From Schizochytrium sp. TIO01 (Eukaryota; Protista; Bigyra: Labyrinthulomycetes): a stretch of 64,000 nt of DNA. Both the position numbers and the translations under genes were made by a program. This document shows, one piece after another, positions 1 through 64,000 of this stretch. The stretch is taken from contig SMSO01000033.1 of assembly GCA_004764695.1 (NCBI GenBank), forward strand, positions 62,001-126,000, read 5' to 3'. How positions within the stretch are numbered: the first letter of the stretch is position 1; each line of letters opens with the position of its first letter. The notes beneath the pieces are model-generated. The model saw only the letters and a program-made list of their open reading frames with translations, was not told the DNA's origin and searched no databases.

Positions 1-295
1 CTGCCACCATATCTTCAAACTCGCGCTCCGTGAAACCATCAATCACCTCATTGCTCATCCAGCGCCGCTCGCACGTCGCCACGCCGCCGCTGCCTCGCGA
101 AGATTCGGTAAAGCCCACAATGTGTGTGCTTGCGGTGAGCATATCGACGCCGCGAGCTGCCACGAGCCGCGCTGGTGCCAGGCTTGACGCGTGCTGCGCC
201 GATGCCGCAGGGTTGCGGACGATCTTGGTAGCGCCGCTGAGCCGCGTTGAAGAGCGACTGAGGCTGCGCACTCCGCTGCGAGCTGCGCCAATCAT
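1..295 (-). CDS. 5' part of a mitochondrion-targeted protein, probably frataxin/CyaY-like (runs off the window start)
   Basis: ATG at 295 opens a stop-free frame to base 1: MIGAARSGVRSLSRSSTRLSGATKIVRNPAASAQHASSLAPARLVAARG...CERRWMSNEVIDGFTEREFEDMVA. The R/S/A-rich, acid-poor N-terminus fits a transit peptide. TEREFEDMVA resembles frataxin/CyaY helix 1. Not in the ORF track because it has no stop inside the window. Confidence 0.6.
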   Translation of the reverse strand, partial: MIGAARSGVRSLSRSSTRLSGATKIVRNPAASAQHASSLAPARLVAARGVDMLTASTHIVGFTESSRGSGGVATCERRWMSNEVIDGFTEREFEDMVA

Positions 296-3200
296 TGTGA
301 AAAGGAGAGAGGTTTGGTGTGCTGCTGACTTCTCAGGTCCCTACGCGCGGTGTGGCCGTCGCAGTAAGGTTTCTCGTCTATTCTGAAGTCGTCTGTGAAC
401 CTCTGGAAAGTTTCCCTTCTTGGTAATTAATTTTATTGATTTGATCAGCAATTGATTCAGGAGACACTACTAAGCTATACCTTAATAGCAATAGGCGCAT
501 TGCAAGAATAATGCGGTTCTTGTATCACAAGCGACTCAAGTCAATCTTGGTCAGATTGGCCATGGTAGCAGAGCACGGTTTGTAATCCTGGCTTGATACT
601 TGACAAAACAAACCGTAACTGATTTATAGCAGCAGCAGAACACAATTTCGCTGGTATGGCAGAACCAGCTTGATCGATTAGTTTTTTGGAATAGCACCAA
701 GAACCATTATTAAATGCAATTGTAGTTCAGTGAAGTTTAAAGTTTGTTTATGGCTAAGCGGCGTTCGGTTTGCATCGATGCCGCCATAGCGTTGCATATT
801 GCAGGTAATAATCAAGAGCAAAGACCAAGATGTTAAGGTTCTAGTAATTTTCAGGACTTCTCCATTCTGGATCTCTCTCTGTAAAATCTTTGCTCCAACG
901 ACTTAAGACAGGAGACATGTTGGTTTTGACATTACTATCTTTCATCAACTTGGAGTCATTCAACATCGCTGGTCGAGTGTGCGTGAGAGAGATAAAGAAT
1001 CCTAGGCTTTCACCCAACATGAACAAGTCTCCGCGTGAAGCATGAGGCTTGCCGTTGGCATAGAGTGTGTTCTGGAGTTCCAACACAACGACCACGCGCA
1101 ACGTTTGAGGGTTTACGGGAGCACTATCCAGCTCCAAATAGCCTCCTGGTTCGGCCCATACTTCGCCCCGAAGTTTGGAACCAGAGAGAATGCAAATGGA
1201 ACAGCCACTTTAGTAATGGTGCTACGCTACCTACTTTACCATAAGCGCAGCACTACATACTCCTGAGCTGACGAAAGGAGTTTCTCTCAGATGGGAGCTT
1301 CTTCATCTTGAAATCTAGTTTAACCCTCAAATGATCTGTCTGCTCAACTTTCGATCACATATCGCAATTCCATTGTCGAAATAGATGGCATCATAATATC
1401 CACGACTTGTCAGCAGAAAGCGCATCCAGGAGGACCACCAGGAGACGGACATTTGGGATGCTGGACATCGTTGTGGGGGTGCACTGTCAAGTATTTTACG
1501 ATCCTGATGATGATAATCTAGTGCTGTGGTGCTTTGCTTTCTTTGTATTTCTGCTTTCGCAGGCTGACAAAGATTCTTTTGAAGAGACTAAAGATAGACC
1601 AAATCGAAGTTGGCTACATATAAGTAATCGCGAAAATCCCAAACAAAAACACGCATAGGTTTCTTTCATTGCACACGCAGAGCGCGCACGAGAAAGAGAG
1701 AGAGAGAGAGGAAGAAAAAGGGAGATTCTTAATATGCATGCGCAGTGGCTAGCTTACCTCATACGATTTTCCATCAGGGATATTTCCTGTCTGATACTCT
1801 TTTAATACAGGCAGGGAATCTCACATAACAACAACAATCCGAGTAGCCTGACTGCTTTTTGTTGTTGTGGTGGTTTAATTCTGTTTACAATCTTATTTTC
1901 ATCTGTCATGAGAGTGAATTATCAAACAAAATCACTCGAAAAAGTCTCGGATAGAGCGAGCTGGAGGCTACCTACCTCTCTTAGAGCTTCCTTCGCGAAC
2001 GCCCCGATATGCTTCCAAATTTTACTTTGCAAATCTACCAACGCTACTACAATCACTTGGGACAGGATTCTCACATAGGTGCCTGATTCGCAACTTCGCT
2101 GCAGAAATCTGTAACCTTTAAACTACTTTCACAAGCCGGAGCTCAGCCCTTTCCTGATGGACCAAGGATTATGAGTTACGTTGCTCGGTGTGGCCGAAAT
2201 CTCCGCCCGCGGGCAGCAGACGAAATTGACTCTGACGTAATTCGCTCAGTGCAGCGGAGGCCAGTAGTTTGTAGAGGTCCGGTATAGATCGTGGTTTCAT
2301 CCGTATCACACTAATATGCACTTAAGATCGTCACAAGTTGTAGTGTGTCCCATTCCATCCACGAGTCAGCCCTATTTATTAATGTTTGTCCCGCTCACTC
2401 GTTATGCTTGTTTCTTTATTTTTAGTTTAGCCAAGGCAGCATAAAAGTTTAACTCGAGACCAGATAACCCGTTTTTCCTCGTTGCAAGACACCATAAAGC
2501 TGAGGTCCGAAGCTGCCCTGACAAGTGGATGGCTCCTCCATTCCACAATTGCAACCGAAAGCAGCTGGTCCTATAATCAATCACACACCTTCCTCCCCAA
2601 AAGTTATTCCAGTCATCGGAGTATGATGAAGATTGATTTTTACTATACCTCTACTTAGTCTTCAAAACCAAACAAATCTAGCACTTAAATGTGGTAGGTC
2701 TTGAAGCATAATTGTTTCTTATTGGTATGACGCTGTCGATCAAGTTAATCCTGCATGCTTGAGCACGCACCTTTACAACCTTATTAAAGCTTCCTAATTT
2801 AGCTGCTCGCCCATGGAGGTTATAGACAGCTATATACTCTAATGATGGTTTACATGGCATGAACAGTGGAAGCACACTATCGTACTAGACCTAGTTACTT
2901 TGATCATTCTCTTCATTACCTCACCAAACTGAATCTTGGAATGATACTAAGTCTGCGTGCAGTCGTTCCGCCATGTTGTCAACGACCTTCAGTTTAGGCT
3001 TGACTGTATTTCTAAACAGCACACAGCGCGAGATCAGAGTTATAGCTGCCATGCTTTGCTGTTCTAGAGCTTCTTGAACGAGGGTTTCTTCAGCAGCAAT
3101 CCACCTACCTAAAGTTGTCTTCATTTCCATGTTCTGACCCATTACATTCAGAAACTTGTGTTATAGGCTGACGCACTCCTAGGTAGAGCTCTATACCCAC

Positions 3201-5263
3201 GCTTAGAAAAGACTTTGGTTGTGTAGGAACAAGACTTCCTTCGTGTGTCACTGAGTCTTTTCGCCCCAGTGAGGACACATTGCCCGCCTGTTCGTTCGAA
3301 TGTACTCGTCGGTCCACCCGCCGAAGTTGAGGATGATGGGATTTCAGCCATCTCCACAAGCCTTGGAAAGAAAACTCGTACAATCGAGGGAGCATCTCGA
3401 GGTGAGTGTCGTGCACTCCGGGAGATTCCGCAATCCACCCTCAGGCATGCATACACGAAGGCAGAAGACCCTAGTTGTCATCGCCCCGCCCTTGTGTCCG
3501 CCTTGTGTCTTTCTTTATCTGTCCCTCTTTCACTGCCTTACCAAAATAGAGGAAGAAAAAGAAGAAATGGGAAAGTAAACGGCCTAGTGACACTATATGA
3601 TTCTTATAGCACCACCTGAGTTTAGTTCCAAGTTTATTCTCTCTCTATATATATATGTTTTAAAGTTTATATCAAAGAAAAAGAAAAAGAAAAGATGAAG
3701 GACTAAAAATATACACATAAAAAATAGAGGTATGAACGAGTGTGGAGAATGGATTATATAGGTCTCACAGATCTAAACATCAGCGATGTGCTCGAAATGC
3801 AAGATACAGCGCTGCGATTGGCGCGCTTCTGACTCTGCACGCTTTGCTCACTTTGCTCGCATTGCTGGCTTGCCTGCAGCACGTAGTTGTTTCTTGCTTC
3901 ACACATTCACACACACCTGATCTGCCTCCTTCCAGGTTACCTGGGTACCTCCGATAAATGAGATGAAAAAAACAGAATACCCCGGAGAGAAGCGGCCAAA
4001 CAGACGCCTTGCTTAATAGTTGATTGCTATGCGTGTGTTGGCTATCGCTTTCTCTCCGACACCTTGACGCAACTTGATGGGCTACACTTAGTTGCTCTTC
4101 TTCACCGTCACTGTCAAGTTCTTTTGTGTTTCCAGTCTGTGTTTTACTTATATCATTCAAGCTATAAATTGCCTTGTATTTAAATTAATTATTTCTTTCT
4201 TCGTTTCACTCTTTGCAGTGAGCCGCCTACTGTAGCCTATTGTTAATTATGGTATACACCTAACACTCATCGTCAGTGGTGCTCTGAGAGGAATGTATTT
4301 ATCTATGTATTCATTCCTAGTGCTGCTGATGTCATTCATGGGATACCCTCGAAGCGATCGTGCTGCCAACACAACCATCTCAGCCCATGCTGGCCTGGCT
4401 TCGCTCAAAGAGCAGAGCACCTATTCTGCTTCAGGTCACTTTCGTTGACTGAGACTTGGGTTTTTCAACTTCCTTTACTTTCTTTTGAAAAGCCAAAAAA
4501 ACCAATCGCGATAACACTGCAAAAAACCAATGATTTCACAACGAAAACCTGTTTTTGATTGTTGATCTGCCTATCTTATACCGCGGTTACCTACTGCAGT
4601 GCATTAAAGCAAACAGACGTCTCGAAGAAGTTCACTGCCCGCCCGGAGTGAGTGTGTATTTATTTCTGTTTGTTTGCTTATTTTTTATTTTTTTAATAAA
4701 ATAAAAGTTGTTCATTAGTTCATGTGTGCAAACGTCTCATGAAGGCGGCCATTTCTTTACTGCTCAAGCTGGTGTAGGCTCAGCAGTTGAACGATTTCGA
4801 AGTCTCAGAGCTTTGATTGAAGATGACGCATGTACTAGCGAAAAGAAAAATCCCCCTTCAAGTGATCTAGCAGCAGCTTTAGAAGATATCAAATCAGTCG
4901 GAGCGTTTGTATCTTTCAAAGCGCTTTGCACTCCGACTTCCTTGTGGCAGCAGAAGTACACTTAAAGAAACAATGAGAATAACAAGAAAAGACTCATAAG
5001 AATATACTTTTTAAATAAAAAGAAAGATTGAAAAAGAAAGATTGAAAAAGAAAGATAAAATCCGGAAGATTGAGGCATGGCACTACGCAGAAGCAAACGC
5101 AGAACGGGAAGGCAGCCCGGTCAGTCAATCAGCGCTTCTGTCCTCGCCCCGCCTTCATTGGCATTCGCGGTACTCCCGCGTCTCTGATCCATCCCTATAT
5201 TTGCCTCTTCTATCTCCTTCTCCGACACCAGCACCTGCTAGCTAGTTTCCTGCTGCCATCATC

Positions 5264-7594
5264 ATGGCCGAGGAGAGCGGCTCCAAGAGCGTGCGTGAGC
5301 TCATGCAGCAGTTCAAGGGGGGTGGCGGCGTGACAACGCCTGTGGACGAAGCCGTCAAAGGACGCTCTCGTTCTCGCCCATCTCCGCATAAGTTATCTTC
5401 TTCCGCCTCGGTGTCCTCCCTCGGATCCTCTATCAGCGCCACCCCCTCCACCACCTCCTCGTCACCTGCTCCCGTGCTCAGCTACCAGGATGAGATGCTC
5501 CGCAAGCAGCGGCTCGCTCGTGATGCCGAGAGGCGTCAGGCCCAGGAACACCGGAAGCAAACTGCAGGCTTCAAGGGATCCTCGAGCCTGGGCTTGCTAG
5601 ACCAAAGCGCCGCCATCTCTCGGCAACAGGCAGAGGCAGACCGCAAGGCCAAGGCACACGCTTCCGCCTCCGCAGCCAACTTTAAAGGCGCGGGATCCGT
5701 TTCTCTTTTAGATGGTGGTGTCGCCATGCAGCGCGCTACCGCTGACGCAGACCGGAAGGCAAAGGAAGAAGCCGCCCGCGCTGCTGGTCAGTACAAGGGC
5801 CAGCAATCCAAATTTCTCGAGGAGGTCTCCGCACTTGAGCGCCGTCGCAAGGAAGCTGATGCCAAGGCAAAGGCAGACCTAGAGGAACTCAGAGCACAGT
5901 GCAAGGGTGCGGGAGGCTCCTCACTCATGGAACAGTCTGCCCTGCTCGAGCGTCAGCGCAAGGAGGCTGACGCAAAAGCCAAGGAGCAGCTTGAGGAGAT
6001 CCGTAAGGGCTACAAGGGCGCCTCGAGCGTCTCCCTCATGGACCAGGCTGTCATGCTTGACAGGCAGCGCAAAGAGGCTGACGCAAAGGCCAAGGCACAG
6101 ATTGAGGAGCTCAGGGCACAATACAAGGGATCCGGAGAGGTTGGACTCATGGACCAGGCAGCGGTGCTTGAGAAGCAGAGAAAAGAGGCCGACGCAAAGG
6201 CCAAGGCACAGATCGAGGAGCTCAGAAAGGGCTACAAGGGTGTCTCAGGCGTCTCTCTTATGGACCAGGCTGTCATGCTTGACAGGCAGCGCAAAGAGGC
6301 TGACGCAAAGGCCAAGGCACAGATTGAGGAGCTCAGGGCACAATACAAGGGATCTGGAGAGGTTGGACTCATGGACCAGGCAGCAGTGCTTGAGAAGCAG
6401 AGGAAAGAAGCCGATGCAAAGGCCCGCCAGGAGATCGATTCGCTCAAGGCACAGTATAAGGGAGCGGGAACTGTGAGCTTGATGGACCAAGCGGCGTATG
6501 AAGACCGCAAAAACCGCGATGCAGAGAGACAGGCGAAGCAGAGTGCTGCATCTGCTGCAGCTTCGATTCGCAGCTCAGGATCGAAGATGTCGGACGAGTC
6601 TAGGCGCCTTGGAAGAGAGAACGACGACAATCACCGTCGAGCTCAGGCGGAAGCGTCCAAGGCACAGCACAGCTACCGTGGCATCTCGCTCAGTGCAGGT
6701 GAGGACGAAATGGGATCCTTGTGTGACCGCAGCTCAGCATGCGGTTCTGACCTTGCTCAACGCGACGCTATGGTCGAGAGTCAAATGGGCGAGCTCCCAG
6801 TTCACTTGGAAGAGGATGAGAATGATGGCGAGTTCGCAGCTCCCGTACCCAAGAACCAGGACGAGGAGGATGACGATGAGCTCGCCGGACCTCCCGATAA
6901 CGATGTCTACGAAGATGACGATGAGGTTATGGCACCCGCAAGCATTGTCGCCGAGGCTGAAAGCGGTGACGCCGACAACGACGAAACTCAACAGGATGTT
7001 GCCCCCCCGAATGAGGAGGGAGAGGTCACTACTCCTGTTAAGGCTGAAACAGCTCAAGAAGAAGAGATTTCTCAATCTGAAGAGGCTGTTGCTACTGATA
7101 ATGTGGAGAGCGAGGAGCAGGTAGAAGACAGTCAAGAAGAGAAGGCCCCTGCAGAGCAAGTTGAGGAGGTCACTACCTCTACCGAGGTTGTCGAGACCGA
7201 GGCTCCAGAGACTGTTGAGACTGAGACTGCTGTGGCAGAGGCTCCAGAGGCAGTCAAGACCGAGACTGCTGCAGCAGAGGCGTCAGAGGCCGTTGAGACC
7301 GAGACTGCTGCAGCAGAGGCGTCAGAGGCCGTTGAGACCGAGACTGCTGCAGCAGAGGGGCAAACCTCCTCTTCTGAGACCTCAATCAAGGCCCCCGAAG
7401 AGGCCGCAGAGACCAAGGAGTCCAGTGAACTTGAAGATACTGAAGATAAACAAAGCGATGAGGATCTCGTCCCTGACCTCGTGGACCCCAACTCAAACAA
7501 TGACAAACTCTCTTCCCGTGGATCTTTTGACACAAGTGAGGGTGCACCTCTTGCTCATGCGGAGGCCTCTTCCACTGGTGCACCTCTGGCTTAA
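5264..7594 (+). CDS. 776-aa protein with ~11 tandem 37-aa helical repeats ending in (Y/F)KG and an acidic disordered tail
   Basis: Long GC-rich ORF. Repeat consensus is roughly GxxxVSLMDQAxxLxRQRKEADAKAKAQIEELRxxYK. The C-terminus is E/D/T/A-rich. Confidence 0.9.
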   Translation: MAEESGSKSVRELMQQFKGGGGVTTPVDEAVKGRSRSRPSPHKLSSSASVSSLGSSISATPSTTSSSPAPVLSYQDEMLRKQRLARDAERRQAQEHRKQTAGFKGSSSLGLLDQSAAISRQQAEADRKAKAHASASAANFKGAGSVSLLDGGVAMQRATADADRKAKEEAARAAGQYKGQQSKFLEEVSALERRRKEADAKAKADLEELRAQCKGAGGSSLMEQSALLERQRKEADAKAKEQLEEIRKGYKGASSVSLMDQAVMLDRQRKEADAKAKAQIEELRAQYKGSGEVGLMDQAAVLEKQRKEADAKAKAQIEELRKGYKGVSGVSLMDQAVMLDRQRKEADAKAKAQIEELRAQYKGSGEVGLMDQAAVLEKQRKEADAKARQEIDSLKAQYKGAGTVSLMDQAAYEDRKNRDAERQAKQSAASAAASIRSSGSKMSDESRRLGRENDDNHRRAQAEASKAQHSYRGISLSAGEDEMGSLCDRSSACGSDLAQRDAMVESQMGELPVHLEEDENDGEFAAPVPKNQDEEDDDELAGPPDNDVYEDDDEVMAPASIVAEAESGDADNDETQQDVAPPNEEGEVTTPVKAETAQEEEISQSEEAVATDNVESEEQVEDSQEEKAPAEQVEEVTTSTEVVETEAPETVETETAVAEAPEAVKTETAAAEASEAVETETAAAEASEAVETETAAAEGQTSSSETSIKAPEEAAETKESSELEDTEDKQSDEDLVPDLVDPNSNNDKLSSRGSFDTSEGAPLAHAEASSTGAPLA
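6005..6448 (+). repeat. Near-identical 222-bp tandem duplication (2 x 111-bp repeat units) inside the CDS
   Basis: AAGGGCTACAAGGG starts at 6005 and again at 6227, and the following sequence is nearly identical in both copies. Confidence 0.85.
7193..7357 (+). repeat. 39-bp coding minisatellite (ETETAAAEASEAV-like, ~4 copies)
   Basis: Repeated GAGACCGAGACTGCTGCAGCAGAGGCGTCAGAGGCCGTT and variants. Confidence 0.8.
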
Positions 7595-8509
7595 TCATCA
7601 AGACCAAATTTTGCTTGGTGCACATATGCACTCTCAAACATCTGTGACTAATTCAAAATAATAATGCTCTACGTAGTAATATCTCAAAATCTATTCCAGC
7701 ACTAGCCCCTTTCGTCTTCTGCATGGTGTCGTTCTTCCTCTTTGTACGAGTAAAATGTCTTGGTGTCTCTGTGCATGCTTTAATTTGAGTAAATGATCAA
7801 AGACTTGATATATATTTTCTTGGCTTTAGAAAGAAGCAGGCATATCTGTCTGGTTTCAAAATGTTCTATCTCTGCTTGAAACCAATAGAATATCTTAAGC
7901 CCACTTTGTAATAGACCAGAACATGAGATGGGGAATCAAAATTAAATAACTAGCTTTCATGAACTCAAGTGTACCTGCCCACTTCACCGTCATCTCAACA
8001 TTCTTGCAGATTAATGAATCACAATGACTACGAGCAAACTGGTTGTTGTTTGGAAAAAGAAAGCAACTGGCAGACACTGGGGTCAAACTTCAAGGGCATC
8101 AAACCTGTGAGCACTCATCCCAGCTCATTCAGCCTCAATTGTTCAAATTCTTCGGAAAGCAGAACTCTCCGAGCCTCGCTAGAATCACCAAGTATAATAT
8201 ATAATTAGATATGCCAAAGAGCTAGTTTTCTGAGACCTTCTACGAGAAGCAAACGATCTCAAGCCACGGTTACAGACATTATGAAAAGCTTATACCTCAA
8301 GGAGCGGAAGCTTGCCCCTTTCGCTGCACCTACGAAAACGTTAGAATTAATATAACCTCAAAATGGCGGTGACAATATTCCATACAGGAAAGTGATATGT
8401 TATGATTATTTAGGTCTTTGTTAAGGAGCGGAGACTAGGTAAGAAACTGGAATGGCAGAAACCACCAAGTTCCAAACACTACATGTGAAGCAAACCTTCA
8501 AAATTCAAA

Positions 8510-8810
8510 TGATCAAAGAACTTCAACCAGAAGTTTGACGCCTCAGCAAGTGCCCCGCGGATGCTTCCCAGGAGGCAATCGCATATATGCAAGTGGCAAC
8601 ACTGAAGGCATCTATGGCTGCTATTTTTTTCTTGCCGGCGCGGAGCAGCACTGACAAAAGAATTATCTATGCCAGAGTGTCCTCTGGTTAGAGAATTTCA
8701 AAAGCCAGATTGGTGACCTCCAGCGTGACTATCCAGACGCCCCCGCCGTCTACAAAGGCATCGGTGGAGGGGTCGACTTCAAAGGGTAGGGCTTGGGCCT
8801 ACTGGACTAC
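8510..8810 (+). pseudogene. tnpA: IS607 TnpA (MerR-like HTH plus serine recombinase), N-terminal remnant
   Basis: KFDASASAPR...PGGNRIY is HTH/wing-like. Then IIYARVSS (8662; catalytic Ser at 8680), followed after a frameshift by ENFKSQIGDLQRDYPDAPAVYKGIGGGVDFKG*GLGLLDY. This matches the IS607 TnpA pattern YARVSS..Q..DL.RQ...L...YP....I.DIGSG.NFKR.GL..LLD. Confidence 0.85.
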
Positions 8811-9175
8811 TGAGATTTATCGCAAGCTGACACGTTGGCTCTGTCAAAGTTACGGTGTTATCATCCTTTTTGCCCAACTTTGAAACCTCAACAAGTCAAC
8901 AAGATGGACCAAAATCAAGACAGCTCCAATGAAATGTCGTTCTGTGGCTTCCGACAAGCGCTCATTCACAAGCCCGAGTCTTTTACCTGCGAGTGATGTA
9001 AACCGGTTATTTGTAAAGAGAATTGCACTTCGAAGGCATGCCATGAATGTGGTACTATCCACGACAAGCTCGAATCATCCAAGATTTTCAAATGACCCCC
9101 AAAAATTGCAAACACGCAGTCGATATTGATATCCACACCACTAGAGGCATCCTTTTGCGCTACCTATCCAAGTAA
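8811..9175 (+). pseudogene. tnpB: Fanzor2/TnpB C-terminal remnant (RuvC-II, Zn ribbon, RuvC-III)
   Basis: EIYRKLTRWLCQSYGVII/LPNFETS...FCGFRQALIHK...VICKENCTSKACHECGTIHDKLESSKIFK*P/CKHAVDIDIHTTRGILLRYLSK*, with frameshifts and stops. Confidence 0.85.
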
Positions 9176-9304
9176 GGACATCATTTAAGAATCATCTTCG
9201 CGTCGCGGGATCGTCTTTATAAACATCCGCGATCGGGCCATAGCTCCATTCTGTCACCACGGGAAAATGCAAGTTTTGCATATATTACAGGTTAAACTCT
9301 AAGT
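9176..9304 (+). ncRNA. Candidate Fanzor omega-RNA scaffold / transposon right end (copy 1)
   Basis: Lies directly 3' of the Fanzor remnant. Stem 9203-9211/9225-9232, a GGGC-CATA-GCTC hairpin, and a CTGT...ATGCAA-GTT-TTGCAT...ACAG stem. All are conserved in copy 2. Confidence 0.5.
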
Positions 9305-10668
9305 TTTACCCTTTTCATCGTCATCAAAGCCATTCTAGCGTTTCACATAGCCAGCATTTACTAGACTTTGCACCCCGCTAGCATTCCCTATATTCCCCGA
9401 GGTTGTTCCTCTTTTTTTAATTGCGTCTCCTCACAGATTCAGGTTTTTCCCAGTTTGAGCCAAATCCGCCCTGCCTCAAGTAGAATCGGGCAATACCCGT
9501 ATTGCATGATGGCTGCGGCTCTGTTGAAACACCATAGGTAAGTGACATAACGCACAAGAGTCGAGTTCGGCCTGAAAATTCACATTCTGACGCAGCAACA
9601 ACTCGATCGCGCTGCGCTGCCCGAGCATAAACAATGATCTAGGGCCGTCTTAGTGTTTTCAATAAGCACACCTAACTAACAGTGTTCATCTTTATAAAAC
9701 TAGGAAATACAGAGCTCAAGAAACGAAGGACGAGTTATAGAAAACGTAATTTTGCGCCATTATGCCAGCTCTAATCCTACTAACTATACACCCCAATAGG
9801 TACTAGCACCTCTGACTTTGGATCTCTCGCACACGCTCGCATTATCAGGTGCTTTCCTTCTTCCTTTCCATAGACACTTGAATAGGACTATCCTCTGCTT
9901 TTGTTTTACAGAGACTTCCAGCGACCCTCGAGTTGCTACTAGTTCCGTATTTAGCATCCAGGGTAGCAGTGCGGCGAGTGCGCGAGGGAACTTTAAGCAT
10001 AAAATTGGGTGCTTCTCCAATCGCACCACTTGAATATCAGTGCCTAGGTGATTATCGTAATGTGCTTGAGCTCTCTTCTTGACGTCTGTAAGCTATGCCA
10101 TGGCCGTGTCTAGCATTCAAAAGGTAGCGGGCTGGGAGGGTTATACGAGTGAGGGAAAGGGAATTATGAACAAAATAACCCTACTACCAGTCCTATTGGT
10201 GAGGGTAGTAGTGGTAGTAGTACCTAGTGTTTCTCCTTATCTGGGAAAGAAAAAAGCAAAGTAAAGAGGGCAATCGAATAAATAAACAGTCTGTTAACTA
10301 GCCCACTCGCTGTTTGCGGAGACCACGCTGCGCAGAGGCGCGTGCGTGGAGGCGGTTCCTGCGACTACGGGAGAGTGGCACTTGCAGCTAAGACTCCAGC
10401 CTCGTAGCTGAACACACTATCAGCGTATTTGCCTCGCATAGCGCCAGGCAGTGACTGAGTGTAGTATCATCGTCCTGTTTCCTCCTTGCGTACTTTCAAG
10501 CTCACCTGTTGCACACACGTCTATACACATACGCAAACTAAGACCTGAGCTGTACTACACAGGTCACGCTTCTGTGGATCAAACTCGTGATCTTAACTTT
10601 TGTCTTGAGGATCTCCTACATCAAAGAAACCTTTCTTCAGCTGCGTCAAGAATAGCCAACGGAACAAG

Positions 10669-10772
10669 GTAAGCTTTGGGCTTGTTCTGTAAAGTCTTCA
10701 CTTATCGTTTCTTCCGCACGTCATCTAACACGGAGACAACTCGATCTTATAAAACATTGTGTTCGTGCATAG
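10669..10772 (+). other. Probable spliceosomal intron in the 5' UTR of the ankyrin-DHHC gene
   Basis: AAG|GTAAGC donor at 10669, CTAAC branch point at 10725, TAG acceptor ending 10772, 46 nt before the ATG. Confidence 0.55.
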
Positions 10773-10818
10773 CGTGCTGGTATTATTAGTCTAGTTTAAT
10801 ACAACCTGCGAAGGAATC

Positions 10819-13191
10819 ATGGCGCAGTCCGATATCCATTACTCAAACTCCATGCATGAGGAGCAGGACACTGGCAACCCGGATCCGATCAAGATGTTCA
10901 AGAGTCTTATGAGCAACGGAAGGAACCAGGGCCATAAAAGTGGTGGCCGTGTCGATCCTAGCGATAATGACGAAGAAAATACCTACGATGATGGCACGGA
11001 AATGGATGACTTGGAGCTTGGCAAATCTGGAGCCAAGTCTTCCTCCTCAGCACAACAACCTCTACCAACACTCGCTGAAATGGGTCTCAAACCGAACAAC
11101 ACCCTTCGCGTTTTGCAAGAGCGCTCACAGAATATGACTCCTGAGGAGCGCGAAGCAGCAGAGAAGCAGGCTGCGCAAATGCAAGAGCTCTTGAATGCCA
11201 AGCTTGCTAAAATGCCCGCAGATCAACGTGCCCAGCTTCAGGCACGCCAAAAGGCCATGACTCAGGCTGTCATGGCGCAGCTACATGAGGATACTGTGAA
11301 TAAGGCAATTGCAAACGGTGTGCAACCGAAGCTGATGCCTGCTGCGGCTGGTGCAGTTGCGCAAAATGTTGCGCAGCCGCAAGAGACCCCTGAACAAACT
11401 CGTGATCGCGAGATTCTCTTTGCCATTCGTAGCGGCAACATTGAATCTTTAAAGGAGCTCCTGGCCAAGTATAACATGAGCGTCAATGGAAGCGTCAAGG
11501 CACCAAATGATGCTGAAGCACACCCTCTTCTGCATTGGGCTTCGCTCAATGACCAAAAGGAGGTGCTCGAGTACCTCGTAAGCGTCTCTGTGGATCTGGA
11601 TCAGCGTAATCCGCGTGGCGAAGTTGCTCTGCATTGGGCCTGCTTGAATGGAAACTTACGATCGGTCCATTTACTGATTGACGCAGGATGCGACCGGATG
11701 GCTTCTGATGCTCGAGGATACTCAGCGATGCACCACGCGGCGCAATTTGGGCGTTCTATCGTGCTGGCATGCTTGTTGCGTCGTGGCTTGAACGTAGACA
11801 TTCGCGACAACAATGGGCGAACTCCTCTGCATTGGGCAGCATACAAGGGCGAAGATCGCTGTGCACAATGGCTGCTGGAGCATGGCGCAGATGTGTCTGC
11901 TCAGGACTTTGAGCGTTGCTTGCCTATTCACTGGGCAGCTTTGCAAGGCCTCACCTCAATGAGTCATGTTCTTCTCAAGTACGGCGCAATCTCACACCTC
12001 ACTATGAAAGATCGTACTGGTGGTACCCCGGCGGCGCTAGCACGTGAGAAACAGGCAAGGTATGAGCCCACTTCGCATCAACACAAGACCTTCTTGCGCG
12101 TGGGTGACTACCTCGAAGCATGTGAGAAGAAGGGCAAAGATATTCGCCAAAAACCTGTCCAGCTGCGTCACCCTACCTGGTATGCTTGGCCTGTCCTTGC
12201 CACTATTGGGTTTTGGCAATACTGGACTGTTGTTATGGAAGATACAATTTATTATCCGATTCTCACCCTGGTCTTTTGGACCTCATACTGGGGCTGTTGG
12301 TTGGCATGGACCATGTTGCAGATCAAAAATCCTGGAACCTATGTGCTGCGGGACGAAAAATCCATGAAGGCGTTTCGCGCCAAGTACCAAGCGTCTTCCT
12401 CTTCTTCTTCATCAGGTGCTGGAAAGGGGCAAGATAATGTCCTCATCGCTGTTTTGGACGATGATGGCTGCGCATGCCCAATCAATCCTGCACAGCGCAA
12501 TGCGGAAAAGTACCGCGCCATGTATCTAGAGGTGCTGGACAAGGGCTTGCTTGTGCCGGTGTGCGCAACTTGTGAAATTGTTAAACCCATTCGTTCAAAG
12601 CACGATAAATTCACAGATGTTTGCATCGCACGATTCGATCACTTTTGCCCATTTATGGGCGTGGCAGTCGGCCAAAACAATTATTTGGAATTCTTTATGA
12701 CTATGGTTGCTGCGTTTGTTTGTATTTGGAGCTGGCTTTACATGACAATTCTCTACACGTCTGCATTGAATCCAGAGCTACCATTTTATGTTAACTTTTG
12801 GAGTGTGGTCTACTGGGAGATCTTTGTTTGGGTTGCCTACCTTCCGCTTGGTATCTATGCCACGCTTATGATGGGCCAGCATGCGATGTTTATCAAGCGT
12901 AACATTACTACAAATGAGGTCATGAACAGGTATCGCTATCAGTACCTGGCAAACAAACAGAACCCGTTCAATCGTGGTGCGTTGGGTAACATTTTGGAGT
13001 TTTTGGGTATTATGGAGACTCGCGAGATGGACGTTCGTGGTTTCTACAACATTGAGTTTGAAGGTCGCTCGCCCCAGGTCGAGGACAATAATCAGCGCCT
13101 ACGAGCTGGCCTTGCGCCGCGACCACCTCCTTCCAAGGGTAGTTGCTGCTCTCATTCGCACTCGCACGGTGGTCATGGTCACAGCCATTAA
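10819..13191 (+). CDS. AKR1: Ankyrin-repeat DHHC palmitoyltransferase (Akr1/ZDHHC17/TIP1 type)
   Basis: About 6 ankyrin repeats (LLHWASLND, ALHWACLNG, TPLHWAAYKG), TM helices, the Cys-rich domain CATCEIVKPIRSKH...RFDHFCPF...VGQNNY, and TTNE and NPFNRG motifs. Confidence 0.93.
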   Translation: MAQSDIHYSNSMHEEQDTGNPDPIKMFKSLMSNGRNQGHKSGGRVDPSDNDEENTYDDGTEMDDLELGKSGAKSSSSAQQPLPTLAEMGLKPNNTLRVLQERSQNMTPEEREAAEKQAAQMQELLNAKLAKMPADQRAQLQARQKAMTQAVMAQLHEDTVNKAIANGVQPKLMPAAAGAVAQNVAQPQETPEQTRDREILFAIRSGNIESLKELLAKYNMSVNGSVKAPNDAEAHPLLHWASLNDQKEVLEYLVSVSVDLDQRNPRGEVALHWACLNGNLRSVHLLIDAGCDRMASDARGYSAMHHAAQFGRSIVLACLLRRGLNVDIRDNNGRTPLHWAAYKGEDRCAQWLLEHGADVSAQDFERCLPIHWAALQGLTSMSHVLLKYGAISHLTMKDRTGGTPAALAREKQARYEPTSHQHKTFLRVGDYLEACEKKGKDIRQKPVQLRHPTWYAWPVLATIGFWQYWTVVMEDTIYYPILTLVFWTSYWGCWLAWTMLQIKNPGTYVLRDEKSMKAFRAKYQASSSSSSSGAGKGQDNVLIAVLDDDGCACPINPAQRNAEKYRAMYLEVLDKGLLVPVCATCEIVKPIRSKHDKFTDVCIARFDHFCPFMGVAVGQNNYLEFFMTMVAAFVCIWSWLYMTILYTSALNPELPFYVNFWSVVYWEIFVWVAYLPLGIYATLMMGQHAMFIKRNITTNEVMNRYRYQYLANKQNPFNRGALGNILEFLGIMETREMDVRGFYNIEFEGRSPQVEDNNQRLRAGLAPRPPPSKGSCCSHSHSHGGHGHSH

Positions 13192-14489
13192 TTCGCATCC
13201 ACAACAATGCGCCCCGAACATGTTTTAATGACAAATTGATTTTTCACCCAACATTTATGATTCTCGAGCTTCTGTTGCTGAAAACAGGGCGACGCCTAAA
13301 ATAATTTCGTCTACTGAAGAAACTCTTGAGAGTTGACCCTTTCTCCGCTTCATGAGAATACAGCTTTACTGATAATTCATTCCTGGTTCCTCCTTACCAA
13401 CTCAACACGTCGCTTATACCGTAGTAAAAATACCGTATCTCAGTGTCTTGTACCCTTTGAGTTTAGCTAGATTTGTAATCAACAGATGATACTATCAAAT
13501 AAACAACCAATGTTACAGAATTTAAGTTTAAAAAAAAACATCCAAGATAAAGTTTCGCTTATTTTCTTGTCAAGCAATGGGGGCGTATATGGGGGCGTAT
13601 GGCAGCTACAACCATAATGCACCAAACCTATCACGAATGATAAAGTGAAACGATATATTATATTGCAGAGGAAGTATTAGCACTGACGGCTGACTTTATA
13701 GGACACTTTGAAGGACATAAGCAAGGCAATGTAGAAGAAACCTTTAGCGAGTAAAATGTTAAGAATTTCCGTACTATTGTTTCACCACATGAGAAAATAA
13801 AGGCACATGTTACCCCAGTTGTCTGCCATGACGTAGTTCCAGCACTTTTTTATATGGCATGCCTTTTGATTCAACTCTAAAAATGACCTCGGCAAAAACT
13901 AATACTGATACAACTGTGACAGTGAATGATGCCTATGTTTCGAAAATAGACTCTTTGAAGATCTTTCAGTTGATTCAATACGAATCTCTGATTTATAACC
14001 AATTCTCCCTCGAATTGTAACTCAAATATCATCTGTTTCAAAACTCAAAACTCTCAAAACATTTTGACAAATACCAAGAAGAAGCTGAATCAATGGAATT
14101 TGTCAGAAGGAGCTATACAGGAAGCGACGAGAAAAGTTTTGCTCTGAAGTATACTGTCAAGAATTTATATGTTATTAGAAATGAATACTTCAAAAATAGA
14201 CAATACTACTAAAACTTTGCCACAAACCAACCCGAGTGCTGCGTCACAGCAGTCTTGCATTATGGCGGTGTTTGTTTCTGAATGATTTCATCAAGGTATA
14301 TTTCCATCAAAATCCGTTCAATTTACTTCCAAACAATGACTTTCAAACTAAGCTTCAGTTTGCAGGATTTTATTATTTTTTAAAAAATGAGGATGCAAAA
14401 GTTTTATCTATAGTATTATTAAGGAGCCATAAGCTACTTTGCAATACTACCTTGAAATGTTATCAGTTATTTTGTTCACCGATCGATTA

Positions 14490-14985
14490 TTACACAATCT
14501 CGTTGCTCTCTATATGCGTCTCTGTATTGTTGGTCCTTGACAAAGTCCCGAAATCTCTTGCTGAGTCAACGCCCAATGCATCCGCGAGCAGGTCAAAGTC
14601 TTCTTCGCGGAGGGTTTCGCTGCAAGACTTCTTACTGCGCTCCAGGTCGATAAACTTCAACGATATTGCGCAATACTACATCTCCATGGATGAAGCTGGG
14701 CTTATGGATCTTTTCAAGAACCAAAGCACTTCCAGTACGATTCCTCAAGTCTACCGTACTCTTCTAATTCCTGCGTCGATAGATCGCACAGTGATTTACT
14801 ACACTGCTCTGTCGCAGAAAATACCAGGTCTAGTTTTGCGTCAAGACCGCGAACTGTTACCCGCGGTACTACGTCACCCTGCAGCGCGTGCATACTTTAC
14901 CCTCATGCCCAAGTGAATATGGAGAACCATGCAGAGCGTAAGTCGTCTTGACGAAGCTAGAGACACCGTTGATCACGATGTCCGG
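14490..14985 (-). pseudogene. Frameshifted atypical protein-kinase-like fragment
   Basis: SFVK...LGHEGKV/LQGDVVPRV.../VLEKIHKPSFIHGDVVLRNIV/KFIDLERS...*. HGD is at 14688-14680, FID at 14654-14646, stop at 14490. At least 3 frameshifts. Confidence 0.7.
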
Positions 14986-14999
14986 ATATCCAACGACAT

Positions 15000-15300
15000 C
15001 AAAGCCTTCATAGATACATAGAGATACCATTGAATACTGTGCAATACAAATCTTCAGTCTCATTTGGTCCTCAATGAGGATTACACTCGCTGGTTTGAGC
15101 ATAGGGTAAATCTTCGATGTTTTCTTATTAAACATAAGGTTGTATAGATTCCCATAGGAATATTTCGTTGCGACTTCAGTGCCTTGAGGGATGGGGCAAA
15201 GGCGATTCGCTCACAATAGACTAGCCTTTTGGTTGAGCTATCATAAAGAGCTACGCCAACGGTTATGATTCCAATATCAATGCTAAATAAAGACTAGGTT
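15000..15300 (-). pseudogene. Fragment of a RuvC-fold Holliday junction resolvase (poxvirus A22 / large-DNA-virus type)
   Basis: LFSIDIGIITVGVALYD (from 15290) and, after a frameshift, VILIEDQM (15084-15061). These are RuvC-I D and RuvC-II E motifs about 69 codons apart. The C-terminal part is missing. Confidence 0.6.
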
Positions 15301-15463
15301 GCTTCTTTCGTTGCCTATAATTTTCAATCGGAATCTGTTTATCTTGAATTCGATATATAAGTACAAATGTGAGGGCATTATCCAGGAGGGGCAATAAAGA
15401 GTTTGATTAATTGTTTTGAAGATGATAGTCTTGTTCGTTGTCTTGCTTTCAAAGCTAGACCAA

Positions 15464-15621
15464 ATTATCAACGCCAGAGTGGCCTCCACCAAGCAAAAGA
15501 GAATTTCGAACGCCAGATTCGTGATCTCCAGCGCACCTGTCTAGACATCCCGGCAGTTTACAAAGACATCGGTAGAGTGGTCAACTTCAAAAGGCCGGGC
15601 TTGCGCGCCCTGGTGGACTAC
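15464..15621 (+). pseudogene. tnpA: IS607 TnpA serine-recombinase remnant (catalytic Ser to Ala)
   Basis: ARVAS at 15473-15487, plus RQI..LQ and DIG...NFKRPGLRALVD. Confidence 0.85.
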
Positions 15622-15960
15622 CGAAATTCACCGCAAGCCTCCGTAAAAACTTCCGTGTAATCCTTTTGCCTAATTTTGAGACCTCCCAAATGGTGATTAA
15701 TAACAAGGCAGTTCGAGTGATATGTCGTTGGGGTCACTTGAGCTTCTGGCAAGCGCTCTTTCACAAAGCCGAGCCTTTTTCCCGCCAGTGGTGAAAACTT
15801 GTAATTTGCCGAGATGCCTACACTTGAAAAACATGCAATGAATGCGGTACTATCCGCGACAAGCTCGGAACATCCCAAGGTTTTCAAATATCCGAAATGC
15901 GAATACGTAGCCGATCGTGATTTCCACGCCGCGGAAGGTACGCTTTCGCGCCACCAATCC
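15622..15960 (+). pseudogene. tnpB: Fanzor2/TnpB C-terminal remnant
   Basis: VILLPNFETSQM; WGH..F.Q.L.HKA; AYT*KTCNECG zinc ribbon; FK(Y)PKC; RuvC-III DRD at 15913-15921. Confidence 0.88.
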
Positions 15961-16094
15961 ACCCAAGAACATGAGCAAGAATTATCTCATGAGTTGCGGG
16001 TTAGTCTTTATACAAACCGGCGATTGGGCCTTGCCCTGCTCTGTCACCAAAGGAATTTGCAAATTTTGCATATTATACAGGTTGATTCCAAAGT
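15961..16094 (+). ncRNA. Candidate Fanzor omega-RNA scaffold / transposon right end (copy 2)
   Basis: Stem 15992-16002/16015-16025, a GGGC-CTT-GCCC hairpin, and CTGT...TGCAA-ATT-TTGCA...ACAG. Homologous to 9176-9304. Confidence 0.5.
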
Positions 16095-16558
16095 GTAGTA
16101 GGCCCCAACACAGTTGGAAAAGTCCGCAACTGGCAACAACAGGGGCGGGCTCAAAAGTAAAAGAGTCTTCCCAAAAGGGTATGTATATGTCGTGTCGGTT
16201 GAGATCTGGAGGTTCCTCTATGGTGGATTGGTATGCATTTACTCAGTCACCGGGAAACAAGATCACGCAAGCAAAGAGAGAAAAGGCAGTTTACTACAGT
16301 TCAATTACAGAGGAGTATGATTTTATGGGTAAGATACACAGTTTATTCAGAGGGATGAGGTCATTGATATGATCGACACACGTAGTCTATAGTAGAAGTA
16401 AGGGCAGTAGTGTACACATGCAGCACTTCGCTGCGAGGTGAGATCGATCATACATATATTTTCCATCATTGGAAGTCTTGTTTCGTCACATGATACGACT
16501 GATTTAACCAGCCAGAAGTCATCACACACATACACATGCTTGAGAAGCTCACACGTAT

Positions 16559-17878
16559 TTACAGGCAAATGGGCGTAGGCTGGGCTTCAAGCTCCGCAAG
16601 AAGGTTGTGCCTGCCGAGTCTCTTGGCGGTGAGAACAGCCGCCTGGAATGTAGCAACTTGTTTCTCAGGAGCAGCGCGCAGAAATTGTTGACGAAGGCGC
16701 ATTGCGGTTTCCAAGTCACATCCAGCAACTGGATGAAGCTGAATGAGAATTTCCACCATTTCCTCCGGGGTCCGGTTGGCATTGAGGAATTCCTCTTCGT
16801 TGCCAGTCAGAATCTCACTAGCTACGTTCTGAGACATCTGCTGCTGCTGCTGCTGCTGATGGTGATTATAGTGATTTTGTTGCTGTTGTTGTACAAATTC
16901 AAATGAGGTCTTTTTGCCAAAGACGAGGTCTACACGCTCGCGGCTGCCAGTGGAAGGAGAGGCGAGAGGTGTTTCAGGGCCCTGAGGTTGGACAAGCGAT
17001 GGATCGTTTGAGGATGAGAACGAGCTCACCTTGCTCTCCTCCATGGAGGACGACGCTTTTCGCGGAAGCATGACCGTTTTGGTGAACTGATGATGTTGCT
17101 GCTGGTAGAGATGATGATTGGGCATGACCAAATTGTTGTGTTGCGGTACTGGCGATCTCCTTTTACATCTACTACTTTCTTCAGCAGGGTTAAAACCCGG
17201 AGGCATCATTTGTTGCGGCACGCCATGCGGCGAGGGTTTGCTGTAATTCTGCGCGGCGTAGTACTGTTGTTGTTGTTGATGATGTTGGTGAGGGTGGCTT
17301 TGCATGTGATAGGGATGTTGCTGGTGCTGTGCGGGGTACGCGTGGGGTGCATAGCGAGCATACTGTTGTTGATGCATGTGGTAGGTGTGCTGTTGGTGGT
17401 AATAGTCAGGCCGCCTTTCCTCGTAAACGGGTGCAGCAGGGTTACGCTGGTCAGGTACATTATTTGACACATATTGCGGCTGGTACGGCGAGTGTTGGGG
17501 TTGCATTTCTGGGCGCATGTGAGAAGAAGAAGATGCTGATGAAGATGCCGATGATGTGGATGCTGAAGATGCAGTTGGGGCCATAACGAGGACCTGCTGT
17601 GGAGCATACTGCACATGATTTGGCGAGACGGGCGCCGGGCGCTGGGGTCTCGTATAGGTGCGTTCATGCGGTGGCACCATGGTGATTTCATGTTGCTGCT
17701 GGGTCTGCTGTTCGGATGTCATCTCGTAATAATACACTGGCCCATTGCTGCAATCCGATACCTCGGTCTCCATGTCTACGTCCTCATTGTGGTGGTCTTC
17801 CTCGATATCAACAAACTGGCCCCAGCCGTCGTCTTCGCCTCTCGAGGCTGTCGTCATCCACTCGCTGAAGCAAATCAT
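16559..17878 (-). CDS. Q/H/P/S-rich low-complexity protein with an N-terminal WGQFVD motif and a short helical C-terminal domain
   Basis: Long ORF. The first ATG is at 17878 (MICFSEW...DDGWGQFVDIEED); the track start at 18025 is not ATG. Poly-Q/H core; C-terminus NRTPEEMVEILIQLHP...LLAELE. Confidence 0.8.
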   Translation of the reverse strand: MICFSEWMTTASRGEDDGWGQFVDIEEDHHNEDVDMETEVSDCSNGPVYYYEMTSEQQTQQQHEITMVPPHERTYTRPQRPAPVSPNHVQYAPQQVLVMAPTASSASTSSASSSASSSSHMRPEMQPQHSPYQPQYVSNNVPDQRNPAAPVYEERRPDYYHQQHTYHMHQQQYARYAPHAYPAQHQQHPYHMQSHPHQHHQQQQQYYAAQNYSKPSPHGVPQQMMPPGFNPAEESSRCKRRSPVPQHNNLVMPNHHLYQQQHHQFTKTVMLPRKASSSMEESKVSSFSSSNDPSLVQPQGPETPLASPSTGSRERVDLVFGKKTSFEFVQQQQQNHYNHHQQQQQQQMSQNVASEILTGNEEEFLNANRTPEEMVEILIQLHPVAGCDLETAMRLRQQFLRAAPEKQVATFQAAVLTAKRLGRHNLLAELEAQPTPICL

Positions 17879-20168
17879 CCTCGAGAGACGCTCCGTTTCG
17901 GATTTGCTTGCTCGCCCTCTAGATTTGGTTTCTTTTTGCTTATTTGCCCGCTCTCGGCACTGCGATGAGCGTCTCTTGCTTTCGGTTTTGTTGTTGTCTT
18001 CTTGTTTCTTGAAGAAGAGCCGCAATCGATCGAAAGCTTTCTTTTAAGTTTTGCTTTTGTTTGTTTGTTTCCAAATGAGGAGCACTTTAGTTCGTGCCTT
18101 TGGGGTCCACCTGGCGGGTAGGCGGTGAGAGGGTGTCCACCTGCCTTCAGGGTCTGCCAGCTGCCGCCGCGAGCCGAGTTCTCCGGCGCGACGGCTGCTC
18201 CTCGACTTTGTCTTCACCACAACCTCCGCTGCGTCCACGTTAATCGCAGCAAGTAGTTCTCCGTTTCTAGTTTGGTGGCGCCTCATTTTCATTTCGCTCG
18301 CTTCGTCTTTCTCTTTTTTCCACCTCTCCTACTGTTCCTACGCAATAGGCTACCACTATTAAACTATTTTATTCATTTATTCATTGAATATTGTTTTTAA
18401 ATTAAACAACTCTGTAGCGTCTTTCTCTGTTCTTCACCGCATCGTGTGCATTTACAATTTTAAAAAAAAAAATAAAATAAAATTAAAATTAATAAAAAGT
18501 ACGAACTTTTGATTTGACTTGTTTCTTCACATTTCTCATTATATTTATTCTTAATTAAAAATATTTTTTAAAAAAATTAGAATACATAGTGCTACTATTG
18601 ATATGTATGCAGTTTCTCTATTCAAAACGAGGGACTACTACCAGTTATATATGCGTTTCTACTCACTAAGGATTTTTCGAGACCTTCCTTCGCGTGCCGC
18701 TGAGGTGCGCTAGCGGATTCCTAAGGGTTCCTTAGAGGCTGTCATGATGCCGCATTCACGAGACGGTCTGTGGACTCTGCCAGCTTCATCATCACCATAG
18801 TTCAAGACTCCCAAATAAATGCACGTCGCCGCACGAGTCCAAGACTTGGTCCTCTCCAGGGCCGTCCAGTGCCTACGACGTCTCTTCGCGAGCCTCGTTC
18901 GAGTCCCACTGTGCGCATCACTCGAGTTGTCCATCGATGGACTCATCATCATCTTGATCTAAAACTTGATGCTCTAAGACCCAAGAACCCGGAAATCGAT
19001 CAATCGATCGATCAGTCAATGAATCAATCGCCAAAGCAGCCTCACTTACCGTTTACTCTAGCCACAGACTAGCCAGAATCCGGGAGCAAAACGAGGTGAC
19101 GAGCAAACCTCCGAGTTGACATTGTACCCGCATAGTGGGCGCTCCACGGAGCGCTTCTTCAGACTTTTCATTTTCCATCATACGATTGAAGAAAACAAAA
19201 GCCGGGAAAGGAACTAATATATAAATTCTTTCCATCGAAAGAACTACGTGGTGATGCTCTCCAAGCCAGGTATTTTTAGTGTAAACGGCGTACGTACTGT
19301 GCCTGTCTAGCTAGCGCGGCACTTCAAAGTGGAGTGGCTGTGAAGGAGAAGAAGAGGCCCTCGTTCTTCTCCCTATTCTCCCCTTTCAATTCTCCCCTTT
19401 CAATTCTCCTTTTCATTTCTTTTCTTACTTTTCAACTAAAACATTTATACTTTATAACGAAAATATAAACCAGAATGAACGAGAAAGATGATAAAGCTGC
19501 AATTAAATTAAAAAAAAACAAAGCTCCGCCGAGTTCTCCCCTCTCTCTGTCCTGTCTCTGCCTTCGAACAATTTAAAGTTCTCTGCTCGTGCCGCTGCTA
19601 CCATCGCCTATCTGTTTCCTACGCCTCCGCCTTTCCTACCCCTTCCTATCCAACTGCTACCTACGAAGAAAGAACGCAAAAAAGAAAGAAAGAAAGAAAG
19701 AAAGAAAGAGAGAAGGCTTCCTTCTCTCCTAGCCACGGCTAGGCACTACTACCGGCCTAGGAGCAAGTGATGTGAATCCCTACGACCAGAAAGCAGATCT
19801 GCCGCCACAGGAGGACCATCCGCCGTCATAACGCGCTCAGGAGTTCGAATGAAGACTTCGCATGAAGACTTCGCATGGAGACTTCGAAGACACCACCGGC
19901 GGCTCCACTCTGCTGAGGTCTGGCGCGTTGATAAGGCCGCAGAGGCCTGCTTGGGCAGCGCTGGTCTGCGAGCAACAGAATCCTCCTCTTCCTCCGTATC
20001 AAACTCAGCATTTCTTTCTTCTGCAGCACATTCGATCGCGCTAACAGTCACTATTTCTATGTACTCTAAGTGTGTCTGCGCACATCTTTGTTTATCCGTG
20101 GACATTCTCATTCATACATAGAATAGATACATACTGAGAATAGATATAAAGAGAATAGATACATACAC

Positions 20169-20275
<107 letters not shown>

Positions 20276-20555
20276 GAGAAAGAAAGCTGTCGGTCGAAGC
20301 CTTTTGTTGATGATGGCAAACCTCGCGAAGGGAGTGGATTGGAGCGCCGACGCCTTGCTTTGCAGAAGGACGAGCACTCAGAGGCCCTGAAAGCCGCGCC
20401 AACTCGCATGAAAGCCGCGGGTACGAGCAAGAAGAGGGGCCTTCAAAGAACCGACGATAACAATAACGGGAAACTTTGAGGGACTTTTCAGTTCTCTTTC
20501 AAGAAGAAAGAAAGGTCATTATCGATATTTTATTATTTTTAACGAAACAACCTCC

Positions 20556-20644
20556 TGTATGTTTGTATGTTTGTATGTTTGTATGTTTGTATGTTTGTAT
20601 GTTTGTATGTTTGTATGTTTGTATGTTTGTATGTTTGTATGTTT
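20556..20644. repeat. (TGTATGTT)n 8-bp tandem repeat
   Basis: About 11 units. Confidence 0.92.
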
Positions 20645-21507
20645 GTTTGATGCTATCAAATTAAAATGTTAATGAATTCATTTCATTAAAAACGCATTGA
20701 AAGGAATGAAACAACTAGAGGTACCTAGTGATCCGCACTAGCACCCCGATATGATCCACATGGGCATAGGAACTCGTAGAGAATGATTCTCTCTCTTTCT
20801 CGAGGATCATTGCGGTAAGAGCGAGTAGGAGTTACTAAGCAGGGTCCTTCGAAGGACTGGCGCTTGAAGGAAGAAAGCAGAGCGCTCCAAACGATGACGA
20901 GCCCCTACTCCGTGTCCGGTGCGGCTCCACCTCCCCGCATGCTCCCCGCAGCGCGTGCCAGGCATCTAGCGTCTCTATCGCTCGCGCGTAGGACAGCCCT
21001 TCGCGTTCCAATTCCGCGTTCGCTTCCTCAGAAGAGACCTGATTTAGGTTATCAACCATGTATGCGTTCCATCAGGCGTTCTAATCTAGCGCAACGCATT
21101 TTCAACTCCCGTCTGTTTGTTCGAAACTTACTTGAAACAGGCTCTTAAAGAGCGCTACTGAAAGCTCAAGGCACGCGGGCGGGTGGAAGATTGAAGGGAG
21201 GAGGACTTCCGAAGAAGTCCTTCGTAGCAGTAGCCTTGTCGGCCTCCGTCGGGGAAGAGGGGCTGGCCGTGGCGTCTTTGGGTGGCCTGCTCATCTTCAT
21301 GGAAGCTGACTATCCGCAGCATCATCCTCACGAATCGAGAATTCGAGATGGAAGTAGTCTTTCGATCGCAGCTCACGATTCCTTCAAAAGCCCCTCTGCC
21401 TCTAGTACAGCTAGGCGCTTGCTACGCACGACTCCTAGGCCCGTCTTCCAGGAAAATTGCTAGGAATGCCAGCATCGTCCGTCATGCAGAGCGCCTTTCC
21501 AAAGCAC

Positions 21508-21667
21508 AGAAAAGAAAGAAGAAAGAAAGAGAGAAAGAAGAAAGAAAGAAAGAAAGAAAGAGAGAAAGAAAGAAAGAAAGAAAGAGAGAAAGAAAGAAGA
21601 AACAAAGAGAGAAAGAAAGAGAGAAAGAAGAAAGAAAGAAGAAAGAAAGAGAGAAAGAGAGAAAGAG
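21508..21667. repeat. Polypurine (AAAG/AG) low-complexity tract
   Basis: About 160 bp of almost purely A/G sequence. Confidence 0.9.
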
Positions 21668-22266
21668 GTGCGCACTTCAAAGGATCCATCCTCCGCCAGA
21701 AATCTGCGGCTGCGGCGGCTTTCGGGCTCTCTGGCCGCCACTTCTGCAGAGGCTGAGTTAAACCAACGCTCATGGCCGTGTGCGGCAGAAGAAGAGTGCC
21801 GCCACTGAAAGAGGGTGAATCTTCGGGGACTGAGCAGGTTGCCGCAGACGAGCAAGCGACGAGGAAGAAAGACCAGAGAGCCTCTCTGGGTTTGAAAGAA
21901 AACGCGGCGGCCTGCATGCGTAGCAGTCGGCTAGCACGCTCTAGAGGGCCGCGATGTTCCAGGTTATCATGGAAGCTTGGACACGAGGGATCGATCTCGT
22001 CTCGGAGTCTTGACGTGCCAGAGGTGCGGGATCCCGCCCCTCCTGAGGCGCCTGCGGAGGCCTCGAAAGAACGCGGAGCTCCTTCTGCGAAACTTGAGGT
22101 GCTTGAGGTGCAGTGGCCGGCGCTCATTATGGCAGCAGTGCAGGAGCACTTGAGGGTCACGGCGCCTTCTGCGGAGGAGCTGAGAGAGGATGCAGGAGCG
22201 CAGTCCACCCTGAGGGGGCCTAGCGCCTGGTTAGCTACTACTAGCCAGGTCGGCGGACTAGCTTTG

Positions 22267-22400
22267 ATGTATGAATGTATGTATGTATGTATGTATGTAT
22301 GTATGTATGTATGTATGTATGTATGTATGTATGTATGTATGTATGTATGTATGTATGTATGTATGTATGTATGTATGTATGTATGTATGTATGTATGTAT
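22267..22400. repeat. (TATG)n microsatellite
   Basis: About 30 units. Confidence 0.95.
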
Positions 22401-24925
22401 ATGTATATGTGTGTGTATATGTGTGTGTTCGCATCATCGTCATTGCTGCTCCGAACTGCTTCAAGAGAATTCAAACTTCGTTCACAGTTAATTCGAGACT
22501 CGCGCCGATACCACTTCAACAATCAGAGGTTCGGCTTTTAAAAGGTGGGCGTTGTGATGCAGAAAATCGGGTCTTCCGACGCTCTCAGGAGTCCGTCCGT
22601 CTGTGATGCGTGCGAAGCGAGAAAGAGCGCCATTCTGCGGCTCGGCTGAAAACTGAGTGAGCGTCAGAACCTTTTACTATACTACTATGTGTTCGCATGT
22701 AGCTAGCTAGCTAGCAAGCCGAGGGTCACTTGCCAAGGGACTGCCTCTTTCTCAGGTGTTTCAAACGCTCGAAATTTCAAGACATTTATTGGGCTGATAG
22801 TAGACAGATTGAGAGATAGATAGATAGATAACTTGGAATGAGCGGCTCCGAGTGTGGTCTGTCTGGCAAAGAGTTAGAGCAGCTTTGGCTCTTCCACTTG
22901 GTCAAAGTTTGCCTCGAAAACAGAGACCGTGGTTGAGTTCTGGACTCGCTTGAAGCCTTGAACGCACACGTGTTCAAGCCTTCTCTTCAATCTCATCTAC
23001 TGGCACGTCAATCCCCGATTTTTATTTTCAAGTTTTGCTTTTTGTTTTTAAAAACATGTTTCTATTCACAAAATAGAAAAAAAAAAACAAAAAAACTTTC
23101 ACTTCAACTTGGCAACTTGAGCTTCTTAGTTCAAGCAGGAAGTTTTTAAAAAAGATGCTTTTGTTGAGAGAGAGAGAAAGGGAGAAAGAAGAAAACTGGA
23201 AAGACAGACATGAAAAAGGGTTCTTCAAAGCAACTACTAGTCGTGCATAGGCACTATTACCAGGCACCTACGTATCTACCTACGCACCTACTGCATCATC
23301 GAACGATCACCATCGCCGTTCAGACACAGCCAAGATGACGAGCTCAGTCAGCCCCTTTCGGGCGGCTTCTTTCGCAGCGCCGCGTGTCCAAGCCGCGCCA
23401 AGCAGACGGACACGCGGCTTGAAGGCGGCCTCGTCTCGTTTCTTTAGAGTCAGCGTCCTGAAGATGTGCGCAGCCTCAACTGAGGAAGAAGTTGACGTTG
23501 GAGTGAGTTCGTTCTCAAGAGACTTTTAAGTTTCAAAAGCAGGACCTGTCCGTTGTGTCCTCTAGCCCTCCGGCTAGTCATCGCCGTAGCGCACCTGCTA
23601 CTGTTGTTAAGCTAGCTAGCTATCTCGAGAACTCGGGCGGACGAGACTCCGAACTGAACTGGCTGCTTCGTCAGAGCTGCAGAAGCGGTATCGAGCTCGC
23701 ACGCGAGAAGATGAAGGCGCACTCCGCAGCCAATCAGCAGGAGACGAGCCCCCGCCAAAACACGCACGCGGAGCAGCGAGCGCGACTGAGGAGCGGCTGA
23801 TCGAAATAAGCTTCGAATTGCCAAGCACCTGAGAACCCTGTCTCCGGTTCTCTCTCTTGTTTTCTTCTTTACTTCCAAAGAGAGTTATTTTTAATTTTTA
23901 CTTAAACTAAAGAAATGTTATTATATTAATAAAAAGTAAAAGTAAAAGTAAGAGTAAAAATTTGAGGCTTTGTTCAAATTTTCTCTCGTCGATGAAAACA
24001 TGCATGATAATAAACAAAAGTGTTCACGATCGAAATTCGAAAATGATGGAAAAAGCTCATCGTCTCGAAGAGGGACAGTTGCCGTTTGTAGATGCGACGA
24101 CGTCATCGCATGTAAAGAAGACGTAGCAGGCAGGCATCTCAAATAGCCCAGACAAACAAACCAGCAACAAAAAACAGAGGCGCTCAGGCACACGACAGAC
24201 ACGGAGACAGAGCTTGTCTTCCAAAGATCATGGCGATTCATCGCATGCTCGTGAAAGCGGGTTTGTAAATTGCCTGCCTTTCCCAGGTTTTCATCTCTCC
24301 AGATGATTATGCTCTTCTCGACAGACTAGCCGAGATTGGACTGCCTTCGCTCAATTTACAGCGAGAGCGCCTGCTCACGTTCACAGGAGATGATGCCGCC
24401 GCCAATGCTCGCTCGATTCAAGGCCCAAGTCCCAATCGCAGTTCAAAAGCAGAAGAACGGAGGAGACGCCGCAGCGTCATTGGCACCCACCCACTTCGAA
24501 ATCCTGCTGCTGCTGCTGCTCCTGTGCAAGTTGGGACTCTTCGTTCTTCAATGCTCGATCCCCCAAAAGGCTCCGTGACGAACGAGCATTGTGGCCACAG
24601 TCCGTCTTGATAATCTTCTTCTGCTTCTTCTTCTTCATCCGTTCGCTCCAAGCCAAGGTCGCGGGAGAACGCCATGAACAGGAGGATCATCTCGAGTTAG
24701 TTGGCCTGCCATATCGCATTTGCTCCGGTACTGGAGGGCCGTTGCTCAGGCTACTACATCGGCAGCAGCCAGCCACCAGGCAGATGAACGGGCAGCCGTT
24801 GGAGCTGCCTTCCTCGCCGACATTCCTGCGATATTGCAGCGAAGGCGCAGCCCTTCCTCGCTGGAGACGCAGCCATGCGCCGGCGTTGTTCGGAAACTGA
24901 CAACGTCCAGCGATCGCGAAAATCA

Positions 24926-25142
24926 ATGAATGATTTGAATTGAATGGAATGGAATTGATTTGATTTTAATTTGAATTGAATTGAATTGAATTGAATTGAA
25001 TTGAATTGATTTGATTTGATTTGAATTCAATTCAATTGAATTGATTTGAATTGAATTGATTTGAATTGAATTGATTTGAATTGAATTGATTTGAATTGAA
25101 TTGAATTGATTTGAATTGAATTGATTTGATTTGAATGAATGA
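24926..25142. repeat. (TTGAA/TTGAT)n pentanucleotide satellite
   Basis: Mixed GAATT/GATTT units, including a 15-bp higher-order unit. Confidence 0.92.
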
Positions 25143-25461
25143 GTAAATGAGCGAGAGAGTGAATATCAACTGGACCGCAACGGTCACTGTGGAGAAGCTG
25201 TCTAGCTTGCTCACAGCTTTCGAAAAGAAGCTACTAGCTTCCAAAAGTCTAGCACTGTGTGACCTTTCTCGCCGCCCTCTCGCGTCACGCCCTGATGTCT
25301 TACTTCCAACGCACTACGAGTACCATCGTCATCACCAAAGCCTAATACATAACATTAAATTCAAGTTGAGGTTTTACAAACCATGAAAAAAGGACTTAAA
25401 CCTCCATGCTAGGTAGAAGATCCTAATGGGCTCCCTCCTTGAGAATTTAAAGAAAAAGAAC

Positions 25462-25535
25462 TGAATGAATGAATGAATGAATGAATGAATGAATGAATGA
25501 ATGAATGAATGAATGAATGAATGAATGAATGAATG
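25462..25535. repeat. (GAAT)n microsatellite
   Basis: About 18 units. Confidence 0.95.
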
Positions 25536-28500
25536 GCGTGGGCCAAAGCGATTGGGGCTACCGATGCTCGCGGGTGCCGCGCAATAAAGGTATCCTGGCG
25601 GCGGTACGAATCTGCTTGTTGCCAAGTTGTCGGCATCCACCAGCCGAACTTCAAGCACCTCAACAGAATATGGCAGAAGCTTGCTCGTCTCCTTTGCAGA
25701 CGAGCAAGACGAGAACATTCTTTAAAAAACCGTCTGTTTTGAATGCCCTTTTATGAAAACACAGGAGGTACCTACTTATGTCTCTGAGTGGCAATATTCT
25801 CACTTTCCTTTCTAAACGATAGAAAAAGAACTTTCATTTTTAATTCAATAAATATTCGTTATCTCCGGCTATTTTTCTGCCCCTTCCCACAGCGGTTTGG
25901 TAGCGTCCCACAGAGAACCCACAAGGTGGCATATACCAGACTTGGCAGAGAAGGAACTGGACTGGAGCCGTCTCTGTGCTCGCAACTGAGTAGACAGGAA
26001 GCAAGATGCTTCGCAGAAGAATATACGAGTGCAAGCAGGGCGGGCGCAGAACTCGAAGGCTCTGTTCTTGACAGTACGTATGTACCTACGCACTAAATGG
26101 CTAGCAAAGGATGAGCTCATGATGAACGAGAGGATATGAGTGTTGGCCCAAGCAAGTGAAAGGATTGCTTGATGGGAGCAGCGCCATTCACTCCAGAATC
26201 TGAAGCAGAATCAGGAACAAAATTTCAATTTCAATTTCAATTTCAATTTCAATTTGAATTGAATTGAATGTTGAAAGTCAAGGCCAAGAAAACGAGCAAG
26301 CTGGTCATCTGTACACGTCATCACCATTCTTGGTTCTTGGACTCGTGGCTTTCGCAAGCTTGTCGAAGTTTGAATCGCTGTGCCTATAGCTATAGGTGCC
26401 GAGGTCAGCTTGCCATAGTGTAGGTAGCTTACTGACCTGCGAATGGAGAACTTGAGTGAAAGCTGATCCAAATGCGATTAGTCTGTGCGAAGGATGGCTC
26501 TTTTCCCTCTGCTTCTATACCTAAACAAGAAGCGATCAAGCCGCCAGGATTTGATTTGGTTGGAGCTGGCTCGTTCAGAATGTTGGATTTCAAATAAGTG
26601 ATCTCAAAGCCGTCCATGGGAATGGCTTCAGGGGCGGCGGCAGCCTGAAAGCCCCTGGCAGGTTGAATAAGGCGAACGAACTTATCAATCAGGTCGCCTA
26701 TACAGGCTTTTGGGGACTACTGCTGCGGACCTTTGCTCAGGAACTGGACCCTCTTTGGGACTGTTTCATCATTGTGCCGAAGAAAACATGCTTCAAGTGA
26801 CTCGCCATCAGATACCGAACCCTGCGCCTGGAGCTGCTCGGCCTCGTTTGCTAGGCTCACGATGGCGTGGTGTCCAGGCCGCAGCGAATTTGAGGTTATC
26901 TGTTTGGGAACAAAGAAAGAACTACTGCGCAAGCCATCCTACAGCTGGCAAAGCGTGAGAGCAAGCAGGGAGACGCGAAGTGAGAGTGTCTTTGGGAGAT
27001 GGTACAAATACCCGGTACATAGCTCAGGGGAGGTTCATGTGCTCTGAGACAAAGCCAATGCTAGCTTGGCAAGTAGTAGGTAGGGACCTACTTCTCTTGC
27101 TTGTGGCATGGCCCGATTATTGTTTTGGCCTGTGGCTTTACGATTACCCCTAGATATGGCAATAAGAAAACATTGTATTGTGAAGGAGATCATGACCATG
27201 TCTGGTAATATGTCGCTGTGAGGGGCACTCTAACATAAACACAAACTGAGAGCGCCTTACCATAAAACAAATGCAAATCTAACGTTCAAGATCCTCTATC
27301 CTTTGCAATCTCTGGCTGCCACTCTAATACTCTTGAAGCAATGTGTAAAGAGTGATTCATTTGCCTGACGTTGAAGACCAACTTAAAAGGACTGACACGA
27401 GTTGACTCTCGCTATTGAGACTGCTTCTGAAGTCGAGAATATGAACTTTGTACGACAGGTGAAATAATAAAATGAAAGGTTCTTGCTATCATTCACAGTA
27501 AATTGTGCATTCAAACAAGTTTCAACATATTCAAGCGGCAATGAGCAAGAAACACTCACAATGTCCAGGTGATATTTATGAAGAAAAGGCACAGCACCAA
27601 AAGCGATACGATGAAGTTTGACGTGCTGGGTTCGCCAGCAAGCCCTGATCTTCACTTCTCGAGCTACAAGAGTTTTACCTGCAGCTAAACCAGCTAATAC
27701 CACCACAGGAAAGGACCTTAGATTGCTGTTCTATTTTTTGGTGGATGTACTTCATGCGATGATTAACCTGCTCTACATTGCGGTACTGGTGGTTTTTCCC
27801 TTCCCTACTGAGCTTAAGAACAGCAACCAAACTAGACACCAACATTTATTTGAATTTGAAAAATTGAATCATAATCTCATTTTTAGTCTTTAAGGTTTTT
27901 CGCAACCTCAGGTGTATTTCATGAGACGGCATTCAGCCTCCGTACATCAACAATCTTGTAACAGCTTTCCACTTGCATCTGCTTGACTTATAAGCTCATT
28001 TGAAACGTTCTCTCTGAGGTTTTCCACTTTGGTAGCCAGGGTACAGTAGATTTTATGACTTTCCCAGAATCCTGTATGTCTCTGCCATCGCTTGGACTTT
28101 GTGCTGGCAACCCGGCGCTCTTTATTGTCCATCCCTCCTAGGTTCGAACTAGCCGGAACTATTTGCTCTTCTACACTTAATTGCACGCAAGCTTTGCAAC
28201 CCTCTAACACTGATCTTGCTTAAATTAGCATCGATGGAGATATATTTTTCTGAGTTTAAATTTTCAATGACTCCCATCTAACTTTTGGGGATGGAGGATG
28301 TTACCGCCATCATGTATAGACGTATCTTATACATGGCCCAAGCCGTGGTAGATTATATCATTTTTTGAATTTGACATATTTTTTGCTGTGAGGTTGAGGA
28401 AACGGCCCTCCTAAACACAATAGCCATCTTCACTTCTATTAAAGAAGGTGCAAACGCCTTTTCGAAATACTCTTCTTTTTATAGGCGGTACAGGAGCAAG

Positions 28501-30405
28501 AAGACCGAAAGAGCATCGAAAGTCTTACAGATAGGAATGCTAGGATGCGCAAAAAAATGAGCCTCGCTCGTTCCACGGAGCAGAAATACTCATTTAAACA
28601 ATTCCATGAAATCAAGGAGACAGAGGAACCTTTGGTGACCCTTTCAAACACCGCTCCTGTTTACCAAACTGAGACTTCAATAGGACTTACAATTCCTCGA
28701 AGAATGATAAAAAAAGTTGACATTTGCTTCATTTTGCGTTGAAACGTGCGAGAATTCTTATAATAAAATGTGTATTGTCATCCATGTTGGCTAGACGCCC
28801 TATGCATTCTGACTACTTATATCTCTCATCCACAAATGAATGGTCACTTAATAAGGACTGGTCAGCGCAAAGGTAACTTGCGCACTTATTTACGGGTTCT
28901 GTTCGTAGCATATCTTGGGCGTCACTGGAGTATCTCGCGATAGTCACCACCAAATACCATCTCGTTTGAACTTTCGACATGATCCTACCATATTGGTGGG
29001 AGATATCCGAAGTTAGAGCCACATCTTCTCTCTGTGTTGTGAGACTCAGGTGGTGCATTAGTCATAGGTAAACCAACCTTCATCAACATTGACTGAGGTT
29101 AAAAGAAACGTTTTCATTTGGTAATTATTCACTAATCTTTACATTGCGTTCATGAGTGATACTACTATTTCACTTTTCTTTGAATGAGAAACTTGGCGTG
29201 GTGCGGTTCTTGTAGAAACTATGTCTTTTTCTTTTTTTAAGATTTTTGTGGCAATCTCAATACCTTAAACTATTTCGTCTTAGTGTACCAACTTCCCTCC
29301 TCGATAATGGTATCTATATTGCAAGATTGAAGCTCTGCAATAGTTCATGTCGATTCAGGCTTATTGAAGATGGGGTAACTATCATAAGGTCTGCATAAAC
29401 CTCAGGAGTACTTTCGAACTGTACTTTTGTGTAATGACTGTATCAAACAGCTTCTGCTGAAACCTGTTTGGGGTCATATCGTGAACAAAAGCAGTTCAAA
29501 TCTCGGTGCAAGTTGGTACTTTCCGAAGCAAGGCTGGAAACAATGAACATGAAATTCTTTGCCTAATAAGACAATTCATCTTGAAGGAGTTCATCATGCT
29601 TGGTGTACGACTTCGACCTACACTATTGTCAATATCTCAACTCGAAGCAATATGTGGACAATAGATTGCTAGGGTTTGGGCGTACCATTATTAGTCCTCA
29701 AAAACTTAATAAATCAGAGCTCATCAACCTAATACGTGATCGTGGATCCTTGAAAGCCAAAGAGCTGAACGTGTACATACAGATATCAATGAAACGCCCA
29801 TGGCGAAATTTGAATTGATGGTTAACCTCATCTCCTCAATTATATTTAGTCTATATCACATATGTCCGAATCTCCGTATATTCTCAAGTTCCTTGCCTTT
29901 ATAAGCACATACTTGGTTGTATTATTCTTATACTCTGCAAAGAACTATTGTTTAGAACTTGCAATGTCACGTCAAGTTTTTGGCAATACATTGTTCACAT
30001 GACCTTTAGATTCACATCTAACTCTCAGCAACTATGAAACGAGTTTTCCTATTCCCTGGTATTCAATTCCACGTGTGAGGTCATTGTAAAGCCCAACATT
30101 TGAAGAACAGAATACATCAGAGTGCAACTTGACGAAGCTAAACTTGTGAGCCGCTTTGTCGTGTCTACTATTTCTGACTGAAGCTTGGACGATGCAGGTA
30201 TCAAAATAAGGCGTGCTTGGCAGCATCAAGTTTGAGAACCAACTGTGGAACAACTACGATAATCGTTTCTGTTCTGTTTCGCAATTTCATTACTATTTGT
30301 CATAAATTAAATCATCTGGGTATTATAAATTACAAATTGCACTTGACATACCGAAAACGCCATTTCCTCTTGATAGTGCATTCAATGCTCCAATGCATGC
30401 ATTGG

Positions 30406-33054
30406 TTATGGGTACATGACAGGATGGAAGGCTGCGCGCTTTTCGCGTGGAGATGGCCCACGTCGCGATGAACCATGGCCCTGAAGTCGGTTAGGACCTT
30501 CTGGGCGACGTGGTTTCATGGCAGCTACCCTTTTCTTATTTGTATTACCACTAGAAAAGACATGCCCAGCTCGCATTGACCTAGGCAGAGGTGACAGTTT
30601 AAAGGTCCAGTTGCGAGGTTCTCGCTCAGAAATTGCGTCAATTTTGCTTTCTGGTACTTTGGTTTCTTCCTCTTCCTCTTCCTCCTCCTCCTCATCATCA
30701 TCTTCATAAACATCACCATCACTATCTTTGACTTTGCGGGTAGCTGCGATATCATTCTTATCGCTCTCCAAAATGCTATCAAAATCGTTTGTTTCGTCCG
30801 TTTCGCTCTCCAAAACGCTGGAAACCATTTCTAGAACATCACCCAGCTCATTTTCCACCTTGCTCTCCACACATTCTTCTTGCCTTGGTGGTGTACAAGG
30901 TTGCTTTTCTTCTGAATTACAGAGGACACCAAGCATCCTTGGTGTTGTTAATGTCGTGTTGGTCTCAAAGGAGCCTAGCGGTGTAAACACTTTGGCTTCA
31001 TTAGGACTCCCCGAGGTTGCAAAGGATGCAGTAGAAAGGGGACTCACAACGAGACTACCAGCACCCCAAGGGCTGGCTACACTCACCTCAACTTTGGGCG
31101 GAAAGGTTTTCCCTCGCTTGGTAGATATTTCCCCACTAACACTGCTGCCAAAGTCCCATTTCGTTTCATCGTGCTCTTCAATTTGAGTTGTCGCATTCTC
31201 ATGTTCGAATTCCTCACTGGTGATGAAACCATCGTCCTCTATGTCTGAGTCCTGCTGGTCCGAAGATCTGTTACTTTCTGCGGTTCTATCTGCAGCCTTA
31301 ATATTTACATTCTTGGAAAGGCTTTTGCCTGATAGCTGGTTTCGTTGGTTGACATAAACATCTTCTTCCTTTTCTCCTTCCTCTTCGTTATCATTGAAAA
31401 CGTTCTCTGGCTGATAATTGCTATCTTCAGTGTATTGCTGGTGAGGGTGGCTGGAGTCCTCATCGTCGTTTTCATTGTCGTCAGTGCCAGCGACGTACTC
31501 TTCATTATACAAGCATTCCATATCTGATGGCTGGTCAACAACAACAAGGGGGTTCTTGTTGTTGTCGTACGGTTCTCCTCCTTTTGTCTCCTCGATTTCG
31601 TCATCTATTGTATAAGAGGATGTTGTCGTCGTTGTTGTTGGTTGCGGGTAGACAGATTCTTCAGCTTTGTTATAAAGCATAGCATTAGGTTCTACTTGTC
31701 TCCATTGTACTTCAAAGCGGGAAAGTGCTGGTGGATCTACCTTCATGTGCAAAAATGATTTGCATAATTCTTTTGCACGATCACTCGCAAGTATACGCCG
31801 TACTTGGTTACATTGAGCCTCTGTTTGTGGAGATTTGACTATTAGTTTGGTGCGGCGAATGTCATGGTACAGCTGCGTTCGTGTAAGAGCCTCCTCAGCA
31901 TCGATTCCATAGTATAAGCTCAGAAGAATTGCGACGACTGTGCCTGTGCGGCCATGCCCACCCCAGCAATGTACATAAATTACCTCACGACCTTCGCTTG
32001 CGATTAATTGGGTGAGGTGGGCGGCTAGATCTAGTACATCGTCATCTGAAGTACAATCAAGATCTACAATTGGAAGATGAAGAAGGCGCAAATCATCATG
32101 ACCTGCAAGATCTGCGGCGTCTTCCATGTACGGAAACATAAGCTGTGAGCGATCGCGGGGTTCGGTGACATGAGAAGCCAGACGCACAACTCTAGATGTC
32201 TTGTTATTTCGTAGCACGCTGCTTGTTCCTCGGGCGACCTTGCAATGTTCATCCTGCAGACATACAAAAATATTGACATTGGCGACATCCAAGAGCCGAC
32301 TCAAATCACGTTTGTATACTGTTGTTTTTCGCGACTTATTTTTAGTTTCCCAGGCTAGCGGGTAGGCCCCAACCAAAAGCCTCCCAGGAATCACCCAGTT
32401 TGATTCTTTGGTTGGTCCATACCAGGGCTCCTTGTTTTGTAAAACATTTGTAATTGTCATCAGCTTCCGCTTCCTGAGAACGCGTTGTTCGATAATTTGA
32501 GTGCGTCGTGCCATGACTTCTTGACGGGCAGTGCTTACGTCCTGCTCAACAACTTTGGCTAGATCATTCTGTTTGTTTCCCAATGAGGGGTCCTGGACGG
32601 TCTTCTGGGGCAAAGCGATTGTCACTAATGGTGGCAGGTCAGGGGTTTCTTCTTCGGCATCAGGATGTTTGGTCTCCTCCTCTTGCTTCTTAGGTACATG
32701 CTGAGAAGGAGCATTGATGGTTTTTGGTTCCTTCTCAGTTGGTTGAGATATCTGTTTGGTCAAATTGTCTTGAATCTTTGATGTGTTTTTCTGGGTGAGC
32801 GTTGCGCTTATTGCAGAATGATGTTGATGTTTAGGTTCTTGACGTTTTTGTAGAGTCTGTGTATCAGTGGCATCTCCTCCTTTGTTTGTTGCCCGTGCAT
32901 TGACACCATGAAATGACGTTTTAGAGTATGTAAGAGATTGGACGACGACATCAATTGCTTGGCGAATCTGGCGCGTGACCCAATCTGTGGCTGCCCGCTG
33001 TGCATACCCTGCACGACCGCGATGATTATTGCTACCATTGATGTTGTCAAGCAT
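30406..33054 (-). CDS. Cys-based protein tyrosine/dual-specificity phosphatase with long disordered acidic flanks
   Basis: SNWVIPGRLLVGAYP, LPIVD general-acid loop, and the IYVHCWGGHGRTG (CX5R) active site, then SPQTEAQ. Confidence 0.9.
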   Translation of the reverse strand: MLDNINGSNNHRGRAGYAQRAATDWVTRQIRQAIDVVVQSLTYSKTSFHGVNARATNKGGDATDTQTLQKRQEPKHQHHSAISATLTQKNTSKIQDNLTKQISQPTEKEPKTINAPSQHVPKKQEEETKHPDAEEETPDLPPLVTIALPQKTVQDPSLGNKQNDLAKVVEQDVSTARQEVMARRTQIIEQRVLRKRKLMTITNVLQNKEPWYGPTKESNWVIPGRLLVGAYPLAWETKNKSRKTTVYKRDLSRLLDVANVNIFVCLQDEHCKVARGTSSVLRNNKTSRVVRLASHVTEPRDRSQLMFPYMEDAADLAGHDDLRLLHLPIVDLDCTSDDDVLDLAAHLTQLIASEGREVIYVHCWGGHGRTGTVVAILLSLYYGIDAEEALTRTQLYHDIRRTKLIVKSPQTEAQCNQVRRILASDRAKELCKSFLHMKVDPPALSRFEVQWRQVEPNAMLYNKAEESVYPQPTTTTTTSSYTIDDEIEETKGGEPYDNNKNPLVVVDQPSDMECLYNEEYVAGTDDNENDDEDSSHPHQQYTEDSNYQPENVFNDNEEEGEKEEDVYVNQRNQLSGKSLSKNVNIKAADRTAESNRSSDQQDSDIEDDGFITSEEFEHENATTQIEEHDETKWDFGSSVSGEISTKRGKTFPPKVEVSVASPWGAGSLVVSPLSTASFATSGSPNEAKVFTPLGSFETNTTLTTPRMLGVLCNSEEKQPCTPPRQEECVESKVENELGDVLEMVSSVLESETDETNDFDSILESDKNDIAATRKVKDSDGDVYEDDDEEEEEEEEEETKVPESKIDAISEREPRNWTFKLSPLPRSMRAGHVFSSGNTNKKRVAAMKPRRPEGPNRLQGHGSSRRGPSPREKRAAFHPVMYP

Positions 33055-36000
33055 TCTTCTTGTTTGACACGCAAAGTGCGGTAGCTGGATAGCTTGGTAG
33101 CCTTATGTTGAATGAGGACGCAGGTATAAGGTATGCTCGACAGCAGCGTGGGCGAAGAGAACCGCCGTACACAAGTGTCGAGCCCTCCGCACTTGGCCAC
33201 CCCACCTCCCTCCACGACTTGGAGCTCTTTCCAAGGAGCAATCCTCGTTTGCCGCTTCCGCTTTCGCAGTAAGTTCAATGATCAGTTTATCTCGTGTTGC
33301 ATCAATCGAGGTCGAAACTTTGCATGAGTGATTGTGTGCACTTTTTAACGTTGGCTGGATCGGTAGGTACTCGTTTCAACGGGTATACCATCCTACCAAT
33401 GCACGTGCCAAGGCACGATAAACCAACCTAGGCAACTAACTCCAAAGAGCAATAGAAGCAATTAAGTGCACACCATCATGTATTTCTATGTGGACACAGT
33501 TACTGCTTCGTGGAGTAGTTTTTTGCTCTGATGAAGGAAAGCAAAGAATCGACATTTTTATGTCACGATACAGGAAGAAGCAAAAATCTATGTGTGACGA
33601 AAATGTAGGAGTGCACGGAAAGGACGCTTCGAAGGATATCATCGCGATCCAAAGTTCGTACTCCCTGAGTACTTTGAAAGTTCAATTACCTGCGAGTGCA
33701 TTTGCAATACTTTGCTAGAGAGCCTATTTCCGTTCAGAATGTGTGACAGTTATAGCCGTTATAGATGTGTGTACCTTAAACTCTTTAGAGGGAACACGGG
33801 GAGTACACGAGATCTTATTGTTAAGGAAGCTGCGTTTGTGTTTTTTCATACCCAACGTGTACTCTGACGTCTCTACATGGAAGGAGGTGAGTTTTATACG
33901 CTTTACAAGTCAGGGTTGCGTGCATAGTTCAAGTGCTGCATATGTTATTGCTCTATTCATAGATTGGTAAAATGTTCATTATTCTCAAGTGGTTACGTTA
34001 TGAATGACCACCAAAGTTTCAACTTGCAGGCAACGCTTTTGAACGGGTAATCTAAGTTAAGTATTACAGTGCTATCGTGTGGAAAAAGTGGTTTCATTAT
34101 ATGAACAAGGGTGCACTATAAGCTAAAACCGTGAAAATTGTGATGTTGCCCAGAAGTCGTCAACTTCAGCATCAGTCAGCAAAGGAAGATAAGAGCTTTT
34201 GTATTTCTCGAGGTCAATACTGTATGATTTAAATAATATTATTCTACAACAAACTATTCACCATCGGTTCAAAGGCAGATCTGATCCACCCTCACAATCA
34301 CCTTTTCTTCTTACGAAGAGGAGGATTCTCCTTGAGTTACCATGATAACTGTCACAAGGCTTATGAACAGAAGCGTACCGAATCCTAGACCTATATGACC
34401 AACCTGTGACGCCTTACTTGAGCTACCGCCACTTGCCAAGGTTCTCGCGTCAGATGGACCCGTAGAAAGCACATAAGCACGAGACGCCACAATGGTATCT
34501 GAAGAACTCATGAGACTAGCAAGCTCTGTCTATCAGTAACTGTAGCAGTAGAGGCCAGGGAGTGCAGAACTGGGACTGAGTTCTGTAGGCAAACAAACTC
34601 TTCGTCCGTGTGTAGCAAGCCCTACACTTGCCAAAATTCGAGTAAAAGGCTTTGGTCCTGTTGTTCGATCCTGTCACTGCCATATTAGCTTCTGCAAGCA
34701 TGGACGGTGTCAAACTATAATCGTTTGTAATTGTAGCACCATTGTAATACCAAGCCAAGACATCGTATTGTCTGCATGACTAGGTCTGTCCACTGTCTTC
34801 GTGCGTGGGTTCGTGGGGTTGTCCAGAAATAGCATTTTCGTACGCGTTTTAATTTAAGACGTAGTACTTTTTAAAAGTACTACTACATCTAACTTCCTTA
34901 CCACTTCATCAAGGTCCACTCATGACGATGATTTGCTTCATCAAAAGAATTACAGTAAACTGAAAGGCAAAGAGCCTATTTAGGCGAGGTCTACAGATAA
35001 TTGGAAATTTCCTAGAAGTTCAAATGCTCAGATCCTCATTAATTTAAACCTCTTGATGTCAGCTCAAGATATTTCCCGGACTTTGAAATAAATAAGAACA
35101 AAAGACAGGCACGTAGAAGTTTGGTGCACGCTTCATGGGTGCTTTTTCGAGCAATTGAGCGAGAGATAAATCATGACTTACAAGATCAAAAAAGAGGGAA
35201 GATTCATTGTAGGTATGGTGAAATGACGTAAGAGTTATTATTCTACCACCTTGCACGATTGAAAACAAGGTTGTTTCTCCTTCGTACTTTGTTCTATATG
35301 CCGTGTGCACGCTCGTGCCGTCGAAGTATCTTCAAATGGGACAGCACCTCTTTACTTGAATCAATTTCCAACTAAAGATAAATAAATGAATGCAAAGAGC
35401 TAAGAAGCTTACAGTCGACTTAAAAAGTATCGCGCTGTCGTGTGCAGGCTCGTGCTCTCTTTGGCGCTCTCTCGCCATGAAGATTTTCCTCACGAATCCC
35501 ATAAGAGGCCTAGTGGTACCTAGCCGAGAGGATAAAACGCCACGTTAAAAAAAAGCTTTCCTGTGAAACCCACTGAAGTCGTAATTGTGGCTGGTTCTTT
35601 TCCATAGCTAGAGCTCAACTTCCTCAGTTCATGTTTCCCGGACCGTATCATCTTGCCGTCTAGAAGGAAGGTACGCACGCTTCTTCGTTTACAACTCGAG
35701 CTGCTGGCTCAGGCTTTCGCGGAGTTGGCTTAGTTTTCTTAAAATCTGCAAGTCTAGTGCTGCGTTCGAACGACTGGAACAAGCAAGCCCTCCTCCTGTT
35801 CTACCCACGGACAGCTGGAACAGCACAGAGTCCATAGTGCCTACCTCGCAGTGTACAATTAGTTATTAGTTCTTGGCCAGAAGAAGAAGGTACCTCCAAA
35901 TCTAAGTAGTGCCACGGCGACCTCACAGAAAAATAAATTAAATAAGCAAATAAGCAAGCAAACAAATGCCAATCAGTCAACTCCATCAATTAAAACCGAT

Positions 36001-38254
36001 CAATTCTAATCAATCAGTCAATCAATCAATCAATCCAATGAGAGAATAAACAGTCGAAGGCACGCAAGCGAAAAGAAAGCAAGCGCTGGACTAATTGACT
36101 TCGTAAGCAAGCAATGATGCGGTTGCGGGAAGAAATGCGCGAGAGGGAGTCTCCGTGGCCTCAAGAATCTCGGGTCTCTAGGTAATATATGAATGAGATG
36201 CTCACTTGCCTCTGCTTTCTTCGTGGCGCTGAGGTACATGTTGGCGCTGTCTGGGTTCGACTTGCGTGAACGATCAATTGCATCATAAAGGTTTCAAGAG
36301 TCCTGCTTGTTTTCTCAAGATGCAAAGTTGTTGACGAGGTGCCTCATTTCGGGACACGAGGGCGACTTCGAGTGTATAACTCACTCTCTCAAGTTCTCTC
36401 TTTGAAAGAAATTCTTGTAAGCTAAAGCTGTCTTCTCTGCTACTGCTGTCTCATTTCCCGGTCTTTACGAAGAACAGAAGAGAAATCGAAGAAGGGGACG
36501 CTTCTTCTTCTCCTTGCTGCTGCTGCTGCCGCCGCCGGTGCCTTCGAAGCCGTTGCGGATGCTCAAACACTCGCTGGAGCTATCTATTTGTTATCTGCTG
36601 CTTTGCTGGTTGGTCTTCTGAAGCACTTTCCTTCACCAGGGAAGAGAAAGCGAAATGAGGCGAAGAGACGCAAATCCGCGGAGGATACTTTTACGAAGAA
36701 CCCGAAGAGGCACTCGATATCTACTAAGGCATGGCTGGCTGATGAGCTATCTAGCATGCATCAATTGAAAAAAGGAGATTACAAAAGGAGAATAGCCAGT
36801 GATCCAAACAAATGAAAAGCGTTTTGGTTTGGTTTTGGCTTATCGTTTTCTACAAATCAGCAGTACGTACCTACTCCTGCTTGTATGCACAATGTAAAGC
36901 CCGGCCCTCTTTGAGGTCGCTTAGAGTGATTTCTTTAAAAACGGCCCGAGTGTTCAAGTTGTTTTTGCCCCATGAAACAAAACAAACCTACAAATATCTT
37001 CAAGTTAGTTCCGGGTCACAGGAGAACATGTTGAAACATGAAACAACTATGCTGATGCTTTTTGGAGATCAAGAGGGCACTTCGTCTGCTTTTTGGTTTT
37101 CTTTCATTATTTCTGTCTCCATGTTCTATCTACTGCCATCAACCGCACTTGCCTTTACTAGGACCTCGTCTACCACCTACCTTACGAAAGGCAACTCCAA
37201 GTTCAACTTCTCATGGAGAAGAACACTATTGAATGTAAGCTTAAAGGTTCAGCATTCCATTGCGGGCTCCGCGAACTTTGAAAAGTTGGAAACAACACCT
37301 CTGCAGACTGCCAGAAAGATACCGCTACTACCTATTTCTAAGCAGAAGGCGCTACCTCCCTTCCTCTTTCTACTGTCTCAACCTCAAGCTTTCTCTGCTT
37401 TTGTCTCGCAGAAACGCGCTATTCATCAACAGCATATACCGGATTACCAGGAACTATTTGTACAACACCAATCTCTTTCGACAGCTTGCTTCTTTTCGTA
37501 TCGCATAATTCGCGATTTTTAAATTTAAAAAAGCAAAAAGAAAGAAAGAGGTTTCTATTTAAAAAGTAAATAACGAAAAAAACAAAATGATCTATGAACA
37601 TAAATATAATAAAAGGAACCTTGGCCCTTTTACTGCATCGCTCATTCTGTGAATAGCTTGGAGGCTCTTCGTCTGTCCCTCGGGAGAGCATATCCAGGTG
37701 TATTTGCATTTCACTCACTGCCTCGACACTGCTTGCTATACAGAGTAAGCTGTCTATCAGATTTGCTCTTTAAATGTAAATTGCAATTACCAAATGAGGC
37801 TTTGTTTCCCGGTTAGTCGACCAACATCGATGATATGAATGCATATTGACCACCACATGAAACATCGATATCATCCCTCAGGACTGAACTGCAATACATG
37901 ATTCCTACGCCATAATTCTATTATAAAAAGTACATAAACCAAGAGCAGCTTAAGGCTCACTCCTCGAGAGTTAGTTTTACAGAGAAAGGTGTTCTGTCGA
38001 AGCATTGTTTACTTGGACGGCCAGACTGGTCTTTCTTAATATCGGTCCCTGCCCCTTTCTTCAAGGTCGATTAAGCCTGTTCCTAATCAATGCGTTGAAT
38101 CTATCCATCGCAGCATACCTAGGAAGGCGCCTCGCCTCAGCCGGCTCTGAGTGATTGTTTTGGCTTGAGTTTTTGCCCAACTTGCAAGAAGATTTTTTTA
38201 GCTTGTTGCCTCTGACTCTCCAGCCGGACCATGATGGTTTTATTCTGCACCTTG

Positions 38255-38361
38255 TATAAAGATTACTATTTATAAAGACTACCTTCTATAAAGATTACTA
38301 TTTATAAAGACTACCTTTTATAAAGATTACCTTTTATAAAGATTACCTTTTACAAAGATTA
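38255..38361. repeat. 16-bp minisatellite TATAAAGA(T/C)TAC(CTT/TAT)(T/C), ~6.7 copies
   Basis: Units read directly from the sequence. Confidence 0.9.
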
Positions 38362-39891
38362 GAAGCGTGACAGCTTAAAGGACCCAACTAGCACGGTATC
38401 TGACTTTTTCTCGCTTGCTGACAAGAGTGATGGCATATGTCGCCAACACGAGGCCTCAACGCGAGGCCAGTGCCGGTTGTTCGTTCATTCATTCTCTCAC
38501 TCGCTCATTGCATCAATCGTTCAATCAATCATCATTCCGAGGGACCACGCCAGTTAGTTATCAATCAACATCCATCATCGTCATTGTTATCGTCATTATC
38601 GTCATTATCGTCGTAGTCAGGCCGCCACACTAGGGCTTACAAATGCGCGCGGAGTGCTACGGAGATACCTATCTGGAGCCTAGTGAATGGATGCCGGAGT
38701 CAGCGCCAATGCCGAGGGCCGCTAGCTAGCTAGCTAGCTAGTTCGCTCACTCGCTCGCTCGCTCGTCCGTCCTCTTGACAATGGTTCTTCCCCGTCACTC
38801 GCTGGGATGGTCAGCAGCAGGATTTCTGGGGAGTCTTACTGTCTGCGTGGCCCAATTTGTCAGAGTTCCCTGCTGGGCTGGAGACCTGCATTTGGAGACA
38901 GACATGAAATCCGCGAATGAAGAACTCAGGTTCATACCTAGTGGCTACTTATTAGAGTTATGCGCACACAATCATTTGCTGCGTTCTCATCAGCGCTGAT
39001 TGTGTAGCGAGAAGACGGCTCTGCGCATGGCATGGCTTCCCGGTTTTGCCCGCCGGGATTTATCTTGATCGAGCGAGTTTAGTTTCATTTGCAAGTGGAT
39101 GAATTTGCAGATGAATTGCAATCGAAATGCCACCTTTTCCGCGGTTAGGATCGTTATAAAAGCAAAGCAACGAACGGTCCTCAGTACGGAGAAGCGAGGC
39201 GTCCAGTTCTGTTGGTGATAGATGCAATAAGATCCTATTATTTCATTCCTGAATTGCAACAAAAATTTATACTATAACATAAAACCGATGTATGTGAGCC
39301 GATTATCCGTAATCTATGTCAATCTACTGCGAGTTTGCTCTGATCATGTCTTGTTCAAGGAACAGAATTCTTAGGACATTATTCAATTTTCTTGCGGTTC
39401 TTGAACATCGTTGACTCCAGTTGAATATCCAAGTATGCTGCAGGCTGAGAAGCTTGTAGTTTTAGGAGTGTGCCAATTCACGAAGAACCAAATGACCCGA
39501 ACTGCGAACTGCAAAACAGGCGCTCGCTTTCGCAGTTCAACTATTCGTTTCATTCTTTCCTCGCAGGTGTTACAATTCGACGAGCAGTCGGTACAAGTGA
39601 CGAAGCTCTGTGGCTGGCAGCAGCACATATACATGGAAAGAAATAGTACGCAGCTACGTTCAAACTCGTAGTTTTTGCCCTCAATAACTGCTTCTCGGCG
39701 AAAGTCGATACCATAGATTATAGTAGAAGCGAGGCGCCAGGAAACATAAACAAGGCGCACCATGATCAAAGGAGCAACACTTGGTGTTCAGCTGCTGCAT
39801 TTTCACTCATTCCATGAAGTAAGTAAGGTTACTTGCACATTCAATTTGTTCAATTTTGATGCCAGAATTTTTAAAATTATTTTTTAATTAA

Positions 39892-39900
39892 AAGAAGAAG

Positions 39901-39930
<30 letters not shown>
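39892..39930. repeat. (AAG)n microsatellite
   Basis: About 13 units. Confidence 0.9.
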
Positions 39931-39931
<1 letters not shown>

Positions 39932-42900
39932 TAGTTTTAATTATTCGACTTTTAATTTTAACATTTAAACAAAAAATATTGTTATTATTAAATATTAATA
40001 AATGGAAATAGTAGTAATAGTAATGAAAATAATACCTTGATCGGCATGAATATTTATTTATTTACTTACTTATTATAATAGTTCTCTTAAGCCGCGACCT
40101 TCATGCTCGACAACAAATGAAATGCTCCATTCAACTGCTCAACTTCCCCTTCACAGCGAAGACTACCTACCTCCCTCGTTTACTCATCATCCAGTCAGAA
40201 CTACCTCGTGAAAAAAGAAAAACTAGGGAGGCGGTGGGTCAGAACTTCCTGTGCGTGGATGTGATTGACGGTGGATACTGCCACTAGCTGCCAAATCTGG
40301 CTCGTAGGAGCCGCTACTGAGCTGCTAGGAGGAAAGCAGGCCAAGCCGGAGCTCTTAGTCCCTACCTACATGGGTACCTATGCTTACTGATGAAGCGTAC
40401 TTGTGAAAGAAAGAAGCTGAGGAAACCCGTACGTATATCGTACGTATTAAAAATATTATTTCCAATATCGTGGAAGAATTCATCCCGAAATAAACTCGAA
40501 GCGGAAGACACTCCCGCGGACATTCGCAATAACAACTACTCCACAGGCTCCTCCTCATGCCTCATCGCAAGCAAGCCTCTTTCCTCGAGCCCATCGGCCA
40601 AAGGCAGGCAGCAGCAAAGCATTTCATGGCGGCTTCGTCGAGCTCTTCTCTGGCAAGCTTAGCTCGCTGAGAGTCGGTAGGCCTCTGCTACTACCACTTA
40701 CACCAGCTCAGCAGTAACTATAACTAGTGGGTGAGAAGCTAGTTCTCGTAAAGTTGAACAAAAACAACGAAGATGCTCTTGCTTCATCAATTATGAAAAG
40801 CAAGCCTACGGTATACTACCACGGTGGTCAGAAATTAGAATGAAAAAGAGGAAAAAGCCATATTTTAATTGAGGTCCTAAGTCAAATGCCAATTGATGAC
40901 TGACTGACTGAGCGACTGACTTGGGGTCATTCCGCCACGCACGGCGATGCACAATCCTCGCGATTCATGGTCACAGGGTCCCATGGATGATGGATGGATG
41001 GATGACTGGGTTTTCGTGAACGCATGCGAGAGAGGTGGTTCAGGCAAGCCAGCCGTAGTCGAGCCGAGACACACGGCTCAGAAGAGAACGAGGAGGGCTT
41101 TTCTCTTCCGGGCCACGAACTCCTGTCCTGTTTCTATTCGATTTCCTCCGCTGTGACCGGAAACGAGACCTTTTCCCCCATGCATCTCATACTATGCATG
41201 CATGCCTGAAATTAATATATAGAGAGATAATAGAATACTAGCAAAATCAAATCAAATCAAATCAAAATAATCGAAAAAGTCTGTGCGTCTGTCTGTGTGA
41301 AGGTCAGCGCTGTTGCTCATTCAAGATGCATGAAATGTTGTGCATGGCAGAGGCAGCGGCGCTTACCCACTATAAGGGAGCAGCGGATAAGCCTTCTTGC
41401 GCCGCGTTTTATTTCGTGGGGGGTGAAGATTGGCCGATTTCGATTCTTGTTTGCATCGCGTTGATTCTATTTGTTTAGAAGGTTGAGTTTTCTTTTCTCT
41501 TTCATTTTATTTATTTTTATTTGTATATATATATTTTTCCCTTCCTGCCTCGCCTAATGGTAAACACTAGATACCGCTAATCCTGGGTGGCTTTGGTGGC
41601 TCAGCGCATCTTGCGCCGAACTACCTCTCGGAACCCCGTTCTCGGCTACGCGTCATCGCTCACCGTTCTTTTCGCGCTTTTCCCCTTTCTCATTTTCTTC
41701 CTTTTATTTTCTGTACCTCGGCACCTCCTCCTTTTCGACGTTTTTAGATTGAGGCAGCTGCTTCTTCTCTGCGTGCGTGTATTTTTATCTAGATAGGTCG
41801 GACCCTACTGCATTGGACAGATCATCAAAGTAGAGGTAAAGGCAATGGTCGTTTGGCTGGGTGGTTTAAGTTCGACGTTATTCATGTTTTATGTTTATTT
41901 TACCTACTCACTCGTTTCTTTTAAAAACTTAATTGAAAAGAAATTAAAAATACCACTCATTAAAATGGATAAAGTGCTTTATTCATTTTAACAAAAATTT
42001 AAAATATTTAGAAAAGAAAAGAAAAGAAGCTGGATATAAAAAAATCACATGCGATTTATCTCATCTGCAAGTACAAACTGATGAAATGTTTTGTTTTGTT
42101 TGATTTTGTTTTAAATATAGTAAAGTGTAATCATTTAGCGCGCATTTAGTGTTTCTTTCTCAGACAGAGCTTTTATAACTCTCTGACTTTAACTCAAAAG
42201 GGTCGCATAATCTGCTGCCATTCGTCCTCTTCATCACGTTTGTTTCGCTACTATGCGTAGCCAGAGCTCCTAATTAGCTGTTTGAACTCTGTTTCTACAT
42301 CTTTTTTTTTTTTCTTCTTCACGAATGCCAATTTGCGGGAGCGACTCATCGGATCTAGAGGCGCGTCGATGGTGAAGGTAGTCACTCTTCAAAAGGTGTG
42401 TACGCTTGGGCTAATTAGCTTGAAAACCTCGTATCTCGATTTCTAACAGAGGTCCTGAGCAAGTTCTTCAAACTCGATCACTTGGTAAACTTTCTGTAAC
42501 TCCAAATTAGCGCGAGCGCATTTACACATAAAATTGCCATTCTCTTGATTTCTTTCTGATATTTTCAACAGACGCGCATCTTCCTCAGTTTCAACAGAGG
42601 TGACGACTGGCTGTAAAAAGAGCGCCCTTGAATTCGTTCTTCAGGGCTGTCAAGGACCAGTTTCTCTCGCATGAACGAGCCTCACTCGATTTCATGATGC
42701 TTTCTTTCTTTGTCTATCCGCCTGTCTGCCTGTCATTAGCAATGGTCGCATTTATTTTTCAGAATGCGCAGCGTCTACATCGCCTCCTCTGAGTTTAAGT
42801 CTTCACGATATCATCTATGATTCATATTGGATCAAGCCATCTCCCTCATGATAGTATGTATTCTGCTTACGCGTTAACGGAAGCTGCGCCAATCGGCACT

Positions 42901-44354
42901 GACTAAGCAAGCCATTAATAAGTTGCCTTGGTGGCTAGTAGGTATTAGGTACCTACTACTGCTGGAAAGCCATACCTAGAAAGCCAACTGAGAACTTGGA
43001 GGAGGAGTGATTGGTCTTCGTTCATCTCTGTCCCTCTTTGGATAGGCAACAAGAAGCACACATTCGAAGTCAAGAAAAGGCACTTGGATGATTTGAGACG
43101 AAAGGCGTTGATTAAGTTCGCCTGAAGGCTCCGCACTCACTCATTGCGGAGGATATTCGTTCGATCATTCGATCGTTTGTGAAAGCCATTGAGGTGCTTA
43201 CTCTCTCTCTCTCTATATATATATATATCTTTCTTTTGAAGCTGGGTCTGATGCCACTCTTTTCAAATTTGAAATTCTCTAGAGAGCATCTGAGAAAAAG
43301 CTTTCAAAGACTTCATGTACCTACAATCACAATTCCAACATCGGGATATAATTAGCGCCTATGACGCACGCAGGCATCACTCATACAAGTCTCTAGCTAG
43401 AGGTACGCGAAAATGTTTCTTTCATTTCGTTCCCAGTCATCCAAGTTTTTATTCTTACTTTCCTTTTTTTATTTCAAATAAGTAAAAGTTTGAAGAAAAC
43501 AGAAGAAAAAAACTTCCCATCATGCCTGACAGTGTAATTGAACAAAAAGATGAAAATAAACTCAGGAAGGCCTCTCTCTACATGTCATTTGAAAATAAAT
43601 AAATGGTAAATAAATTAGGGATGAGTGAATGAACAAAGGAAGGCGAATTCATTTATCTAGCGAGAAAGCAGCGACGTATATGCCCGAGCTCGCGTCTTTC
43701 CTGTCTGCATGTAAAAAAGTGCGCTATCAATGGCAGTGAGCAAAGAACAGGGTCCAGCACCATCATTATCATGTATGCGAGAGGCGCTTTGGAAAATCGA
43801 TCAATCAGTTGGGAGGAATGACTTGTTCATTTCACTTTGACGAAAGAATGAAAGAATGAAAGGAGGTTCCACTGCTTCTTCTCTCTTAACTTGAGCAGAA
43901 AACCATCGAAGCTCTTCTTCGCTTTGCATTCAGCCGTTCTTCTTTCGCCACCAACACTTCTCTCAACGACGCCAGAGAGAAGATGCTGTTCTGCAAAGCA
44001 GGGAAAACAACATCATCAGCAACAACAACTGACTGCAAACAATGAATATGACCTCCACCGAATCTCCTCCATCTCCCTGAACAGCAGAACGAAAGGAGCG
44101 CTTTCGACACAGGGCTAAATGACTCGCTGCAAGAGGCCAGAAGAGCGAACCTCAGCAGCAGCTTCTCCGCAGTCGAGGCCACTGCACTGGCCACATGGAT
44201 ACCTATCTCTCCCAAACAAATTCCCACGCTGCTCAACATGACCTCCTCATCATCGTTGCGAACGACGCTTTTATTTGAGAAGCGGACTTTGTTGTTGTCT
44301 ATTCATTCATTTATTTATCCACCTGTTTGGTGTTCTTGCCGCCAATTGGCTCAC

Positions 44355-44687
44355 CATTCATTCATTCTCATTCATTCATTTTCACTCATTCTCATTCATT
44401 TTCATTCATTTTCATTCATTTTCATTCATTCGAATTCATTCTAATTCATTCTGATTCATTCGAATTCATTCGAATTCATTCATTTTCATTCATTTTCATT
44501 CATTCTAATTCATTCTGATTCATTCGAATTCATTCATTTTCATTCGAATTCATTCATTTTCATTCATTTTCATTCATTTTCATTCATTCTAATTCATTCT
44601 GATTCATTCGAATTCATTCTGATTCATTCGAATTCATTCTGATTCATTCATTCATTAACATATTCATCCATTAACATTCATTCATTT
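44355..44687. repeat. Complex (ATTC)n-derived satellite
   Basis: Mosaic of ATTC, ATTTTC, ATTCGAATTC, ATTCTGATTC and ATTCTAATTC units. Confidence 0.9.
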
Positions 44688-44907
44688 TCCGCTGATACCT
44701 TTGCGCAGCTGGATCGATTTGAAGCTTCTTTCTTCTTCTGCCCAACCTCCCTCGTTTGAAGACCTCGCAGCTTCGGTGCGAATGGGCCTTGCATCCATAA
44801 TTCTTCTCTCGCTCAACTCTCCGCATTCCTCACCCGTCAATTCGTCCGTTCTCGCTGTCTCCAATTGCGCTACCTGGGACCTCCTTGGATCGGCCCCCTT
44901 TCGCTGT

Positions 44908-44941
44908 CTTCTTCTTCTTCTTCTTCTTCTTCTTCTTCTTC
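44908..44941. repeat. (CTT)n microsatellite
   Basis: About 11 units. Confidence 0.9.
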
Positions 44942-47900
44942 AATTCCAACCATCTCAGTCACCGCTGCGCCACCAATGCCGTCAATGCCCAAGCAGCCTC
45001 TACACAGACAAACCGTCAAACAGCGAAGTCTCAACGGGCGGAGGCGGAAACTTGGTCTTTCCTCGCGGTCTCCGCGGTGTTGTGTTGTGTTGTGTTGTGT
45101 TGCGTCGATCGGCTCGACTTGGATGGCGAGTTGGATGGAGCAAGACGAGGATCCTGAGCGCTGAGCGAGTGACGCTTCGATTTGGATTTGACCGTTGATT
45201 ATTGATTGGTTTACGGGTCAGTTAGTTCACCAATGGATGGATTGTTGAACAACAATTAATTAAACTCTCGCAGTGCGTGCGTGCGTAATGCTCCACGGCA
45301 CATTCGGCTTGTCGGCCCACCCGTGTGCTGCACGTTGTGGCCGCTGCGTCGCACGTTTCCGCGGAGAGCGTGGGCTGCAGACTGATTGCCAAGTTCAACG
45401 ACGAGCGCTTTGACCCGTTGATTCGAAGCAGACGCGGAGACAGACGTGAAAGAACTCATGAATTCATTCAAGAATAACTCATGAATTCATTCTTGAATTC
45501 ATTCTTGAATGAATTCATGAATGAGTGAGTGCGTGGATTTACTTTCATTCTGTTCGAGCAGGTTTGCGAGAGCATGGGCGAATGAAATGAATGCGAGCGC
45601 TCTGGAGTCTTCAGGGTCTTCAGGGTCTTGGTTTTTCGTCAATCGAATGGCATTCATTGAAACTTTTGGACTGTGAGTGTACCTGACGGATCGCTTTCTT
45701 TGCGTGCTCCTGTCTGCTCACAGTTGCGCATCATCGAGACTACTTTCAGGTTGGCTGGAAACCTACCAACTTGCTCGAACAGCATCCCGCTCTTGAGGGA
45801 AATCGACACCACCGCAACTCGTGTCGTTGCCATCTAAATTAAACTAAACGTAGGTTGTCATTTATTTTGAAAATAAAAGTTTCATCTTTCAAGCACGTTA
45901 AATAGAAATAAACATATTTAATTTCTTCGTTACTGTCCCCCTCACATTGAAACGAAGTCAAGCAGGCAGGCAAATAAACTTCAGCACAAGAGTAATTCGG
46001 GTTGGCCTATTAAATTAAAAAGTTATAATAAAAGTGTTGTGTTATACATAGAGAGAATGTTTAAAAAAGAGACTTTAAAAAGTGCTACTGTCGAAGAGGT
46101 GAGATAATAAGGAACAGCGCTGCCGATAGTAAAGAACATACTAATCTCCTCTTAGCTGCTGCTATATGGAATAGAGCGATCCGACGGCCGTATCCTGGAG
46201 ACACTGGTGACGCGTCGACGAGGGTCCCATGTAATAGTAGTCATAAGAAGAAGAAAAGAAAAGAAAAGAAAAGAAAGGAAAGAGAAAGTTTACATCTTGA
46301 AAGCAAGCAAGAAAGAAAAGAATGGCTTTTGTTCAGTCTATTGATTCCTCCGCCGTTCCTTTCCTTTCGATTTCATCCTCCCTCCGCCTTTTAGCATCAT
46401 TTTCCAGCACTGCCTACGCTCACGGTTATAAAGCGCCGCTACGGTGGACTTGGATTGCAAAGCCACTGGCGGAACACAGCTGTTAAGTAGGTACGTGCAG
46501 CCTGCTTTTTGTTCGCAAGGACGGCATTTCTTTGAACGAAAGATTGGCACAGACGAGAGAAGATTCATTTCGCTCGCAATCATCTCTCTAAAAATTATCA
46601 TCAACTCAGCTTAAAAAAAAAAAAGCAAAGGAGCGGTTCGAATACACAGGCTCTTCGAAAGCGCAGTCTGGGTCGGCCATGGACCCACGAACTCCATCAC
46701 ATCAAGTCAAACGCTGCGCAGGCTGGTCGGCGCAGCTGCAGGCCTGCTCCGGAGCCTTCCCTCTCTCAATAACCCAGCGACAAACCCGCCAGCACGCAAG
46801 CACATTCACTCGCTCGCTCGCCAGTGCGGACGGCGCGACACACATTGTTATACATACATACATGCATACATACATACATTCTGCATCATATTATATTACA
46901 GAGGCACCGCACATACACATAATTTTGAGAGGATATGTGTAATGCATACATATATATATATATATACATAAGCACACGAGAGCTGGTTGACGTTTAAGCG
47001 AGAAGCTTTTCTATTCAAGTTCGAGGGAGATTTGTTTGACGACCTTTTTGGAGGCGACGGCAGCGCTGGGGCAGTTGATTTGGGTGGAAGGTGATACTCG
47101 CTGCTTGCGACCGCATCAAGGCGTGGGCCTCGAAAGGCTTCTTCGCTGCTTCATGGGTCAAGCGAGCACCGGCCAGAAGAGGGCTCTCGATCGATGAGCT
47201 GAGGAGCGCAATTCATTTCATTCTTTCTTTCTTCTTCGCATCGCTAAGTATCGACTGCAGTCGCCCCGCAGCAGGAGAAGCTACCGCGCCCACAGCCCCT
47301 GCACAAACTCAACCAGTTCAGCGCAATGTGGGGTAGAAAGACCTCGCTGAAGTGTGAACGAGGAGTATCTCGAAGCTCTTCCTTTCGTTCCATCCGTTCG
47401 AGGCGCATCTTATTATAGTTAGAATTAAGAGAGCCTAGTAGCAGTACCTTTTTATTTGTTGTTTTGTTTTGTTTAGTATTTTTTTTTTAAAATAAATATA
47501 TATATTTATTTATTTGTTAAAGAAGACAAAAGAAAAACACTTCAAAACAAAAGGAAAAACAAAAATAGAGATCACTTTTAAAATTTAGTTTTAAAATTTA
47601 GTTTTAAAATGCGGAAAGAAATAAAATAGTAAGTTTTCAGTAGTTGTCATTTGTTGAAGAGGGCTGACGATAATTTTTATTCGAAAAAAATAAATTAATA
47701 GAGAACAAGCAGGAATTACGTACCAAGAGAGAAAATATCAAGAGCTACTCTTTCAATCCAATCCTTTTGAGCATCATTAAACGCTCAGCGCTTACCTGAA
47801 TACCACATTAGCAACAAGAACAAACCACGAGGGCAAACGAGCCTATCTGATCTACCCTGCCATGTTAGGCAGCATATATTATGGTGCGCTCGAGCTTGCT

Positions 47901-50900
47901 GGCCAAATGGCTTGCTCGGTAGGACTGACTGACTGCTGCTAGCTGTTAGTCAGTCCTACGAGGATTCAGCCGAGGCACTATCATACATACATACATACAT
48001 ACATGACAGGCTTCGATACCTTCTTGGATGGCCCAAAGCATGCTTGGCAGCGCGAAGAAAGAAAGCTTCTCCAATAAGGTTCTGCTGCTCCAATAGCTCC
48101 CGTTGCTTAGCCGGTCGCCGGCCTTGGTCCTGCGGAGGTGGTGTCAAGCTCAGCACAGTAGTCTTCTTCTGAGCGAGTGAGTGAGTGTGTAAGAGGACCT
48201 TCGTTTGAGTTCATAGCGTTAACAAGTTACCTCTCAGCGAAGCCGCTCTTAAAACCCAGAAAGGGCGGCATAACTATCGTCAGATTCACATTCTAAAGAG
48301 TTCGGAGTCATAGGTATGTTTCGGTCAGGCCAAAGACGGTATTGGATTCGAAGTAAAAAGTTACGGATTTCGTGTCTGTTCTGAGCATGTTCCCAGGCAG
48401 GCAGGCAGGCAGGCAGCTTGGCCGAGTTCTCTGGTGCCATCCGAAAAGACGCACCGGGGCGACGCACCCTCGCAAGGCCCCGTTGCGTTGTTGGTGACGT
48501 CTCGTGATCAATTCGATCTGAGCTCAAAGCGCTCGAGACTGCAAAAGTAAAAGCAGAAGCGGTGCACTTTTCATGTCAATCTCGATCGATGCATTTGCCA
48601 ATGCGCGACTATTGTGGCGGCTAACTGCTACAGTTCGCTAGCAGCGGCGCTAGCGTACTTCGTAGTTCACCTCGGTTCTTTCTCAGTCATACCTTTAGTT
48701 TGGCCAACTATGGATGGCCAACATGAATGAAAGAGGCGTATGATACCTTCTAACTCAGGTAGGTTTGAGGTTTGCGAGTATCGAAGAATTGGGTTGCGAG
48801 CTGCAGGCTCTTGCGTATCTCTTTTGCTCGCGTCCTGAGTGCAGCGCTGAGCGCCTGAACTAGCCATGATGACAGAAAGTTCTGGGAGTGAGTTGATGAG
48901 TGAGTGAGTGAGTGAGTGCGTGAACATTCGAGGTACCTCGGTTCTTCTGCTGAGAATCACTCGAGCGAATCAGCGTTGCGCGTGAGTCTTTGAAAGGGAG
49001 TCTTCTTCGTCTGCCAGTGGTTCTTCAGCATCTATGCAGTCCGGCGACCTTGCTGCTGTTGATTACTTGGCCAGGCAGCGCCTCTCTCGGCGAGTGAAGA
49101 ACTTGGCACATGGCTGGATCGAGGCAGTTTGAAGCGCAAGCATATCCGGGTACGTGCCTGTAAGTGCCTCCGGGAAGAACCCGGCAGAGACTGGTACCAG
49201 TACATACATCCATCCATCCATTTCGCTACTTTCGAAGAGCACGGGAATATTCCAACTCTGAATTTGCCTTCTGCAACCGATATCTGTGCAGGAGTTTGTT
49301 ATCCTCGCCGATTCCTGCTCCGCCATCGTTTTGCCATTACACTTGCAAGTACCTTGGAACGACCTAGTTGCAACCCACTCGGACATTTACATCAGTGACC
49401 GTTTCGAAGTCCCGTTTGAAGTCCAAGCGCATGCATCTCCAGCTGTTTGTCTCGACCAACGTGAAGTTTGTTTGGCCCTGTGCAGCAAAACCTGAAGCAC
49501 AAAGCCAACATCGCCATGCGGACAATCCCCGTCTTGCCGGCAGGCACTGTTCCCGTCGCTTTCCATCATAACGAACCGTGTTTCCTGCTGCGAGCAATCT
49601 TTCACGGCATGTTTTTGACGTCAGGGGAACTCGTGCGTTGAACTTGGCCGAGTTCAACGCGTTGATCGCGGGTTCACCGCAACGAAGATCCACAGGCTCA
49701 AGCTGCTCTCTCTGTCATGGGAAGGAGGTTAGTGTCTCTCGATGGAACGCAGGCGAGGCCAGCTTGGTCTTGAACGTCTTCAGCGCCAGAGACGTCTTGA
49801 GAAGCTTGTGGAGAGCGATTCCTCGCTCCGGAGCACCTGCGAGCACGCACCGATCTATGTGGTTCTGAAGGCCGTGGCATCAATAATGCCGTCTTCACCT
49901 CGGGAATGTGCATACCTCCGGTGCGAGTGACGTTCGGGAGAGAGGCCGTCGCGAGCGAGGTTTGTAGAGAAGGCGGACTCGAAGTAGAGAACTTGACAGA
50001 CCAGGATCGTGGCTTTAGATTTGATGGTGCAAACGGATGCGCGATCGCTCTTGAGTTTGACGCTGACTAACAGATGGTAGAGCTGTCTACGAGAAACTCG
50101 TAAGGGATGAGAAACGAGATCTTTGGGAGCCGAGTGGGCTTTTGAAGGAGCTATGGTATCCATTTTCGAAGGCGCAAGAGACATAGAGACGCCGTGCGGA
50201 AGAAGGTCGAGAGGCAGAGATGAGGGCGAGCTGGGAAGGGGTAGCAGGAGGAGGAGTGCAGCAAATGCACATGCGAGACTGATCTTCATTCAACTCGTTG
50301 CGAGCTGCCGATGGAAACGCATTTCCGATACATGAGGGTACCGTTCTTTTGACCCTCCAGAAAAAGACAAGAAAAGAAAAGAGAAAGAAAGCGTGACAGA
50401 AGGAAGGATTATTTTATAAATAAACTCATTCTAAATGGCCGAAGGAGATAGATAAAAACTCATACCCATCTAATTCTTCTTTTATAAAAAGCTTTTATTT
50501 TTAAACAAAATAAAATTTTATAATGATATATAAATTTGTATAAAACGAAGAAGCCAAAACAAAGCTTCTATTCCGCGCAATTGCTTTTCATTTTAACTTA
50601 AAACAAACATACAAGAAATAAAACAAATAATAAAATAAATGTTTCGTTCACTATTGCTACTTTATTATTTATATAAAGTATAAAGAGCAATATGGGACTT
50701 GCAATTAGGAACTTGAAGGGCCGAAAGAAAGGGAAAGAGAAGGAAGGACCCGAAGAATTCAAGCGGTAAGGCTCCGACGTTAGGAGCAGTAAGAGAAAAG
50801 AGAGACAGGAGCAAATATGAGGAACAAATAAACAAAGGAATGAGCATATTCATCATATGCATACCGTGACGCAGGAACTATTCACAACTTGGCATCGCCG

Positions 50901-53900
50901 GTGACAGAGCTGGGACCAACCGACTAGACTGAATGACTCTCTCGGCCGGCGCTTTCACGAAAAGCACATTTGGCTGGCTGGCTGGATTGCTGGCTGACGG
51001 GCTTGTGCAGAAGAAGAGAAGAGCGACTTAAGCTGGCAAGGCCATTCATTCACTGCTTCGTGCATTTATCGGTGGCGATCCTCGAGTTTTTTGAACAAGT
51101 TCTTGGACTACCGTTGAGACTATCAAGCCGGTAGGTGAGGAGTGGGTAGCTGGCGATATAGTAGAACGAGATGGGGGTTTTAGCTTGAAAAGTCACCTAG
51201 ATTCAAAGAAGAAGAAGAAGAAGAAGAAGAAGAAGAATCGTAAAGATCGATTGCATCATCATCATCATCATGAGCATGATCATCATCATCGTGAAATCAA
51301 AATGAGCGTTTACAGCGCACGCTTGAATTGAGGATGAATTGTGAAAAAGAATAGCAAAAGGTGGGTTCTTCGCCCGGTTCTTCGACGACTCCATTGCACC
51401 TCGTCCACAGTTCTTTTGAAATACGTCAAGAACGAGGCTCGAAGCACACACGATCTGATGCTCGAAGAGCTGATGCTCACAACCTAAGTCCAACAATTTG
51501 AGAAGAACGAATATCCATGAGTTTGCCTGCCTGCAGAAGTGGGGTTTTGCTCCGCGGCGAAAAGGAAAGGGATGTAGGCAGGTGCATAGGCATTCATGCT
51601 ATCCTCGGGAATTTATTGGGCCAATAACTGGACTCCACGGGTAAATAAGCAATAGCCACATACTACATACTGGTTTCAAGCAGCTTCAATCGCTTCGTCT
51701 CGTTTCCGGGCGAACGAGGAACAGAGTGATCATCTCCGTTCAGTTTCTCTCTGTGTGTGTGTTTGATGTAGACTTTGATGAGTGATCCATTGATTATCTC
51801 TTCATCGTCATTAAGACTGTGCAATTCTCTCGTAGAAACGCTTTGACATAAAAAGCTGTTGAGTTTCTCTCGGATCAAAACTCTGTTGGAGCGAACTGGG
51901 ACTGCTTCGAACGAGTTCTGGCAACGCTGGGATCATGAGCTTCGTCGAAGTTCAAGAAACACTCGTGAATAATTGAATCCTCGATTCGCCAATGCTGCAC
52001 GATGTTCAAAGATCTCCAAGCTGCATAGTTCGATCTCTCTCCGGCTAAGATACTTACAAGGTAAACAAGCCTTCATCAAGTTCGTGGGACACCAATTCGT
52101 TTCTATTCTTGAATTATTTAAAAGATGGTAGAAACAAGACAGAACAGTTGAGTCGAAAGAGACTAATCAATAGAAAAGTCGAAGAGCGACGCGATGAAAA
52201 GTCTTCGCCGTGAAGACGTGTGTCTCAAAGAATCTGCTTATCTTTGAATTGCCAGGACTACCTACTATTACGATTTTGCGATGAAAATATGCTAGCCAGG
52301 AGCAAAATTCTATTAAAATGAGAAAGCTTTTAACCTTCTCTCAGCGGCCGGAGTTTCTTTAATTCGCCAATTAGCATAATACTTTTTACACTTAATTTCA
52401 AAATAAATGATGAGAGAGGCAGACATTATTAATTAAATATAAATTATTTAAAGTAAGTATTTTTCTTTTCACTAAGGTGACTAGTACTACTGTAAAACGT
52501 GCACTGTTATTAAATTATGAGGTGCACCACTATAAAATAGCAAAATATTCTTGTTTGTTCATAAAATCATTTCATGCTTATTATTTTTTTAGTTTTTAAA
52601 ATTAAAATAATTGTATAAATAGTTTTAAAAAGAGAAAATGTTAAGTAAAGATGCGCTGAACCTCAGGTGACGCCGCGTCGTCATCGTCAGCCCTTTTGGT
52701 ACTATTCAAAAGTGTCTCCAGCGATGCTTTTATATACCACTGATAAAGGTAGCCTAGATTACAGCCTAAGAGAGGGAAACAAAAACCAATCTTGCTATGG
52801 CCTTATACCACTGCTACTCGTAACAGATAGAAGTGGTGCAGAAGCTATAGTTTTATATGTGATGATGGTGAAAATAAAAGTTAGGTTAAAATAAATAAAT
52901 AAAGAAATATAAAACAATTAGATTCACAAGAAATGAAAGGAGGGGGGACACACATAAGCGGTCCAATCTCGCGAGGAGGAGGGTGTGGCATACGCGACAG
53001 CTCATATGTGATTCAAGGCACGCACTAGAAAGGCCACTTTCGATATGGTCCTAATAAACCGTTGCTCAGAGATTCGAGACAATCGGCGAATCGATGAATG
53101 GGTCGAGGTTGTTGTTGCCGATCGATGAATAAGAACCTAATGAGGACAGTTTCGTTTCTCCTGTGCTATTAAGTTTCACAAAGTTATAAGCTTTTTCTTT
53201 TTCAACTAAAAAACGATGACTCGGAAGGAAGAGGATAGGGAAAAAGCCTAAGAGCCAAACTTGTGAACATGGTGCCAGCCAAGTCTGTGATATATTCTTA
53301 GCACCACTGGACTTGATAACTCAGTTGCTCTTAAAACCAATAACCTCAGACAGTTTAATCTAGTTACTGGCAATTCTTTTATTGGGTGCATTTGCTTCCA
53401 TCCTGCCGAAGCGTCGCCTTACCGTTCTTGCTTATGCATTTATTGCATGTGCAGCACAATCGCTTATTTCGAGTGGCTTTCCGCATCACCCACTTTTTAA
53501 AGGGATAAACAGCGTACACAGGGTAGAAGAGAACGCAACCAGCCGCATCATCATGGATTTCCAGCGTTATCGTTTAGTAGTACAAAAGAAGCAAAGCAAT
53601 ATAACATTCCCTACGAAAAGCTGATCATGGTGACGATGCTGACTCGACTCGTCAAAGGCTTCCTTTTCACAAAGTGATTTCTGAAAAGATGTCTTAAATC
53701 GAATAATTCGGATGTATGTATATAATAAATATGTGTGTATGACGCCAGCGCCCCATATGAGGTTTGCTTTCAATTCTTTTTCAAAGAAATGCGCATGTTT
53801 TGGTTTCCTCCATCTTCAGACTCCTTGTAAACCTATAGTTAATTTGGTAATGTTCCTAGCTTTCTGAAAAGCTCCATCTCATCACGAACCTACTTAAGAA

Positions 53901-56900
53901 GCTGCAGTTTTTAATAATTTAGAATCGTTACCTTTGAAATCTTTCGTCGACTTCCTTCTGGGCATATAACTACTTTTATAGATATATCTGCAAATGCCAA
54001 GATGATTGATCGCATCATTCACCGTTTTCACGTTTCTGCCGTTTTCGTCAACGATGGCAAGTTCTGGAAGCACATGATTAATTCATTGAATATGCAGTCA
54101 GTCGCGAGGCGACGCAGAGAAAGAAGCGGCCTGGAGGACTTTGAAGTGTTGTGAGTAATTACACTGTTTTTCACAAGGTCAATTCAATAGAAAAACCGCA
54201 GTTCCTAGAGTTCTTTCGACACTAAAATAGCATTCCTCACCTGCATGTTAGTCAATATCCCTGGCGTCAGAGCTATTGCTTTATAAAAGTAGATTTGAAG
54301 ATCAACCTGGCGCCCGTTTAGTTTTAAGCTCTCAATTCATCAGTGAGAAGAGGTTGTTTTTTATTTGTTGAAAAAAATAGAAAACAAGAAAAAGAAAAAA
54401 GAAGGAGGTGTTCAAACGAAAGACGTCACAAAAGCAAAACTAATAAGAGGCAGGCAGCCATAGGAAACGAGGAGAAATGAGGTGTGAAATAAGGAGGTGA
54501 CGCGACGAAGCCTGATAAGAGAAGGCTTTTGAAAAAGCATTCGCGAGGTCGACCCCACACAGGCTATAGTATTCAAAGCTTTCGAAAACAAAGCAACTTC
54601 TCCAAGATGAAGAGGCCGAGGTAATCGCCGGCTGTTATGCATTATTCTTTCATGCATACACATATAAACATACATACGTGCCTACGGTGGGCCTTCTCGG
54701 AGCCCAGAGAACAACGCCAACTCCAATCTCAATCTATATCTATATCTATATCTCGATTTCTATTTCAAAGTTTGTTTCCAGTGCTGCCAGCTGATTGATC
54801 GATGCTTTCTCTAGAGTAGCACTGGGCTTAGCAGTCATAGGCAGGCACTAGGAAGCTGACTGAGCTGAGCAGAGTTGAGCTGAGCATAGCTGAGTGGCGC
54901 TGAGCTCTTTTTCAAAGGCAAGGAAGCCATCGAATAAATAGAACGCAGAGCCATAGCAGGAGTCGCTTTCATTCCCCGAGTCCTCTTCCCTCGCAGATGT
55001 TTGTTAGCAATGTTCCATTTGCGACTTGAAACATTTATTATTTCCATGTTTTATCATCTTTGTAATTAACTTTAGTTTAAAATTAAAAGTCTAAAATAAA
55101 ATCAATTCGAAGAATAAAGAGGGTGTTTCAAGTTGTCTTTATACTTTAATATTATATATTATTTTATTTTTCTAATTTTAAGAAAGGTTATGATCGAAAG
55201 AAAATGAGAATAATAATGCATTGAAATTGAAGCTGTCGTCTATTTCCGTAGCTAACAGGAAACGGACTCAATGGATTGATCGCCAATTTCCTATGGATGT
55301 TGTACGTACCAGTCCACGCGCAGCACAGACGCTCAGAGCGGGAAGAAGACCCAATCACAGTCGGCGTATCCGATTGATCAGTCGATAGTACATATATCAT
55401 CAAAATTAATAGATCGATCGAACGTTTATGCAAATGCTTTTTTTCCACCAGGCACTACGAGGTACTCCTGCTAACTATCGCCTACGAAGGCATACTGCTT
55501 CTTGCGTTCACTTTTTTCAAAGAACTTCTTCGTCTTCAAAAAGAACAGAACCTTTATGATACCAGTGAACTCCATTCAGTTCGTTGGCTACCACTGCTTT
55601 GCTCCACATTTCTCACTTATGCCCATCGACCTTCACATCAATCTCAGGCCTCCGTTCTTCTTCGCGAAACAAACCGACTTCGATCAATTTTTCATCCCTC
55701 CACGCACGCAGTCTCACCGTGTGCTAGCTTAGCTGCGTCAGAGATGCTGAAGTTCTTCAACTCTTCAATTCTTCAACTCTTCAAATTTTCAAATCTTGAA
55801 TCCTTCGATTCTTCGACTCTTTTCAAGTCTTCGGTTCTTGTGCAGAACTCCATCGCAGCTACTGCATCGTCCACGTTTGCGAAGAAGCCTTCGAGAGGTC
55901 TCTGCCACTGCAACGCACGTGCTACTTATTGGGGCCGAGATTCTCTCTCGTTTCTTGTTGTCTTCTCAGCTAACTAACTCTATATGAGTTCGCTACGGCT
56001 GTCTCTCTCCTTTTATCTATTGGTATTACACAGGTAGTAAGTATGCATAGGCAGGAACTATTGGGAAGCTACCTACTATTTACTATCATCGTATCGATCG
56101 TGACCAAAGAAGCAGAAGGACACGGGCAAAGGATGTATATATCTGTTGTACACAAAGGAGGAGATGCATGCAGGAGCGTACATACGTGTGCCTATGCTTG
56201 TTCTCGCAAGAAAGGAAATCAGTCAATGAATAAGAGGCTTCTTTTGTAAAGCGCCGCGATTCCATTGTGGCCGTTTACTCCGAGGCATGGGAGTAGAACT
56301 AGCTATGCGAGGCATAGGACAGGTCGAAGCTTCCCCGTTGAATTAAATTAAAAAGCTTGAAGTGAAATCGCTTCTTTCTCCGTCCTTTTGCAAATAAATA
56401 AACGCGAAAACCAATGCATAAATGGAAAGGTGGTTAGGTAGTTGGTTAGACGCTGCGAAGCCTCCCATGAATAGAGGATCAGGCATTCCTCATGAATGAG
56501 CAGGCATACGTGTTTATGAGTCTATTTTCTATGAGTCTATTTTTTTAAAAGTTGTATTTATGTTCACTCACTCGCTGCATCTGCGCTGAACGCGGTCTCT
56601 TTGTAGCCTTCATTTCTCATTACTTTCTACGATCATTATTTTTTAAAATGAAGATTAATACTAAAACTAGAGTAAAAATCAAAGTCATTCTCAGTGCTTG
56701 CTTCATCTTTATCTTTTCCTGCTTTTCCTTACTCGCCAAAAGAGACCTGGAGAGAAAGAATAATAAGTTTTTCCCCCTGTACCGTTCTTTCGTTTTCCGT
56801 CATTATTGTGCTGTCCTCCTTTGCGTCGTTCATGCCGCTATTGCTGTTTGCTTGGTCCTGGTTTTTGGCTCCTTTGGAGAACTCGGAGCGACAACGTGGG

Positions 56901-58629
56901 TACTAGTATCTATTCATGGCTGTGAAACAGAAGGAATGGAGCGTTAAAATAAGCACAAACAGCGCCTGAGAGAGTGATCGAGAACGTATTTTTAGTGTGG
57001 CCGTCCTTCTTTCTTCTTTCGGGTGGTAGTGTTTCTTCTTCTTATTTTTTTTTTAATTCTTCTTATTTTCAAATCAACTTAGTATCATTTTATTAAATTA
57101 TTCATCCTGCTAATAGTAGTAATAATAATAATAATTTAGAGAAAAGGTGAAAATAAGCGACAGCAAAAGTTAAAGGAAAGGGCCGATGACGAGATGGAGC
57201 TCTTAAAACATAAATGAAAAGAAAGAAAAGAAAGAGAGTAGCTGCGTTTATTTCTTCATAGGTGTGAATCGATGATGATGCCACATCCTCTCTCTCTCTC
57301 TCTCTCTCTTGGCTTGGCTTGGCTTGGCTTTAGGTACCCCAGTTGGTAGGTACCTGCTTACCTACTGCTGAGGTGTTGGCAGGAGAATAAAGATTTGTTT
57401 ACGAGGAAAAAAGAAACACACCAACAAACAAAAGATTCTCTTCTTTCTGCTTTCTGTTCTTTCTCCTTTTCTTTTCTTTTTTTAAAACTTAATTTTCCTG
57501 CAAGTTTTTCGTATTTCTTTTTGCGAGTATTTACTCTAGAGTTTTTCTCAAATGAGGAACACGCGCCGCATTCTGTGAGCTTTCCGTTGCCTCGATTTGT
57601 TGCTCGAAGCCGCCAACAGAGTCTAAGAAGCAGTTGCTTTGCCCAAGAATGCCTATATAGCCCACCGATAGATAGAATGAAACAAAGAGAGGCGGGCTGA
57701 GCTTATGATAACAACAGATGAACCATCATCATCATGTGTTTGCACGAAAGTACGCGGCCTCCTTTGTGTGAACTATTCTTTTAATTTATAGTTTAAGAGA
57801 ATAAGTGAAAAGAAACTACTTTCAAGGCATACTGCTTTAGTTGCTGTTCTATTGTTTTGAATAAAGAATATTGATGATGAGTGAAAGGCGAATGAACCAC
57901 TGCTCACTGACTACAACAGCAGGATGTTCAATTGTGCACAAAGAAGAAGAAGGTGCTCGAAGTCCAAGAAACGTGGGATTTGACACCCTTGAAGGACCAT
58001 GGTGACGCGGAGAAAGCCTGTACCGTCGGACTCGTAATGAGGCGATGATGCCATCAATGGAGGCGTTGAAGGCAGCCAGCCAGCTGTGAGCGCATGACGG
58101 AGTGCTTTCCTTCAAGAAGAAAAAAAAACTAAAAACTTTTGTTTACCAAAGTTTATGTTTTTTTTTTGTTTTTTTAATTTATTTTTTTAATAAAAATATT
58201 TCTAACAAAATACTTTATTTATTCCAAAGAATGGGGAAACATAATACCATCTAACAAAAGCCAGAAGTGCAAAGTAAAATAAAGTTTTCAATTTGGTAAG
58301 AATTTCCTCCTTTTTTTTAAAAATTCTTTAAAAAGCGCAGAGCGAACAAACAAAGAAACAATCACTCAATTACTTTCTCACCAGAGCCGCAAGCAAAGTC
58401 AGAACGCCTTCGCTCGCCACGTCTGCCTTGCCGCGTGCAGATCGAGGTCCTCTGCGGTCTACAAGCAAGCTCCTAGGGAAGCTTGGTCCAGACCCTTCTT
58501 GGAGGAACAGCAGCGGCAACTGTAGCAGCAGCAGCAGCAGCAGTAGCAGCAGCTGCATCAGAACCAGAACACTCGGAGCGGCGCAGCCGCATCGGCATCA
58601 GCACCACGCCCGCCTCATCTTCGCTGAGC

Positions 58630-60798
58630 ATGGACGCCGTGGCGCCGGCGGGACTCGCACAGCGCATCGGCGTCAAGAGACCTCGGCAACAGACCGGCCT
58701 AGGAGCTGAGAACGGCGTCAACGGAGCAGGCACCTCCAATACCTCTAATACCAATACGCTAGGCGCCATGAAGACCAGTATGAGCACCAGCAACTTGAGC
58801 AGTATGGGCGATTTTCACGCCAAGAACGACTTCAAGAGGAGCGCTAGCAGTGGTAACTTGAGCAGTCTCAGTGAAGGAGCTGAGCTCAGCTCTAACAGGC
58901 GCAGACTGGATATCATTAACGAACGTCGTTGGAGCGTTGTGCAGGACCTGGCGCTGGGTTGGGCCGTACGAGGCCAGGTCCTCGAGAACGTGGACTTTGA
59001 AAGCGTCGCTCGTCAACTTGGGCATGAACACTCCGCTCGGGAATGCAGGGAACGTGCAATGGACCTCAAGACAAAGTACCGCAACGCCCCGTGGGAAGAT
59101 CATGAGGACGATCGTCTGCAACATCAAATGAGCCTTCCCGAAAGCTCTCTGGAGGTCATTGCGTCCACAGCGTTTCCATGGCGTACCCCTGACCAAATCA
59201 AGGCACGATGGACGTACCTTCAAGAACAGAAGAAGCAAGAGGAGCAACAAAAGCAGCAGCGGCAGGATGAGCAGCAGAAGAAGTTGCTGGACGCTGCTGA
59301 TGAAGAGCAGAACCGCAAGGCCCAGCAGCAGCAACTGGAGCTCCTACAAAAGCTCCTCATGCAACAGCAGAATCAGCAGCAACACGTCTCCGATGAAGAT
59401 TCGCGCAAGAATGATCTTCTCAGGTCAATTCTCCAGCAAAATCAGCAGCAACAACATCAGCAGAGCCAACAGCAAACCAACTCTCTCGGATTAGAGTCGG
59501 GCTCTTCGCAGGGAACACCACAGCCCATGAGTGGCTTGAGCAAGGATAGCGACGTCTCATCTGCACAGTTTCAGATGCTACAACAATTCAAGGCTGACCA
59601 AGAGAACCTCATGCGAAAGCTTGAACTCAACCAACAGATGAATGCAGTGCTTGTTCAGGAAACTGCCCGTCTTTTTGCGCAATTACAGAAGCAACAGCAG
59701 ACGTCCTCTACTGGCAACACTCAAAACCAAAACATCCATATGGGACCACCCATCTCCGCGAGCAGTAAAAATAACAGTTCAAACAGCCTTAGCTCGCTCG
59801 GCAGTGCCATGGCGTTGCAAGCTCGTCGCCCCTCGGGTGGAGCGTCTCTTGCCACTTCTACCTCTCCTTCCCCAACCCAGACTCCTCCAGACTCACCCAA
59901 ACCGCTTTCCGCATTCTTCTCCCAGGTGCGACAGCAGCAGCAACATCAGCAACAATCCCGGGGAAACTCCAACAACACAGGCGTGCGTCGTAACACTAAC
60001 CCTATCCCCAACACCAGTTGCTCCTCGCTTCCACTGCCAGAGGCCCAGGCCCTCTTTGTGCAACTGCTTGCTTCCCAGCAGCAAAAGCAATCGCCTTCGC
60101 AGCAACAGCAACAGCAGCCCAAGCCATCGCAGCTTTGGGGTAGCAGCAGCTCAACAAGCTCTAACCATGACGCCATGGATACCTCCTCAGATTCTGCTGA
60201 TTCGGCAATCCAATTGAAGCATCACCTTCTCAATCAAATGCTGAACCCAGATCTCCAGCGGACACTCGCATCCCGTGATGCCCAGGCCTACTTAAACCAG
60301 GGTTACTCAGCTGCCAACCAGACCCCCGATAACCAAACCCAGACCTACGGCCTTTTCTCTAATCCAGCAGCTCTTGCTCACGCACTTAGTGCACAAATGC
60401 AGCGCAGCCGCAGCATCAGTTCGAACGATGATGAGATGGAAGATGCTCACTCTGGCAAAGACTTACAGCACAATGTGCCCAAAAGTTACAGTAACGGACG
60501 GCCCATTAGCGGTGCCGTACCCGGCACTGAGAACACAGGCCGCTGGACTACCGAAGAGCACGCTCGCTTCCTTTCTGGTATTGCCAAATATGGTACTAAA
60601 CACTGGACTGCCATTGCTAACGTTGTTAAGACGCGCACCGTCGTCCAAGTGCGCACTCATGCACAAAAGTTCTTCAAGAAGCGCGGAATTTTGCGTCCCA
60701 ATGCAGATCCCGACATGGCTCGTGCCATTGTTGAGGAGAGTGTGGCTGCAATTGCCAATGGCAAATCCCGCTCCCCATCTCCGTCTTCTGACCTTTGA
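58630..60798 (+). CDS. Myb/SANT transcription factor: two degenerate N-terminal Myb repeats, Q-rich linker, C-terminal SHAQKYF-class Myb
   Basis: First ATG at 58630. RWSVVQD...ARECRER, PWEDHED...RTPDQIKARW, and GRWTTEEHARFLSGIAKYGTKHWTAIANVVKTRTVVQVRTHAQKFF. Confidence 0.92.
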   Translation: MDAVAPAGLAQRIGVKRPRQQTGLGAENGVNGAGTSNTSNTNTLGAMKTSMSTSNLSSMGDFHAKNDFKRSASSGNLSSLSEGAELSSNRRRLDIINERRWSVVQDLALGWAVRGQVLENVDFESVARQLGHEHSARECRERAMDLKTKYRNAPWEDHEDDRLQHQMSLPESSLEVIASTAFPWRTPDQIKARWTYLQEQKKQEEQQKQQRQDEQQKKLLDAADEEQNRKAQQQQLELLQKLLMQQQNQQQHVSDEDSRKNDLLRSILQQNQQQQHQQSQQQTNSLGLESGSSQGTPQPMSGLSKDSDVSSAQFQMLQQFKADQENLMRKLELNQQMNAVLVQETARLFAQLQKQQQTSSTGNTQNQNIHMGPPISASSKNNSSNSLSSLGSAMALQARRPSGGASLATSTSPSPTQTPPDSPKPLSAFFSQVRQQQQHQQQSRGNSNNTGVRRNTNPIPNTSCSSLPLPEAQALFVQLLASQQQKQSPSQQQQQQPKPSQLWGSSSSTSSNHDAMDTSSDSADSAIQLKHHLLNQMLNPDLQRTLASRDAQAYLNQGYSAANQTPDNQTQTYGLFSNPAALAHALSAQMQRSRSISSNDDEMEDAHSGKDLQHNVPKSYSNGRPISGAVPGTENTGRWTTEEHARFLSGIAKYGTKHWTAIANVVKTRTVVQVRTHAQKFFKKRGILRPNADPDMARAIVEESVAAIANGKSRSPSPSSDL

Positions 60799-61344
60799 AC
60801 ACCACCACTCCAAGAAGAAGCATATTCGATATTCCCCTTCTTCAGTTGTTCTGCACATTCATAATATACACTTGACTACAATTGAAACCTCCTTCATGAC
60901 AGATAGATAGACTACACATACACACACCCTCTGTACGCGGAATTACTCGCAAATAGCTGCACATGATTCTCGTCCACAAATACACTTTTACTACTAAATA
61001 CACACAAACACAGAATGACCTGCAAATTCTTTCACAAATTATGCATACTGATACAAACCTCATAACAATAATGCTGTTCACTTTTCCAGTTGTTTCTATT
61101 GAAAAGCTTTCCTTGCTTGTTTTGCATCATTCCACAACTCTAGAATTATTAATAGCATACGGTGTGAGCCATATTTGGAAAACGCTCAAACCAAACGGGA
61201 GTTCCAGTTTGTTTCATTATATATTATTGCAGAACATGAATTAAGTTATATTTTTAAAAGCCTTCGGGCCACTATTGCGTAAGACAAGTGCAAATTAAAT
61301 TACAGTGTAAAGTTATAGAAAACATTCAAGCAAAACTGCGTTTT

Positions 61345-62340
61345 TCAACCTTTCCAACTTGCTACGGGCAAGTTTGCTAGAGCTGCATAACGCTTACGCT
61401 TTTCCGCCTGTGTTTCATCGGCCTTTAAAGGGGTAGCTTCGACTTGAGTCGTCTCCATTACGGTAAGTGATTTTTGGGAATCCAATGGCATATCCTGCAT
61501 CTCTCCCAGAGATCTGGAGTCATGTTTTCGTGGAGACGAGGTACGTCTGGATTTACGATCTTTCTTTTTCTTTTCTTTTCTACTCCGCTTGTGTCGACGC
61601 CGCTCTGCGTCTTCATCACTTTCATCCCCAGAGCCAACTTCTTTTCTGCTATCTCTGTGGTGCTTGCGTTTCTTGCTCTTGCTATGCTTACTACTGCTTT
61701 TGTGGTGTTTGTGTGACCTTTTTCGATCCCAACTGCGCTCTTCGGAATCTGCCCTGGATCTCCGGTCAGGATCTTTTTCACTTCGGCTTCGCGATTCGCT
61801 ATGCTCAAGTGATTCTGAATTTGCGACACCGGCAACATCCGCTTCTTGTTGAGCTGCTGTAAATGGATTGACTCCATTTTGCAGTGAATGTTCATTCATG
61901 AGCTCTTTGCCAATGTACGCATGCCCAGGCTCCTGCAATTTCGCGTGCTCTTCTACAGAGAGCTTCGCTTCCTCGTCTTTCTTCTTTTTGGGACGTTCAT
62001 ACCGGGTGTGGTCCACATGTAGTTGGCGCCCCAGAATCGTAGCATTATTGAAGTTGTCCACAGCGAGCACAGTGCTTCTGAAGTCCTCATACTTTAGAAA
62101 CCCGAACCCTCGACTTTCTCCAGTATCCTCGTCGCGAACCAGGTGGAAATCCTCAATCTCGCCATACTGGCTGAAAATGCAGAGAACATCTCCTTCGCTC
62201 AAGTCACGCGAGAGGCCACCAATAAAGATCCACGAGGTATCACGATAGTCCGCATGCCACGAAGCGCGAAGGTCGCCGGCGATGCCACGCTTCAGCTCCT
62301 CGCGATTTAACTCCTCCACAGCGCGACGGTTACCCGCCAT
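61345..62340 (-). CDS. RBMX2: RES-complex RRM splicing factor RBMX2/Snu17/Ist3
   Basis: ATG at 62340. LNREEL..GI.....SWHADYRDTSWIFIGGL...LSEGDVLCIFSQYGEI....LVRDEDTGESRGFGFLKYEDFRSTVLAVDNFN...ILGR...VDH, then a K/R/S-rich tail. Confidence 0.95.
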   Translation of the reverse strand: MAGNRRAVEELNREELKRGIAGDLRASWHADYRDTSWIFIGGLSRDLSEGDVLCIFSQYGEIEDFHLVRDEDTGESRGFGFLKYEDFRSTVLAVDNFNNATILGRQLHVDHTRYERPKKKKDEEAKLSVEEHAKLQEPGHAYIGKELMNEHSLQNGVNPFTAAQQEADVAGVANSESLEHSESRSRSEKDPDRRSRADSEERSWDRKRSHKHHKSSSKHSKSKKRKHHRDSRKEVGSGDESDEDAERRRHKRSRKEKKKKDRKSRRTSSPRKHDSRSLGEMQDMPLDSQKSLTVMETTQVEATPLKADETQAEKRKRYAALANLPVASWKG

Positions 62341-62757
62341 TGCCAGGCAGCCCACCAACCAGGCAGCTGAATAGACTGGCAGACGCAGCAAAGCCCAAGA
62401 AAGAACTTCGATCGCAAGCGAATTGAGGATTGGATTGTGAGTGCCAAAGTTGTCGAGGTTTTCATATGATCCAATCGATTAATTATTTTTTACGGGTTTT
62501 CTATTTATAAATTTTTAAAGTCCTTTGCTCCTTTGCAAGAGAGAGGACATTGCGCTACACAACAGAAGCATTGTGAACACAAAATCATACTTGCGAGGCA
62601 ATAAACCAAATCTTTGTGAGCTGTGGAAAACCACGAGGGGAAAAAATAAAGCTTCAGAGACATGGTTTGCTAATTGTTGAGGAAACGAAAAAAGCACGAA
62701 GTTTTTGTCCATTACTGAATACCTTCAGTGTCCCGCCAAGTATTCTGACTTCAACAT

Positions 62758-63999
62758 CTAAGACTCGCAGCACCCTGACTCAACAGGTATGACCATGCCA
62801 TCTTTTACGCTTCTACTATCATTTTCCAACGTAGGCGTGTTGCTAGTCGTGCTTCTACTATCACTTTCCAATGTAGGCGTGTTGCCAGACGTGCTTCCAT
62901 TATCACTTTCAAATGTAGCCGTGTTGCTACTATTATTTTCAGGTGTAATCTGGACGCTTTCAAGCCCGTTACTTGTTTCGAAATTGCCCAGGTCTCCGAA
63001 CTGAGATTTTATCCATTCTCGGATACATTGGAGTTTCTCATACTCTCCTTCTTGTTCATACTCATGTAGGAGTGGTTTGAGCATATTCATCGTACACTCT
63101 TTTTTCTTGTTATCGTTTACATCAAGAATGTCTTCTAGTGACACTAGAAAATTATCAAGAGCATTTTTTTTCTTTGTCTCCTGGTAGCTTTTCCAAAGCT
63201 TCTTGCATAAAATTCCCAAAATATAGAATACCCCGGTGAAAACCATTTTGTTTTCGGTGAGAAGCTTTTTCCATTCATCAGGTAGACGCATGACTACGCT
63301 ATCCCAAAAGAATTCTTTCGTGAAAGGCTTCTCACCACGAAATATTTCCCATATATCAAAACAAAACTGAGCATTTTCTAGGGCAAAGAAAAAAACTGTT
63401 TTTGCACCCTCGCGTAACCAGGTTATACTACATGGAACATAATCGATAGTCTCGAGATCGTCCAGAGCTTCCTCCATAAGATCCATGCAGAAACGAATGT
63501 AGTCCCATTCTACAGGATAATCTGGAGCCTCTGGAAGTGGATCCTTGAACTTTTCTCTAGCATTGCAAAAAAATGACCTGTTCATGAAACTCAAAAGCCA
63601 GTCGACCCGGAAACAAACTGCTATATCATGGGTCGAAAATTGTCCCTCACTAGGTTCTACGGAGTTGACTTTACCAATCAAACAGTAAAGAACTCCTCTC
63701 TCGTCAAGAATGGGTCGACCTGAGTGTCCTAACTGAATTTGAAAGGGAGTTTCAATTTGGGCAATCGGAGAGTTCATACCTTGAGAATTCGTAGATGATC
63801 TTTTCCTCTTCAAGGACATGTCCCGTCTGTAAGATGGAGCCTTGCTACGTTCGATATCACGCCATGGAACATTAAAGGATTGACCAAGCGTTGGATCGTC
63901 GTCGCTAACCCTTTTTGCAATCGAAGCTTTAAACATCACGCGCAGCTTAGGTACATCCTTCTTGAAGAAATGGACATAGTAAATTGAGAAGTCAAATTC
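62758..63999 (-). CDS. 3' part of an uncharacterised AT-rich gene (frame open to the window end) with a C-terminal 14-aa repeat
   Basis: Stop-free from 63999 (EFDFSIYYVHFFKKDVPKLRVMFKAS...) to the stop at 62758. Three 42-bp NTPTLESDSRSTTS-like units at ~62810-62930. Confidence 0.75.
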   Translation of the reverse strand, partial: EFDFSIYYVHFFKKDVPKLRVMFKASIAKRVSDDDPTLGQSFNVPWRDIERSKAPSYRRDMSLKRKRSSTNSQGMNSPIAQIETPFQIQLGHSGRPILDERGVLYCLIGKVNSVEPSEGQFSTHDIAVCFRVDWLLSFMNRSFFCNAREKFKDPLPEAPDYPVEWDYIRFCMDLMEEALDDLETIDYVPCSITWLREGAKTVFFFALENAQFCFDIWEIFRGEKPFTKEFFWDSVVMRLPDEWKKLLTENKMVFTGVFYILGILCKKLWKSYQETKKKNALDNFLVSLEDILDVNDNKKKECTMNMLKPLLHEYEQEGEYEKLQCIREWIKSQFGDLGNFETSNGLESVQITPENNSSNTATFESDNGSTSGNTPTLESDSRSTTSNTPTLENDSRSVKDGMVIPVESGCCES

Positions 64000-64000
64000 G

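Follow-up and report, generated by a model that had tools for sequence, protein, structure and literature searches.

A dead, internally deleted IS607-Fanzor2 element

Amid ordinary eukaryotic genes (DHHC-ankyrin, Myb, RRM), the window (i.e. the whole stretch of 64,000 nucleotides analysed here) carries a decayed and dead IS607-Fanzor2 transposon with an internal deletion (copy 1, Table 1), and a second copy of it (copy 2) lies further downstream. The initial annotation had described copy 1 as a TnpA followed by a Fanzor C-terminus, visible only by translation across frameshifts. Six-frame translation recovered all of the motifs quoted in support, on the plus strand and distributed over three frames (IIYARVSS at ~8662-8685, GIGGGVDFK at 8757-8783, RKLTRWLCQSY at 8821-8853, LPNFETS at ~8872-8892 and GILLR at ~9146-9160, with the stop codon at 9173-9175), and the arrangement of an IS607 TnpA and a Fanzor2 C-terminus was upheld by tblastn with relatives, by TnpA and Fanzor profiles and by alignment to the TnpA of the intact element L079. 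The extent originally proposed (8510-9304) was accurate on the right, with an edge at ~9305, but the element begins ~115 bases further left, at ~8393, and the internal loss of ~1,190 bases had gone unstated.

Table 1. Coordinates of the element and its parts in the window.
Feature	Position	Strand	Basis
Whole element, copy 1, internally deleted IS607-Fanzor2 derivative, ~913 bases	8393-9305	+	X6 contig depth, contig departures
Left end, boundary tentative within a few bases	8393-8482	+	Start points of other copies
tnpA remnant with a MerR-like HTH and the N-terminal half of the serine recombinase domain, YARVSS	8483-8808	+	
Fanzor2 N-terminal 77 codons, in another frame than the overlapped tnpA	8587-8808	+	P0292 residues 1-77
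Deletion junction, Fanzor codon 77 (Thr) fused in frame to codon 475 (Thr)	8806-8811	+	
Fanzor2 C-terminus (last 124 codons): RuvC-II Pro, shifted Glu, zinc finger, RuvC-III Asp, stop	8809-9175	+	
Right end, place of the omega-RNA scaffold	9176-9305	+	End motif like intact relatives
Copy 2, same junction and right end as copy 1, without the left 270 bases	15463-16095	+	

The gene for a serine recombinase TnpA is present upstream of the nuclease gene and overlaps it, though truncated and frameshifted and with modest scores in copy 1. Its remnant has three frameshifts and two stops and lacks the C-terminal half. In an alignment with L079 TnpA, a 245-residue protein that passes the NCBIfam IS607 transposase profile, it covers residues 6-116 (score 82, versus 61 for the best of 10 control stretches). 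The Fanzor2 part is identical to the full-length relative P0292 at 36 of 72 positions on the N-terminal side (P0292 residues 1-77, Met on Met) and at 67 of 114 on the C-terminal side (residues 475-598), where at least three frameshifts have accumulated. The shifted Glu is encoded at 9018-9020, six residues ahead of the first zinc Cys (9039). The C4 zinc finger is recognizable but damaged, its third Cys having become TGA at 9093, and in the RuvC-III RD the Asp is kept and the Arg changed, both motifs being intact in P0292. The 397 missing codons (1,191 bases) comprise the HTH, WED/REC, the RuvC-I DPG, the bridge helix and the second half of tnpA. Because the DPG, found at residues 400-402 of P0292, is deleted from both window copies, we filed the element as a deletion derivative of IS607-Fanzor2 and not as a working member. 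To judge from its sequence, copy 1 is unable to cut or move by itself, since ~1,190 bases including the RuvC-I DPG are lost, and neither enzyme would have been workable even before the later mutations.

In the public DNA run X6, single-copy contigs (records 6325-8908 and 9143-14476) link both halves of the element to the host genes beside it. MMETSP also contains the DHHC-ankyrin protein of the neighbouring gene, and Mucochytrium quahogii, a thraustochytrid, is the only organism named among the nine closest full-length homologs looked up (51% identity). The host is a marine protist and likely a thraustochytrid.

Similarity searches place the remnant beyond chance

A tblastn search of the window with P0292 returned copy 1 at E 6e-23 and copy 2 at E 1e-27, and the same search of the reversed window returned nothing at E<=0.1, which puts the identity of copy 1 beyond chance. 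The cyanophage IS607 element L001 likewise matched both copies by tblastn (E 1e-6 and 7e-15, respectively), its TnpA failing to detect the remnant. A profile built from 95 related TnpA proteins matched copy 1 at E 5e-4 and copy 2 at E 2e-7, one built from 20 Fanzor proteins at E 1e-14 and 2e-30, and at E <0.1 these two profiles match nothing else in the window. The resolvase and TnpB/Fanzor profile matches expected at the outset were thus obtained with profiles made from relatives but not with Pfam on the raw frames, where no Resolvase match was found and Cas12f1-like_TNB stayed under its cut-off (E 0.0027). NCBIfam gave nothing for the one frame of copy 1 tested, a word-indexed protein search with a 77-residue read-through found nothing, and PDB searches with two short pieces met Fanzor2/Cas12f only at E 0.07-0.9, among chance matches. 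In published data the family is not hidden, as a C-terminal half nearly identical to that of P0292 appears as row Fanzor50_0852 in Data S1 of PMC10530073.

Element ends and the omega-RNA region

On the left, AAGTG at 8390-8394 mirrors the right end (such a 5-mer lies that near by chance in ~3% of places), and other copies start to match at 8393, 8400 and 8405. On the right, similarity to L079, L099 and L103, whose right ends close in AAGCG, is seen over the last 35 bases; this likeness rests on motif comparison, because a local DNA scoring of the right end with every locus does not single out L079. Both junctions of copy 1 lie at AAGTG-like text, with a tentative left boundary, and the ends of relatives read AAGCG or AGGCG, not GG. 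No 7-mer is shared or inverted between the two ends of copy 1. The fold of the right end is not significant (z -1.3 and -1.4), its last hairpin and terminal 35 bases resembling those of relatives. Rfam had no match in the right end, promoter and terminator scans gave nothing above chance, and right-end DNA patterns had 0 matches in metagenome contigs and 0 in viral contigs.

A GG core is stated as strict for IS607 in PMC13565253. In contrast to that statement, many related IS607 families have CG, AG or AC as the last two letters of their right end, among them those of L004, L079, L094-L097, L099, L103, L131, L152, L180 and others.

A family of dispersed copies with one junction

Copy 2 is 70% identical to copy 1 over 651 columns (E 4e-77) and shows the same join, at 15617-15622, between flanks that differ from those of copy 1. 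Its RuvC-II site has kept the Pro, but an Asp stands in place of the shifted Glu. Differences between the two copies are spread evenly over the codon positions (36/28/41 in 102 codons, p 0.29), as in neutral decay. A third copy that is collinear across the junction was found in run X19 (record 4, 8690-8844, 32 other letters), and one X6 contig has only 29 letters between its TnpA part and its ILLP part.

The left part of the element has no match in 13201-15470, the sequence adjoining copy 2. A second repeat family at 13421-15460 abuts copy 2 there and replaces its left part; it has no Pfam match in six frames and no other copy in the window, and its X6 depth is 2-8x that of single-copy sequence. 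A contig of run X17, guessed to be RNA (depth 740), extends over 14547-17000 and spans copy 2 together with the 3' part of a minus-strand gene (16559-18043), so that copy 2 may be antisense to this gene, within a long 3' untranslated region.

At least half of the words in 8300-9500 occur in 20 of the 24 public runs listed (9 studies, one run possibly being the source itself), from which the insertion looks old and fixed. None of the runs with these words is recorded as RNA. Five of the 24 were compared by way of contigs, which stem from sister strains; X6 and X9 are among the runs, X14, X17 and X19 being cited as well. No empty insertion site was seen in the public runs compared. In X6, 223 contigs fall on 8150-9500, 151 of which are less than 90% alike, and one variant letter at 8538 recurs in up to 29 contigs. 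The summed X6 depth rises from 354 outside the element to 3,555 in the bin 8380-8425 and is back at 358 after 9345, with sharp edges at both ends (bins 8380-8425 and 9300-9345), and the same rise over the element is seen in X9, summed contig depth being distinct from copy number. Seven X6 contigs depart from the reference behind 9304 into unlike sequence (agreement 0.52). From the numbers of contigs, the copies amount to tens; they are dispersed, sharing a right end but not their flanks, and summed depth was not used for this estimate.

P0292 is a full-length relative with all catalytic residues

Profile searching of 1.84 billion representatives yielded 332 matches, and a second search with the closest fragments gave P0292, a 601-residue Fanzor2 open reading frame from an MMETSP transcriptome that is marked complete. 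Among the matches listed at 350-1,000 residues, 69 of 71 contain the DPG. P0292 is the closest protein to both copies (357 bits, versus 237 for the next), matches them from the first Met to the C-terminus and keeps D400, P495, E547, the four Cys and D584, i.e. all three catalytic residues are present. The suggestion of the initial annotation that an intact parent may survive elsewhere was borne out by this protein. Its structural model (pLDDT 84.8) has a mimivirus Fanzor2 as best structural match (E 2e-19); a single-sequence fold (pLDDT 37) was not usable.

We placed the copies in a tree of 38 rows, drawn from a de-duplicated set of 176 and containing no Fanzor1 row, with bootstraps that are not settled and deeper forks that are open. 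Here, both copies group with P0010 and P0292 in a single clade (100/98), and the end branch of P0292 measures 0.025, versus 0.55 and 0.49 for the copies, which argues that the full-length gene was under selection while the copies decayed.

Several observations bear on the presence of such a gene in this lineage. In both X6 and X19, loose ends of contigs can be read by eye as P0292 residues 69-78, and they extend only two letters beyond the junction. Deep contigs of X19, another run guessed to be RNA, have the P0292 residue at 8 of the 8 residue-changing sites listed (of the silent sites, three agree and one does not), and the X19 contigs with P0292 letters reach a depth of ~7,000-7,500, versus 27-63 for the copy 1 locus; in the DNA run X6, two of the P0292-type letters occur in only 3 contigs. 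On the strength of the X6 and X19 contig ends and the deep X19 contigs, a P0292-type gene likely lives in this lineage. By eye, Fanzor50_0852 differs at about five positions from the last ~285 residues of P0292, and it contains the DPG; as this row belongs to the census of GenBank assemblies in PMC10530073, an undeleted copy exists in assembled DNA. We treat P0292 as a candidate working parent.

Further intact candidates of the clade are found on metagenome contigs (L079 1055-3135, L077, L083, L085, L088, L089, L091 and L100), which carry a TnpA and a long open Fanzor2 reading frame (603-676 residues from stop to stop) with the DPG. The sister clade includes P0295, a 621-residue Fanzor2 that its source names transposase A625R of Durusdinium trenchii.

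Placement among Fanzor and IS607 systems

The best solved relative of the family profile is ApmFz2 (PDB 9B0L, E 2e-36; E 4e-18 with P0292), whereas Fanzor1 structures gave nothing at E<=1 by profile and E 6e-5 or worse by fold comparison with the P0292 model. Judged by these profile and model comparisons, the element groups with Fanzor2, not with Fanzor1 or canonical TnpB, and assignment to Fanzor1 was ruled out. Fanzor1 is a divergent clade tied to DDE/Helitron-type transposons. The near-identical census row is labelled family5, which presumably stands for Fanzor2. ApmFz2 (Acanthamoeba polyphaga mimivirus, L79) has the same DPG, shifted Glu, zinc finger and RD as the family, but it is only ~18% identical, viral and intact, with a Lys where the family's clade has the RuvC-II Pro. 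Fanzor2*, the form captured by TIR transposons, is described as having no TnpA but terminal inverted repeats and target duplications (10.1101/2023.08.09.552727); given the TnpA remnant and the lack of inverted repeats, this assignment was ruled out as well.

A Pro at the old RuvC-II site and a substitute Glu ahead of the zinc ribbon, as defined in PMC10530073 and 10.1101/2023.08.09.552727, had been read at the outset as marks of a eukaryotic Fanzor. Both are indeed present in copy 1, but the pair is not diagnostic of eukaryotic Fanzor2 alone, because cyanobacterial pro-Fanzors share them (e.g. the cyanophage TnpB of L001). The pro-Fanzor IS607 of cyanophage OR578706 (L001) also has the same gene overlap and the DPG; however, pro-Fanzors of this type form their own clade of 3-4 rows in both trees, and their identity over the matched stretch is 42-46%, as against 59-64% for P0292.

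IS607 elements with Fanzor2 have been described in eukaryotes and their viruses (PMC3627910, 10.1101/2023.08.09.552727, PMC13565253). As in the IS607EU elements of PMC3627910, PMC3673617 and PMC13565253, a serine recombinase gene overlaps the Fanzor2 gene, no terminal inverted repeats are found, and the host is nuclear and of stramenopile type. Unlike in those accounts of IS607EU, a deletion derivative occurs here at tens of dispersed copies with one junction, and the ends appear to close in YG (AAGCG/AAGTG), not GG. Data S1 of PMC10530073 holds Fanzor50_0852 and Fanzor50_1691, the latter a decayed copy like P0010, as bare sequence rows that describe no N-terminal half, TnpA, ends or copy family; Data S1 has no organism names, and a blank there is uninformative. 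The family is thus already known, and this locus itself is a wreck of a kind that is common. Literature tying Fanzor to thraustochytrids was not found by a search that had Repbase, subscription papers and bioRxiv supplements outside its scope; the sole paper with both the words Fanzor and Aurantiochytrium names Aurantiochytrium only in a reference, and the tables of PMC10711439, in which control names are present, have no thraustochytrid name and no P0292 motif.

Origin and spread of the copies

We consider it probable that copy 1 is one of many dispersed nuclear copies of a dead, internally deleted IS607-Fanzor2 in a protist, likely a thraustochytrid, and that these copies were spread by the TnpA of a P0292-like parent. 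A single deletion between two short look-alike stretches at the Thr codons would have produced a master that kept both ends; as the junction lies in microhomology, the event could have recurred. The TnpA of the full-length parent would then have excised the master in trans as a double-stranded circle and reinserted it, and the copies would have decayed without selection. Bacterial IS607 TnpA is reported to excise a gene-less mini-element as a double-stranded circle and to reinsert it (10.1101/2023.11.20.567912). Intact right ends would in addition yield an omega-RNA with their own flank as guide, by which the parent's Fanzor2 might cut the empty site and restore the copy. Gene-less IS200/605 elements are described to supply omega-RNAs that are used in trans (PMC10055086), and the PATE-like IS200/IS605 elements of that report are likewise non-autonomous, retain the two ends together with the omega-RNA region and rely on proteins supplied in trans, but they are bacterial, use a Y1 transposase and were shown to do so experimentally, where the present scheme is deduced. 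Contigs from two runs of two studies, both guessed to be RNA, cover copy 1 over 8428-9316 and 8381-9268 and stop near its ends, which is a weak and strandless hint of an element-length transcript; that the flanks are not covered in such runs was not taken as proof, X14 also being without the neighbouring gene.

The very short branch of P0292 beside decayed copies would also fit a domesticated Fanzor2, that is, one fixed, highly transcribed and immobile locus under selection, with the copies as fossils or as a guide-RNA bank. The depth of the X19 contigs and their P0292-type residues at every listed site favour this scenario, the near end-to-end contigs of copy 1 hint at it weakly, and domesticated IS607 open reading frames have been proposed in PMC3673617. 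However, selection would also act on an autonomous lineage that is still mobile, the letters in common are mostly family consensus and not specific to P0292, expression is poorly reflected by contig depth, and the RNA status of the runs is a guess, so that we regard domestication as improbable. That the in-frame junction itself made a short Fanzor-derived protein under selection, e.g. a dominant inhibitor, is hardly credible: both copies do keep the Fanzor frame at the junction, but microhomology at the Thr codons explains the frame, both copies have stops and frameshifts, and, lacking a third-position excess between them at the p value given above, selection on a fused mini-protein was rejected.

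It is quite improbable, too, that the copies multiplied in a giant virus or mirusvirus, or arose by segmental duplication, with no IS607 transposition in the nucleus. Fanzor2 is enriched in viruses (PMC10530073), thraustochytrids are reported to carry persistent large viruses, a Feldmannia virus Fanzor2 (L023, matched by eye to PMC10711439 Table S3) falls into the same loose clade (85/92), and earlier eukaryotic IS607 copies were often segmental duplicates (PMC3673617). Yet ordinary host genes surround the element, similarity does not extend past its ends and the flanks differ, and L023 is a long branch that is unresolved in a second tree. Nor did we find a viral source, one of the two carriers that the initial annotation had considered: IMG/VR has no close relative (best 38% over long matches among 73 loci; none for P0010 and one at 28% for P0292), and transposase, IS607, TnpB and Fanzor are absent from the main texts of the thraustochytrid virus papers checked. 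The lineage itself may nonetheless have entered by way of a virus long ago.

Spread of the copies by a parental TnpA in the nucleus bears on an older question. Gilbert and Cordaux (PMC3673617) collected 80 eukaryotic IS607 sequences, 1-22 per genome and many of them segmental duplicates, and in section 11 were unable to conclude that IS607 had ever transposed within a eukaryotic genome. What such nuclear transposition would be expected to leave behind is a dispersed family of this sort, in which the junction and the ends are shared and the flanks are not alike. The remnant also leads to a full-length, apparently intact 601-residue Fanzor2 in a family with a right-end motif unlike the GG type, and P0292, a new compact nuclease candidate, offers a direct test of nuclear IS607 transposition and of the natural role of Fanzor2. 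A bolder version, in which a complete IS607-Fanzor2 is alive in a thraustochytrid nucleus, the serine recombinase of a full-length, strongly transcribed parent of P0292 type has carried both the parent and the deleted form to tens of sites, the core is not GG and Fanzor2 takes its guides from the copies' right ends, is in our view rather unlikely; if true, a bacterial insertion sequence would be transposing naturally in eukaryotic chromosomes, and its host would be amenable to culture and transformation.

Other features of the window

Upstream of the element, the gene at 5246-7594 contains five 111-base and four 39-base tandem coding repeats and belongs to no clear Pfam family. At the far end, an open frame of at least 413 residues on the minus strand (62758-63999), with no credible Pfam match, runs off the window.
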